From assembly GCA_004022145.1 (NCBI GenBank), contig RCNU01000006.1: 64,000 nt of DNA; one strand, given 5' to 3'. Numbering within the stretch: the stretch's first letter is position 1; each line of letters starts with the position of its first letter. The notes under the pieces are model-generated. The model was given only the letters and a program-made list of their open reading frames with translations. It searched no databases and was not told where the DNA came from. Below are positions 1-64,000 of this stretch, in pieces. A program made the position numbers and the translations under genes. The stretch comes from Paecilomyces variotii (lineage: Eukaryota).

Positions 1-222
1 GGCTTACATAAGCAGGGCATGCTAGCCCGAAAGGCGATAGTTCAATATCAAAGGAACTCTTTCAACTCCGCCATCTTCATTGTCGCTGTCCTTGGCATGT
101 TACTTCACTCCTCATGCGACTGCGCTCCTAGAAAATTCCTAGTCTAGGGAATCATATCTTGGCGTCTAGCTGCATGGGTATATATTGAAAACTCGGCATA
201 TTGACAGAAGACCAAAGACAAA

Positions 223-3200
223 ATGTCTGCGCCTGGAGGGGCCCCGAGCCCTGCGCCGCGCAGTGCAAGTATCGGGCCCGGAGGTGGTATGCCCATGCCT
301 CCTCAGCAGCCGATGCCTTCTCCCCAGGTTGGCGGTGGTACGCCTGGTTCGGCGACAGGATCGACTGGAGTCATGTCCCAGCAGAACCTTAACCAGATAG
401 TAAGTGATGCACATGTATCTTTTGAACGCTGTTCTTTTCTGGCCACTCCTTTTCTGCTATTTGCTATGCTTGAGTTATGTGCTATGTTGTCTGGTTGTAC
501 TTTTCCTATTCGTTTTCTTATTTTTTGCGCGTGGTCTTTCAATATGGTTGGAATGGAATGGTGTGGCAACTCCAGGCTTGGGTAAAGAGTGGGATCCTTC
601 AATTAAACCAGAGCATGAGACGCCTTATGTGGAAGGATGTCATTGTCAATGCCATCTAAGGGCCTTTTCTCCGCTTGCTGTAATATGGTCAAGCTGGACC
701 GTGACTCTGGAGTTCATGCAACTGCGTCCATTCACACTATACACCGAGAACGATATAGATACACCGCCCAGAGCCATGTGTTATTTTCATCGGCTGTTCA
801 GCGGCGGACTCCGTGACATCTCCTTTATGATATCCGGAACAACGCTAGCGCCGACTACTGTTATAACATGGCGTTGCCTGTTTTGTTGTGCTGGTCCCCT
901 CTTCTCAAAAACGCAATAATCGTCGTTGTGAGACGCGTTATCTTTGCATCCACCGCAAGCAAAATGACGAGGAAGAGTGGTCGTGCCTCGAAATCTCGCT
1001 CAAAGGCTAGGTCCAGACGCAAGCCTAAGCATACGGATCATCAGGACTCTCCTGAAGCTCAAGCGAACGAGCAGCAGACTCTTGGTGTTGCAGCTCCGGA
1101 TCATGAAGACGTTGCCAGGGCTAAAGCTCCTTCGGCCACCAGTGACGAATCCACCGTCAAGGCCGACAGCCGCCAGCAGTCTGCCTCGACTTTGAAGGAC
1201 TTCGAGATACATGAGACTGCGACTAGTCCCGAGTGTTTTGCGGGCATGGCTGTTGAGTCCGAGGAAGACTACTTTACATTCCCTGCTGGACTCTCTAGAA
1301 TGGATCGATTACGCTACAGGCGCCTTGCTCAGACTAAGGACTCAGCCCAAGACGAAATCAAGGCGCAGCATGAGTTGAAGGAGAACAGAGAGCACATCGC
1401 TTCGACCCTTCTGGAGAGCAGTTCTCCTCTTGCTGCCCCTGAGGCAAACGTGCTGGCGCCTTCTGGTGGGCTGGCAGCGACTCCTGAGGGTGACTCTTCT
1501 GTTATTGCTCCGGTCAAGAACAAACGTGCCTCTGGGACTCGTAGGAAGCCGGTGAAAAAAGCATCCACAACCAATTCCGAGCAACTGGGTGGCACCCCTC
1601 CAGCGTCACAGGGTGGATCTGCAGCAAATCAACCGCCATCTTCTCAGGCTGCGCCGTATCAAGCTACACAAGTTCCGGTGCAGAACTCGGTTTCATCTCA
1701 GATATTGGATTCTGGAAACGTTGCCGGTCCTGTCAAGCCAGCTAGAAAGAGAGCCAGTGGCCGCCGTCGCCCGAAGTCCTCTGTCACTGATCCTACCGTC
1801 GGCCTCGCACCGTCTGTCAATACAGGAAACGAGCAGATTCTATCTGGGTTGCCAACCTTCCCTTTTCAACACGCATTTCAACCACGTCGAGACAGGGGAT
1901 TGGCTCGCCCTTCTACAACGGGGGGTTCATATGTTTTGTCGACCCAGGGAAACTCTCGTCTGTGGAAGCAGCCAACTGTTGAAGACTTGAATGAAAGAGT
2001 GTGTTATATCTGCGTGCTTGTTGTTGTGCTTTTTGTTTCTGCAATCATGTCGTCTTGTGCTGCTGTCCACATGTTTCTGCCGCACTGGTGTCTACTGTCT
2101 TCCCCGTCCTACTGTTGTTCATCTTGTCTCCAGCACAAACACAAACAAACTCTCCACCTCCATCATCTCACTGACGCTCACTCTCTTGCCAGGTCATCGA
2201 CTATCTTGCCAAGAAGGGATACAGCCGCACTGAAGCCATGTTGCGCATGGAATCCGCAAATCAGGAGATTGATGGCCGCCCTCTGCCTCCTTTGGGCGAG
2301 GATGCGCGTCCCAAGTATCGAGCTGGCTTTGGTAAGTGATATCTAGCTCTTGTTTACAGAATTGTTTGTGCTAATATCCAATTCAGATTTGCTCAAAAGC
2401 TGGGTTGAGGACAACCTGGATCTCTACAAGGTATATCCCCTGTTTCCGATTCAGCCCATCATATACTGACAAGATGTAGCCGGAACTGAGACGCGTCCTC
2501 TGGCCGTTGTTTGTCTACTCTTTTTTGAACCTTGTCACCTCCTTCTACCCTCAGGATGCCAAGCAGTTCTTCGCTACCAACAAGAACCTCTTCCTTCCTG
2601 AACACAGTGAAGATATCCGTGCTCTTGAGCCTATCAGCCTCCCTGAACACGTCCAGGACAACTCCACTGCTAAGTTATATCGTGGCAACAAGTATCGTCT
2701 GATCCTGAGCAATCCTGCCTTTTCGAACCTTATGCAGTTCTTGGAAAATAAGCAGAAGGAAGGCGGTTCGGTTATGTCCGCTATCCTGAGCAGCTACTGC
2801 ACCATTATCACCAAGGAACGTACTGCGGACGATCGATTCAGCTTTGCTGCCATGCTTGGCAAATCTGGTGATACGCAGACCTTCCCTCTTGAGGATGAAG
2901 GTATCCCTGGCCACCATCCGGGCTCCGCTTACACTGGAGATAATCCTGCCATGACTGGGACTCTTCCTCGTCTTAAGCTCGGAAATCTTCCTCCTGAAGC
3001 TCAGCTTGAAGAAGATGTGAGAGGTGAACTCGCGGAAGAAGATGCCAAAAACCCTCCTGTTGCCGGTCGCAACACTCTCGTCCAGGAATATGATCAGATG
3101 ATCAAGAAAGAAGAGGATGAAGATGCTCCAACTCGTGCTGAGATTCGTTACCCGCCTTCTACTGCACGTGACGTTGCAATGGAAGTGCAGAAAGTCAAGG

Positions 3201-4410
3201 AGAACCGTGACAGGTTCAAGATCGAAGGTCGTACTGGTGGCGTTGGCCCTGCTGTCAGTGTCTGCATGTTCACCTTCCATAATACTTACGACGGGTAAGC
3301 AGCCTTTCCATTCGATTACATGGACAAGACCTTCTCTAACCTGATATAAGAATTACGTGTCTCGACTTCTCGGACGACAACATGCTCGTTGCTGCCGGTA
3401 TGCAGGAATCGTACATTCGTGTCTGGAGTCTCGACGGACAGAAGATCAAGCCCACTCATGAAGGCATCGATGATAAGCCGCTCGCGAACTCACACCGTCT
3501 GATCGGCCACTCAGGACCTGTCTACGCTGTCGCTTTCGCTCCCTCTACCACTCCTACTGACGGTTCACTTGCACCCACCAACGTTCGCTTCCTGCTTTCC
3601 TCTTCTGCGGACAAGACTATCAGACTGTGGTCTTTGGATCTTTGGCAGTGCATGGTTGTTTACAAGGGCCATGACCACCCTGTTTGGGACCTTTCCTGGG
3701 GACCGTACGGTTACTACTTTGTCTCTGGCGGCCACGACAAGACTGCGCGTCTCTGGGCTACTGACCGTATTCGTCAACAGCGTATTTTCGCCGGACATGA
3801 TCAGGACGTTGACTGCGTCTGTTTCCACCCCAACTCTGCCTATGTCTTCACCGGCAGTTGTGACCGCACTGTCCGTATGTGGGCTGTGACCACTGGTAAC
3901 GCTGTCCGCATGTTCACTGGCCATACGGGAAATATCACTGCGCTGGCTTGCAGCAAGAACGGAAAGATACTGGCGTCTGCCGATGACCAGGGATCTATCA
4001 TCCTCTGGGATCTCGCTCCGGGTCGCCAGCTCAAGCGCATGCGCGGCCATGGAAAGGGGGGCATCTGGTCACTGAGCTGGAGTGCCGAGTCCACCGTTCT
4101 TGTTTCCGGTGGTGCAGATGGGACCGTCCGCGTGTGGGACGTTGCCGGTCCCGCTCAGGATCCTGCAGCGGCCCAAGGACGGGTCGTCGGCGAGGGCGGA
4201 GCGGGCACCAAGATCGATGCCGGCAATGCTTCCGCTGCGGGCGCGCAGCCCTCCGCCTCTGTTGGCCCAGGATCCAACAAGAAAAAGGGTAAGGATGTCG
4301 TGGTCACTCCTGACCAGATCAGCGCTTTTCCCACCAAGAAAAGTCCTGTGTACAAGGTCAAATTCACGAACATGAACTTGATCGTGGCCGGCGGTGCTTA
4401 CCTCCCTTAA
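223..4410 (+). CDS. TAF5: TFIID/SAGA subunit TAF5 (LisH, NTD2, WD40 repeats)
   Basis: Exons 223-399, 2193-2331, 2387-2430, 2480-3294, 3351-4410, all with GT-AG introns. Spliced product reads ...QQNLNQI|VIDYLAKKGYSRTEAML (LisH), PELRRVLWPLFVYSFL (NTD2) and WD40 repeats (GHSGPVYAVAF, GHDHPVWDLSW, GHDQDVDCVCFHPNS). Confidence 0.97.
964..1998 (+). CDS. Putative alternative first exon of TAF5 or nested ORF in intron 1 (345 aa, basic, low complexity)
   Basis: ATG at 964 in aaaATG context; frame is open from 868 to 2346. Phase-0 GTGTGT donor at 1999 can splice in frame to the TAF5 exon 2 acceptor at 2192/2193. Confidence 0.65.
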
Positions 4411-5042
4411 ACGGGGCAGGTTCAGCAGGGGGTGACCCTCGGATGCGCCTTTCAGCTTTACTCACTCCTGGTTTCTTCTGGTTGTTTTGTCCTTTTCTAT
4501 CTTATGCTTTTATTCCCGCCGTCCCCACGGGGAGGTGGTGGGCTGGGCTGTGGTGGCGTCACGGCTAGGCGGCGTCGTCGGGATGGAGTTTTGTTCGTAT
4601 CTATTTTCATCAACCGGATAGCTTCGAGGCAGATTCTTTGGTCCCCTAGGAGACTGAAAGTTCATAAGTCCTCGTTAAGCACCATGTAATACCAATACTG
4701 AACTGTGAATATTGTATTGTGTGTCACTGTAGTAACTAGGATTGTAAGCCATGGTGTAAGATCGTCCTTATGAGAGTTCTGTCCCTGATTTCGTTTTTCG
4801 GAACTCGAGCTTCAAATTCTTGTAGTTAAGACTACGACCGAGCATTTGGAGAAGAGAAATATGAGATTTGCCCACAATGTCGTGAGCTTCTACCCATATG
4901 TATATAAGAGCATAGACCGCTGCCTGAACCTCCTCACGCAGAGAACTAAGCAATACCAGAACCCACCCCTTTTCATCAAATAACGACAACATCCCATATT
5001 GAAGCTAGCAAAAAGCCAGACAAACAAACAAATCCCATCATC

Positions 5043-6467
5043 CTACGGAAACGGTCTCTTTAGCACCCCAGCAGCGGCATCCCCCGTGCCCTTCGCCATA
5101 GCTGCTGAAGCTAACATATCTCCAACCTTTGGTGGAAGAACGAGGGCGCTTCGATCGTTGCGTTTATAGAAATCTACTAGGATCTGAGCGGTTTTGGTGG
5201 GTTGGTCTTCTTGGATGAAGTGGCCGGCGTCAGGGAGGACTTGGAGTTGGTATTTTCCTGGTTGATGGATAAGAAAGAATTCATTGTTAGAGTTAATGCA
5301 GAAAACGTGATGGTTAGGATGAGTAAGTGGGGTTTTGATCAAGTGAAGTGTACTGTACGTACCTTGCATCTGCCCGATCATTAACTCCTTGTCGAGTCGA
5401 TCGGTCCCGGCTAGGAGAAGGAGCTTGCCGCCCTTGGCTTCGAGGAACTTCTTGCTCATTCCGACGAACCAGTTCTCCCAGAGGGGTTTGGTGACGGCGA
5501 GGTCTGTTCGCCAGACCCAGGGACGGGATGGGTCTGAGGGGTTCTCTTCTTCTCGGAGGAGAGAGGGGACGGAAGCGCGTGCGGATGTTCTGTTGCGGAG
5601 TGTGCGCGAGCGGATACTATGAGAGAAAATTGGTCAGAGGGGATTGTCTTCTGGACGGTGATAATAGTGGGCATGTAGATAAGGGGACATACTGCCATTC
5701 GATTCCTGATGAGAGGGAGGGGAATCGAGTCGGTCTTGTCATGAGATACTTCTCCATGCTCTGTAGAGCGTCCATTGCAGAACCTGTTCGATGTCAGTTA
5801 TCTGTAGATTTGTATGATGATGATGAACGATGATGAGAAGGGCTGGTTCACTAGCTAGCTAGTTATACACATACCTTCGACCACATCCAAGACCGCATAA
5901 GCTAATAGTTTCGCTCCCAGATCACCTTTCTTCGCAGCATCAACAACGACTGCGCCGCCAAGACTATGTCCAATGAGGACCAGGTCCGGAAGCGTATCCC
6001 AGCCCATCTTTTTCTGCGTTTCTTGCACAACGAATACCAGATCGCGGCTCAGGGTGTCCAGACGAAGATCGACTTCGACATCGCTGTTTACTGAATCTTG
6101 TTGTTCAGTCTTTCGAGTCACCGTCGTGCTTCCATGCCATCGGGCATCCGGTGCGAGGATCCCGACGTCAGGTAGGATCTTTCTGATCTCCTCTACACAG
6201 ACGGCGAATGAGAGAGCCGAAGAGCCTGCGCCGTGGTGCAAGACGAAGAGTGGACCTGATTTTGTCGGTGGTGTGATATAGACGTGGTGGGAAATGTGTA
6301 GGTCTTTCTCGTCTTCTTCCAGGTACAGTTCCTGAGCGAAGTAGTCTGTCCAGTTTAATGCAGCGTCTTGCTTGGACGATGATCTGAGAAGGAATGTTAG
6401 TGAGTGCGGAATGAAACAGAAGAGAAACTGGAGAGGCTGGAAATCGATGTATCGGACGGTATCTAGG

Positions 6468-6505
<38 letters not shown>

Positions 6506-6815
6506 CAACATTGGAAGCATAATCAAATGGGATATTTCGAAAGAAGGCTCCTTTGTCTATTGAAAAGAGGGGGAGGCTGTGGGGAGTTCAATCAACATAC
6601 CCTCTTCCTCGTGCAAAAAGATGCTGGCTTGGAGACGGAACGACCGTTCCTGTTGAGGAAGCAGACGAAGCGGAAGAAGAATCATCCTCATGTCCTCCCT
6701 CATGCTGCTGATGCGATGCCAGAGCATCCTCCTGGGCTTCATCGAATATTGGCGGGGGCTCGGGCGGCAGGCGGGCAAGCCGTGACTTGGCGAAAGACTT
6801 TTGGAGATCACTCAT
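5043..6815 (-). CDS. PPE1: Protein phosphatase methylesterase 1 (PP2A demethylase, alpha/beta hydrolase)
   Basis: N-terminus MSDLQKSFAKSRLARLPPEPPP; motifs HHGAGSSALSFA, GHSLGGAV, LDVVEG, KLLLLAGTDRLDKELMIGQMQG and GHFIQED; multi-exon. Confidence 0.95.
6471..6502. repeat. (AT)n microsatellite in PPE1 intron 1
   Basis: About 15 TA dinucleotide units visible directly. Confidence 0.95.
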
Positions 6816-7365
6816 ACCGTCTCCGTTCGCACTCTTATCTTAAGTATTGTTTGTATTTTGCGTGTTAAGTTAGTATGTGTCTCAGTTAGTGTTGTGTAGC
6901 CGTTGATATTGCTCGTTGATCTCTACAGTAGGCTGATAATAGATAAGTTAGATGTGCGACGGATGATTGTCCTCTAGATCGAATTTGATGAACCCCACCA
7001 AGTATTCATCTTTACTGTACACGGTTCGTCAGTGACTTGCATCGTCATTCACTGGTCTCTCCTAACGCACCACAGACTCGACGACAACAAATTGCAATAG
7101 ATGGTCATTTAATTGTGTACAGTACAGTATTTCTGCTGTTATCTTTCCCCGCGCCTGGGTCTCAAGTCCCACTCGATTGTGATTACTGTAATTGACTGGG
7201 TGCTTTGTTAGTTTCTACTGAAGTATCTGATCGATGCACTGCTCCGCTTTCAGTCCTTCTCAGCTCCATGGTCGCACTCTATATCTATCTTTTCAACCCG
7301 TTGTCAATAAATAATAAAAAATAATGATCAACCTCTCTCGAAATCGAAGTCCCAATGCGGCTTCA

Positions 7366-7411
7366 TCACGTGCCGATACTGAATGGCATGACCTCATCTG
7401 CCATGACGTCA
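7366..7411. promoter_or_regulatory. CACGTG and TGACGTCA (CRE/ATF-type) motifs in the divergent PPE1/membrane-protein promoter
   Basis: TGACGTCA palindrome at 7404-7411 and CACGTG nearby; function inferred only. Confidence 0.35.
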
Positions 7412-7666
7412 GACCAGATCTCCGCAAGAACAAGAACAAGAACCAACGAAGCAAGTAATTATTTTTATTTAGTTTTAATACTGATCGAGATCTTAGAATA
7501 ATATACCCTGCTGGGGCCATCCCAATCAATTTTCATGATCAGGCAGAAAATCCTTGCTCTGCATCTACAACCGCAACCAGATTTTGCGACACCCTGGACG
7601 TCGGTTAACTGAGCGCAAGATACCTCGACTGATCAGCGAGCGAAGTCTGGACTCCTGAGAGACACA

Positions 7667-9365
7667 ATGGTCTCACTCTGGGGTTCGAAGAAAGATGACC
7701 AAGGGAGGGCTGAGAATGGTGACCATGCGCAGCAAGATAACGACCGCCATTCTCCCGTCAGAGACTACGGAAGAAGGTCTCAGGAACCAGAGCCGGATGA
7801 GCGCACGCGATTGCTCCCCAGAGAAGGAAATGGCTATCTGAGTCCTGATGATCCTGCTGTAAGTATAGACCCATCAGACATATATCTTCCTTCCATGTGT
7901 GCAATCGCTGAGAAACTGTTCGAATCCGATTTAGGTGTCTCCATATAACCTCTGGACCGTACGAGCCCTTCGAGGTCTCTCTGTCTTCTTCCTCGCTATC
8001 AGCTTCGTCTGGTGGGTATTCCTGCTGGTGTCAATCTTCGTCAGTCCACCATTGATGCATAGTCGCGGATCCGGCTTCTTCGACTTTGCCTACACGAGCT
8101 TGACCGTTGGCTATATTATTATCGGACTGCTGTTCTTCTCCGTGCCCTCTCGGCCTATGCTAATCTGGGGCGCTGTTCTGTCCGTTCTCTTATTTATCGA
8201 TATGCTTATTATCGTGTCCGTGCCCCGAATTCGCGTGGAAGAAGGTTGGGTTGGCATCGCGTCTGTCATCTGGGCGACTCTTATCTCAATCTACAATATT
8301 ATGCAGAATCGATACGTGGCATGGGGCAAGAAGGAAGAGGAAGAACGGCTCACTGGTCGTGAGGAGACACGACGTACTCTGGTTGAATGGATCGCAGTCA
8401 TGGTGGAACTGGTCATTATGGGAATCATCGCTATCGTCGTGCTCCTTATGACAGCAACCCTCATCCTTCGCGCGAGGGACGCGAGTCTCGCTCCGCCAGG
8501 AAAGAAATACTACGTTGACGGCGACAAGTACCAGGTGCACGTCGCGTGCGTGGGCAACATCACTGCTCAAGAAGATAAGCAATCGCCCACAATCCTCGTC
8601 GAAGGTGGTGAGGGCCCCGTCGAGGACAGCCTGCAACCCTGGATCGATCAACTCTACCAGCATGGCACCATCGACCGCTACTGCTACTGGGATCGCCCGG
8701 GCTTCGCCTGGTCCGATAACGCACCCTCCCCTCACTCTGCAGGCATGGCTACCGACGCTCTATCCGAAGCTCTCGCCATCGCCGGGGAAGAAGGCCCCTG
8801 GATTCTCGTCTCCGCCGGCGTCGGCAGTATCTACAGCCGCATCTTCTCCAGCCGTCACCTGCGCGACGTCCAAGGCCTCTTCCTCATCGACCCCCTCCAC
8901 GAAGACTTCCTCTCCCAAGTCGGCAAACCCGGCCGTGGCTTCCTCCTCTGGGCACGAGGCATCATCTCCCCTCTCGGTCTGGACCGTCTCGCAGGCGCCA
9001 TTTTCAAAGGCCGCACCCGCGAAGACCGCGTCTTCGGCCAGAGCGCATACCAAGGCGGCCGCTTCATCAAAGCCAAGCTTCAAGAAAACCTCGTCGCGGA
9101 ATCCATGACGGCCAGCGAAATCGCCAGTGCGCGCCACATCCAGACCCGCGACACGCCTCTTGTCATAGCCAGTTCGGGCGTTGAGGTCCGCAAGAGCGAG
9201 AAATGGGCGAAGCGCCAGGAAGATCTGGGTCAGATCACTGATAACCTGATCGCGTGGGATGTGATTAAGCATGCTCCACATGAAGTGTGGAAGACGTCTG
9301 ACGGACGGAAAATCATGGAGGCTAGATTGGGAGATCTACTCAGGGCTGTTAAGGATGAAGCATAA
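7667..9365 (+). CDS. Integral membrane protein with C-terminal alpha/beta-hydrolase-like fold (yeast YNL115C-like)
   Basis: EPDERTRLLP and YLSPDDPA|VSPYNLW across intron 7859-7935; several TM helices; YCYWDRPGFAWSDNAPSP and GPWILVSAGVG. Confidence 0.85.
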
Positions 9366-10062
9366 AAAAATGGACAGAAAAAAGGGGAATTGTATATGAG
9401 ATATGGATAACATATGGATTTTTTTTAGGATATGTTTCTGAGCCAGTTTTATGACATATAATCAATGCTTTCGGATTTCATGTATAATATATGACGAGAC
9501 ACTGGCGTTCTATGATAATGCTATTCATTGCTTCCTGCTTGTACACATGTATTTTTACGATATGACAGACTGCGCAGAAGTTCTTCTTCTTTTTTCTTAT
9601 TGCTATTTATTTTCAGCATTGGGATTCCGAGAGGTGTTAGGGAGATGAGTAATAATTCTATTAAACACTGCCCAAGTTGACGCTCCCTCCGGCCGGACAC
9701 CAATACGTAGAAACCACAAAGGAGAAGCCCATCCCACGATGAAACAAGCCGTCCACATGCGATACCCACCAAAGAGCGGGAGACGATCCCATAATCGGGG
9801 AGGATGGCGTCGATACCCCTTCACGATTGTCGATGCTAAACGTCATATGGAGAAAGGGGAAGGCAGTGTCCGACACGCAAGGTTGGGGATGCAGACCGTC
9901 GAAGTATATAACCGCGACGCCTTACGAGACCGTCCACAGTTCGTTCGGGTTTATTGTATATAGGGAAATGGTAACACTTTCCCCGGGGAAGGGTCGTGAC
10001 AATATCTGCCAAATCGGAGAACGGAGCGAAGCATATGTTCGTAGCGGCGTGGGTATCACGGA

Positions 10063-12245
10063 TCACTCTAGGCTAGCTCCCTTAAACCTCTTAGCAAGTT
10101 GTTCACTGTCTGATGGAGATTCGGATCTCGACGCAGCAGAAAGGTGACGCTTTTTGCCATGAAATGACGGCAAAGAATTTTGATCTGGGAAGGGCCAAGG
10201 GCGCTTGGGGGGCCGCTCACCGCTCTCCTGAAGTATTGTAACTAATGTCGCCCATCCGGGTGTGTTTATCAATTGCAGTCCTTCCGCGGGTTCCTGCTTA
10301 GCGGCAACTCGGCACAAGAGTGATTCCTCATCCTAAGACATGTGTCAAAATGCAAGCTTGGAAGTGTGGGAGGAACTGCAGCCAACTACTTACCTTGCTA
10401 AAAGTGCCAAGAGAATGCAGGAAGCAGAGAAGGTGGAAGTCCGATACTGCACGAATGGCTCTGTCAGGATCTCCATGAGAGACGAGCTTTCTGGCAACAT
10501 GTCGAAGCTCCTGGCTTTCGCCAATCTCTCCGCGGTTCTCGATAGGGAAATTGCTATCAACAAACATGGGGAAAGATTCTGTGGGGAATCCATGGGTCAA
10601 AGTCACTAGCAAGTATTCAACCGGGAAACTGGGTTTCGCGTTTTCTTGAACGCTGGCGCCGTATTCATTAATCCGGCGGTAAAACACCTCTGGAATATAG
10701 CGGACCTTGCTGCCTTCGTCCTCGTCATCCTCTGACTGGACAAGCATTACTGACGGGTCCGCAGACGGCTCGACTATATCAGCCCTCACCATCTCGACGG
10801 CTGAATTTGAAGCTTGATAAGCACTGATTGTGATGGCACCCTCTTCATCTCCACTGAGCACGCAAGTGACGAAGTTAGAGCCAAAACGACCAGTCTCGCT
10901 CCACTTTGTTGCTTTTGGATGTTTGGCCTGTAGCCGGGAGGCGAAAGCAATCTCCAACGAAGAAAGGAAATATGAATCCATGTGACGCTTGCAGATGACG
11001 GTGCCGTCCCCTTGTCCCGCATCAAGCAAGTCCGTAAATATTACCCCAACCTTCTGGAGGCCGCATAACCGAGCAACTTCGTCGACTTCCTTTTCGTTGG
11101 TCCAGTCATGTAGTGTGATTCCATCTATTTCACCAACTTGTGGTGGCTCATAGATAGCCTGAACTACAGCCTTGATGCCTAGAGGGACTTCAGTGTACTC
11201 CTCGTAGGTACCGTAAAGAAAACCCAACCGCTGAGCACCAGATTTCCGCCAGTAGTCCAGCAGGGAGTTAATCAGATCCGGAGATGAGAACTCGACGTGG
11301 TCTACCATTCGGAATTCTTGAGGTTTTAGTGTAATGGCGCTAGGCTGACACTTCGTACAGATTCCTTCTGGCCACTGAGGGTGTCCCGACGGACAGTTCC
11401 GTTTTACTCGGTAATACGGTTCGCTGAGCGGCGGCATGTATGTGCTCTTGAGTTCGGGTTTGTTGGTCGAGAGGTTGATCTTGCGCAGGTAGGAGTGGAA
11501 GGATAGGTGTTTGATCTTCTTTTCGGCGAGATACTGAGGGGCGTAGGGTTCGAGCGGCATGCAGTAGTCACACATGCCTTTGGGGCCGTGGCGGCACATC
11601 TTCTGGTCCCGACCACGGTGGATCTTTCCATCTTTCTTGTCCATCATGTCATCAAGGGCCGACTGCTGTACGACTTCCCAGGGATTCTTGATGAGAGCGG
11701 ATGGCGATGTGGGCTGCGGGGGTAGTGTGATAGTCTTCTCCTCCACGGGAGCTCCATTGAGACGACGGGCTTCCGTTTGGGCAAATTTGGTACTGCCATT
11801 TGCAGCGCCGTTCGCCAACGATCCCTTTTCCTGATAGCCGATGAAGAGCTTGTCTCCATGCCTTCGAGAACGGACCCAGTTAACCACGAAGCTGGCAATA
11901 TACCGTATCGACGTAAAGACTTACGATAACCCAACTCTCTCTATCGATACTCCTTGTAGAGTGCTCAAGTTCCTCTCCTGCCCACCTGTGCCTATAGGTT
12001 TGTTGGAAAGGACGATGGAAGAAGGTTCGACATTGTCCGGTAGTTGCTCTAGGATCTGCGAATAAGATCAGTATGATCATCCCACCACTATTTGAAGGCT
12101 ATAGCCTGTCATAAATTGCCATAGGAGACTCTGGTCAGCTCACCTTTTGCTGCAATGCAGGGAAGAGCTCTGTAGGGCTCACCGTCAAGCGGAACTGGCC
12201 ATTGCGGCTCTCGAACCGCAGGATGATGGGCTTTGAGGGAGGCAT
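10063..12245 (-). CDS. NPL4: Cdc48 adaptor Npl4 (nuclear protein localization 4)
   Basis: [20 protein letters not shown]; zf-NPL4 motifs [18 protein letters not shown] and [47 protein letters not shown]; multi-exon. Confidence 0.97.
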
Positions 12246-13070
12246 TTCGACGGGGTTATGGTAAGGGACTCTGAAATCAAGGGAAGAAAGATCGATCCGT
12301 CACACTCATCGCCAGGAAGCAAGTAAGAGAAAAAAGAAGGAAAAGTGATGAGAGGCAGCTGGTTTGTCAGGGTGGTTGGCCTACTCTAAAGTTGAAGGTG
12401 ACCGAAGGCAGCGGAGCTCTATCGTCATGGCCCGCTGCGGCGTCACCGCCCGCCTACGGTGAGTCTTACAAGCGCTTTGTGCCACTCCATCACTAATGAA
12501 TTGAGGGGAAATTCACAACAGTAGAAAATTATCGTGAAAAGGTGGCCGTTAAGAGTATCATTACTGAAATAAGTCTATAAAAAGGAGCGTTTTTATTGAG
12601 TTGAAAATTGGTAACCAATAATTGAGGGGCTAGTATATTACCTAGCTTTGCTCGCAGTAATATCGATTCTCTCGTTAGCTTTTTGTTATGTTTATGCCGT
12701 ATTGCTAAAGCTAGCTGATTTGCTAACTAAATGATTCTATCAAAGAGGACCAAAAGTTTGGTATACTATTTGTATCTTATTCATTATTATTAGACGGCAT
12801 AGATTGTCACATAGCCGTCCTATGCATATGTTTCTAAGTACATATTCTCGCAGGAGAAGGACATCATGGAAAAGAAAACTCTAGAGGACAAGCAAGCAAG
12901 AGGGTATCTGGATCCGATCAAAGTATGTTGCATTTCTTCGGCAGACCGCAGGGACCTCCCTCCTCGCTGTTCTCCTGAGATTCCTTCTTTTCAGTCTGTG
13001 CTGCCGCAGCAGGAGCCTGGGTCGTGTTGGGTGCCGCTTCTTTCTTACTCTCCTTGGGGGTTCCATCTAG

Positions 13071-13895
13071 TCACGCAGAGAAAGCCTTGGCGACGTGCTC
13101 GTAGAAAGACTTGCCCTGAATCTCAGCAAGCTCGATCTCGAGAGCGCTGGGCTGGCGAGAGCCGTCGGCACCCTGGATACGGTATTAGCATCGCATTGGC
13201 CTTTCTTTCATTTCACTTGCGGGATGGCAAAACTTACGGCGAAGGTACCGGCACCCCAGGGGCTACCACCGTGGATCTCGGACAAGTTGGAGAGCTGAGC
13301 GAAGGCGGTCTTGTAGCCGAGAGGGACGTAGATGAAGCCGTGGTGAGCAAGCGTGCTCATGGAGGCGAGAGCAGTGGACTCCTGACCACCACCCTGGGTA
13401 CCGGTGGAGATGAAGAGACCGGCGTACTTTCCCCAGAAACCACCGGTGGCCCAGATGCTGCCAGTCTTGTCCCAGAAGGTCTTCCACTGGGCAGGGAAGT
13501 TACCGTAACGGGTGGGGATACCGAAGAGAATGGCATCGTACTCGAGGAGGGTCTGGGGCTCAACGACGGGGTAGCTGGCCTTGCCAGGGGCGTGCATCAG
13601 GGTGAGGACATCCTGAGAAAGAGTCTCCTCGATCCTGTAGTTTCTTCGTCAGCTTCGGATATGGTGGCACGATTTTATTATGCAACGTACTGGAAGATAT
13701 CGGCCTTTCCACCAGCAGCCTCAATACCCTTCTTCTCGGCCTCAGCGAGCTTGACGATGTGACCGTAGGTCGAGTACTATAGCGAGTATGAACGTGTTAG
13801 CCAATGTGACTTTGTGAATTTGACTTTCCCCTTTGCAATCATCATTGCGGGGTCCAAGAGAAACGTACGTAGACAATAGCGATCTTGGGAGCCAT
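13071..13895 (-). CDS. PST2: WrbA-type flavodoxin-like NAD(P)H:quinone oxidoreductase (Pst2/Ycp4, Alt a 7-like)
   Basis: [70 protein letters not shown]; ends EHVAKAFSA*; three introns. Confidence 0.93.
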
Positions 13896-16800
13896 GGCGA
13901 CTGATTGATGAGGTTTAATTAAGGTAGAACACGATGGGATTCTTCTTCACAAAAAATGGCAATTGCAATAGACCCGCTGGAGAAGAAGGGGGAAAAGACA
14001 CGTCTAGGGTCAGCCTGGGAGAGCTTCCCTTTTATAAGGCCGGGGAGCTCCCCTCAGGGATGTACCAACGAGGCGCTCTGCTCGACATTCATCGCAAGCC
14101 CCATCCGGATCTCCATCTCGCGGTCCTCGGCGCCGCTTGTTTCCACGGACATTCCATTATTTGGTTGGCGTTGGGACAAGAAACAGCGCTGTTTGAGGCC
14201 AATCACCGGCGATCGTGGAGGGGCAAGCTCTATGGACGAATCTTACGGAAGACTGACAAATGATTTGGTGATGCTGAGCTAGCCATCAGGAACCTCGTCC
14301 CAGGCCCGCGGAATGCCACCGCTTCATAGCATCCTTTCCGTGGCATTATTAACTGCGACCCCGAAATTCGACATCTAATACGTGCGACCAATCCTTAGAA
14401 TACTTTGTTTTTTTGCTGAGTTATTGCTGTCTAAGACAGAGGAGGAGGGGTCGCAATAATAATCAGTCGTGATGTCACGTAAGCCGCCCACCGTACTGTA
14501 GTTAAGTATTTCTTGGCGCTACGACTGAACTGACAAAGCCCTTATTAACGCGGTCGGCCGCCATGCCCGCCCGGTCTAGAATGCGAGTACTAATCCTCTA
14601 GTAATAATGATCGTTAGCTAGTTAGAGCATATCTTGTCCCGTCTCGATTGCGTGCGAAAGCAGAGTAGCAAGACTTTTCTCTGGGAAGCTGTGTTCTTCC
14701 ATCACTGTCTCGAAGTTGCTTTTCTGCAAGCCCCCCTGCATAAGTACATACTTACCTACATAGAAGACCCATATGTTGTGCGGGAACCTATGACAACAAA
14801 TAGTGCCTTCGCCAGCCTTCGTGGAATTCCATGTACTCTATGGATACATTCACTCTACATACACCCTTTGCGCAGGAGAGGCGGTGAGGACTGCTGTTTT
14901 CTTGTCTTCGTTCTTCTCCGGATTTCTCATCCTGCAATAGAAGACCATAGATCCGGCCTCTCTCTTTTCCCCCAACGCAATGCCTGATCAGAATTTCCCG
15001 AGCTGCTGATCTGCGTGATTTTTCAAGCTCATTGTTGAGGCAGTGCGGAATTAACTGACCTGTAGACCTATCAGGTTTAGCAGAGTTGAATAGAGAACGC
15101 ATAACAAACGGGTAAGGTGGATCCAATGGAGTTAATGAAACTGATAGATTAGATAGAGTGTGACAGAGATGTCAGCGCACAAAGAACACGTGCAGGTGAC
15201 TTGTAATATCACCCTTTTTGATATCGGATAGAACATCTGGAGCGAAGCTCGCTGGCAACTAGCTCAACCAGGTATTTATCTTTGTGGGTGGAGCTAGAAA
15301 GGCGTGGGAGAAACCCGACAGGAGGTCTGCCTGTAGGCAAGCTCCAAGAGAACCTATTAAATTACTGGGATCTAGATTTTCTGTATGGTTGGGAGATGAG
15401 TATAGGGCCAACTTTCCCCTAGATCTAGAGTTAAGCAAGGAGCCTGGCCATACCGCAAAGAGCTTCCAGATATACCGATAGGATTAGACAACATGCAGAC
15501 AGAGCATTTCTGCCTCTCGAAATATCGATCTCTTCCATTACTGGCTCCGGCGCGACTTCCATCACAACCACGCGACCATTTGCGTATTCCTGCAGACGGG
15601 GGATGCTCGAGGTATCTTCTACCAGCATCGACTTGGAATATGGCGAGCTTGGCCTAGCAATTTGTCCAACAGTTCAGTTCATAGAAGTACAAATAAAACA
15701 CCTACTACTTTTATCGCTATTTCAGTATTACGGCGATGTATTAACTAGCCTACATTTTAACTACCACTAGGGTATGTGAACATAGTGTCTGCAGTGGCGA
15801 GACCTTCCGAACTTATTTTTTCGATATGAAAAGTAGAACGAAATTGATTTGTGAATTGTTCGTAATCTGTGCCTGTTAGTTCATAGATGCAGTGCTACAG
15901 CAACGACTGGACGTAAAAGCTGTCATACTAGGTAGGCTACCAGTTAAGGAATATCGTCCCAATACTTCTCTGCTGCTACCTCCTGGAACTTTCAGCCCTG
16001 TATTAAGCCTCATGTGTCTCGTATACGAAGTCAGCTGTAAACATATGATTCAGTTATGTCTTAAGGATGTACCTGAGCGGCTGTGTCCACTCGAGAACGA
16101 GCTTGTATGTACATACTATGTGCGCTAGGATTGAGATGGGCTCAGCGCGCACTCAGTCCACGAGAAACTACTTTCCCCTAACTTGACTAATTCAAAGTAT
16201 TAAACTTCCCTTTGCGTCGGTCCTTTTGCGCGCGAGGCTTTAATGATAATGATAATATATGCGATACTGTGCCTAGTGCGTACGAGCATACGCTAAAAGA
16301 GACTCTAGGGTAACTTATCCCGAGTGCAATATTGTCCTGTTTTTATTTTGCGTGCTGCATAGCAACCAGACATAGAATACTACGATAAGAAAACATCAAA
16401 CTCCAGTTAAACATGCCTTTACTATTGATTTGTGTCCTTTTAACATTCCCTTTTATGTATTCCCACCCCCATTTGCGCATATGTTTACCATAGTCTTATG
16501 AACTGAGGTTAGGCTTAGGCACGAGCCCACACTTGGGGCGGGGGCTACTATGTTATCGCGCGATCTCGGATTCTCTTTAGTCTTTTGTTGATGGCTAGTA
16601 AACCTTTGGATACGTTGCTTTTTGAACCGCCTCTGAGATCTATCCCGAGGTGCACTCAGTTGTTCTGCTGAATAACATACAGAACAGCCCTCTTAGATCT
16701 CAGTCCCGCATCACATGCCTCTAGGAGTTCCCTAACGCATTATGATAGAAGCACTACGACTAGAAAGAGAAGCAGAGGCTAATTCATAAAGCGGAAATAC

Positions 16801-17078
16801 GATATTTGACTGTCCCGCTAACTATGGCCTAAGTATTAACCTAGTGAGTCATGCCATGCATCATCGCTTATGTACAGGACATTATTTCTCCGTCTCCCCC
16901 ACTTAATGATGGTAGCAAAGAAAATTCCGGCGCTCTACTTTATCGTTGCTCTCTACGATTGACACCTTCATGCGGTGCTTGTTCCCTGGCTTTTGCTAAA
17001 CTTTCACTTTGTTATTATCCTCACCATAGAGGATCTGGATTGTCGACTCTATTCTAGCGGGTAGCAGTTCCCAGCAGC

Positions 17079-18678
17079 ATGGGAATCGTATCTCCACTAC
17101 ATACTACGCACAGTGATGCGCAACAAGTGTCTCCGACAGACGACTGGACTGGTCCTGATGATCCAGATTGCCCTTACAACTGGCCCATGTGGAAGCGCAT
17201 CTATATGACTAGCATTCCCGCATTTCTCTGCATCAATGTGTTAGTATGTCCCTTCCAATTGAAACCTAGATTCTGACTCATACTCATACAGGTCGTTCGC
17301 CTCGTCCGTCTACACGCCTGGGGCAAGCAACATATCAGAGAAGTTCGGAGTCTCCCACACAGTATCTCTGCTCGGGCTCTCTCTCTTTCTTTGGGGTCTT
17401 GGGCTTGGAGCCATCATCGCCGCACCTGTCAGCGAGTACTACGGTCGTAGAATTGTATATCTAACGACTGTTCCAATCTTTGGTCTTTTCATCCTAGGCT
17501 CAGGATTAGCACAGAACTTCGCTACTTTGGCCGTCTGTCGCTTCTTCGGCGGCTTCTTTGGGAGCGCAGTGGTTTCAGTAGGCGGCGGTACCAATGCGGA
17601 TCTCTGGCAGCCTACCATGGCAGGATTCATCTTTCCTTTCTACTTCGTGTCTCCTTTTCTTGGTCCAGCTCTTGGTGAGATAGACTATACTAGCAGTTGT
17701 ATGGGGTTTCCGTGCTGACATTCTCCAGGGCCTGTCATCGGTGGCTTTCTCAGCGAGTACAAGGACTTCCGCTGGCTTGAATGGGTAATTCTCTTCATGA
17801 TCGCCTTCAACTATTTATATTCTATTCCTCAATCCGAAACATACAAGAAAACCATCCTCAAAAAGCGCACACGTACGGAAAAATCGATCAATGCTCCATT
17901 GAAAGTCGCCCTTCCCTCAAGCGCTGTCGTGCAGCGCATCGTCCTCAAACCTTTCAAGATGCTCTTCGTCGAGTCCATCGTGCTTTTTATGACTATCTAC
18001 ATGGCGTTCAACTTCGCCGTATTTTATAGCTTCTTCGCCGCTTTTCCATATGTATTTGGCGGCCAGTATGACTTCACATCTGGTCAGCAGGGTCTTACCT
18101 TCATCCCTATTGCATTGGGCTGCATCATCGGCTTTGTCGCCGTGGTCTATATAGATCGGCGAACATACCCTCAGTTAGAGAAGAAGTATGGCATTGGAGC
18201 TGTACCTCCCGAGCACCGTCTCTATGGAGCGATGGTAGGCTCTTTCCTTAACCCAGTCAGCCTCTTCTGGTTCGGCTGGACCGCCAACGCAGGTGTGTAT
18301 TGGTTGAGTCCCGTTATAGCAGCTGTGCCATTTGCAGTTGGGAATATCATGGTATATAGCAGCGGTGCGCTGTATATCATGAACTCATATGGATCACTAC
18401 ATGGCGCCAGTGCCCTCAGTGCGAACAGTCTCCTTCGATACGCAGGCGGAGGCGCCTTCCCACTCTTCACTGTGCAGATGTTCTCCTCCCTAGGAATCGG
18501 CTGGGCGAGTAGTCTGCTGGGCTTCGTGTCCGTGGTATTGGTGCCTGTGCCCTGGGTGTTGTATAAGTATGGAAGAAGGATCAGGGCACATAGTCAGTAT
18601 ATTACTGTAGAGGAGGTTGTTGTGTTGGCAAACTCGTTAGGGGAGGTTACTGGTCAGCGAGAGGAGACGGAAGTCTAG
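17079..18678 (+). CDS. MFS drug:H+ antiporter (DHA1 family)
   Basis: WTGPDDPDCPYNWP, APVSEYYGRR, RFFGGFFGSA, SETYKKTIL, PPEHRL, ASALSANSLLRY; two introns. Confidence 0.93.
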
Positions 18679-19609
18679 GTGAGGATGGAATATCAGCTCT
18701 CATGGACTGATAGACATAACAGGACACTAAAAAGTAATTCATGGAGGCTCATTCCAATTTTGTCTGATTCTGCTTTGCTCATTGAACTGACCAGACTGAC
18801 TGGTCTTTTATGATGGCTTCATGATGCGGCGCACGGCGTTAGCCTGGCTGGCCGCGTGGGGGCGGTCCGCTGGCGAGAGCCGCGAGACATACCATAAAAC
18901 TATCGGCCCCGCGATCCGCGATCCGCGAGGAAGCTTGACGGTCATGTCAGTGCTAGATGTCCCTAGTTAGTAGGCAAATAAACAAGTCGCCCTATTGCCA
19001 ACAGTTTCTCTCCAAAGAGACATTACTGAGAGCACTGTTGGTTTTTGCGCCGGACTAGCTCATACTGATTATGCCGAGACTCCAGTATTGCGATTTCGGT
19101 CATAGCAATGTTGATAAATTAGGTAGGTCTTTATGTAACACCTCACGGAAGGAAATTGTCTAAGGCGCGACATTTGCCGGTAAGTATCTCTCTAGCGGTA
19201 TATACCCATGGTCATGATAAGCATGGGAATTTGCAATGAGTCTCAATTGGTGCATTTAGTTTACAATATCATTCGTAAGAGTACAGGAGGAATGCAAACT
19301 AGAGTATGAGATTCAGAAGGTTATATACTCTTTCATGGGTATCTCACAAATGGGACGCTATCCAGCATCCCTGGCAAATTAAAAGCAAAATTTGCAAGCT
19401 CTGTACGTAACTCCAGGTCTTCCCCGTCGTTCCCCACCGCATTGACCTAAACAGCGCCTGGAAATCTTTGATAGTATACATGTAAACAAATTCCAGAACA
19501 CGTGCAACAGCAGTACCATTTCCACGCCCCGACCATAACTGCCATTTGGAGGCGAAAAAGGAAAAGGTTGACGTGAATATGCAGGCACAAAAAGATGCCA
19601 TTCATCTTT

Positions 19610-20374
19610 TCACATTCCCCTTCCTCTGCCACGGTATCGACCGCGCATGAAGCCACCGCCTCGACCACGTTCCCTTCTCCACTCCCTCTCTCGCTCTTCT
19701 TCCCTCTCCTGCTCTTCTCGAATGATGGCTCTTTCACGCTCGAGCTCCTCCTCCGACTTCTCAACCCTCATCATCGGCTTGGGTAGATTCTCCGTCCAGC
19801 GTGGATGAGCGTCCGCACATGCCTTGCCTTCGGGGCAGAAACCCGCCAGATAAAACGGACAGAGCTTCCTCCGGATATGGCGTTTAGCGCACAGCGGACC
19901 TAACGGACAGAACCCACGATCGTAATGCTCACACGGGGGTAGCTTGGCTTCCGGCCTCACGTGCTGGTATAAACAGTCGTCCCCGTTCGGGCAATATCCA
20001 GACCGAGAAAAGGACTGGCATTCCGGCATCCGCCGTAGGTTGTACTCATGTAGATACTCGCATTTGAAACCTTTTTTGCAGAGTCCTTTGAGGAAGTGTT
20101 TGCAGACCAGTGAACCGTGTGTAGAGGACGGCGCGAGGCCTGAAGCGGTCGTCGTCGATGTGGTCACCCGTGAGGGCGTTGGGTGTCGATCTGGGCATGT
20201 TGGTCCAAGAGGGCAGTGACCTTCCTTGTAGGCTTTGCAGACAGGGACATCGCTGGCAAGGCCGAAACCGAAACTCTTGCGGAGGAAGGGGCCGAAGGAG
20301 AAGTTGAAGTCGGGATCGCGGGTCGTGTCGGTAGATATGATGCGCTCGGCAGCGCTGTGAATATCCGTTGTCAT
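19610..20374 (-). CDS. YTH1: mRNA 3'-end processing factor Yth1 (CPSF30), CCCH zinc fingers
   Basis: Intronless 254 aa with five CCCH fingers, e.g. [33 protein letters not shown] tail. Confidence 0.96.
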
Positions 20375-22542
20375 GGCTATGTATTGCGTGGAATTTGCTT
20401 CAGTGGAGGAAATTAAGTATAACTCTCAGCACGTAGGATTCTCTCGTGTTGGGCAGACCGTAATCTGTTTGCGCTTCAAGAGGGTGCTTCCCGGGAAAGC
20501 TCTCGAAACGAAGCCGTTAAGGTGCGAAGTTGATAGCGTCGACAGTTTTCTTTTCTTCGTAAGGTCGTCAATTATATTACAACAAAAAAGATCATCATTT
20601 GTCCCGAATAGACCTTGAAATGCAGTCAGGATTCCGTTGTGCAGGGATAGATATCTTGAAGATATTTGCTTGATCCGGCACCGATGGCGAGGCGGACTGG
20701 CTAGGTACTTCGAAGGCAAAATCAGGCGGTGAACAGCGACTCTCCGCTGGCCTAGCCAAGCTCCTATTTCGTTTTCTAACAATATTCCTAGCTTCAACGA
20801 AGTTGACGTCTAAGTGAAACACAGATAACTAATTATTGCTATAACCAGACAGGTATAAGTGTTAAATCGTCATTATTTCGTGGTCATCATCGAAGCAGCT
20901 GGAAGAATCTCGCCACCGACTGTACTCTACAAGCAAGCTGACTGATGCAGTGCTCAATTGACTAGAGCGTTCTCATTGGACTGCTGAATAGGATCTTGTT
21001 TAAACTAGCAGTGTCGCTTTATGACGACGGATTTTAACGGGTCCAGGATCTCATTGTGTGCTTGTCATGCTCTCGAGAAATCGCTATCTGCGTAGGAATG
21101 CTCCCGGGCTAATCGTATCTGGAACTGGCCCGACAGGCATCGAACACTTCCCAGTTGACTACGACCATCAACAATCTATAATCTTAGGAGATTATCGATA
21201 CCGCTCATCCAATGAATGTTGGTCAAGTCTACTTGATATCCAGGGAAGAGCCCGTTTGGGTAATGCGGGCGCTCGTATGGGGGATACAAGCCATTTCCCC
21301 AAAGTGTGGGGTGCGTGGAAGCTTACTGCCATGATTGGAGATTTCTCGATGTATGTACCTTGCAATGCTGCATATGGTGTTGCGGAGAACCTTGACCGGT
21401 TGATGCCATTTCTCACGACTTCTAGCCCATTATCACTCGAACACGCCCTGGCCTTGCGTTTCTCTCAGGCTATTATTCTGACAATTACGATTGTCAGGCC
21501 TTCCACGGTCTAAAGTTATGTCTTGCAGACACTAGCGGCTCCCCCGATGTGAGTTCGCTTCAAGAGTATAAAAAGGAGATCAATCAACAGACAATTGAGG
21601 TCGTCCGTGGATGCGTTAAAGTAGACCGCTAGACGTACTTACTCTTGCTTCTCGACCCTGACACTGCGCTGCAGCGCCTGAGGTCTAACCTTGTCTAAGA
21701 CTGTGCCGTCGATCTCGTCAGCCTCCTCGACGGGTGGTCATAGCACGTTCATAGCGCCATTGAAAATCCGCAGAATATCATTGATCGCGTTCCTAGGCGC
21801 CCACCCTAAACAAGGGACGAGTAATCGACGTGCCGCTACGACTCTAATAATATCTCGTGACCAACATCTACTGCAAAATTCCCCTGGAATAAATAATAAG
21901 ATGAGGCGGATCGACCAGCCGTAACGAATCTTCGTTGAGCCATTCCCCCCGCTTTTACTAACCCGGAGTCTTTGATTGCTCCAGAAGTAGAGGAAGCACT
22001 CGCGGTCCCGCACCACACGGAGGTTAGAGCGTTGTGATACCCCAACGGCGCTTCGTGGGAATGTAATGATAGCCTCTGTCATTGGTCGACTAATCGTTGT
22101 TGATTGTCTTTGACAAGAGAGGTTTGCAGCCGATTCACCTATGTGTGTCACCGCAATGCTATAAAGTTGATGATGGCTTTCTGCCAGTCGATCAGAAAGG
22201 AGAGCTCCTTCTTGGTCTGCATGGATCTCTAACAGTTGATAAAACCTCGCCGCATCAACTACAAAGATGGACCGTTAACCTCCAAAGCCACTCGTCCTCT
22301 GTTTCTGGGACCGAATCCAGTCTTCTGATATATAGCCAGGCCATTTGGTGTACTCTTTTCTTTGTTCTCTGGTTCTACATCAGAAGCTGTGGAAAGGCTT
22401 TACACACGTGATCGAAAAGCACCCAAGAGTGACAATAGCAATCACTCCTTCGATCGTTTCCACTTTGGGGAGTCCGCCAGGAGCAGTAATAGACATCCAA
22501 GTCAAAAAGAAAGAGCCCTGCTGCTCTTTTCCTTGTCATCAA

Positions 22543-23896
22543 ATGTTTCCGACAATGGGACCAGCTTTTTCTCTGTGCCCTCAATCGCCTGTACCGGCAG
22601 CGCAGTTGCCAAACTATCCTGCTGTATCGCAGAACCATTATGATATTCTGCCCATATTTGCAAATGCCGCCTACTATCCGAACTGGCGCGTATACAAGGA
22701 GCAGCCACCATCATCGTTGAGACTGGGATTCATCTCCCACGTTTTCTATGCTTTTGCCTGGTACCATTGAGCCCTGCAGTTAAACCATTCCCGATGGCTT
22801 TCCCGCAAATGTTAACTTTTCTGTTCTATCTCGCAGGGTCAAAGAAGACGGAACTGTTTATGTACATACATATCTCTAACAGAGATACTCCGTGTGACTT
22901 GCTGACTTGGTTTTGCAGATGAGCGATGAGTGGGCCGATTGCCAAATGCCTGTCGATGGTACAACAGGATGCCTTAGGGCATTTGTGCAATTGAAACAAC
23001 GATACTCGCAGATGAAAGTTATCCTTTCAGTTGGAGGCGGAGGTAAAGGAAGTGAGAATTTTGCTAGCGTTGCCAGCAATCCCACGGCCGTGCAAACATT
23101 CGTACGGACAGCGAGAGGATTGGTTGACGAGTTTGGTTTGGACGGAATCGATAGTATATATTTGCCCTTATCGTCTTATTTCATTTTCTACACTAAGGCC
23201 CATCTCTAACTGCAAGCTCCTTCAGTCGACTGGGAACATCCTTCCGACCCGCAACAAGGCCTCGACTACGTCTACCTTCTCTCCCAATTACGGCAAGGGC
23301 TGCCATCTCCGCGTTATCTTTTGACAACGGCGCTTCCAGCTGGAGAGTGGGCTCTTCGAAATATCAACCTTGCGGCAGCTCAGACCTATCTCGACCTGAT
23401 CAACATTATGGCCTATGACTTTTCAGGCCCCTGGACGGATCGGACAGGGCACCAATCCCAGCTCTATACCCCTTCTCGCCCTAACAGCGAATCTGCATAC
23501 ATATCATGCCACTCAGCTATGACATATGTTCTGTCCCAAGGTGTAAATCCCAGAAAGGTCCTTCTGGGTATACCAGTTTACGGACGATCATTCCTTGGGA
23601 GCAACAATGTCGGTCAATCCTATTCTGGATGTGGCGGGGAAGAAGGTACATTTGACTACCGTGACCTTCCTCGTCCTGGAGCAAAGGAGCATCATGATGA
23701 TAAAGTAGGAGCAGCATACTGCATTGGCGGAGACGGTGGTTTCGTGACTTACGACACGACGCGCACGGTGCAGCAAAAGGCCAAGTACGTCGCAAGGTCG
23801 AACCTTGGTGGTCTCTTTTACTGGCATATTGCGTCAGATGCAAGGGGATCTAGGAGTCTCATTGAGACCGGATATAATATACTACACGATATGTGA
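22543..23896 (+). CDS. GH18 chitinase (subgroup A/class V-like), no signal peptide seen
   Basis: NAAYYPNWRVY, SHVFYAFA, KVILSVGG; catalytic FGLDGID(I)DWEHP spans an intron; INIMAYDF and LGGLFYW. Start is 22543 or 22555. Confidence 0.92.
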
Positions 23897-25365
23897 TATG
23901 GCCGCTGGCAGTGGATATGGGTTCCTCGGAATTATGTCGGGATATCCTCCGTGTATTCACACATTTCTTGTCAGCAATTTACTCCAACCAAGCTTTTTTG
24001 ATGTTCGGGCATATCTTTTAAGGGGTCCAAATTAGGGAAGTAATATGTTAATGGGAAGCCAAACAGGCTTTGAATCTTTATAGGAATCAGATCATCACTG
24101 CTCTATTATATACACCTGTCCTCAGGCGGTGGAGTGCTTCCTTCGGGACTAATCTACCACGTCTGATATATAGAAGATCAGCTTGGACTACCGAGACTTT
24201 CTATGCATATACTAGCCCCAAAAGTGTATATTGCAAGGACCTATTTATGGTACTAATTGCATTGTGGGGTAAATATGATGCGGCCAATGAGACCTTGTGT
24301 GTGACACTATCATCTCACCACCCTTATGACATACTCTACATTCTAAACAGGACATTCGTTACCTAACATATGGTCATACAGATATTGGAAATATGACATC
24401 AGTACCATGTCCATGCGAGATTGATATTGGATAATCTGCATAAATCCCATTATAGACAACTCCAGCCACTCTCTTTATATAGTGGAAAAGCTCTTATTAT
24501 TTAAAAGTCTTGTTCAACTGAAAGAGCCCTGAACAGTACAACTTTAATGCATTGATCAATTCTGCTAAGTTATCTGAGTTGAATAATTAACTTCTGCGAT
24601 TCAGCTTTTTCGTGCTCAACTGATAGGAAACTGGAGGACATCACAGAACAGCATGGACCCTTAGGTAGGGTGCTCAGACCATAGACGATCCCGTAGTTAA
24701 GCTCGCCTTGCCTGAACCTCTGGTATTTTAGCACGCTCAACTCTCAATGTACAGTACTTTCCTAATTAAATCAATGTCAAGTTAGCCCCTGGATGTTATA
24801 TTGATTATTAACTCCGAATAGATAACTAGAACAAATCCCCTTCATTCTACAATGTGAGCCATATTAACTGCGTAGGATGTGCCCGTTTGTGCCCTTGGTT
24901 TTCCGCCCCCAACATCTCCATTCCCGATACCGCGGAAAGTTTGTTCGAATTTCAGCCTCGTATTCCTGCGAATAAAGTCAGATTTGTTACATCCGCCGTC
25001 AGCTCATACGCCCTATATGGGAAACTTGGTGCTAAGGCCTCTTGGCTCCTAAGCGGCCTAATGCTCTAGGGCAGAGACGGAGGCAGACGGGATTCCCGCT
25101 CCATCTCCACGGCACCAGCCTTTGAGGATTTTGTTCATTTCTGCGGTGGTAATAATCGCAAAAGCATAAGGGGATCTTCATTTCCTCAAGAGGGGCTAAA
25201 ACGCTAAAAGGTAGGTATTTGTGGAGACTTCTCTGGGAACACTTTTCATTAAAGATATTACAAAAGATCTGTCGCCTATTACTCCCACTCTTTCCAGTCT
25301 TTCGGGCCTTCTTCTCATGTTATCCCCTTCTGTGACTATATTTACAGGCAGCTAATAACATAAAT

Positions 25366-26204
25366 ATGTCACAGCAGCCTGCAATCTTTTCTTTATGGCG
25401 AAACACATTGCTTTTCTTGCTTCTCTGTTTACCTCTTAATGCTCTCTTTGTCTTCACAAACCCACCACCTTTCATCAATGGTCCTGAAAATCAATCCAAT
25501 GATCCTGCATATAACGTCGAATCTATCTTAAAAATCAGCTGGAAGGGCTCACAGTCTGCACAATCCGACAAAGTCTCAATAGACCTATGGCAAGCAGTGC
25601 CCAACTCTACGGCAGAATGGGTTTTTCGTAAGTTTCTTTAGTTTGCAATAAAAAAGAATCTGTTTTCCCGGCACTCTTCTATCTTGCTTATACGCTGTTC
25701 TTAGAAAATATCAGCGGCCGCCAGTCGTACAATTGGCACGTTAAAACTTCAAGAAATCTATCTCTCTCCGACAGATTCTTCTTCCTGATGTATGTTGATG
25801 GGAACGAGAACTACGTTGCCAGATCGCATCAGTTTATAATCAACGATAACTCGACAAATACAACTTCATCCGATGAAACCTCGTCCAGTACAAGCACCGG
25901 ACTCTCTTCTGGTGCTAAAATAGGGATAGGAGTTGGAGTAGGTGTGGGGGTTCCGGCTATAGCTGGGGTTGCCCTCCTTTTCATCCTCAGACGACGGCGG
26001 CGTGGGCAAATTAAGGCTTCCGGACAAAAATTTGAATCTACAGATGGGAAACCCGCGGTAACTGAACCTTTTGAGGCACCGGGCACCAAATCAGAGATAA
26101 CAGCCGAACTGGGAGGCGAGACGAGTGGGAAGAGACCCCTGGAACTTGCACCTAATACTGTGAACAAAACCACAGAGCCACAGGAGCTTGAGGCACCTGT
26201 CTGA
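25366..26204 (+). CDS. Single-pass type I membrane protein (signal peptide, Ser/Thr stalk, TM, cytoplasmic tail)
   Basis: Hydrophobic N-terminus; one intron at about 25629-25704; GAKIGIGVGVGVGVPAIAGVALLFILRRRRR; repeated E-L/A motifs in the tail. Confidence 0.8.
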
Positions 26205-27013
26205 ATACTACACACAGCTTAGAATGAAATATACCCGTATCGGAGCAATGACCGTGGCTGCTGGTGTTTCCGTGCTGACAATCCTATATATAGTTTTCAT
26301 CTCTATCCTGCGATAGGATAAAATGACGAGCATATGTGCAGTGCGTTGTGGAAGCATTAGTTTAATTGGCCCACTAATTCAGTTATATATTATTCCGTTA
26401 GCGTCTCCAACTAATCAGCTGTGTCTCGATGCGATGCTGCTGATTATCATGCGATCCAGATATCCCACGCTGCTAATTAGAGTCTCCTAGTGAATTTTGC
26501 ACGATACTGAGTATAAGCTATATGTAAATCCAGTGAAGATTAATTCGCTTCTGCTTTGCTAGCAGATACAGAATCAGGTGGTCTGCATACGCATTAACTA
26601 GCTCCTTGTAACTAGTACTACTTCTACTTTGCCCTATTAAATTTACTCTTTGGATGGGATGAACTCGCCCTTAGTCAAATTTGCACACTCTTACTCCACA
26701 CCATCTTCTTCAAAACTCTGTAATGTTATGATTTCCTGGATAGTAGCAATAATGTCACTTAATGCTGTCTAAAAATAGAAAAATCGCAAATCTCTCAGGG
26801 AACATCCTAAGTAGCTCTCCCACACAAAATGTGAACCTCGGCAGAATCCAAACTCACGGGATATAAACATATATTTCCACTTCAGTTCGGAGAGGTATTC
26901 CCCCGTCTAATTATTCGTCGTCGCTGGTGCCCCTTAATAAGCCAGGTCTTCTTTTCTGCCTACCCCGGTCAGATTATCCACCCGACGGTCAAACATCGAT
27001 AAAGTTATGGGCG

Positions 27014-27091
27014 TAGATGATCATGATTCCAAAGTATAGACAATCTGATACCTAGATGATCATGACTTCGAAGTATAGACAATCTGGGTAT
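27014..27091. repeat. Imperfect 39-bp tandem duplication upstream of the hydrolase gene
   Basis: tagatgatcatgattccaaagtatagacaatctgatacc followed by tagatgatcatgacttcgaagtatagacaatctgggtat. Confidence 0.9.
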
Positions 27092-27258
27092 CAGATTTCG
27101 ATACCGTGCAATGTTCATTATATATAGTATGTAACTGATAGTTTCTTCCGCAAAGTCTGTAATCTAATTGAGTCTCTTTTTGTTTAACATCTCACGGATT
27201 TTCATACCAATTTCGCATTTGGTCTACGTGCTTGCTGAGAAAGAAAATATTCGAATAA

Positions 27259-28201
27259 ATGGCACCTCCTACATATGAAACCCAAAAGGCCTGGAAGGAT
27301 ATCCAGAAATTCCTTCCACAGCGTCTAGCTTTCACGGACGACCACTCTCCCGTCGAGGAATTTTGGGAAAATCGAGGACATACGATTCATTTAGACCGTT
27401 GGAGGAATCCTACAGCTAAAGTGCGCGTAATTCTCCACCATGGAGTTGGGACCAATGGACGCCAAATGTCAATGATCCTGGGAGCGCCTTTGCATACTGC
27501 AGGCTTCGAGGTTGTGGCCGTCGATATGCCAGGGTATGGATGCACCAAGACAGCTTGTCATACTACCGTTTCCTACGACGATTGGGTCAATATCGCGAAC
27601 GACTTCATCAATTTTGAGCTGGAGAAAGATGATCGACCCATTGTGCTCTATGGACTTAGCGCCGGCGGTATGCTGACCTACCATGTGGCTGCGCTGAATA
27701 AGAAAGTCAAAGGCATCGTGGGCATGACGTTCCTGGATCAACGTATCCAAGCAGTTCGTGACGAGACGGCTAGGGACCTCTTCATGAGTAGAGTGGGAAT
27801 ACCTCTCGCACGACAGCGACCTGCCGCTCGTCAGATCGCTATGACTGCCCATGGCGAGCAAAATGTCCGCCTTGGCCAACAATCCTGATGCCCTGAAAGT
27901 TTTCCTTGCTGATCGATCCTCGGCGGGCTCCTGGGCTTCAATGCATTTCTTATCGACATATGCGTTTTATAAGCTTGCCCTGGAGCCTGAGGAATTTGAT
28001 GTCTGTCCGATCCTTCTGACGCAGCCGGCCAAGGATAAATGGACGCCGCTGCATCTAAGCGAACTGGTCTTGCGGCGTGTGAAAAAGGTCCCGGTGAAAA
28101 TCGTCGAACTTGAAAACGCTGGCCATTATCCCCTCGAGGACCCGGGACTTCAACAGATGGCCGATGCGATCATCGAGTTCCTTCGAGAACTGGTGCCGTG
28201 A
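27259..28201 (+). pseudogene. Intronless alpha/beta hydrolase (lysophospholipase-like), frameshifted
   Basis: HHGVGTNG, DMPGYG, nucleophile elbow YGLSAGG and catalytic AGHYPLE are split over two frames. There is a +1 shift near 27810-27850 and a TGA at 27842 in the downstream frame; no usable intron found. Confidence 0.75.
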
Positions 28202-30188
28202 TGTTCCTGCTGTTCAATCAGCCGTCCAATATTTGGAGTCGAAATCTCCAAACCAGGCTCCACAAAGGGCTAGGTGATCTAAGTATACGCCACGGTGGAG
28301 TCTAAAAGAGCTGGAAATTGCGGGGTATTATTGTCTGATATGAAATGTCGAAACGAAGTCGGTAGAAACCCAGCTAATTACGTTTTGGTTTTCTTTTGCT
28401 ATTCGGAAATGAACACAATAATCATGGCGGTGAGGGGCGCTGAAGCGATTTTTTCCTCCTTAGAGCATTGTCCTCATTGCCCTTCTTTCTTTCCTGCATT
28501 ATTCCTCTCTTCAAATCCTTGATGATTATAGTGCTTCTTAGGACTGTTCAGCGAGTCCTCTGTACTTTTGAATAATGAACTAAATGCTAAATGCAATGAA
28601 TACTTGAATTATTCGAGTTTGCTGAAGTCTTCAGAATGTGCTCAGTAACCGACTTGATCTCCGGTCAGGTGAACGTACGTTTGCAGGAGTTGCATAGGAC
28701 AGAAGGAACGAGCTCGTTGCCCATATTTGCTTCTAGAGCAAGCTTCTATTACTTGCAGTAGCGCACACACGAGCTCAGTGCGTCGCTGTCATTGGCATTC
28801 CGGAAGTCAAGTGATAGGCAGGTCGAATCCGCTCCTACTGTACTATTCGTACTAAGGTTGCTAACCAGAGTCCGAGCTGTTTCAACTCGACCCTACACTC
28901 CACTATACAACGCCAGTTGTCTATGATATGTGCTTTCCGTCATTCTTTTCATTTCACAAGAAAAGCGGTCACGTCTGGAGCTGAGCTTCCATTCCGGCAG
29001 TGAGACAGTAGAAGAATGGAATGATCGAAGTCGTATTACCGACTCTTCCGCACCGTTATGTCTTTTATGGATCTATGTGCACAGAGTAACGACATTTTAC
29101 CCGCCGAGAATTCGCAATTGTTTCTATTCATGGATCTAAGTTCATAGGTCAGTATTATTCACGCAGTGGGCGTCCACAACAGTCTGGACACAAGGTCTTC
29201 TTGCGGCGCGCAAGTCTCTTTCGGTCAGCTGGCAAATGCGGAGTTTGAACTTCCTGATAGAGAATTGAGCAAGATACTAACGATGTGAGACAATGTTCCT
29301 ATTACCCCATAGTAACGCGGCCTGACGACATCTATTCTTCCAGCCTTCTTGGCGGTGGAATCCATGACTAAACGCATAGAGCTTTCCGGGCCGCCTCCGC
29401 ATCGGGAGAAGAAGAAAAGTCTAGACAATATGAGGTACCAAAACAAAAGAACGGGGATGAAGACAATGCCACTGTTTGCGCAATGTGGTAGACAGAGCAT
29501 CTTGAGGAGTTGTTGAGAGCTAAGTAAGTAGGCTGTCTGGCTGCTCTCCGGCGAAGATCCATCCGGAGCAGCAAGGGACGGCGTCGTTGAACCAGGGGTC
29601 GCACGGAGACTGATCGGGTCAAGGCGTCACGAATTGCGGAGGGCGATCCGGTCACGTTGGCGCTGTCGATCCCCAGAAGTTGCGGCTTTTCCGCCGTCAA
29701 GGTGGATAGTCTATGGCTGATGTGATGCTGCAACGCTCGTCGAAATCGCTCGAAAGAGGCGGTTCCCCTGATTTGGTACAGGACAAATGACAAATGACTC
29801 GGCGGTCTGCGCCAATATTTGCGTTGGTTCATCCATCGGCCAAGCCTCGGGATGAGCCACTCTCGACAGCACGATGTGATGCAATATTCGCCGGACAAAG
29901 TTTTTGCGTGGATAGTTCCATACCGGTACTTCTCTGTCCAGTCATATTAGGTGCTGTTTGGTAATCCTTTCTCAATTACCATCTTGCTAAAATCTAACCT
30001 GGTTCCTGGGTGTCCTTATGTGTCACCGGTTCCAATGTCCCGAGGGGGTGGAACTATAAAAGTCGACTATCATGCCACGATACAGACATGCGAACATGAC
30101 TTGAAGTAGACATGGCAATCTCGTCCCAGCATTGATTATTTCACAGTACCGTCGTTCTTCTGATGTTTTCCTGCTTATCACCGCCATC

Positions 30189-31852
30189 ATGACCTTGGCT
30201 TTTGACAAGCTTCCATATGAGATTGTTGACTTGATCCTCTCATATGCGGTCGAACTAAATCGACGCGATGCTGTGACATACTCGTATGGTCTTACTGAAG
30301 CGCCGCAGCCGCTCCAGCATGTCAAGCTCGATATCTATGTCAGCGGACGACGGCCGGAAGACTCCGTCAGATGGCATGCTGCTAGCTCTATTCGTCAAGT
30401 AAATTCTGTATTCAGGAAATGGGCCTTGAAATATGCAGCGGATTCACTCTACATACGCGCCTGGAGAGGAAGTGAAAGGTATATATAATCTTTGATAAAA
30501 CTTGAGTCTCTTACGTCTACTCGAGCAAAGTATGTTAACTTATGAGACAGATGGATCGAATCCGACAGGCTGGAAACCCTCCGGAAGGATGCATCAGGCC
30601 AAGTCGTCTATCGACATCCGTACAACGATGTTCGGGAAACAGCACGTTGCTTTGCAAAATGTCCAGATCTAGCGCAGAGTGCTCGCCGTCTGTGGTTCGA
30701 TGGTCTCTACACATTTGAGGCGAACACTGAGATCTTCAAGATCCTGTCTTATTGCGCCAACCTACGTTCTCTCTCGCTGCCGTGGATATCCGTTAGATAC
30801 GGCACGGTGGAGCTGTGGCAGAAGCTACTCGGAGGTGGCCTGGAGTCCCTAGAACTGAGGGCTACCAACCTTACCAAATCGCAGCTGAAGGCACCCGCAC
30901 GTCCGATCGACAATCAGGCACTTGCAGATCCCCGTGTCAGTTTCAAGAATCTGAAAAGGCTCAAGGTCATGGGAGATACGAGCTTCAAGCCCATCACGGA
31001 TGCAGACTTGCAAGTCATCGCGCGGACGGCTACTGGCCTGGATGCTCTACATATTACTAGGATATCAAGTGTCTCCATAGCTGGTGAGTCTTGTGCAAGC
31101 ACTTGTATCATGTCGGCCTGATCTGACTGATTACAACAGGGGTCATGTCACTTGTCAAGGCATCTAGCTCCACGCTGCGAGTCCTCGAATACTCTCCCCT
31201 GCTGGCAGAGGACAGCAATCAACAGGACCGAAAATCAGACTCCCGTTCCACACAGCGTCTTTTACTGTCTAACCACGAGACCCAATCTCACTACTGCACC
31301 ACCCTGCTGAGTTGTCCTCGTCTAACCGACCTCTGCATATCTATCCCATCAATCTGTCCCTCCCTTTTCAACTCCCCCGATACCGTGCATTGGACGGGCG
31401 ACGTACAAGTCCGCGCTGCTAGACTTTGCGGCTACGAGCACTCTGCGCTCCATTCGTCTGAAGGCGTTACAAAGATGAAAGATATCCTCCAAAATGCTCG
31501 AGACCTCATCGAGTTCCGCACCTCATACTTCGTCACGCCTTCACACCCAGGAAGCGACCGCTGTCTCGACATTGAGCTTTTTGTCGGTCCTTATATATTC
31601 ACTCCTGTGAACCGTCTTGTACACGGCAACTTTGATCTCGCTCGCGTGTCTTCAGATTTTACGTGGCCCGAACCGGAACCTTCAGGATCAAATTCACGCC
31701 TCATGCCAACCTCGAAGGGGCCCTACGGCTACACAGGTCCACATGGAAAGGGCATCGAGCACGACCTTGAAGGTGAACTCGGACACGCTTGGAACTGCGT
31801 CGACGAAGATGTATTCTTTGAAGGGGTGAAGAAAGGATGGATAAAATTCTGA
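30189..31852 (+). CDS. F-box-like/LRR-like hypothetical protein
   Basis: N-terminal MTLAFDKLPYEIVDLILSYA (F-box-like); LRR-like segments NLRSLSLP, NLKRLKV, TLRVLEYS, PRLTDLCIS; introns at about 30479-30550 and 31084-31139. Confidence 0.75.
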
Positions 31853-32804
31853 GATCTCCTCTTCTCACCAAAAGGCATACAATTATGCCCAGACGGACGG
31901 CACGATGCATTGAACAATAATAGCAACTTCTTAATACGCCATCTTGTCAGGTTCTGATCGCGGAAACTGAACTCCCAAACAGAAAATGGCTACAACATGT
32001 TCTTCACGAGAGTACGATGTTATGACAAAAATGGGTCTAAGTGCTAGATCCATAAAAAGTTCTTTGTTTGGATCCTTTTGTTTTTGCTCATCTGGCTATT
32101 ATCCAGTACTCATTCTGCGTCTGGCGAAGATATGCTATAATTGCGAAAAGAGGCAGAAAGTCTATACTACTCCCTCTCTGGAAGTTACATATTGCCATTA
32201 AGTTGATGTATTTTTGTCGCTATCTCCTGATGATAGCCTCACAGTTGTCTATTACCATATTCCCCTATGCTGTGGTTTTCCTACTGAATAATCACATATC
32301 GATCAAATATTTCTATCACTATTGTTCCTATCAGGACACATTTTCCATGGATCCAAAACCCTCATGGTGTACAAATGGTCAATATTATTGTAACTCACGT
32401 TCCTTTTTATCTGTGACTTGGATGAATATATCGAATAACATATTGTACATTGTCTATTAGGATTAATTTCTCATAAACCCAGCGGGGAACGAGTCACCCA
32501 CCCCTCAAACTCGCCGCCATTGGGCGGATTGAAAGTAAAGTGACCTAATATAAATAAGCACAAGAAGAAATGCGAGATCTCATTTGCTATTGTTATTGTG
32601 AAAACACTCCCTAGCTGAGCAGCAATGAATCGAGATTATAAATTTCTAAATTCATATCGTTAAGTCATGCTCTATACAAACTATGGCAATGCATAGCTAG
32701 GACATAGCATATACCCCCCTCTTCCAACCGCTTCGTTTCACTCATATTATATATAGCGCGTCAAATACTATATCGGGCGCCCCACGGAGAAATTCCGTCT
32801 CGCA

Positions 32805-33373
32805 TTAAGAAATCGACTTAATCGCCTCCTCCAACTCCTTCACGTTCCCGCCAACAACGCGTTTCTCCAACTCCTTTCCATCCTTGAACAACACGAACGT
32901 CGGCATAGCGCGCACACCCAATTGCTGCGCAATTGAACCGGCCTTGTCGACATCAACCTGGAGGAAGCGCACGTTGCTGTAGGTTTCACTGAGCTTGCCC
33001 ACGGTGGGGGCGACGGCCTTGCAGGGACCGCACCAAGTGGCGAAGAAGTCAACGACGACGGGGCCTGAGGAGGTCAAGGCCTTGAAGATGACAGGACTAT
33101 TATATACGTAGAGATGTTAGTGGATAGTACTGGTGGTTTGATTCGGGGGAGAGATAAAACGCACTTGTCCACCTCGATGACTTTCCCGTGAGCCATGGTG
33201 GTTTTGTCGGAGGTGTTTCTGGAGCGGGTTTTTAAGTAGTAGCGGATTGCTAGGTGGGATAGCTAGATGTTAGTAATTATTATAATGATAGATATTGTTC
33301 TGATTTGAGGGAAAAGGGGGAGAATTATACCGAGCCAGATGGCGAGAATGACGATGAGGCGGGAGAGCTCCAT
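32805..33373 (-). CDS. Thioredoxin with N-terminal hydrophobic extension
   Basis: VVVDFFATWCGPCK active site and VRAMPTF. Spliced N-terminus MELSRLIVILAIWL|AIRYYLKTRSRNTSDKTTMAHGKVIEVDN; second in-frame ATG at 33196. Confidence 0.93.
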
Positions 33374-34017
33374 GATTCCTAGTTCCTTTTTTTTGGTTAA
33401 CCCTTTCGGATGGAATGGAACGCGGAGAAAGCTCGAAAAAGTGCTGCGATTATGTAAGTATAATCAACCATAACTAACTAGAACGGAACAATCCAGAATG
33501 TCATTATTCAAGTATCGCCACATGAAGAATTGAATATCTGGGCCGCCAATATCTGAAAGAGGATTAGTAGGATCTTATCTCAGATGGAGATTGGAGAGTG
33601 TACTTACTTACTAAGTACAGCGGATGTTGATCTCAACATAGGCATTCTCCAGAGCTCTCTATCTCCGCTAATTCTTTACCTCTTTTCCACTGACGTCCTG
33701 TAGCGGCGATTAGAGAATCATGTTGTTTAAATAACTAAGAAAAAGAAAGAGATGAGGCTAAGGTTAATATTTTCGACTAGTAGACTAAGTAGGTATTGAA
33801 TGTGATAAGCTTAGCTAGTCTATGCCTTCTTAGTACTTGGTTCTTCTGCTACTCAAAGTATCGCTTTTGATAGTGAAGTGATAGGACATAATTTAGTAGT
33901 GGTCTCCTTTTTATTTTATTTTCATGTATCACGTTTACATCTATCTACACCTGTATTCATACTCCCCATGCACAATGTACCCTTCTCTAAAGATCTTGAC
34001 GTCCTGGCCCATGTCCC

Positions 34018-35921
34018 TCAGTTCCATGCTGCCGCAAATATATTCTTCATAATACTATACTCCACATAGGTAGTACGGTGGGATAATCTTTTCCACCATG
34101 CGATCCCAAATCGGCCGCCAAGGAGGATTAAACATAGCGCGATAGAATTCCCAGTACTCGGGCCAGAACCCAGCCAACCCCCAATCCAGGATTACCGGCG
34201 TGCCATCAGGCCGAACGTGAATATTGCTAGTGTGCAGACCGCCGTGTGTAAATACTATTTCATGGCCTCTGAGCCCTCTTACCGTCTGATACAATATATA
34301 TTCGCTGGTAAAAAAGATTGAGTCCTCGTCATCCTCACGTGCAAGAACTTCAGGACGTATTCGGTCTCGCAAGGCTTGGACTATACCCTCGTTGAAGTCT
34401 TCTTCTGATTGATACGGGCCATAGCTGTATTTTTGGAAGTCGCCGTAGCCTGCCTCGAAAATTCCATCTCGGCAAGGGGACCGGTCAAGCCCGCCGATAA
34501 AATCGCCTTTGATTTCACGCATCTGCCGTACATAGTCATGTAGGCATCTTAGTATGCGGTCTTGTTCTGTTTTCGAAACCCGGTCCCAGTAATTCTCTAG
34601 AGATTCGCCTTCTTCGTACGACATGATAATATATCCTGTCCCATCAAGGATATACGCGCTCAGTAGTCTTGGAACAGGTATTGTTGTCCGCGTAGATGCT
34701 AAATGTAGAGCTTCGGCTTCAGCTAACCCGACGCCATGACCGAATTTAGTCACCATGTCTGAATCAGCAAAGACCACGCGAGCACCCATCTTTTCTGGGA
34801 AGAGATCTTCGGCCGTCTTCAGATCTTCTGGATCTAAAATGATAGTTGGAAATCCAATATTTTCTGAATATATGAGTCGTGGTTCAGTCTCCATCGGTTC
34901 TGGCTGAGGTTGTGTGCTGGACTTTTGATCTGAACCAGAAGGAGACTCCTCTTCGTTCTCGGTCACATAGTCTTTCGTCGCGGTTTCTGTCTTCCCCACC
35001 GACTGAAGCACGTCCTTTCCTATGGATTCAAGCTCTAAAGAATCGCCACTTGCTGGTAGTTCTCGAGCAGCACCGTTTTCCGGTGGCGCTTCCACTCCAA
35101 GGTGAAGCTTTAGATCGTCTCGGTTATGTAGAATTATCGTCTTCGTTAACAAGCATTCGGGAATTTCAAGGCGCGTAAGATATTCCTCGCACGGGCGTAT
35201 GATGTATATCTTCTCAAAGAGCAGCGGATAGTGTGAATGGATTAGCGGCACTAATCCCTCCAGGGCCTGATGCACCACAGAACGAAATGACCGATTATCT
35301 CTACGACCTCCGTAGGTATCACGGATATTGAATTCAACGACACAGGAGGCCGAATGATTAGAGTCACTGTCGTTTCCGGAAATATCCGCTAGAAGGGAGC
35401 TAGCAACAAGCTCTATTGCTCCAAGGCCCAACTTCATGATCCCCTGAGATGTGCTGAGGCTTTCATGGACCAATGAAGAACGTTTCATGACTTCTTCATC
35501 TATCTTAGTCCACATCACAAGTTTTCCCTGTTGAAAAGTCGCCTGGAAAAGACCCAATTGTGGCAGTATGGACTTTGCTTCCTCAAGAAGGGCTTGTGGG
35601 GAAGACAAGCGCCGCCATCGCAACGTCTTTTGCAAAGCGTAACTTGCTCTTTGAACCTGAAGCGGAGGTATCAGAGAATTATGTTCGAGGAACTATTCAC
35701 TTTCAGTATTGGTATCGACTGTATATTGTTTCATCTTTTACCTTTCGGACAATAGCTTCTACTATTCTTGGGTTACCTTCCTTCAAGTCAAACCCACATA
35801 TCTCTCTATGAAGTGCCTCGCGAATTATTGAATCAAGGTTTTTCAGGACATTATTCACTGCTCTAGACTCCGATAGTCTCGATAGATCAGACATAGCCCG
35901 CTGCAGATCTCGCGATGACAT
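34018..35921 (-). pseudogene. Sfh5-like CRAL-TRIO domain fused to an APH/choline-kinase-like phosphotransferase, probably disabled
   Basis: N-part HREICGFDL..IVRK|FLEHN..LQKTLRWR..HYPLLFEKIYII (intron 35693-35741). C-part EAEAL..TTIPVPRL..VFTHGGLHTSNI..ILDWGLAGFWPEYWE. Catalytic Asp replaced by Gly; 4-bp frameshift near the C-terminus. Start codon uncertain. Confidence 0.7.
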
Positions 35922-36372
35922 CAAGAAACGTATTCACTCTGTCGTAGACACGTAGTGATTATTACGAGATAGAAGTGATCTCAATGTCGTAAAGCAACGC
36001 GTAATACAATCGACATGGCTGCCAACACAAAGTATGGACAAGGCTGAGATCTCGCGACTCGAATTGGAGGTTGTCTGAGATTCCGTGATGGCTGACGCTT
36101 CTCCAGCGATATACCTCACCCAGGCTAAATATGGAAGATGTTTTATGTGATATGGTTGATATAACCTCTTTTCGCGGGGATGTCTTGTTTCAATTCAGTT
36201 TTCAGTCTATTCTTATTTTCGAATAGTCGTCAGTTAACTCGCATATCCAGCCCCGCTATCAAGTACCTACCTATTAGCATCATGTGATGTCGCGATCAAT
36301 CGGCACAACAGGCAACACCGTAACATATACCTACATCCTCCTCATTGTGTACTGATTATTACACTTCTTCTC

Positions 36373-37089
36373 ATGGACTCAAAAGCTACACATCCGCCAA
36401 CTTACGGCCTAGCCATAAACGTCTACGGACGCGGTGACGCTACCCTTGGAGATGGCCCCTCCCACGTTGGAATAGTCATCTACGAAATATCCTCTTCCAC
36501 ATGCGAAATTTACCACATTCGCAATCCAACAGATGACGGTTTCATCTATGATCCTCGGATCCAGCCACTTGAAGACCCAGTACTAAGAGGCCGCTGCGAG
36601 CTTGGTTTATTATCGCAAGAACAAAAGGAACGAACAACCCAGTTACTCTCCGCGTTCGGGAAAGATGAATCGAATATTCCCGAATGGGGAGTGGGAAACT
36701 GTCAGGATTGGGTTGCTGGTGCTGTGGCGATGTTGGATAGAGAGGGTCTGGTGAATCGAGGGGAGGGCGAGTTTTGGAGGAGTATGATCAATCGAAGCGC
36801 TGATGAGATGAAAGAGTCTTGTCTTCGTACGGGTAGGAAGTGGATAGTAGGATCGGAGGCTACATTTGAGGGAGTCCCTGATGCCAGATTCTCGGATAAG
36901 GAAGATCCTACCAAGTCTGTTGGGAAGTTGATGCATAACTCGGCATTTCAGGATCGCATACGATCACTCTTGGGCAATGCAAAGGATACCGGAGCTTCGA
37001 CTGCTGAAGACACTCCCCAGGAGCGGCCCTTCTACGTTTCAAGTCCGTTCTTTAGCTTTACTTCTGAAAGTAATGGCAAAGCGTCGTGA
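36373..37089 (+). CDS. Hypothetical protein (238 aa) with His...NCQDW motifs
   Basis: Intronless ORF; PSHVGIVI, YHIRN, GNCQDWVAGAVAML. Confidence 0.75.
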   Translation: MDSKATHPPTYGLAINVYGRGDATLGDGPSHVGIVIYEISSSTCEIYHIRNPTDDGFIYDPRIQPLEDPVLRGRCELGLLSQEQKERTTQLLSAFGKDESNIPEWGVGNCQDWVAGAVAMLDREGLVNRGEGEFWRSMINRSADEMKESCLRTGRKWIVGSEATFEGVPDARFSDKEDPTKSVGKLMHNSAFQDRIRSLLGNAKDTGASTAEDTPQERPFYVSSPFFSFTSESNGKAS

Positions 37090-37495
37090 CTACGTGATGG
37101 CAAACATTGCGGCTGAGTTGTGCCGAATCCCGTTTCAGAGAGATGTAGTTTGTATCGGGAGTTAGGTGCTCAATAGATAGCTCAAGAACGCTATAAATTG
37201 TGGCCGAATAGCACATAATTGAAATAATGCATGTTCATTGACGTTTCCCATATGTCCATTTTATCCCTGGGCACATCACTGTATCACTCGCATTGTATGA
37301 GATAGCCAATTAGCGGTAATAATGGAAGCAGAAATAGTAAGTGCAGGAAGTGTTGTCAATTAAAAGAAGAAAATGGGTGCAACAACACATTAACCCAAGA
37401 TGGGACTTCTCGCCGTATCAACCAAACTTTGCCAGGTTTCGGTTATAAGACGGCCTCTTTTACCCAACTGGAAAGGTATAGAAGCAATGACATGG

Positions 37496-38744
37496 CTACA
37501 GCCCACCAGAAAGTCCAATCTCAGCGAGTGCCGCGCCGGCATTCACATTGACGTGAATAGTATTCGCCGCGAGCGCCTCAGAGAAATAAGTCAGGTTTTT
37601 GCCATTGACGGCGCTCTCACTGCCGACAATATCAAGGGGTAGGATGCCATCCTTGTACTTCTCAGTTAGCATGGAAATGAGGACGGTTTCGTTGACTTTT
37701 GATGTCATGGGTGTGATGTTGTTTCCAGGACGGAGGGTGAAGTTGTAGATGAAAGATTGGCCGATGGGTGTGCCATCCACGGAGAGATCCATCGTTAGGT
37801 TGCCCTGGAGTGGAGGGTAATTGGTTAGTCAGACTGTTTATAATGAGGAGGGGGGCTGAATAAATTGTAGACGGACCATTTCGAGTGTCAACACGCTAGG
37901 GTTCGGGATGAGGACAGTCCCATTCATGTTCGTCCCGTCGGGGTTGTTCTTGGTCAGGACGTGCAGTTCAGTGATGTTGAATCCCTTGAGTTTGTTGAGG
38001 GCTAGAATGGGAGATATCAGGGTTAGTATCTATCGGGAACAATGGAGATTTAGAGAGAGTCGACATCAGTTTACCTTTCATAGTCACGGTCTTGTTATAT
38101 GTAACCTTCGTCTTGGGCAAACCACCCTCCTTCAGTTCCGGTTTTCCATAGACATTCAAGCTAACTTCTTCATTCAACATCGTCGCCTTGCAGAAGTCGC
38201 TAAACGCAGATATGTTGGCCAGCTGCACCCTGTCATCAATGACAATTTCAGCTCCATTCTTCGACTTGACTTTCGGGACCGGTATGAAGGCGAAAGGAGC
38301 GGATGCTCCAGCCAGAGAGACCGTCGAGTTGAACGAGTAGATCCAAGGATGATAGCTGCTGTTTGTTCCGAGAGTTTGGGTCTGGTGCAGGTCAAATGAA
38401 TCCGGAGTGGGATTCGAGATCATCAACTGCGTGATATTCAAGGTCGAATCGCTGATATCGTGTTGAGCGATATGAGGGTATCCGACGTAGACTCTGTTTG
38501 CGTGTTAGTTGTCTGTGATCATGCCTGCCGCTTTAGAGGAGAAAAGGCCAGATGCATACACTGGAAGGGTGACCACCAAGACGACAATTATCAATATGAT
38601 AACATGCACCCACCACCATCTCTTGTAGTGAGCCTTGAGGCGCTGGCCAATGGTCGGTTTGGCGGGTGCAACGCCAGCGGTACCATTGAAGCCGTTGCCC
38701 TCCGCATCATTATACTGCTCGATTTGGGACTTGTCCTCCGCCAT
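37496..38744 (-). CDS. DUF3712-like type II membrane protein
   Basis: KAHYKRWWWVHVIILIIVVLVVTLPV TM followed by a beta-rich ectodomain (ISNPTPDSFDL, YNKTVTMKG, NGTVLIPNPSVLTLEMGNLTMDL, NFTLRPGNN); three introns. Confidence 0.8.
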
Positions 38745-41742
38745 ACTGTAGTTCTCCTTACTGGTATCGATTTCCAGAAAAGCTATGCCCTGTGCCAGAT
38801 ATGTCTAGCCCCATATAGCGGTCTTATTCTGCCAGTTGTTGTGTTAATGCTGGTTGCGCAGCGTTCGTTTCAGCGGGAACTGCCGGCGCGTATTTGTCTC
38901 GTGCCTTGTTTGCGCAAACGGCATACAGCAGCAAAAAGCAGAGATATGTCAGAGTCCTATCCAAGCGAAGAAGGAACTATCTGCACAACCATCCAGGGAC
39001 TAGGGTCAGACGCTCTCTCCAGGCCCTTGACTCGGGGAAGTAGACAGCACAATTCAAGCGCAGACCAGCTTCGAAAGAATCGAAAGTATTGCCGCTTGAT
39101 GCTCAACAGGATATAGACGTACAAGAGCACAAAAAATAGCCATCACATGTCACCTTTCAAATGACCGCGGCATTAAGGTCAGTGGAGTCAAGATGACAGT
39201 CGGTAACGAGCTCGCGGAGAATGACCTAGAGTACGCCAATTGAGCCAACTATGGCTGTCTAAAAAGGATCGGCGTTGCATCGTGGGCATTAAGTAGATGG
39301 AACTAGGCATATCGGGATATACACCGATACGGCAACCATGTGCGTCAATTTTGGAACCAATATAGTTTAAACTAGCAAGTGGTAGATCCAAAATTTAGTA
39401 ATTAGTTATGACACAAGATATCTACTACTGTGCAGAGACATTATGGGTAAGGTAATGTCCCTGGTTTCTGCTTCTTTCCTGCAACTAGCTGCCTATTAGT
39501 GATATATGGTTAGCACAAACTGTCACTAGCGAAGGAACCTGCCAGTGTAGTACTATCGTCAGCACTTGCAGCAATAGAAACTGCAATTTCACACGGTATG
39601 CGCAAAGCCGAATCTTAGGATAACGATCTGGCACCCAATAGGGCCCGAACGCTACACATACTAGGGTTTGTCCTGGTGACATTAATTTCAAACCCAGCCG
39701 GCCTTATTGTCGAGTACAGCAAAAGTGGCGTTCTAGATACCATGGGTTGTGGACCAGTACTTAAGCAGCGCTTTGACACCAATTGGACTTTCCCGCTCTT
39801 GTCCTCAGGCCATTTGCAATTGCGTTGTATCGATGATGGCCTGGTCCTAACTGCAAAATCAGGATAGGATACTAGCTGCAGACTCTTCTGTGGATAAAGC
39901 CACGTAGGGCCGGAATCACTCGAAGCTTTTGGAATCATGGCCGAAAGCCATGACATGGGTTGGGATAGCCTGCCGTGGAATACCATCCAATCAATACTCC
40001 AGCTTTCCGGCCCCCGACGGGTTTTCCCCTCAATTTGCATCCCCGGACGGGGATGCAGTGGTGGTGGTGGTGGTGGCTGTTTTGTAGGCAAGGGTTGTGA
40101 GGGTAGCTAATTCGCATTTTGCGGTAGGTCAAGAAGATAGCTGAGAGGGTGTTAGCTATAAACATAAAGACATCCCACAGACCTTCGATTAACACAAGAT
40201 CGACAATGATTTACAGGGCTTAATTCTCCAGAAACAATAACACTCCAGAGCGGTGGGCATTATTGTCTGTGCTTGGTGATTTCGTAACTTGTTCACTAGT
40301 TCACATTAAACTAGATTTAACTTCCTCTACCCCACGGGGACGGACGAACCTTCGAGCTTGTAGTATAAAAGAAAAAGCCCCCGCAGGGCTCGACCATCCG
40401 ACACAAGCCGCGGCCAACGAGGGGTATTTTTTTCGCCACTGAAACCTCTTCTGCGACGACAAACAAGTCTAAAAGAGAGTACACCTGACTCATAGCTTGA
40501 TGGACTGGGTGCTTGGCAACCTTTCATAGAGGGTGCTATTCCATTCCCACTTTAATTTCTCTATTACCCAGAGTGTCTGAAGCAGTTTGGCGCGTGACCA
40601 CAGCGCCGATGACGGCGCTTGGAAATTCTTTCTTCCTTCGAAGCTATTCGAATTGTACTGTACTTACTGTACTTATAACCCATATATGCACTGAAAAGAA
40701 GCTATTACATCTTAACGAGCTTTCATTCCATGGGTTCCACGATGTAGAGAAGTGTATGTCCAGCTAAAATTCAATAACATCCAAAAAGTCTGTCCCAGGA
40801 ACAGAACAAACCCTTGACTAATTACTGCTCTGAATCATTAATTGACTGCGAGTCCTTTGGCGCGACCTAACTCCTAGGGAACATTCTAAGCTAGACCGCT
40901 GCGCCAGGAGCAAAAGACTAGGATTCTTGGGCAACGCCCTAAGAACTGCTCTCGCTATATAAGGACATAGACGTTACATCCTCAACACGAAACCTGGACC
41001 AGGTGAATATAACTAGTGCTTGAGCTCGCAGTATAGTTATAACTAATTCCTAAATTGTATGCTCGTCATAATCTCCGAATAGGTCTAAAATCCCTCTTTT
41101 CCCCCATGAAAAGTAGAAATGGTTGCTATCTCGCTTCCTTAACCAGATGGTCAGTTACGCGACAAACCTTACGCTACATTGATCCCTCCGTGGGAGGATG
41201 CAAGGCCAAAGATAGTATGTTGTCTTTTACAGGGGGGGTTCCTGGGAATGAGTGATTGTCTCAAGAAAATATAGAATAAAATAAAAACATGATAAGCTGT
41301 CATACTTCACTAGATGCTAGTTCGAGGGTACTTTGTCCTTATCTTTCAGACGGGTGGACTGGGTTATTTTTATTTATCTATTTATTTATTATTTTTGGAG
41401 TTTCTTCATCAAGGAAGCAAGAATAGAACTACACCCACGTGAAAAGCAATATCTGACGACGTTCGCTGTATGGTAAAGGCGCAATGGAATACACGGAGTA
41501 AAAGGTACTGAGAACGCTCTAACTATATTGTCTCAAATGAATTAAAAAAGGCAACGCTATGACATCCTTCCAGATGACAGATGTAAGTATATCCACAGCC
41601 CATTAACCAAATCCTTGACGCCGAAACACCGTGTCGAAACTGCTTTGTCCGACATATTCCTCTATGTTTATTTTGTGCAACGCCAGTTCAAGTCTAGAGA
41701 TCCTTCCAATCGCTTGCTCTGAAACAAAAACCATCCATCCCA

Positions 41743-42793
41743 TTAGAACTGCGCCTCGTTGAGAATCTTCACTTCCTCGCCGGGCTTGAATGCGGGCATA
41801 CCGATGAAAGGGCACTAAATAAGTAACAGATAATCAGTATACGGGATTCCAATCCATTTGGCGTTGTGATAAGACTTACCCCTGCACATCTAAACGCATC
41901 ACCCAATGCGCAGTTACCACATGAGCCTGTCTTTCCCTGCACGGTGAAATCTAGTTCGTTCAGATCATCCGCCTGCAGCTTCAATGTGTCCAAGCCCTGA
42001 TCCGCTTTGGCCCGTCGTTCGGCGTCCTCTGCCTCAAGTTGAGCCGCCAGACCGCAAGTGCAGTCCTTGCAAGCTCGACGTCTTTTACCGGCTTTCGGCT
42101 GACACTCTGGGGCTACACAGGCTGTCAGCAAAATGGACGTAGAGAAAGAAGGGAAATATCACGGGTCGACTTACGTGGCACAACAGGTCTCTTCATGTCC
42201 TCTGCTGACAACAGGGTGTCCTCGTCGATCAATTCATCATCATTGCCCAGATCATCCGTGAAATCGATCACAGGAGGCGGGGGAGGAACATTCTTCTTTG
42301 CAGCCGCTTTCTTCGCACCAAAGCGCAGAGGAACGGCGACCGCCGCAGTGGTGTCCGGTTTCTCGAATCCACCATCCTTGTGCACGAGCCCAGCCAGAAC
42401 CGCCTCGCGCGCCTCAGATGCGCCAAAGAAGTTATCCTGTGTCTGTAGCTTCGCACCCGTCTTCATGGCCGGGACAAGTGCAGTGTAGAGCTCCCGCGTG
42501 AGCAGCGGCAGAGCCTCCGACCGCCGCGTGCTATCAGTGTCGGTCAGGACCAAAACCAGATCGTACGTGTTCGAGGGAAGGGAGACGAAGCCGGCAGAGA
42601 GACGGTCCAGCATCTGGAGGTCTGTTGTGGAGCGATCGAAGGTCGTGAAGAGGTTGCGCAGTTTCTCTTCCTGGGTGGCGAATGACGGCGGTGCCAGGAG
42701 AAGCGTGCGCTTTGCAGCGTCGTTCGACTTGAAACTGGGAGGAGCCATGTCCAAGTCGTCGGAAAGATCGATAGTCACAGACGAGTGAGGCAT
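41743..42793 (-). CDS. DRE2: Fe-S cluster assembly protein Dre2 (anamorsin)
   Basis: [71 protein letters not shown]. Confidence 0.96.
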
Positions 42794-43364
42794 TGTTGCT
42801 GGTCGTCTACAGCCAGGGACAAGGAGGGCCAGGAGGATGAAATTTATGAACAGGCAGGACCGCAATCGGACGCTGGCTGACATATCTACCTCGCTCGGGG
42901 CGGGGTAACTGGCTAGATAATCACTAACTGTAGATTACTAAGGCCCCAGCCAATCGACGGCGCTCCGTTACCGTCGCAGGAAACTAATGCCTGATCAAGT
43001 ATTACAATACACTGCTGACCCCGCGGAGATCTCAACGACTTTTTTTCTGTTTGGCGCCCCAGGGGAGGCTGCTAATGGCACGAGGCTAAAATCTAACTAT
43101 CGAAACTCCATGTACGACCCCGTCAGGTAACCCATCCAGAAATACAGAGGACGCCGACAGCCACAATGTATGGTTGGAAAAAATGAGATATTGGCACGAA
43201 CGAAGAAAAGAGGCAAAAGCGAACGGCGGAATTTGTTACAGGCCGATACAAGGGAAAATGGAGATCGCATCATTCGCTGAAGAGCATGTCCAATTATATG
43301 TGACCGTCGTGGGCATCATTATAATGGTGAGAGTCGGGGCGGAGGGAAAAGCCAAGTCAAACGA

Positions 43365-43420
43365 TAAAAAGAGAATGAAAAAAAAGGAGAAGAGAAGAGA
43401 AAAGAAAAGAAAAGAAAACG
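43365..43420. repeat. Polypurine (A/G) low-complexity tract in the DSF2 3' region
   Basis: aaaaagagaatgaaaaaaaaggagaagagaagagaaaagaaaagaaaagaaaac seen directly. Confidence 0.8.
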
Positions 43421-43641
43421 AGAGGACTGGGAATCCAGTCGGAAATAGGGTATCCATCAAAGAATCGAACAATCACGAAGATTATTATGTCCACGCCGCA
43501 TGGTGGATTCAAACAGAAGAGACAACCTGCGCTCCAAGGTGCCCGCATCATCTGCTGAGAAATGTTTTTATGTACGAAAGGAATGCTCAAGCCCTCGACA
43601 AAAGACCGGCCACTCATGTATCCGGCGCTCGCACGCCAGTA

Positions 43642-45841
43642 CTAAGCTGGTACGGATTTCTTCCGCCCAAAGATGCTGCGGGTTCGAGACTTGTTGCGAG
43701 GTTTCTTGTCAGATGTATCTCTCGCGTTCCGGCCCCGCCCCTTGGGGGTAGATTCGTCGTCGGACATGTACTTGTCCTTGTAGATCCTATACATCTGTTA
43801 GTCCCGCACATAGATGACACCAGCGTCTCGACAAAAAAAAGGGCACATACCAACTGTTGCCGACTATATTCATGCCCTTAGCCTCCGCCATACGGTAGAA
43901 CTTTGCCGCCTTCTTCAAGTCTTTCTTGCAACCCACGCCCTCTGCGTAGCAAAAACCTGCCTCGGCCAAAGCATCCGCATCTCCCCAATGGCCGGCGATT
44001 TCGAAACAACGTAGGGCCAGAGCCTTGTCCTGTTCGATTCCCCAGCCATTGAGGTGACTGACTCCGAGCTCATAGATACTGAGCGCAAATTGCGCGCGGT
44101 GTGTCTTCTGGTCTGCAATGTCTTTCATCTTGGCTGTTGTACTTGCCGCACTGTCATCAATGACTTCCAGGCCGGCTGAATCGACAGCCTTTCGCAACCA
44201 CTGAACGCCCTCCCGCTGGTTGGGGCGCATACCCCAGCCGTGTCTGCAGGCTAGAGCGTACATCAGCATTGCTGTCGGATGATTTTGCATGGCAGCAATG
44301 CGTAGATGGTAGGTAGACTCTTTCAGAGATCCGTCTTGATGGCACTGGATGCCTTTGGCAAGGTGCTCTTCCGCAGTTAGATGGTGCGAAGATGCTGCAC
44401 TCTTACCGGTCTGTGGCCGCAGTGTACTAGCGGAACCCGCCGAAGTAGACTTTGCATCTTCTCGATCTTCGCCCGTGGATGTGTCGGCATGCGCTTCAGA
44501 ACGGGGAAGGTCCGCAGACAGACGAGGTGGTGGCTTTGATGCATTTTGGGCATTTTCCAGATTTCTTGCTGGTGAGCCGTGCACAGAGGATGCTTTCAGC
44601 GACCGTTCGGGTGCCTTGAGACTGGCTTCCCGAGCGGGAGTAGGTGATGGAGACCGAGACCGAGACTGATAAAATCTTGGAGGGTTGCTTCCTGCACTGG
44701 GAGGAGGGGAACTCTCAAATAACGGCTCTTGCCACTCAAAATGCGGCGTCTGCAAGCCTGAAAAGACCGTTGAATTCCTGGAAACAGACCGGCCCCGCGG
44801 GAGCGCATATTTGCTGTACACATACGAAGAGCTTGGTCGGTCATCCTCTGGAAGCATAATCGGTCCAGGTCGATTCTCTCTGTTAAGCGCACCATGCGGG
44901 GCCTCAGCTCCCACCGGTGAGGGTGCAGAAAGACTCGTGCTCGAGCGGCTCATCGGCCGAGAGAAGTTGAACGACGGACGGGGTAGATGAGGAGCAGTGT
45001 TCGAAGCTTCAGAACTCAAGGATGGCGAACGAGGATGCGTCCGCGGATAAGGTGACATGGGAGAGTGTGGCATCGACATAGCGCTGCTGGAAGACATCTT
45101 TCGCGGCTTTGAGAACGTGGAACCGGCATTGGAGCTCGTATAGTCGTCGTCTGAGCTCTCCATATGAGTGCTTCGGGAGCTACTGTGTGGTCGACGGTAG
45201 GGAGAGACCGGCGGTGCGAGGCTGGGAAATGCACTAGATCGCGAAAATGATTCCATTGATGATTCTCGCGACGGCCCTGATGCGGAATCTCCAAATGCGC
45301 CCCTCACAGCGAGCCCATGGGTCCCATCTGTTGACCGAATCGACATATCCTCCGCAGGGGATTCCGAGCGCGTTTGGGAAAAATAGTCGGCTCCATCGTT
45401 GGAATCCGTAGGCACCTTCATGGGAGTCTGATCATTATCTTCTCCATCTTTCAAGGCTTCGAGATTCGGGACACCGCTCAACCGTGGGTGTTCGGACTGC
45501 GGTCTGAATCTCGGCTCTTCGACCTCCGGACTGCTGCCATGATCGGGACTTTTGGTCGCATGCGACCCTGCTGACGAAGGAGAACGGAAGTATCCTGGCC
45601 TTGGTCGCGACAAAGATCTTGCGACGCTGGAGGGTGGTAACCGGCTCAGGCGCCGGTCTCTTCGCATCGACTCATCGAGTTGCTTGGCCAACAGTCGTCC
45701 CTGGGCGGCGAACGCATCCAGCGGAGACAGGGCTGGAGGGATCTCGCCATCGAAGTGTTCGACTCGGGGAGACGGTATCGCAATCCTTGCTCCTTCGCCC
45801 GTCCGCGAAGGTAGCTCAATCTGACCTGGCGGGTTCCCCAT
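43642..45841 (-). CDS. DSF2: Dsf2/Nif1-like protein with C-terminal Sel1-like repeats
   Basis: IPPALSPLDAFAAQGRLLAKQL; Ser-rich middle; AMLMYALACRHGWG, YELGVSHLNGWG, WGDADALAEAGFCYAEGVGCKKDLKKAAKFYR, GNSW|IYKDKY; one intron near the 3' end. Confidence 0.88.
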
Positions 45842-48800
45842 CACGGTGGATCCCGGTACACCAAACGGTCAATAACTCGTTCAGAACTAGGTACCTGATC
45901 AGATCAGTATCGTATAGTATAGTGTAATCGAAGAGGCCGTTTGTTCAACGGATCGGTTCGATGGGTGAGAGCGCTGTGTGAACAGTCAAAGGGTCTGGGG
46001 CGCAGTCGCTGAAGCGCTCATCGACTCTCTGTTTCGCATCAAGCTGATACTGTGGCGTAAGTAGTCGATCCGTCGAGGAGAGATGAGCCTGAGTGGGAGT
46101 TGTCTTCGTCGCAATCTTCTGCTTTTCTCGAAACAGTCGTAGAAAAGGGCCAGGGCGGACGGGGTTAACAAAGGAGTGACAGGCTCGATTGGTAGGGAAC
46201 GGACAGCTCGAATCAGCAAGCCAGGCCGTGGGAGCAGAATGGGAAAACAGAGACGGGGTGGGAATCGAAGTTGTAGTACAAGCGATAGACGTGCAGAGTG
46301 ACTCTGATCACAACAGAGCAGCAACGGCTCTGCAGGAGAGAAGGAAGAGGGCGGGAGTTCAGCAGGCGCAGCTGGAACACTTGAGGATCGTTGGAAGCAT
46401 CGCAGAAGCCAGAGAAAGGCATGCCAGCGAGAGAGACTCCACGCTGGAGTGGGCTGTTGAACCTCAAACCCTGGTAACCACCGTTTGGTCTCAGGGGCAT
46501 CGCATCGTCGTCCCCCTTCCCGCTGCTAGAGGGGAACTAGCTCGCCTGCGAATGGCTCGACCGGATTTCCCAGAGGGGCTTTTTTTGCGTTCTAACTTGT
46601 GCTATCTATCCCACGATCCACCATTCTAGGTTGTCCTAACCCGCCGTGAGCTATTATTATTATTCTGCGTGAGACGGCCAAATCCAACGCTCCTCGTCGT
46701 GGTTGGCGATTCTTCTAGTTAGTAGTCTACTCATACTGACTGTTGAGAACAGACATTATTATTATTGCGGATCCATTCGTCATGGGCCAAACCCATCCTC
46801 GACGGCGTGCCAGCTAGAAAAACAACGCGCTTCCATCCTTGGCCTGAGCTGCCGCCAAGCCCATCATTTAAAATATTAAAATACTAGCCCGTTGTCTCTT
46901 TCTCCCCTTTGGGGCCGTCCCAGGTTGAGCATGGATATAGTGATCTTCATCGTGACGGGCCGCCAACCGCGAATGGCGACTGTCGCGTGTCTCACTTGCA
47001 TCTCAAGATCTTCCTGTTGCTCACCGACCCTGACAGACGGTCCCGTATCTGGATCTTGGGGTTGCCCTTATTTCTCACCATCGGCCCCCCGTCCATCTCG
47101 AACCCTGCAAGGCCTCATGGTCGGAGATTCACCCTTGGCGTCGCTACTCCGGACGCCATGGCTGTCTGAGACGCCAATGAGCTGTCGCAAGGGCTGAGAC
47201 AGGGACCTCGACGCCTGAGGAATCTAGCGAATCTGCGCTTTTAGCCGATAAGCTAATATCACTCTATCTACTCCGTACATCTATCTACAACTGTTGCCGT
47301 TGTTACTACTATTCAGTACACTATCTATGCGTGGTCTAGGCAAGGGCGACAGAGTAGTCTGCAGATCCAGCTGGCCTTGCTCATGAGGGAGAAGAAAAAC
47401 ACATTTCCTTGCCTATCTACACATCTCATTCTAACTGATCAGTCAGGGACAGACAACAATTAGGAGGGATGATCGGGAGAGCATAACTCGCCTCCTTGCC
47501 ATAAGCAGCCGGTCATGTTTAAGCATAATAACCGACGACCATGTTTCGACTCTCACGGTAGGCTGAGACGACAAGTTCCCGGCCACTGTTTTGCTTTTGC
47601 CCTTTGAGAAATATCACCGATTCTTCGGGCGGAATTTCCTCCGCGATCCCGTCAGGAGGGATTTGGTCTATCATAAAGCACTTTCTAACTAGTAGTATCT
47701 TAAGGTAGATGGTTTGTAGCCACAATTGCAGGCCGTTCATTGCAAAGGATGTATTCGGATTAGGGGCTTACTTCATAGTAAGGGTCAAAAGATTAGACAT
47801 GTTTTAAGGTTATATATGCACGTCAAAATAAAATAAATAGTTTTCTCCACGGCGTTGGAGTGGCACTTCCAAGGGCCCTTCCGCCGTCTTTGCTCGAAAG
47901 GATACATAGTTAAAGCCTGCTCAGATATAACAGCCATCTCATTTTAATGTCTTATCCTTTAAGGACTAGAAAATCAAATAGAGCATATAATATCCATCTC
48001 CTCTTGACTACTAAATCCAACAGTTTCCGCCCTGTGCTAGCTATGTACTGTAGTAACTGAACTATCAGGTCTGATTTCAAATCGGCTAGTTACCATTCAA
48101 CTTCAGGGGATAACTACCTACCCCACCCGTCCCGAGATCACAATTCCTAATGACAGTTTGAGTCTAACTACCGTACGAAGTACATCTAACTTTCTCGACA
48201 TCCAGACTCATCAACATACAAAGACGATCAAATCCATATAACAGGAAATGAAGTCTGAAAACCTTAGCGAGATGGAATGAGAGAGGACTTAACTACATAC
48301 CCTACGTAATTGGTGCCAAGTAGTTACTACGTACCCCAAAAGCCAATACATAATGACCACTTCCCCTTTTTTCTTTTCCATATCTCAAAATCTGCCAAGC
48401 AGATACATTTCCCTCTACTCTTCTACTAGTCTAGACCAATCACAGTTAAGAATCTCGTAGCGTGCATTCCTGAACCTCATGTCGGATCTTTTTTACTTAA
48501 CTTCTGACAACTTTTTTTTTTTAGCTTTTCATCCCAGTATCTGTCGGCTATGCTACAACGGAAGAATCTAAACGTTCCATTCCATTTCAAGCAGCCCTGC
48601 ACGTCATTGATCATCCTGGTACGTCATATCGGTTGATAATTATAGGAGGATTCATGCATGATTACGAGAGTGGGAATCTCGTGCCATTGACACTTCTCGG
48701 GAGGGGTGGGTTGTTGGTGGTGTCGGTATTATATACTTTCTTCTCTTCTCCCGGCTTCTATTTTGTCTTAGAGATCAATGTGGCTGGCTATTCACGAGAA

Positions 48801-49720
48801 CCACAATAACAGAAGTATAGGTTCATTTATTTATACCCGATGGATTCAAGAGTTACACAGAATATCAGGTGTTGTCATCAAGATGTCCCAGAAACTACCA
48901 TATTCCAGAACAACAAGTGTGGCTGACTCCAGCCTCCTCCAGAACATTTAAAAGAATGACGTTGCTGCCATTAACCCCTCTTACGAGGAATGTATCATCT
49001 GAGCCGAGAGAACATCAAGATACAGGAAGTAAAAAAGCCATTGTCTGTTCAAGTCGCGCCCACCCTCCCTCTTGACATGTTTTGAGAGGACGCCGCTGGA
49101 ATGTATAAGGTGCTAAAATACATGACGGCAACGCACTGGCCATCTCGCCGCGCCTGCATCGAGCTGACATGCCTTGCCGAGGCGTTTAGTTTCTCCTTTG
49201 ACTATGGTACTCGGCCAGATCCTAAGGGCCCTTCTAGGCTTGATATGGGGTCTTGGAAGTAGAGGGCTTGGTTGGTTTGCACTGGAGAGGCGATAGTGCC
49301 AATGTGCATTTGCGAAACTATGAGATGGGAAAAGAGCCATAGATTTTAGGCTGGCCGTTGCCCCAGACATCGGAAGAAAACTCCACTCGTAAATCCTTCC
49401 CTGTCCTCATGATAATGCCTCTGATGATCTTTATACAGGAAAAACCAGCCAAATGCTTGCTATACATGAACAAAATTAGAACCCCGGTTTTCTTCAACAA
49501 TGGTCAAAGTGAGCGGGTATATGATCCCAAGCGCTCTAGTGAGCGCTGAAAAAGAGTATCCCGGACTTGTCAATGAAGGAACGCGGTGGCAGCCCAGTCC
49601 TCTATGAAAAGCCTGATATAGAAAGTGGAGAGTGTAAGAGAGAGGGTATATGCGAGGAAATATTGCAGTTTGCGCATCTCGCTGGGGCAAAGAACGCCAT
49701 ACACCTCACCGTGGGAGTGA

Positions 49721-51273
49721 TTAGACCTTTTCCCACCCGGTCTCACTGCTGTTACCGCTACCAGCGCTGTCCCAACCAGCAGCAGGTCCCGTTCTCAGTC
49801 CAAACATCCATCCAACGAGATTCCCAGGAAGCCAGTCTCCGATGAACCCGTAAGTCCGAGATCCCCGACCGACATACATCACTGTTGTCTTAGGTTTTCT
49901 CTTGCCAAAAATCGACTTCTGTCGCGGCGCTAGGGCATCAAACACAGCGTAGTGCAGGTTTCTCGCAGGTGAGCCGCGCACGGTGCTAGCACCCGTTGAG
50001 GTCACGGGACGGTGATCGATGCTAGCGAGATACGGTGAGCCATATAGCGCTCGCTGCTGCGAGTTCCACGTAAGAACCTCTGTGCCCGCGACATGACCGT
50101 GTGTGTTACGGAACTGAGAACCGAGGTCTATGCTACCCAGTCGCATCTCCACGACGTCTATGTTGTTGTGTCGAAGAAGACGTAACTCCCGTCGTAGTGA
50201 AGTAGCAAATCCTGAAATGGCACGGGTTGTCGTGACCTCCGGGCCAGAAAATGGTGCGGAGAGTGATGAGGAGATAGAAGGATAGAGGAACAAGATAGTG
50301 CTGTTGGTATTTCGCAGCGTGAGGAGCGGCAGGAATATCTGCGCCGTCAATATGGGAGATAGAAGACGCGCATTCACCGTGTCGGCCCAGCTCGACGGCG
50401 GAATCGTAGCTACAGGTCCCGTCGGGTATATCGGGGAAGGAAGGAGGATCAAGCCACTCAGCTGGCACGTATGAGGCGGAACACCAGGCATCGGAGACTG
50501 GGGCTGAGTTATCAGATTCCGGATCTCATGCAGAGACGGATGGATATCTGATGGCGTCGAAGGTGTCTATAGTCATGTCAGTATCACTCCAGTATGTGAT
50601 CATCCGAGCTGAACACGCACCGTTGTCAGATCCAGCCAAAGAGCTCGAATATCTTGTCGATTCTCTGATCGCACAACATGTTCCTCGTCTGCAGATGAAA
50701 CGGTAATATAGACGATGAATCCGCGGCGTTCAAGATCGGTAGCGATGGCTTTCACCATGGGTTCATGCGGCGACCCGGCGATAACTACCCAAAGTCAGCA
50801 TTTGAACATTTTTCTCGCGCGCATGCATCATGTACCGATAATTTCTTTCCGCGCCCCATTAATGGCTCGTCGCGCTTTTCGTTTCTTCCCACTAAGCTGA
50901 CTGCTGCCGTATATAAGGAGACCACCGGTGCCGACGAAGGCGAAGATAGCCGCAGTCCATGCCCGATGTCGGAAACTCCAGTCGCGCACGCGACCAATGA
51001 CTGACTGAGGCGAGGAAGGCAGACTGAAACCGTGTGGTTCTCTCGACGGAGGCCGGATCGCAGGAGGTATCCATGATTGTTGCGCAAGCGTTTCTCGCAC
51101 TACAGAGGCTGCGTGTTCGACGTGACGGTCGATAGAATCTGCGACCTGGAACGAGTATCTCTTTACGTCATTCGGGATCGAGGAAAGCTGCAAATATGGT
51201 CAGCGCAGGATAGAAATTTTCGGTTCATGTTATTCCTCACATAATCAAAGAAGAACTGATCGTCGCTCGTCAT
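49721..51273 (-). CDS. DUF1776-like fungal protein (degenerate SDR fold)
   Basis: MTSDDQFFFDY|LSSIP, KRKARRAINGARKEII|VIAGSPHEPMVKAIATDLERRGFIVY, LPSPIYPTGP, RGSPARNLHYAVFDAL; multi-exon. Confidence 0.85.
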
Positions 51274-52254
51274 CTTGAACCGGGTTAAAGATGTAAACCG
51301 CTATCAAAAGAAGTTGTGAAGAAGTCTGTTGGCCGATAAGAGGGGATTATCTGATTGACGATCACATGACTGCCTTTCGTATCAATAGCGCAAGTTAGAT
51401 CCGAGGCGCGCCGTGAGCAGCGGATGCGGTCATACAGTAGAGAATAACATATGAAAACATATGAAAACGCAGAATTAAGCTTACAAGTGGATGGTAACGA
51501 TCTAATTGTCGCGACAATACCGAATTAGATGGTGCTTATCCGATCCCGAGCCCTTCTACTCCGGCTTAAGTATGCGCGAATGAGACATGCCCGAGCTCAT
51601 TGGTCTTCAGAACATACCTCAAACACCATAATGCTTCATCTCTACGATATGATCTCATATTCTCAGATAAATATCACCTCACAATCCAGTCTCCGACTGT
51701 ACATTTATCATGGTTTGGACCGTTAAGCAGCGAGGTTTTTAGCCCGTCCTGCTTGAACTGGCCTTAAACTTGTATATATCATATAGAGCTTAGATATTTT
51801 GATCTTACGCCATCTATGAACAGTCAATCTGCAGAGAACCAGTATGAATAAAAATAGTACAATGAGGCTTTAATATACGGAATAAACCCATGAGCTCAAA
51901 ATATCAGCTTTTTCGGGTTAAACATGGTCCAAGATCAGCCGCTAAAAGGGGGTGGTCGCCCATTGGCTAATCGCCGTCGCTCCTCAATAATAATAACAAT
52001 GCTGACCCCGAGAACGCAAACATCGAGATATACTTAACCAGGTACCTTTCCAGCGGCCAACTTCCCTTATCAGAGTACCGGTCAATGGACTACTTCTCCG
52101 TTATCTGATCCTTCACCCCGTTCTTCCATATCTGTATCACGTACACCGTTTGCAACAACTCGGTTAGCGCTACCCCAGTATGGACATAGCCCAAGGCTCA
52201 AACTAACCACTGAAGCGCACCAGCAGCTTATAACTTACTCATCTCTTTGTGGAT

Positions 52255-53697
52255 ATGTACCTTAGAAGAATTATTCAGTCTGCTCCCTGTAAACCGTCCC
52301 CCCACCCGGCAAAGTTACTCCCTACGGCAGATTTGATTGAGGAAGAGCACATCCCCCATTATAAGCCTCAGCACTTTTATCCTGTACGTCTTCATGAAAC
52401 ACTCAACGACCGATACCAAATCGCCGCCAAAATAGGCTGGGGAACAAGTTCAACAGTATGGCTAGCACGCGATCTCCACCAGTATGTGAAGATTATCTGA
52501 TAATATATTCAAGCCTCGTCTTACTATATCACAGGTGGCGATGGCTTCCGCCCCGATATGTGGCCATCAAAGTCAAGGACAGCAATTATGCATCTCAAGA
52601 GTCTGCGGAGAAGGAGCTGCGCATTACTGAGCATATAACCAAAGCTAATCTCCAGCATCGAGGTCGCAACTTTGTCGCCACCTTGTTAGACTCGTTTCGT
52701 GTTGCTAGCTCGGGCGGCACTCATATTTGCATGGTCTTCGATGCTCTTTGTGAACCCCTATGGATGCTGAAGCGTCGTTTCGAAGGAAACACCATCCCTC
52801 TCGACGTCTTGAAGCCGGTGTCTAAACTCATACTAGAAGGACTACGGTACCTCCACTCCGAATGCCACGTTATTCACACAGGTAACTACTCCGTAGTCAT
52901 CCAACCGACCCACTCCTAGGATCAGTCACAGCTAACAGACAAACAAGATCTCAAGTCCGATAATATCTTACTGGCCCTACGCAACCCCTCTATCCTGGAC
53001 TCGATCGCACAAGATGAGATAAACAATCCCTCTCCACGGAAGCAACTGGACGATCGGGACATATACTTATCCCGAAATTACTGGGGACTCTCGCCCGACG
53101 AACTGGGTAGACCGGTAATAACTGACTTTGGGCTTACTACGCGCGGTGACGGCCCCCCGAACAGCCACCCCATTCAGCCAGAGGGATATAGGGCCCCGGA
53201 AGTTTGTCTCGGGGGCAATTGGAGCTACAGTGCTGACGTTTGGAACTTGGGAGTTATGGTGAAGACCTCGCTATCCTAATCCTAATCACCACTAATAGTC
53301 TATCAGCTTTGGGACCTGTTCTATGGCCGCGGACTCTTCGACACATCACCGAACTCGCGTGGTTCATGCTCTGCAGACGAAGCCTATCTCGGCCAGATAA
53401 TTTCTCTCCTGGGGCCCCCTCCACCAGATCTTCTCGGCCGGGGAAAAGAAATATCTCGGTATTTTGACGCTAAAGGTATGCTAGCTATGTTCTAACTAGG
53501 CACAGCTAACTGATTCGATAGGACAATTCAAATTTCCCGAGCTTATTGGAAAGAAGGACCTGGTCTCTATGGGTAAAGAAATTGATGATGACGACGGAAT
53601 GCCCCGGTTTGTAGATTTTATTTCTAGAATGTTGCGCTGGAGGCCCGAGGACCGGGCCACGGCGGAGGACCTGCTTTCCCACCCGTGGCTTCCGTAA
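52255..53697 (+). CDS. SRPK-like (CMGC) Ser/Thr protein kinase
   Basis: [81 protein letters not shown]; four introns with frames apparently intact. Start uncertain. Confidence 0.88.
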
Positions 53698-54079
53698 AGA
53701 GACATGCGAATGGGCGAGAAGGGTGGTTACCTGCACAGTAAATAGATATCTCGCTCAAGAAACCTCACTGTTCAGGCGTTTCTTTCTGTACCGCGACCCG
53801 ATATATCAAACGGCCATAAGCAAGAAAGCTCCGGTTCTTCTTCACAACTCATACTGGTATTGTCGATATTTGAGCATCTAAGTATTTTCAAGAATGCACT
53901 TTGTGATAATAAAGTTCTCGACCATTTATCAAGAGCGAGATTGACAATTTACCCTTCAGCCCTCGCCTCCTATGACTTTGCAAGGTACGTTCCATTCATT
54001 TAACGCGGCCTTTAGCCGAGTTCTACTCAACTTTTCGTTATCGACGCCCCCAGAAGAATTATTGGAGAAAAATCTCTAG

Positions 54080-54560
54080 CACGAAGCAATTTTTGATAAT
54101 TCTAAGCAGTGGATGGATTGCTAGCTACAAATATTGTTAGTGTCAGGCCAGTTAGAGAAAAAGACGAATATATAGACGCTTTCCGTCTGGTATAACATTG
54201 TAGTATTATAGTCGTAAGGTCGTTTATCTAACTAGCCAGGCAACTCCATAAGTATGATAAATCTTGAAGAGAAACAGGAAAAAAAGTAAGTAAGGGGAGG
54301 TCTAGTGATAGCTTAGGCCAGAATAAGAAGTCATCCACCCTCCGGTACCTATATCAAACTATAGCTTAGAGTAACTACCTAGTAGTTCGTTGTACAGAGA
54401 CGAGAAGTATCAGTAAGAATTAAACTCTATTGACAAAATTTACTTATAGATCAATCGCCAAGCTCATATGCAAGCCTTTAGTTCAGCTACTATTCAAAGC
54501 GGATTTAGAGCTACTAGTTTGAATCCTTTTAACCTAGAAGAAGTGCTCGGAGGTTCTATT
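54080..54560 (+). mobile_element. Degenerate Pogo/Fot1 (Tc1-mariner) DDE transposase relic
   Basis: 54471-54552 translates QAFSSATIQSGFRATSLNPFNLEEVL, matching the Fot1/pogo C-terminal AF..NI.SGFRATGL.PFNP..VL motif. Flanks are TA-rich and full of stops; boundaries approximate. Confidence 0.7.
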
Positions 54561-55382
54561 ATGCGATTGAATAATCCTACAGTACCAGGAAGCGATTGAC
54601 TGATTCCTCCCTTAAGATCTCATAAGACTTCAGTGTGCAGTGCTGATTAGGTCAGGTTTAGGGATGGCAAACTCAAACACGTGATAGGCAGCTACATCAT
54701 AATGCACTCTGGAACCAACGATCAACTCTTTATAACGACTAACCTAAGCTCTGCGGCTTACCACGGGGTCCCAGAATATTTAGGAAAGGTCACTCTGGAA
54801 AGTGCGAGTGTAGAATCGTCGTGCTGTGTCGGCAATGGTCTTATTGTTCATCTGCCGATAGTCTACCCTTTTCACCCGCAGATTCAAGAAAGCCCTTTGC
54901 AACTCCAGGGTCAGCTAACGGAGGCATTATGCACTGCATCACGATTCCCGGATTTCGACGGCAGACCCTTCACCTTTCTAAACGAATTAGCATACTGAAC
55001 AAATTCTCATACCCAATCAAAGCAGGAGTTGAGACCTATTAGAATACCCCCTGGACGTCAGACGTGACCTTCAACTTCGAGTGACTCTCCACACTGTTTG
55101 ACCAACATGATCCGGGAAAACCGGCATGTATGCACTCAGGAATTACGGAGATAAATTAGCTGATATTTGTATTAGATTGACGTCAAAATTCCACCGGGAA
55201 AAGCTTCGTTGGCGAAAATCATGACAGACCTCTCGAATAGTGTATGTATCTACGTCGCGAATGTCAGTGTATAAATTGGTTCCTGTCTCTCAGCTTTGTT
55301 CGAGATATCTCTAGATCCCACCGAGAATTGGCTTTATACATTGAGTCTACACCATTGCGTGCTGTTTCCCTTTACAGTCAAG

Positions 55383-56185
55383 ATGCCGGACCGCTATCCT
55401 ACGTCCCAGCCAGAGAAAGGGACTTACCCTGAGCATGCTTTGCGCAACAACTCAAAGGGTACCGATCTCGACAAGGAAGCCCTCGAACGCTTTAAAATAA
55501 GGGAAATCTGTGAGGGCTGGGGGAGTTATCGTGATGCTGCCGAGTGAGTCCCATTTCTTCTCTCTCCGGGGACTGGCGAGGAATTGAGACATCTTGTGCA
55601 ATATATAGATGGCAGAACTACCGCTCCATGTTCTTTGACGATGCCTATATTGCGACTTCTTGGAAGCAGGGCAATATTGATGAGTTCATTCAAGCCTCAA
55701 AAGATGGTTTCGCCAAAGGCTCTAGCTTTATGTACATTCTGCACCGCATCATCGGGTCCTCAGTCGAGACAAACCCAGAGCTCACGCGTGCTGTGTGCAA
55801 GCAAAAGATCACCATCACCTGCCGCTTTACCTTTGATGGGATCGAAATGGATAATGAAGCCGACTGCCGCTTCTTCTTCCTTCTCGAGAAGCGTCAAGGT
55901 CGTTGGGGCGTTTGTTTTTACACACTCCTTTTCGACAAGGATAAGTTTGTCCCTGTAAATCCTGAGAGGATCTTCCATATTCCCGAGGAAGAGGTTGAGA
56001 AGTACCCGTCTGGTTACCGCTATCTTGCGTGGGCAGAGGACAAGATTGGTACACCTCCCAAAATGAACATAAATAGCCACGGTCCCGAGAAGAACATTCT
56101 CTACAGCAAGTGCAAAGACTGGTTGGAGGGCAAAGCTGTCAAGCCAGATCTGACCGGTGCCGACATTCCGAACTGGAAGCCCTGA
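55383..56185 (+). CDS. SnoaL/NTF2-like protein, PEP2 (pea pathogenicity protein 2)-like
   Basis: ERFKIREICEGWGSYRDAAE|WQNYRSMF, ILHRI, KITITCRF, EADCRFFFLLEK, DKDKFVPV, KYPSGYRYLAW; intron 55544-55608. Confidence 0.82.
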
Positions 56186-57158
56186 TCAGTTATATGGATA
56201 TTATGATCGTCAGTATCTAGCCAATTTAATCAGTGGTATACCTTCGAAATACTTTTTACAGTAGTGGTGGCAGTAGCAGTAGTAGTATTAGTAGCGGCAG
56301 CAGTAGGCTCACCCCTCGCCTTGTGCGATTTCGCGATAACCCGATCGCTGCCTCTATAGATCTATTTACCATCAACCGTTATATCGCGCCGGATTTAGAG
56401 CCTCGCGAAGGCACATGGCAACCTAAGTACCTGGTGTTCTGTCCGGCAGCCCTCGTGGCACGCGGCTTCAAATCCTTTTGAAATGCCCCTAGAAAGTTCA
56501 GTACTACACCTAAAACACTTTTGTTTTGCAGGGCATCTTTCAAGTTGCCCTTCTTACCTCGAGGTTCACCTTCTCCCAGCCTCCAGGAGATTCTAAAGAG
56601 TCTCCCAATCTTCTCCCAGAGTTCATATCTAGGATCCTTCAACCTGAATGGCCCCAGGACACGAACCACGTCATTCGTCCCAAAAACAAACCGTCTTCTG
56701 TGGATACAATCTCACCAAAGCCTGGATTCACCCATTATACTTCCCCTTTGCCCTCCATCGCCTATGATTTGATGAGATGATATCCACGTTGAGCGCCGTC
56801 AAATCGAGCCTGTAGAACATGCATTCTGCTTCGGATCCCACAAGAAAATAATGCCCCCAGTGGAGCGGAGTGGGAGTTCACAACTGCACATAGTTTAGGT
56901 CCCGGCAGGACTGTGTGAGGATATTTTGCACCGCCACCAGCAAGTCAGATACATGAAAGTTACCCTGGCTGCGACGAGATCCAGCGACAACCGCGATGCA
57001 GCTGGTCATCGAATTAACTTATCCGCCGTGCAGATACAAACTTTTCACAGTCACAAAATGTTACTTCTGTAAAATGACGAAAAGTGGCCCTAACATCACT
57101 CTTGTCCCCTTTCCTTTCGTCGTCGACTTCACTTGACTTTGACTCTAGACACAGTTTA

Positions 57159-57776
57159 CTACTGGAGCCACCTATCTGTCAGATATCCTGTCGCAAAGGC
57201 ATAAACTGCCTTATTGAAAAGATCAATGATCTGCTCATTGACCGGCCAAGTCCTGTAAACACACATAAGCTTGTAAACAGTGATTGTAACGCGCTTTGGA
57301 AACATGCGAAACTTACCAAGGCGCTGCGCCCACCCCTGTCCAGTTCTCAAGCGTCTGGTCAATCAGGAGACGCACTGATATAAACATAAAATCCGAGAAT
57401 GGCCGGCGAAAGCCATTCACGCTCATGAAGGCTCTTATTATTCCAGCAGCTGCCCCTTGCCCGTAATGCATTGCCATGTTCAGTCCGAATCTCTCCTTAT
57501 CTGGTTTTTCGGGCAACGAAAGTAATCGCTCCAATGTATGGCCTGGCACGTAGGAGCTGGGTCTTCCGGTAAAGAATTGTTCAATTTTCTCAGCAACAGT
57601 CATGCTAACGATTATTCAGTTCATTTTTTTCCTACACAGGGAGAATGCACCGCCTGGTTTAGAGATCTAACTTACGTTGCGACCCCGAGCAGCCCTGCAC
57701 CGCAACCGTAGATAATACAGGTTCCTACAGAGATGGGCCGGCTCGGCTGTTCGGGAACAGTAGTGCGACGAGACAT
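57159..57776 (-). CDS. Small membrane protein of unknown function
   Basis: Three exons give MSRRTTVPEQ..GCGAGLLGVAT|MTVAEKIEQFFTGRPSSYVPGHTLERLL..MHYGQGAAAG..DQTLENWTGVGAAPW|TWPVNEQIIDL..LTDRWLQ*. Confidence 0.82.
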
Positions 57777-58555
57777 TGTCGAGAAGCCTGACACTGTACA
57801 ATATGGCTGAAGATGATTGCATATAATCATGTAGACTTATTGTCCGGTATGTGGACAGAGATAATGTTCTATCAAGAACGCTAGAGGAGAGCTTGGGCGA
57901 TGTCATACATATGACGACATCGGAAGTCGACTGATACACATATAGATCTTCCTTCTCTTCATATTACAGATCCCTTTTCCCGTTCCCATTGATATTAGCT
58001 GCTTCACAAGCCATCCTTAGGAGATACGCAACAGCGAGAACAACTTTGAAATATACCTAGTAAAGCATGCTTTTGATGGACAGAACCAAATTTGCATGCC
58101 ATCATGGGAAACAGCCAAGTCAAGTCATTGTCTTGCTGGAACAAAGACGCGAATAGTGCGATGGCAATCAATTAGGGATACAGCTACTCATGGCGTTGAG
58201 GGTTTTTCCAGTGCAATCTATTGGCCTAGACAATATTACCTTGACCTATCACCATTACATATGTAATGTGCCCTAGTACAGTTTACACCATCAATTACAC
58301 GTAGCTGAGGTCGATGGCTGGCGCTGATCTCCTTATCTGTGTTAAGGTGCAGAAGAAAAGTTATGCACAGAAATAAAATCAAGTAGAACCCCGAATCATA
58401 TAAACAGGAGGCGTACCACGAGAACCCGGTTTACTCGGATCTCGAACGAACGGAAATGCCCTGGTCAATTGTTTGCTCATTTAAAGAATACTGATTCAGC
58501 GCCGCTGATAGCGGGCTGGACTGGCATGGCAAACACAGGGAGCCAGGGAGACAAT

Positions 58556-59923
58556 TCAACCTTGCTCCCACCACCTATTTTCAGGTCAGTCAAAGAATTC
58601 CAACGTGACGCGGGGATCAGCAAGAAAACTCACCAGTTCTGCACGTGTTGCAGCTGCCTATAATCCGGGGCATTGAACAAGCCCAAAACATCCAGCCGGT
58701 CCTCATCCTCTTTACTCAACCGCCACCCCAACGCCTGCGCGCAATCGATGACCTGCTTCTCGTTCTTGACTCCTGGGATAGGCACAGCGCCCTTGCAGAT
58801 TACCCAATTTAACGCCACCGCTGCGGGTGACTTGCCAGTCTTTTCACCAATCCGTAGCAGTTCGTCGACAATTGGTTGCAGCTTGTCCCATTTGACATCT
58901 GCGAAGTTGCGGTTGCCACGAGGCTTGTTGTTGCCATTATACTTGCCGGTCAAGCGACCGACGCCGATAGGTGAGTAGGCTATTGTGGCGATCTATTGTT
59001 CTATCATTAGTGAGCTCTCCGCAGATTGTATAACAGGATCTTACTCCAAGTTTGCGACAGTTTTCAATCAATCCAGTCTTCCATGGATCCTGTCTAGCGA
59101 GGGAGAATTCGACCTGGTTCGATACATACGGCACACCGCGCTACAAATTCGAATTAGCCAGATGCTCTCTAGCAAAGAGCCAACAGAAAACGAGGAGACC
59201 AACCTTTTTCAGAATCGTATACACAGCCTTGACCTGCTCGATGTTCAAATTACACGTCCCCACCGCCTTAATCTTTCCCTGATCATAACAATCCGCCAAC
59301 GCATTCACAATGGTCTCCAACCGCGGCCAGAACCCCATGTACGACGGCCCATGCAGCTGATAGATATCAATCTTACCCAACCCGAGCCGATCCAATGAGC
59401 CCGCACACGCCCGATACACTATATCCGGATACATGAATGGATGCCTCCACGGCGTAGGCATGAACTTTGTCGCGACCTGAAGCCAGGGTCGATTTTTAGT
59501 CGTGTCTTCAGACCAGTTCCGCCCTATGCTCTTCTCGGAATATCCGTCCGTGTAGCCATAATGCTCCGCCGTGTCGAGAAGGACGGGGGATACGTTCCTG
59601 AATATTTCCTTCCATGCCCGAGTGACGCTCGCATCGTCGAGACGTTTATCGTAACCATTGCTGGGGCCCCAGCCGTACGAGAGGACATCGCCCCATGGCC
59701 AACAGCCGAAGCCCAGGGGGGCGAAGCTTACGATTGGATTGTCCGGGTCGCCGAGTGTGAGGAGTGTTTTTGTTGATGGGATAATGTTGGACGGGATTAT
59801 GGGCCAATGATGTGAGACATCTGTGTGGTTGTCCGTGGTATCGGCGCGTTGGAGTTGGTAGCTGGGTGTATAGATGTCGGAGTGTGGGCCGGTGGTTGTG
59901 CGTGGAGGAAGGTAGCCGGACAT
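58556..59923 (-). CDS. Aldo-keto reductase (pyridoxal-reductase-like group)
   Basis: LGFGCWPWG, LDTAEHYG, VATKF, GSLDRLGLGKIDIYQLH, KIKAVGTCN, SNQVEFSL, AYSPIGVGRLTGKY, VPIPGVK; multi-exon, ends WWWEQG*. Confidence 0.92.
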
Positions 59924-61391
59924 CGTGGCCGGCTGTTAGCAGTCTCCGGTTGTATACAGCCTGGATGAGTAGGCATTCAATTATTTATTGATTCTTTATT
60001 CCAAGTTCATGGTAGGAAGGAGATGAATAGATAGGCTGTATCGTTAATTCCTGCTGGATAAAAAGCAAGAATGAGTGTACATTACGAAGAGCGAGAAATC
60101 AACTATCTTCCCTCCTTTAGCATAGAATACTATATATCCACCACGTATAATGTAAATCAGGAAAAGGTGGATTAATCCGTCATGCTGACGAACATGCCGC
60201 ATGTATCGTATTGTTAACCTATATGATACAACTTATTCCTACATGTCATTGGTCCGGATACTCTTACCCTTGAAATAGAAACCGGGCAGGCGTGGTGGGG
60301 AACATAGTGTCAACAATAAGAGTGCGGATGCGTATTTCTATATACTGGATTTGAAGGTGAAATGCATATATATGATCTAACTTGTGAGGTCAGAGAGCAT
60401 GTTTATGATCGGAGGCTTCAGATAGCATGTGCGAGGGTGATCAGGTGTCTTTGTGCTTTGTACATACGTTTCTATAGTTTGTTTCATTAGTGATAGCCTC
60501 TGCTATCATATACAGAGTGCAGGATGTGGCTGTACAGGCCTCAGGGATAGACAAAAACCATGGATAACGCCAGGTATATAGTTGTAGTGAGATGTTATGG
60601 AAGTATTTGTGGGTTGGGCTTCAGCCATACTGTAGACTCTCTTACCCACAAATTCAGTATAGTAGCATCGGGGAGGAGGCACATATCCGAGCTGGATAGT
60701 CTATAGCCCTTCGATGACTGCTTACTTGACGTCGAGTAAGAATGATGCGATGCTGTCATCGCGCTTTTTAAGTGTAGGTACTAAGCTCAAGAACCATTTA
60801 GGACCTCGTACTTTCCTAGTAATTCTCCACCATGGGACCAAGAGCTAGTCTATTTAACCTCCTCGTTACTTCTTTCATACCATCATGTTCATTAAATATA
60901 CACGCCTATCCATTAGTTATCGTTAGTTATCTCCGCGAAGCAGATAGTTAGTCATCTCTCACTTTCTCACCAAGCCCGATTCTGGCACTGCCGCTACTTA
61001 GCTCCCGTCCTCTTTTCAGGTGAGATTCCATGTGAAGCAACTACTAATCCCCTCTTAAGCCCCTAGCGCGGTGGTTTTGCCATTTATGGAAGTTGCATCC
61101 TTCTTAGATGCAGCCAGCTTATCAATCGATTGTCTTCCTCCGTCAATCAAAGTGGAGTGATAGGAGATGTTGTACACGGGGAAGCTATGCCACTAGATGA
61201 GGTTGGGAGGGGCAAAGATATCAAGGCGGCCAAGTTATCGTAGATATAGCATGCCGTCTCTATTTCTTTACTCGGCAGGGGAAAATACCCGCTCTTGCGT
61301 ATAGAGAACTGTTTCTGCGCAGCCATTATTTCTCTGCTACACAGCAAACACTGCCCATCTCAACTCACTTGATTAATATTTGCTGGTAAAA

Positions 61392-63233
61392 ATGACTCGT
61401 CAACCCTGGCAAGAAGTCGCCAGAATCGCACAGGAGGCACGAGACAAGTCTATTGAACTCGTCCAGCCTCCTGTACCTGATATCCCCGCCGATTTGCCAT
61501 TGAACGTCTCTGGAATTCCCAAGCAGCTCCTCACCCCTGCTGAGGTGGAGATAACAGAGACTCCTCCGGAGGTACTTGTTGAATCGCTGGCTTCAGGGAA
61601 GCTCACAAGTGTGGAAGTTGTAAATGCATTTTTACGACGCGCAGGACTTGCTCAGAAGCTTGTAAGTGCTATCACTGACAAGAATAGACATACGTATTAA
61701 CGACTCTTCTCATGCGCTAGGTAAACTGCATAACAGAGCTTCTACCGAAAGAAGCCCTCGAGAGAGCAGAATACCTTGACAATTATTTGAAGGAACACAA
61801 GAAGCCTATCGGCCCCTTACATGGTATACCGATCAGTGTAAAGGAACATGTTGCTATGAAAGGCCGCGGCCTCAATGCGGGGTTTGTCGCCTGGTGGGAC
61901 CGAGTCGCATCCGAAGATGCGCATGCTCTCCAAATCCTCTGGAAAGCGGGATGTGTATTCTACGCACGCACAACTGAACCGCAGACTTTAATGCAATTGG
62001 CTTGTTCCAGCAATCTTTACGGAGAAACAGTGAATGGCTTTAACCGCCAGTTGACCTCTGGAGGCAGCTCGGGTGGAGAAGGAGCTTTGCTAGGTTTGAA
62101 CGGCAGCGTGCTTGGCCTTGGAACCGATATTGGAGGAAGTATTCGCAGTCCTGCGGCAAACAATGGCGTCTATGGTCTGCGCCCAACAGGTGGCCGGTTC
62201 CCTTTCGATGGCTTGGCAGCTGCAAGAGGTGCACAGGGAATTCCTGCTGTGATGGGCCCAATGAGTACGAGTAGAGCCGGGCTGAGGTTACTGATGAAGA
62301 CAGCGCTTGCTGCGAAGCCATGGCTGAAGGAAACTTCGCTCTTCCCATTTCCTTGGAGAGACCAAGAGAGTTATCTGCAAAGCGATTCAGGGAAAAAGCT
62401 CAAGGTAGCCGTTATATGGGATGATGGCGTGGTTAGACCACATCCCCCAGTCACGAGAGCTCTGAAGGAGCTTGCAGATAAACTCAAGAATGTGTCAGGT
62501 GTGGAAGTCGTGGATTGGAAACCATACAAGCATGACTACGGATGGGAGCGAATTGCGTCTCTGTACTACTGTGATGGAGCGCATGACGACTATGATATCC
62601 TTACTGACGGTGGTGAGCCTATGCTGCCGCTCTCGGAGTTCATAATCAAGAACAATCCCTACAGGAAACGCCTTCAAATGGAAGACTTATGGGATCTGCT
62701 CCAGAAGAACGAAGAATACAGAAGAGCCTATGCCAAGCAATGGAACGACACAGCTACCGGCCTCGATAGTGATGGAAATCCAGTCGGCATGGTGGATGTG
62801 CTCCTTTGTCCCGTGGGTCCGGGTGCTGCACCCCCTATAAACGAGGCCAAATACTGGGGATATACAGCCCAGTGGAACCTACTGGATTATCCAGCGGCAG
62901 TCTTCCCGGTTACTCGAGTCATTCCAGATGTTGATACAGTAGAATCCGATTACAAGCCAAGAAACGAGAAAGATGAACACAACTACAAACTATGTAAGGT
63001 GGCTTTCCACTGTATTGGGATAAGGCTAACTAGTTCTAGATGACCCAGAAGTATATCGTGATGCCCCTGTGTCACTGCAGCTTGTAGCCCGTCCTTTCGA
63101 CGACGAGAAGGTACGCTTTCCTGTATAAAAATTGGCACAGAATTTCTGCTTACAATGGGGTCTTTAGCTTCTCGAAGCTCTTGATTATATCCACGAACAA
63201 ACAGACTTGCCTTTCTTGTCGAGGTATACATAG
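61392..63233 (+). CDS. Amidase-signature family enzyme (acetamidase/general amidase-like)
   Basis: GPLHGIPISVKEH, TSGGSSGGEGALL, LGTDIGGSIRSPAANNG, YTAQWNLLDYPA, APVSLQLV; three introns. Confidence 0.93.
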
Positions 63234-63464
63234 GGCGAGGGAGAATAACACACATAAACAATTATCGATGTCGAGCATGGTATCCCGTGTCATTAATCTC
63301 GTCCCGTTGAAGGCATCTCAGTCATATGTACCGGACCGAGGAACTTCAGAAACCTTGGGAATGGTGTATGCATTTCCTTTTCGATTAACAATAATGACCT
63401 TTTTTTTTATCACCAGATAACCTATAACTTCCACATTTAGACTTCTGTTTCAAATGATTCGTGG

Positions 63465-64000
63465 TAGTCACGTGATCACAGTAGGATTGAATTCGCGGTC
63501 CGTTCAGTCAGCGCCGTCTCCACGCCTGATTATCAATGGACATACTTAGTCCGGTGGCGACAACAAAGCAGGACGGCGACTACCTTCTAGTTTTTCAACC
63601 GCACATCTGCAGGTCCAGGCTGCAGTCTCTCTTTTGTCAAGGATAGTTTGTTCTGTGTTTTTTTGTCTGTACTTCGATACCCTTCTCGCAATCGGCACCT
63701 ACCTTGCTGACGTGGACGCTGCCTGTCCGCTCCGATTCGCCCTGCAAGGCTGGCGGCGAATCATTTCTTATTGCTCGCATAAGCTACTGCATTTCAATAC
63801 CCCTAGAACAGCACTCTTTGTTCTCTGTTATTGTATATACCTACATCTATTCATTGAGTTTTTTGAGTGCAGGGTGACTTTTGAGGATGCGGGAGCTTGA
63901 TCCTTTGATTTCTGAATATCAACATGACAAAAGCAAGCCCCGAGAGTCCGAGGCACTCTTTACGCTCCGCAAGGTGGCTTCCCTGGTGAAGCCCATCATG
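63465..64000 (+). promoter_or_regulatory. Probable promoter and 5' leader of a gene starting at or beyond the window end
   Basis: GTCACGTGAT near 63467, GGTGGCGA (Rpn4/PACE-like) near 63553, a pyrimidine-rich intron-like stretch, and ccatcATG at 63998. Confidence 0.3.

Follow-up and report, generated by a model that had tools for sequence, protein, structure and literature searches.

Does the unusually long first intron of TAF5 in Paecilomyces variotii hold a second first coding exon, so that one gene could yield two TAF5 proteins? TAF5 is a scaffold common to TFIID and SAGA, and to our knowledge fungi are thought to possess one TAF5 form. We addressed this question in a 64,000-nucleotide stretch of P. 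variotii DNA (GenBank assembly GCA_004022145.1, contig RCNU01000006.1; hereafter the window), in which all features discussed lie on the plus strand. On balance, and with moderate confidence, sequence comparisons lead us to favor positions 964–1998 as a real, minor alternative first coding exon of TAF5.

The TAF5 locus and its first intron

The gene is TAF5 (TFIID/SAGA subunit 5): its product carries NTD2 followed by a WD40 propeller, with an N-terminal LisH motif lying over the exon 1/2 junction, and is 73–88% identical to the named TAF5 proteins of Aspergillus, Penicillium, and Talaromyces. Canonical exon 1 (88..399) includes a 5'UTR starting at or before 88, where an RNA contig from run X7 begins, and a coding part (223–399) whose 59-residue translation ends in SQQNLNQI and is identical to the N-terminus of protein P0013. 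Because an X7 contig of 2668 nt joins 399 to 2193, TAF5 intron 1 (400..2192; GTAAGT...CTGAC...CAG, with GT..AG ends) is 1793 nt long; the same contig lacks 2332–2386, 2431–2479, and 3295–3350, the remaining TAF5 introns, which measure 55, 49, and 56 nt. Splicing of the canonical exon over these 1793 nt, the sole such junction in X7, gives a 744-aa protein. Shared exon 2 (2193..2331) begins VIDYLAKKGYSRTEAML and supplies LisH profile positions 7–27, while shared exons 3–5 (2387–2430, 2480–3294, and 3351–4410 including the stop), defined by the X7 joints, the coding sequence, and Pfam, encode NTD2 and WD40. The short product (P0013) and the long one (P0009) alike score 155–156 bits for TFIID_NTD2 (PF04494) and 176–180 bits for WD40.

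Inside intron 1, an ORF of 345 codons extends from ATG 964 (context aaaATG) to 1998. Its frame is free of stops over 817–2346 (509 codons), compared with at most 144 codons in the other frames across 964–1998, and it reaches a phase-0 donor at 1998/1999 (AGA|GTGTGT). Four donor-like GT sites between 1700 and 2192 match at least three of the four consensus positions; GTGTGT at 1999 alone matches all four and alone lies in phase 0. The sequence around and beyond this site is T-rich (AT skew down to -0.37/-0.39 over 1901–2200). The predicted long-form intron (1999..2192; 194 nt) would run from the donor at 1999–2004 past a branch-like CTGAC at 2171–2175 to the AG at 2191–2192, the acceptor common to the canonical and long-form introns, and the predicted splice (1998|2193) gives a TAF5 of 1030 aa. 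The alternative junction peptide (...TVEDLNER|VIDYLAKKGY) and the canonical one (...SQQNLNQI|VIDYLAKKGY) both have L at -4 and N at -3. A preliminary description of this DNA had placed intron 1 at these coordinates as far longer than its neighbors of about 50 nt, and had described the 345-codon ORF, the consensus donor on a codon boundary, the T-rich, intron-like tract up to CTGAC...CAG, and the LN register at both junctions of the window; all of these are present as described. Codon-position GC gave no frame separation (0.59/0.55/0.50 in the ORF versus 0.57/0.55/0.53 in the TAF5 coding sequence, which was joined inexactly) and was not used.

In the mechanism that we propose, TAF5 would have two mutually exclusive first coding exons that use one acceptor at 2192/2193. 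The predicted alternative exon (964..1998) would be transcribed from an intronic start site at about 740–960, translated from ATG 964, and spliced by the GTGTGT donor to exon 2 over 194 nt, such that a P/G/Q-rich N-terminus of 59 residues would be exchanged for a basic, largely disordered region of 345 residues in a 1030-aa TAF5. A putative internal promoter and 5'UTR (714..963) lies upstream of the alternative ATG, as judged from X7 contigs and from a haplotype in X1/X2 (about 98.5% identical) that shows no differences over 714–1102 versus 12 over 554–713. The DNA 5' of the alternative ATG is partly recognizable in the Paecilomyces lineage represented by P0006; since its reading frame is altered there, the stretch upstream of 964 is non-coding.

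Nothing pointed to a mobile element or RNA gene in the intron: the repeat search of 1–5000 returned short chance pairs only, none exceeding 24 nt, and Rfam gave no match at E<=1 in 350–2250.

RNA contigs and deposited gene models

RNA cover came from four runs (X1, X2, X5, and X7) as assembled contigs, which drop rare variants, and splicing is visible in X7 alone. Contigs from X1 and X2 follow the genome colinearly straight through the small introns and are thus uninformative on splicing; X5 may be RNA or DNA, and its pieces span no small intron. The 1998-to-2193 junction, for which reads had been proposed as a check, did not appear in these assembled contigs (0/4 runs, splicing being visible in one of them), and the run that shows splicing joins 399 to 2193. 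That canonical joint has a contig depth of 418, against 5–15 for the X7 pieces on the alternative exon, which could be pre-mRNA. The X7 contigs cover 742–892, 932–1154, 1141–1397, and 1489–1668, with 742 marking a contig edge rather than a mapped 5' end; bins without X7 cover (481–640 and 1761–2080) were excluded from evidence.

Alternatively, transcripts that start at the canonical promoter might include the sequence as an internal or regulatory exon, spliced from exon 1 to an acceptor near 932 and from 1998 to exon 2; in P. variotii the result would be a non-productive, NMD-type product through which TAF5 levels are tuned. A P. lecythidis gene model (P0022; 1073 aa) does link exon 1 to the alternative exon through ten residues (TRYLAYITSK), a matching acceptor AG lies at 931–932 in the window, and an X5 contig (RNA or DNA) runs through 130–1033 without a break. 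In the window, however, joining 399 to 933 loses the frame and meets a stop after 25 codons, so the in-frame version is not conserved; the 399-to-933 joint was found in none of the four runs of assembled contigs; and a selected frame of 345 codons from a conserved ATG would be unexpected in a poison exon. We regard this reading as highly improbable.

The deposited gene models divide between the two forms. The short product of the window (744 aa; P0013) is identical to the transcriptome-aided reference model (RWQ94916.1 / XP_028484561.1), and the long product (1030 aa; P0009) is identical to GenBank models of P. variotii strains. The preliminary description had called the exon hidden, which it is not, since the long model is already present in at least 18 P. 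variotii protein records in GenBank, among them 1030-aa "hypothetical protein" records from DTO strains (e.g., KAJ9214956.1 and KAJ9370132.1); in P. lecythidis, the corresponding record (KAL1884733.1) has 1004 aa. The 1998|2193 junction is used by P0004 and P0009 (P. variotii) and by P0005 (P. lecythidis) in independent annotations. These records thus come from the same locus and agree with the products and the junction predicted in the window, but they are competing single models from separate annotation efforts, none of which pairs the two as isoforms; our literature search likewise found no paper presenting short and long TAF5 of Paecilomyces as isoforms. Public annotations are at odds, giving 744 or 1030 residues for one gene in one species.

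As evidence, gene models are weak, and under a rival reading the long ones would be artifacts of predictors avoiding a 1.8-kb intron. Among 118 listed models of TAF5 homologs, 62 have the canonical exon 1 end and 44 have a non-canonical N-terminus, many of 3–30 residues, a sign that exon 1 is frequently overlooked by predictors; the long intron 1 appears to have cost many fungal TAF5 models their true first exon. The ORF might then be a relic without function, or an orphan of recent origin in a long intron, and never be translated as part of TAF5. The 44 of 118 listed models with invented or other N-termini, the short form in the transcriptome-aided annotation, and the lack of a 1998–2193 joint in the assembled contigs of all four runs are consistent with such a reading, as are the searches and the within-species variation described below. 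Conservation between lineages argues against it.

Conservation of the reading frame in Paecilomyces

The exon was found in four Paecilomyces lineages, with identity to the window of 292/340 (86%) in P0017, 164/317 (52%) in P. lecythidis (P0005), and 143/326 (44%) in P0006; the remainder of TAF5 is, by contrast, 679/685 and 664/685 identical. All four share the same ATG and an unbroken frame; P0023 and P0006 are ORFs called raw and without interruption, which shows that the DNA as such is open. Every gap in the exon alignments (2, 6, and 10 gap events) is in frame. In neutral simulations of the window ORF, the probability of no stop was 0.0008 at a divergence giving 54% amino acid identity, and 0/4000 simulations at 47% identity kept the frame open. 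In these alignments and simulations, the openness and colinearity of the ORF in relatives at 86, 52, and 44% identity is beyond chance. Because related lineages keep this fast-evolving second start exon open and in frame, the fungus can probably make a longer TAF5.

The limits of the frame point the same way. The 5' flank of ATG 964 shifts frame relative to the window in P. lecythidis and P0006, and an in-frame V-C after the exon in all three raw ORFs (window, P0023, and P0006) implies a phase-0 GTNTGY donor. Beyond the donor, read-through continues for 115, 54, and 40 codons and passes a conserved DNA block that lies in differing frames, so there is no conserved stop codon. The predicted coding frame is thus bounded exactly by ATG 964 and the donor at 1999. 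The block itself (2049..2115), a non-coding element in the 3' part of the intron, was defined by comparison with P0023, which retains FLPHWCLLSSPSYC in the ORF frame, and with P0006, whose best match is in another frame (63 versus 36). P. lecythidis retains canonical exon 1 as well (57/59 residues), so both first exons coexist there.

These limits also bear on the possibility of an independent nested gene, unspliced at 1998 and read into the T-rich tail. Such a gene would encode a basic, disordered protein that ends in a hydrophobic segment and has no relation to TAF5. The frame does continue to 2346 in the window and for another 40–54 codons in P0006 and P0023, the three tails are hydrophobic, the X5 contig over 1440–2128 (again RNA or DNA) crosses the donor unspliced, and the assembled contigs of the four runs yielded no 1998–2193 joint. 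Yet tails of 115, 54, and 40 codons with different ends share neither a stop codon nor a C-terminus, and a block conserved in different frames per lineage implies that the tail is not conserved as coding sequence, whereas conservation does extend to L at -4 and to the phase-0 donor. A same-strand terminator within the TAF5 intron would presumably also truncate canonical transcripts. We consider a nested gene quite unlikely.

Evolution within the species weighs against the exon. In P. variotii, it has 14 changes at 778 nonsynonymous sites and 5 at 257 synonymous sites, and 61 of its 345 residues vary, versus 4 of 685 in the TAF5 core; its evolution inside the species is about neutral, in a sample biased by the collection of alleles as open ORFs. 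Residues 1–38 are invariant in 10 P. variotii alleles and near-identical in P. lecythidis. The near-neutral pattern (14 nonsynonymous to 5 synonymous; 61/345 versus 4/685 variable) favors a relic or orphan ORF. Against such an origin stand an ORF that remains open at 52 and 44% identity (neutral probability of no stop <=0.0008), indels that are all in frame, and an ATG, basic N-terminus, and phase-0 donor that are conserved while the flanks change frame; a relic or orphan seems unlikely to us. Under the favored reading of a genuine alternative exon, selection would act mainly on three features (the open frame from ATG to donor, the first ~38 residues with their basic character, and a handful of short islands) and not on most amino acids. 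This pattern would fit an exon that chiefly serves to let a second promoter produce TAF5 with an NLS-like leader.

In these searches, the exon is restricted to Paecilomyces. Pfam identified no family in the exon or in the 509-codon frame, which, like the lack of homologs found beyond the genus, is also compatible with an orphan ORF. A search for homologs of near-equal length returned one match, the same locus in another strain; a representative library gave three matches, one of them (P0007; 147 aa, E 4e-4, 35%) marginal; and a metagenome scan based on the exon alignment, with 314 patterns matched, returned no relatives. Against the first introns of TAF5 at 19 other loci, neither tblastn nor blastn did better than E 0.014. 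The preliminary description had looked to orthologous introns for the ORF, the donor phase, and the LN register: the ORF, the phase-0 donor, and L at -4 recur in four Paecilomyces lineages (L in 4/4), N at -3 in just 2/4, and the searches above found nothing outside the genus. Its central proposal of two mutually exclusive first exons is partly supported, in that both exons are kept and the junction is conserved and used in deposited models, while the joint between 1998 and 2193 is seen in none of the four runs of assembled contigs.

The N-terminus of the predicted long form and a possible wider pattern

The exon product, with its basic N-terminus MTRKSGRASKSRSKARSRRKPKH, is predicted to be mostly disordered, with one helix at about residues 112–151. 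The AlphaFold2 model of the long form is poor (mean pLDDT 42.6, from a 12-row alignment) and was used just for the disorder and this helix; it also places a helix over 339–352 at pLDDT 33–51. At the canonical junction, the Pfam LisH profile (PF08513; cut-off 21.6) scores 33.7 bits over positions 1–27. The alternative junction of P. variotii scores 26.6 bits over the same positions, a gain of 3.7 over the 22.9 bits of exon 2 alone, whereas those of P. lecythidis (22.9 bits) and P0017 (22.1 bits) match positions 7–27 only, leaving a full match in one of three junctions. The suggested rebuilding of LisH by the alternative exon is weak: the gain is 3.7 bits in P. variotii and nil in P. lecythidis and P0017, and N at -3 is present in 2/4 lineages. 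Helix 1 of LisH may have degenerate residues at its first six positions in the long form. Interface residues important for function are described for LisH helix 1 of yeast Taf5 (PMC11627113), and the two Paecilomyces first exons encode different versions of the six residues with which that helix begins. The alternative version has the lower LisH match (26.6 versus 33.7 bits for the canonical version), and those of two other lineages are unrecognized by the profile.

In fungi, protein isoforms that differ at the N-terminus through alternative transcription starts and first exons are the subject of a review (PMC9604717) and of a study on A. fumigatus CotA isoforms (PMC11484838), and the arrangement proposed here resembles these cases in its second promoter within the gene, its own ATG, and its common downstream body. 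It differs in that the gene encodes a general transcription factor, the exon lies in an intron of 1.8 kb and would replace part of LisH helix 1, and its use is deduced from conservation. If the exon is used, at least one mould genus makes a second TAF5 from an internal promoter, with half of the dimerizing LisH helix altered and a long basic tail; removal of one first exon with the other kept would then be a clean genetic test of the role of the TAF5 N-terminus. Metazoans have the paralog pair TAF5 and TAF5L, and fission yeast has two Taf5-like genes. As in those pairs, one organism would have two TAF5-type proteins with a common NTD2 and WD40 body, potentially one for TFIID and the other for SAGA; unlike them, with their separate genes and full-length divergence, Paecilomyces would use one gene and vary the N-terminus only. 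Such an exon would bear on how a shared subunit is routed to different complexes or life stages.

The Paecilomyces exon may, more speculatively, be one instance of an old or recurrent Eurotiales design, a reading that we hold doubtful but worth stating. A long intron 1 would carry an internal promoter and a basic, NLS-like exon (M-[TPA]-[RKP]-[KR]...) ending at a phase-0 GTNTGT donor shortly before the shared branch site; the second TAF5 class so produced would carry an import or targeting signal of its own, differ in LisH helix 1, and parallel the TAF5/TAF5L split within a single gene. The alternative N-termini fall into three separate families in an all-against-all comparison, and the Paecilomyces profile found none below E 2.5 among those of Penicillium. 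The nearest relative with DNA examined (L009) has no such ORF in TAF5 intron 1; this, and exon families without mutual sequence homology, speak against a common design. Intron 1 measures 273–1572 nt in 19/19 measurable metagenome TAF5 loci. A long intron 1 at the same site, with basic-start ORFs inside it in Penicillium, suggests a wider pattern: 14 Penicillium/Uncinocarpus gene models have non-canonical N-termini of 44–396 residues, 5 of the 14 with a basic start, and intron 1 holds ORFs of 81 codons in a P. citrinum-like locus (L011) and 61 codons in a Penicillium-like one (L001). Both of these ORFs encode 9–10 K/R in the first 25 residues and end at phase-0 donors (GTTTGT and GTCTGT) 66 and 58 nt before the acceptor.

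The TAF5 gene and the open reading frame in its first intron

TAF5 is a five-exon gene on the + strand at the 5' end of the window, and in Pfam its product shows both TAF5 domain types, TFIID_NTD2 (156 bits) and WD40 repeats (180 bits). A 2668-nt TAF5 mRNA contig in sequencing run X7 spans 88-4708 with four GT..AG joints, placing the coding part of canonical exon 1 at 223-399 and exons 2 to 5 at 2193-2331, 2387-2430, 2480-3294 and 3351-4410 (all +). From these exon borders, intron 1 is 1793 nt long and the other introns 55, 49 and 56 nt; the coordinates that the preliminary description gave for the long intron (400-2192) are correct.

Within intron 1, an aaaATG at 964 opens 345 codons, to 1998, in a frame that is open over 817-2346 (509 codons), while other frames across the same stretch reach at most 144 codons. 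The ORF runs into an AGA/GTGTGT donor (1998/1999), which, among four donor-like GTs at 1700-2192 (those matching at least three of four consensus positions), is the sole full match and the sole phase-0 site. DNA 3' of this donor is T-rich (AT skew -0.37 to -0.39), and CTGAC (2171-2175, +) precedes an acceptor common to this and the canonical intron. Removal of 1999-2192 would give ...TVEDLNER/VIDYLAKKGY, with ...SQQNLNQI/VIDYLAKKGY as the canonical counterpart. The sequence details that had been proposed beforehand, including the LN register at the junction, were all upheld. Searches around intron 1 found no mobile-element or RNA-gene signature, and the putative alternative exon (964-1998) matched no Pfam family.

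Conservation of the probable alternative first exon

Four Paecilomyces lineages carry the exon: P. variotii proper, a divergent strain (P0017), P. lecythidis (P0005/P0023) and a further lineage (P0006). Identity to the window is 292/340 across the exon and 679/685 across the remainder of TAF5 in P0017, 164/317 and 664/685 in P. lecythidis, and 143/326 across the exon in P0006. As P0023 and P0006 were called as raw ORFs with no interruption, their DNA itself carries the open frame. Alignment gaps among lineages are all in frame, and the first 38 residues (MTRKSGRASKSRSKARSRRKPKH...) are invariant in ten P. variotii alleles and nearly identical in P. lecythidis. Furthermore, V-C follows the exon in 3/3 raw ORFs, implying a phase-0 GTNTGY donor. 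The conservation among orthologues proposed as a check held within the genus, where ORF, ATG and phase-0 donor are kept in four lineages, but not beyond it: no detectable relative of the exon was found outside Paecilomyces by a near-length protein search (one match), in a representative library (three matches, one marginal) or in metagenome contigs.

On the 5' side of the ATG, the frame in P. lecythidis and P0006 is shifted relative to the window, and the read-through tails 3' of the donor (115, 54 and 40 codons) contain a conserved DNA block in differing frames; thus, there is no conserved stop. A separate gene nested in the intron, its product ending in a hydrophobic tail, would agree with the open read-through past the donor, but that tail is non-conserved and its frame shifts between lineages, making a nested gene distinctly improbable. 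Taken as a whole, the conservation indicates that selection keeps an ATG-to-donor frame without its own stop codon. A frame of this kind would be meaningful only when spliced onward, and its sole in-phase partner is exon 2. The likeliest reading, at a little better than even chance, is a genus-restricted, fast-evolving, frame-conserved alternative first coding exon that gives a minor long form of TAF5.

Alternatively, the ORF may be a neutral relic or a gene-prediction artefact, which would agree with variation within the species. Against the haplotype of runs X1 and X2 (~98.5% identical), changes in the alternative exon number 14 at 778 nonsynonymous sites and 5 at 257 synonymous sites, and canonical exon 1 has two changes, both synonymous. 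Among ten alleles, 61/345 exon positions are variable versus 4/685 in the remainder, although these alleles were retrieved as open models and are a biased sample for within-species variation. Within the species, the alternative exon thus looks almost unconstrained. The absence of the 1998-2193 junction from RNA contigs also agrees with a relic or artefact, but this explanation clashes with a frame that is stop-free at 44-52% identity and is unlikely: in a neutral-substitution simulation on the window ORF, the probability of remaining stop-free was 0.0008 at 54% amino acid identity, and 0/4000 runs did so at 47%.

Differences from the X1/X2 haplotype are unevenly spread, with 12 in 160 nt at 554-713, mainly transitions, and 0 in 389 nt at 714-1102, a stretch that takes in codons 1-46 and the DNA 5' of the alternative ATG. 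A ~65-nt block towards the 3' end of intron 1 (2049-2115) is conserved in three Paecilomyces lineages irrespective of frame; it reads FLPHWCLLSSPSYC in P0023, while P0006 has the same DNA in a different frame. Conservation of the block seems higher than that of the adjoining upstream end of the alternative exon, and it could serve to control splicing or transcription.

Gene models and transcripts

Contrary to the preliminary description, the exon is not hidden, since databases already contain the long product as a rival gene model. A search for longer proteins retrieved P0004 (1030 aa, 'hypothetical protein DTO282E5_5192 [Paecilomyces variotii]', 96% identity across the alternative exon) and P0005 (1004 aa, 'Transcription initiation factor TFIID subunit 5 [Paecilomyces lecythidis]', 46% by BLASTP), both using the exact 1998/2193 junction. 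Cluster listings place the long model in at least 18 GenBank accessions from strains of P. variotii (24 contigs) and give the short model as one 744-aa sequence (RWQ94916.1/XP_028484561.1). The long model P0009 and the short reference model P0013 are letter-identical to the window's long and short products. Gene models by themselves are weak evidence for the alternative exon. Of 118 additional TAF5 homologue representatives, 62 have the canonical exon 1 end, 44 another N-terminus on exon 2 (many just 3-30 residues) and 12 no N-terminal LisH core; gene predictors evidently often skip exon 1. A second P. lecythidis model (P0022, 1073 aa) runs from canonical exon 1 into the alternative exon with ten extra residues between them, suggesting an internal exon reached from exon 1. 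In the window, however, use of the matching acceptor (AG at 931-932) shifts the exon out of frame and meets a stop after 25 codons, and this reading is very improbable.

The P. variotii reference strain is described as annotated with the aid of a transcriptome of mycelium from four culture conditions (PMC6300479), and the transcriptome-aided short model fits the canonical form as the main form in mycelium. The predicted 1998-2193 joint was absent from the contigs of four runs, and X7 shows the canonical mRNA at depth 418. Smaller X7 pieces on the alternative-exon region (742-892, 932-1154, 1141-1397 and 1489-1668; depth 5-15) could be pre-mRNA. A contig from run X5 (1440-2128) passes the donor unspliced, and nothing marks that record as RNA. 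Because assembled contigs lose rare variants, the missing junction is not decisive. The proposal of two alternative first exons is therefore partly supported, by the conserved ATG-to-donor frame but not by junction RNA.

The LisH motif and first introns of other fungi

The LisH motif that the alternative exon was suggested to rebuild is weak: the P. variotii alternative junction matches Pfam profile positions 1-27 at 26.6 bits (canonical junction: 1-27, 33.7 bits), and those of P. lecythidis (22.9 bits) and P0017 (22.1 bits) match 7-27 only, as does exon 2 alone (22.9 bits). Leucine occupies position -4 in 4/4 lineages and asparagine position -3 in 2/4 (H in P0017, D in P0006). A poor AlphaFold2 model (mean pLDDT 42.6) leaves the exon largely unstructured save for a helix at residues 112-151 (pLDDT ~60), and places a helix at residues 339-352 across the junction (pLDDT 33-51). 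From these scores, residues and the low-pLDDT helix, the exon provides no more than a degenerate beginning of helix 1. In yeast Taf5, LisH helix 1 interface residues are reported to matter for function (PMC11627113), and thus the two forms could differ in function. No such isoform was found in literature on TAF5 alternative first exons, alternative promoters or fungal LisH isoforms; N-terminal isoforms from alternative start sites are described as a known kind in fungi.

A TAF5 alignment search of metagenome contigs gave 26 loci, and in 19/19 distinct loci with both exon ends located, ...SQQNLNQI is followed by a long intron of 273-1572 nt. A long intron 1 at this exact site therefore appears general in these filamentous ascomycetes, with Paecilomyces its extreme. 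Locus L011 (99.7% identical to a protein of Penicillium citrinum across 344 residues) has an 81-codon intron-1 ORF at 8710-9018 (start MAPRSTFLPSRRRQPKKRSSRQTR...) with a phase-0 GTTTGT donor 66 nt before the acceptor. Locus L001 (nearest named relative a Penicillium protein, 85.7%) has one of 61 codons at 8662-8902 (start MPKRRRARGKKRSPRPSAR...) with a phase-0 GTCTGT donor 58 nt before it. Both ORFs have 9-10 K/R in their first 25 residues and CT-rich DNA 5', and their donors precede the shared CTGAC...AG. Fourteen Penicillium/Uncinocarpus gene models (among P0060-P0090) place non-canonical N-termini of 44-396 residues on VIDYLAKKGY, five of them basic at the start, and one model, P0069, has exon 1 as well as an ORF of this kind. 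These exon families share no sequence detectable by comparison with each other or with Paecilomyces. In the closest relative with DNA (L009, TAF5 90% identical), the mRNA-type ORF P0029 uses exon 1, and the 1057-nt intron 1 has no such ORF. The intron-1 ORFs of other fungi are a lead rather than a result.

One family of non-canonical N-termini is common to Penicillium salamii and P. olsonii, another to P. expansum and P. psychrosexuale. Two Penicillium bovifimosum locus tags match TAF5 (P0067, 74%; P0097, 68% identity), which hints at a paralogue in that species. Finally, the ORF calls P0074 (from a 2578-nt Logan contig) and P0141 (from an ENA-derived record) start exactly at the first exon 2 codon (MIDYLAKKGY...) and have internal introns removed, yet no in-frame exon 1 lies 5'; they may come from transcripts of other fungi whose 5' end differs.
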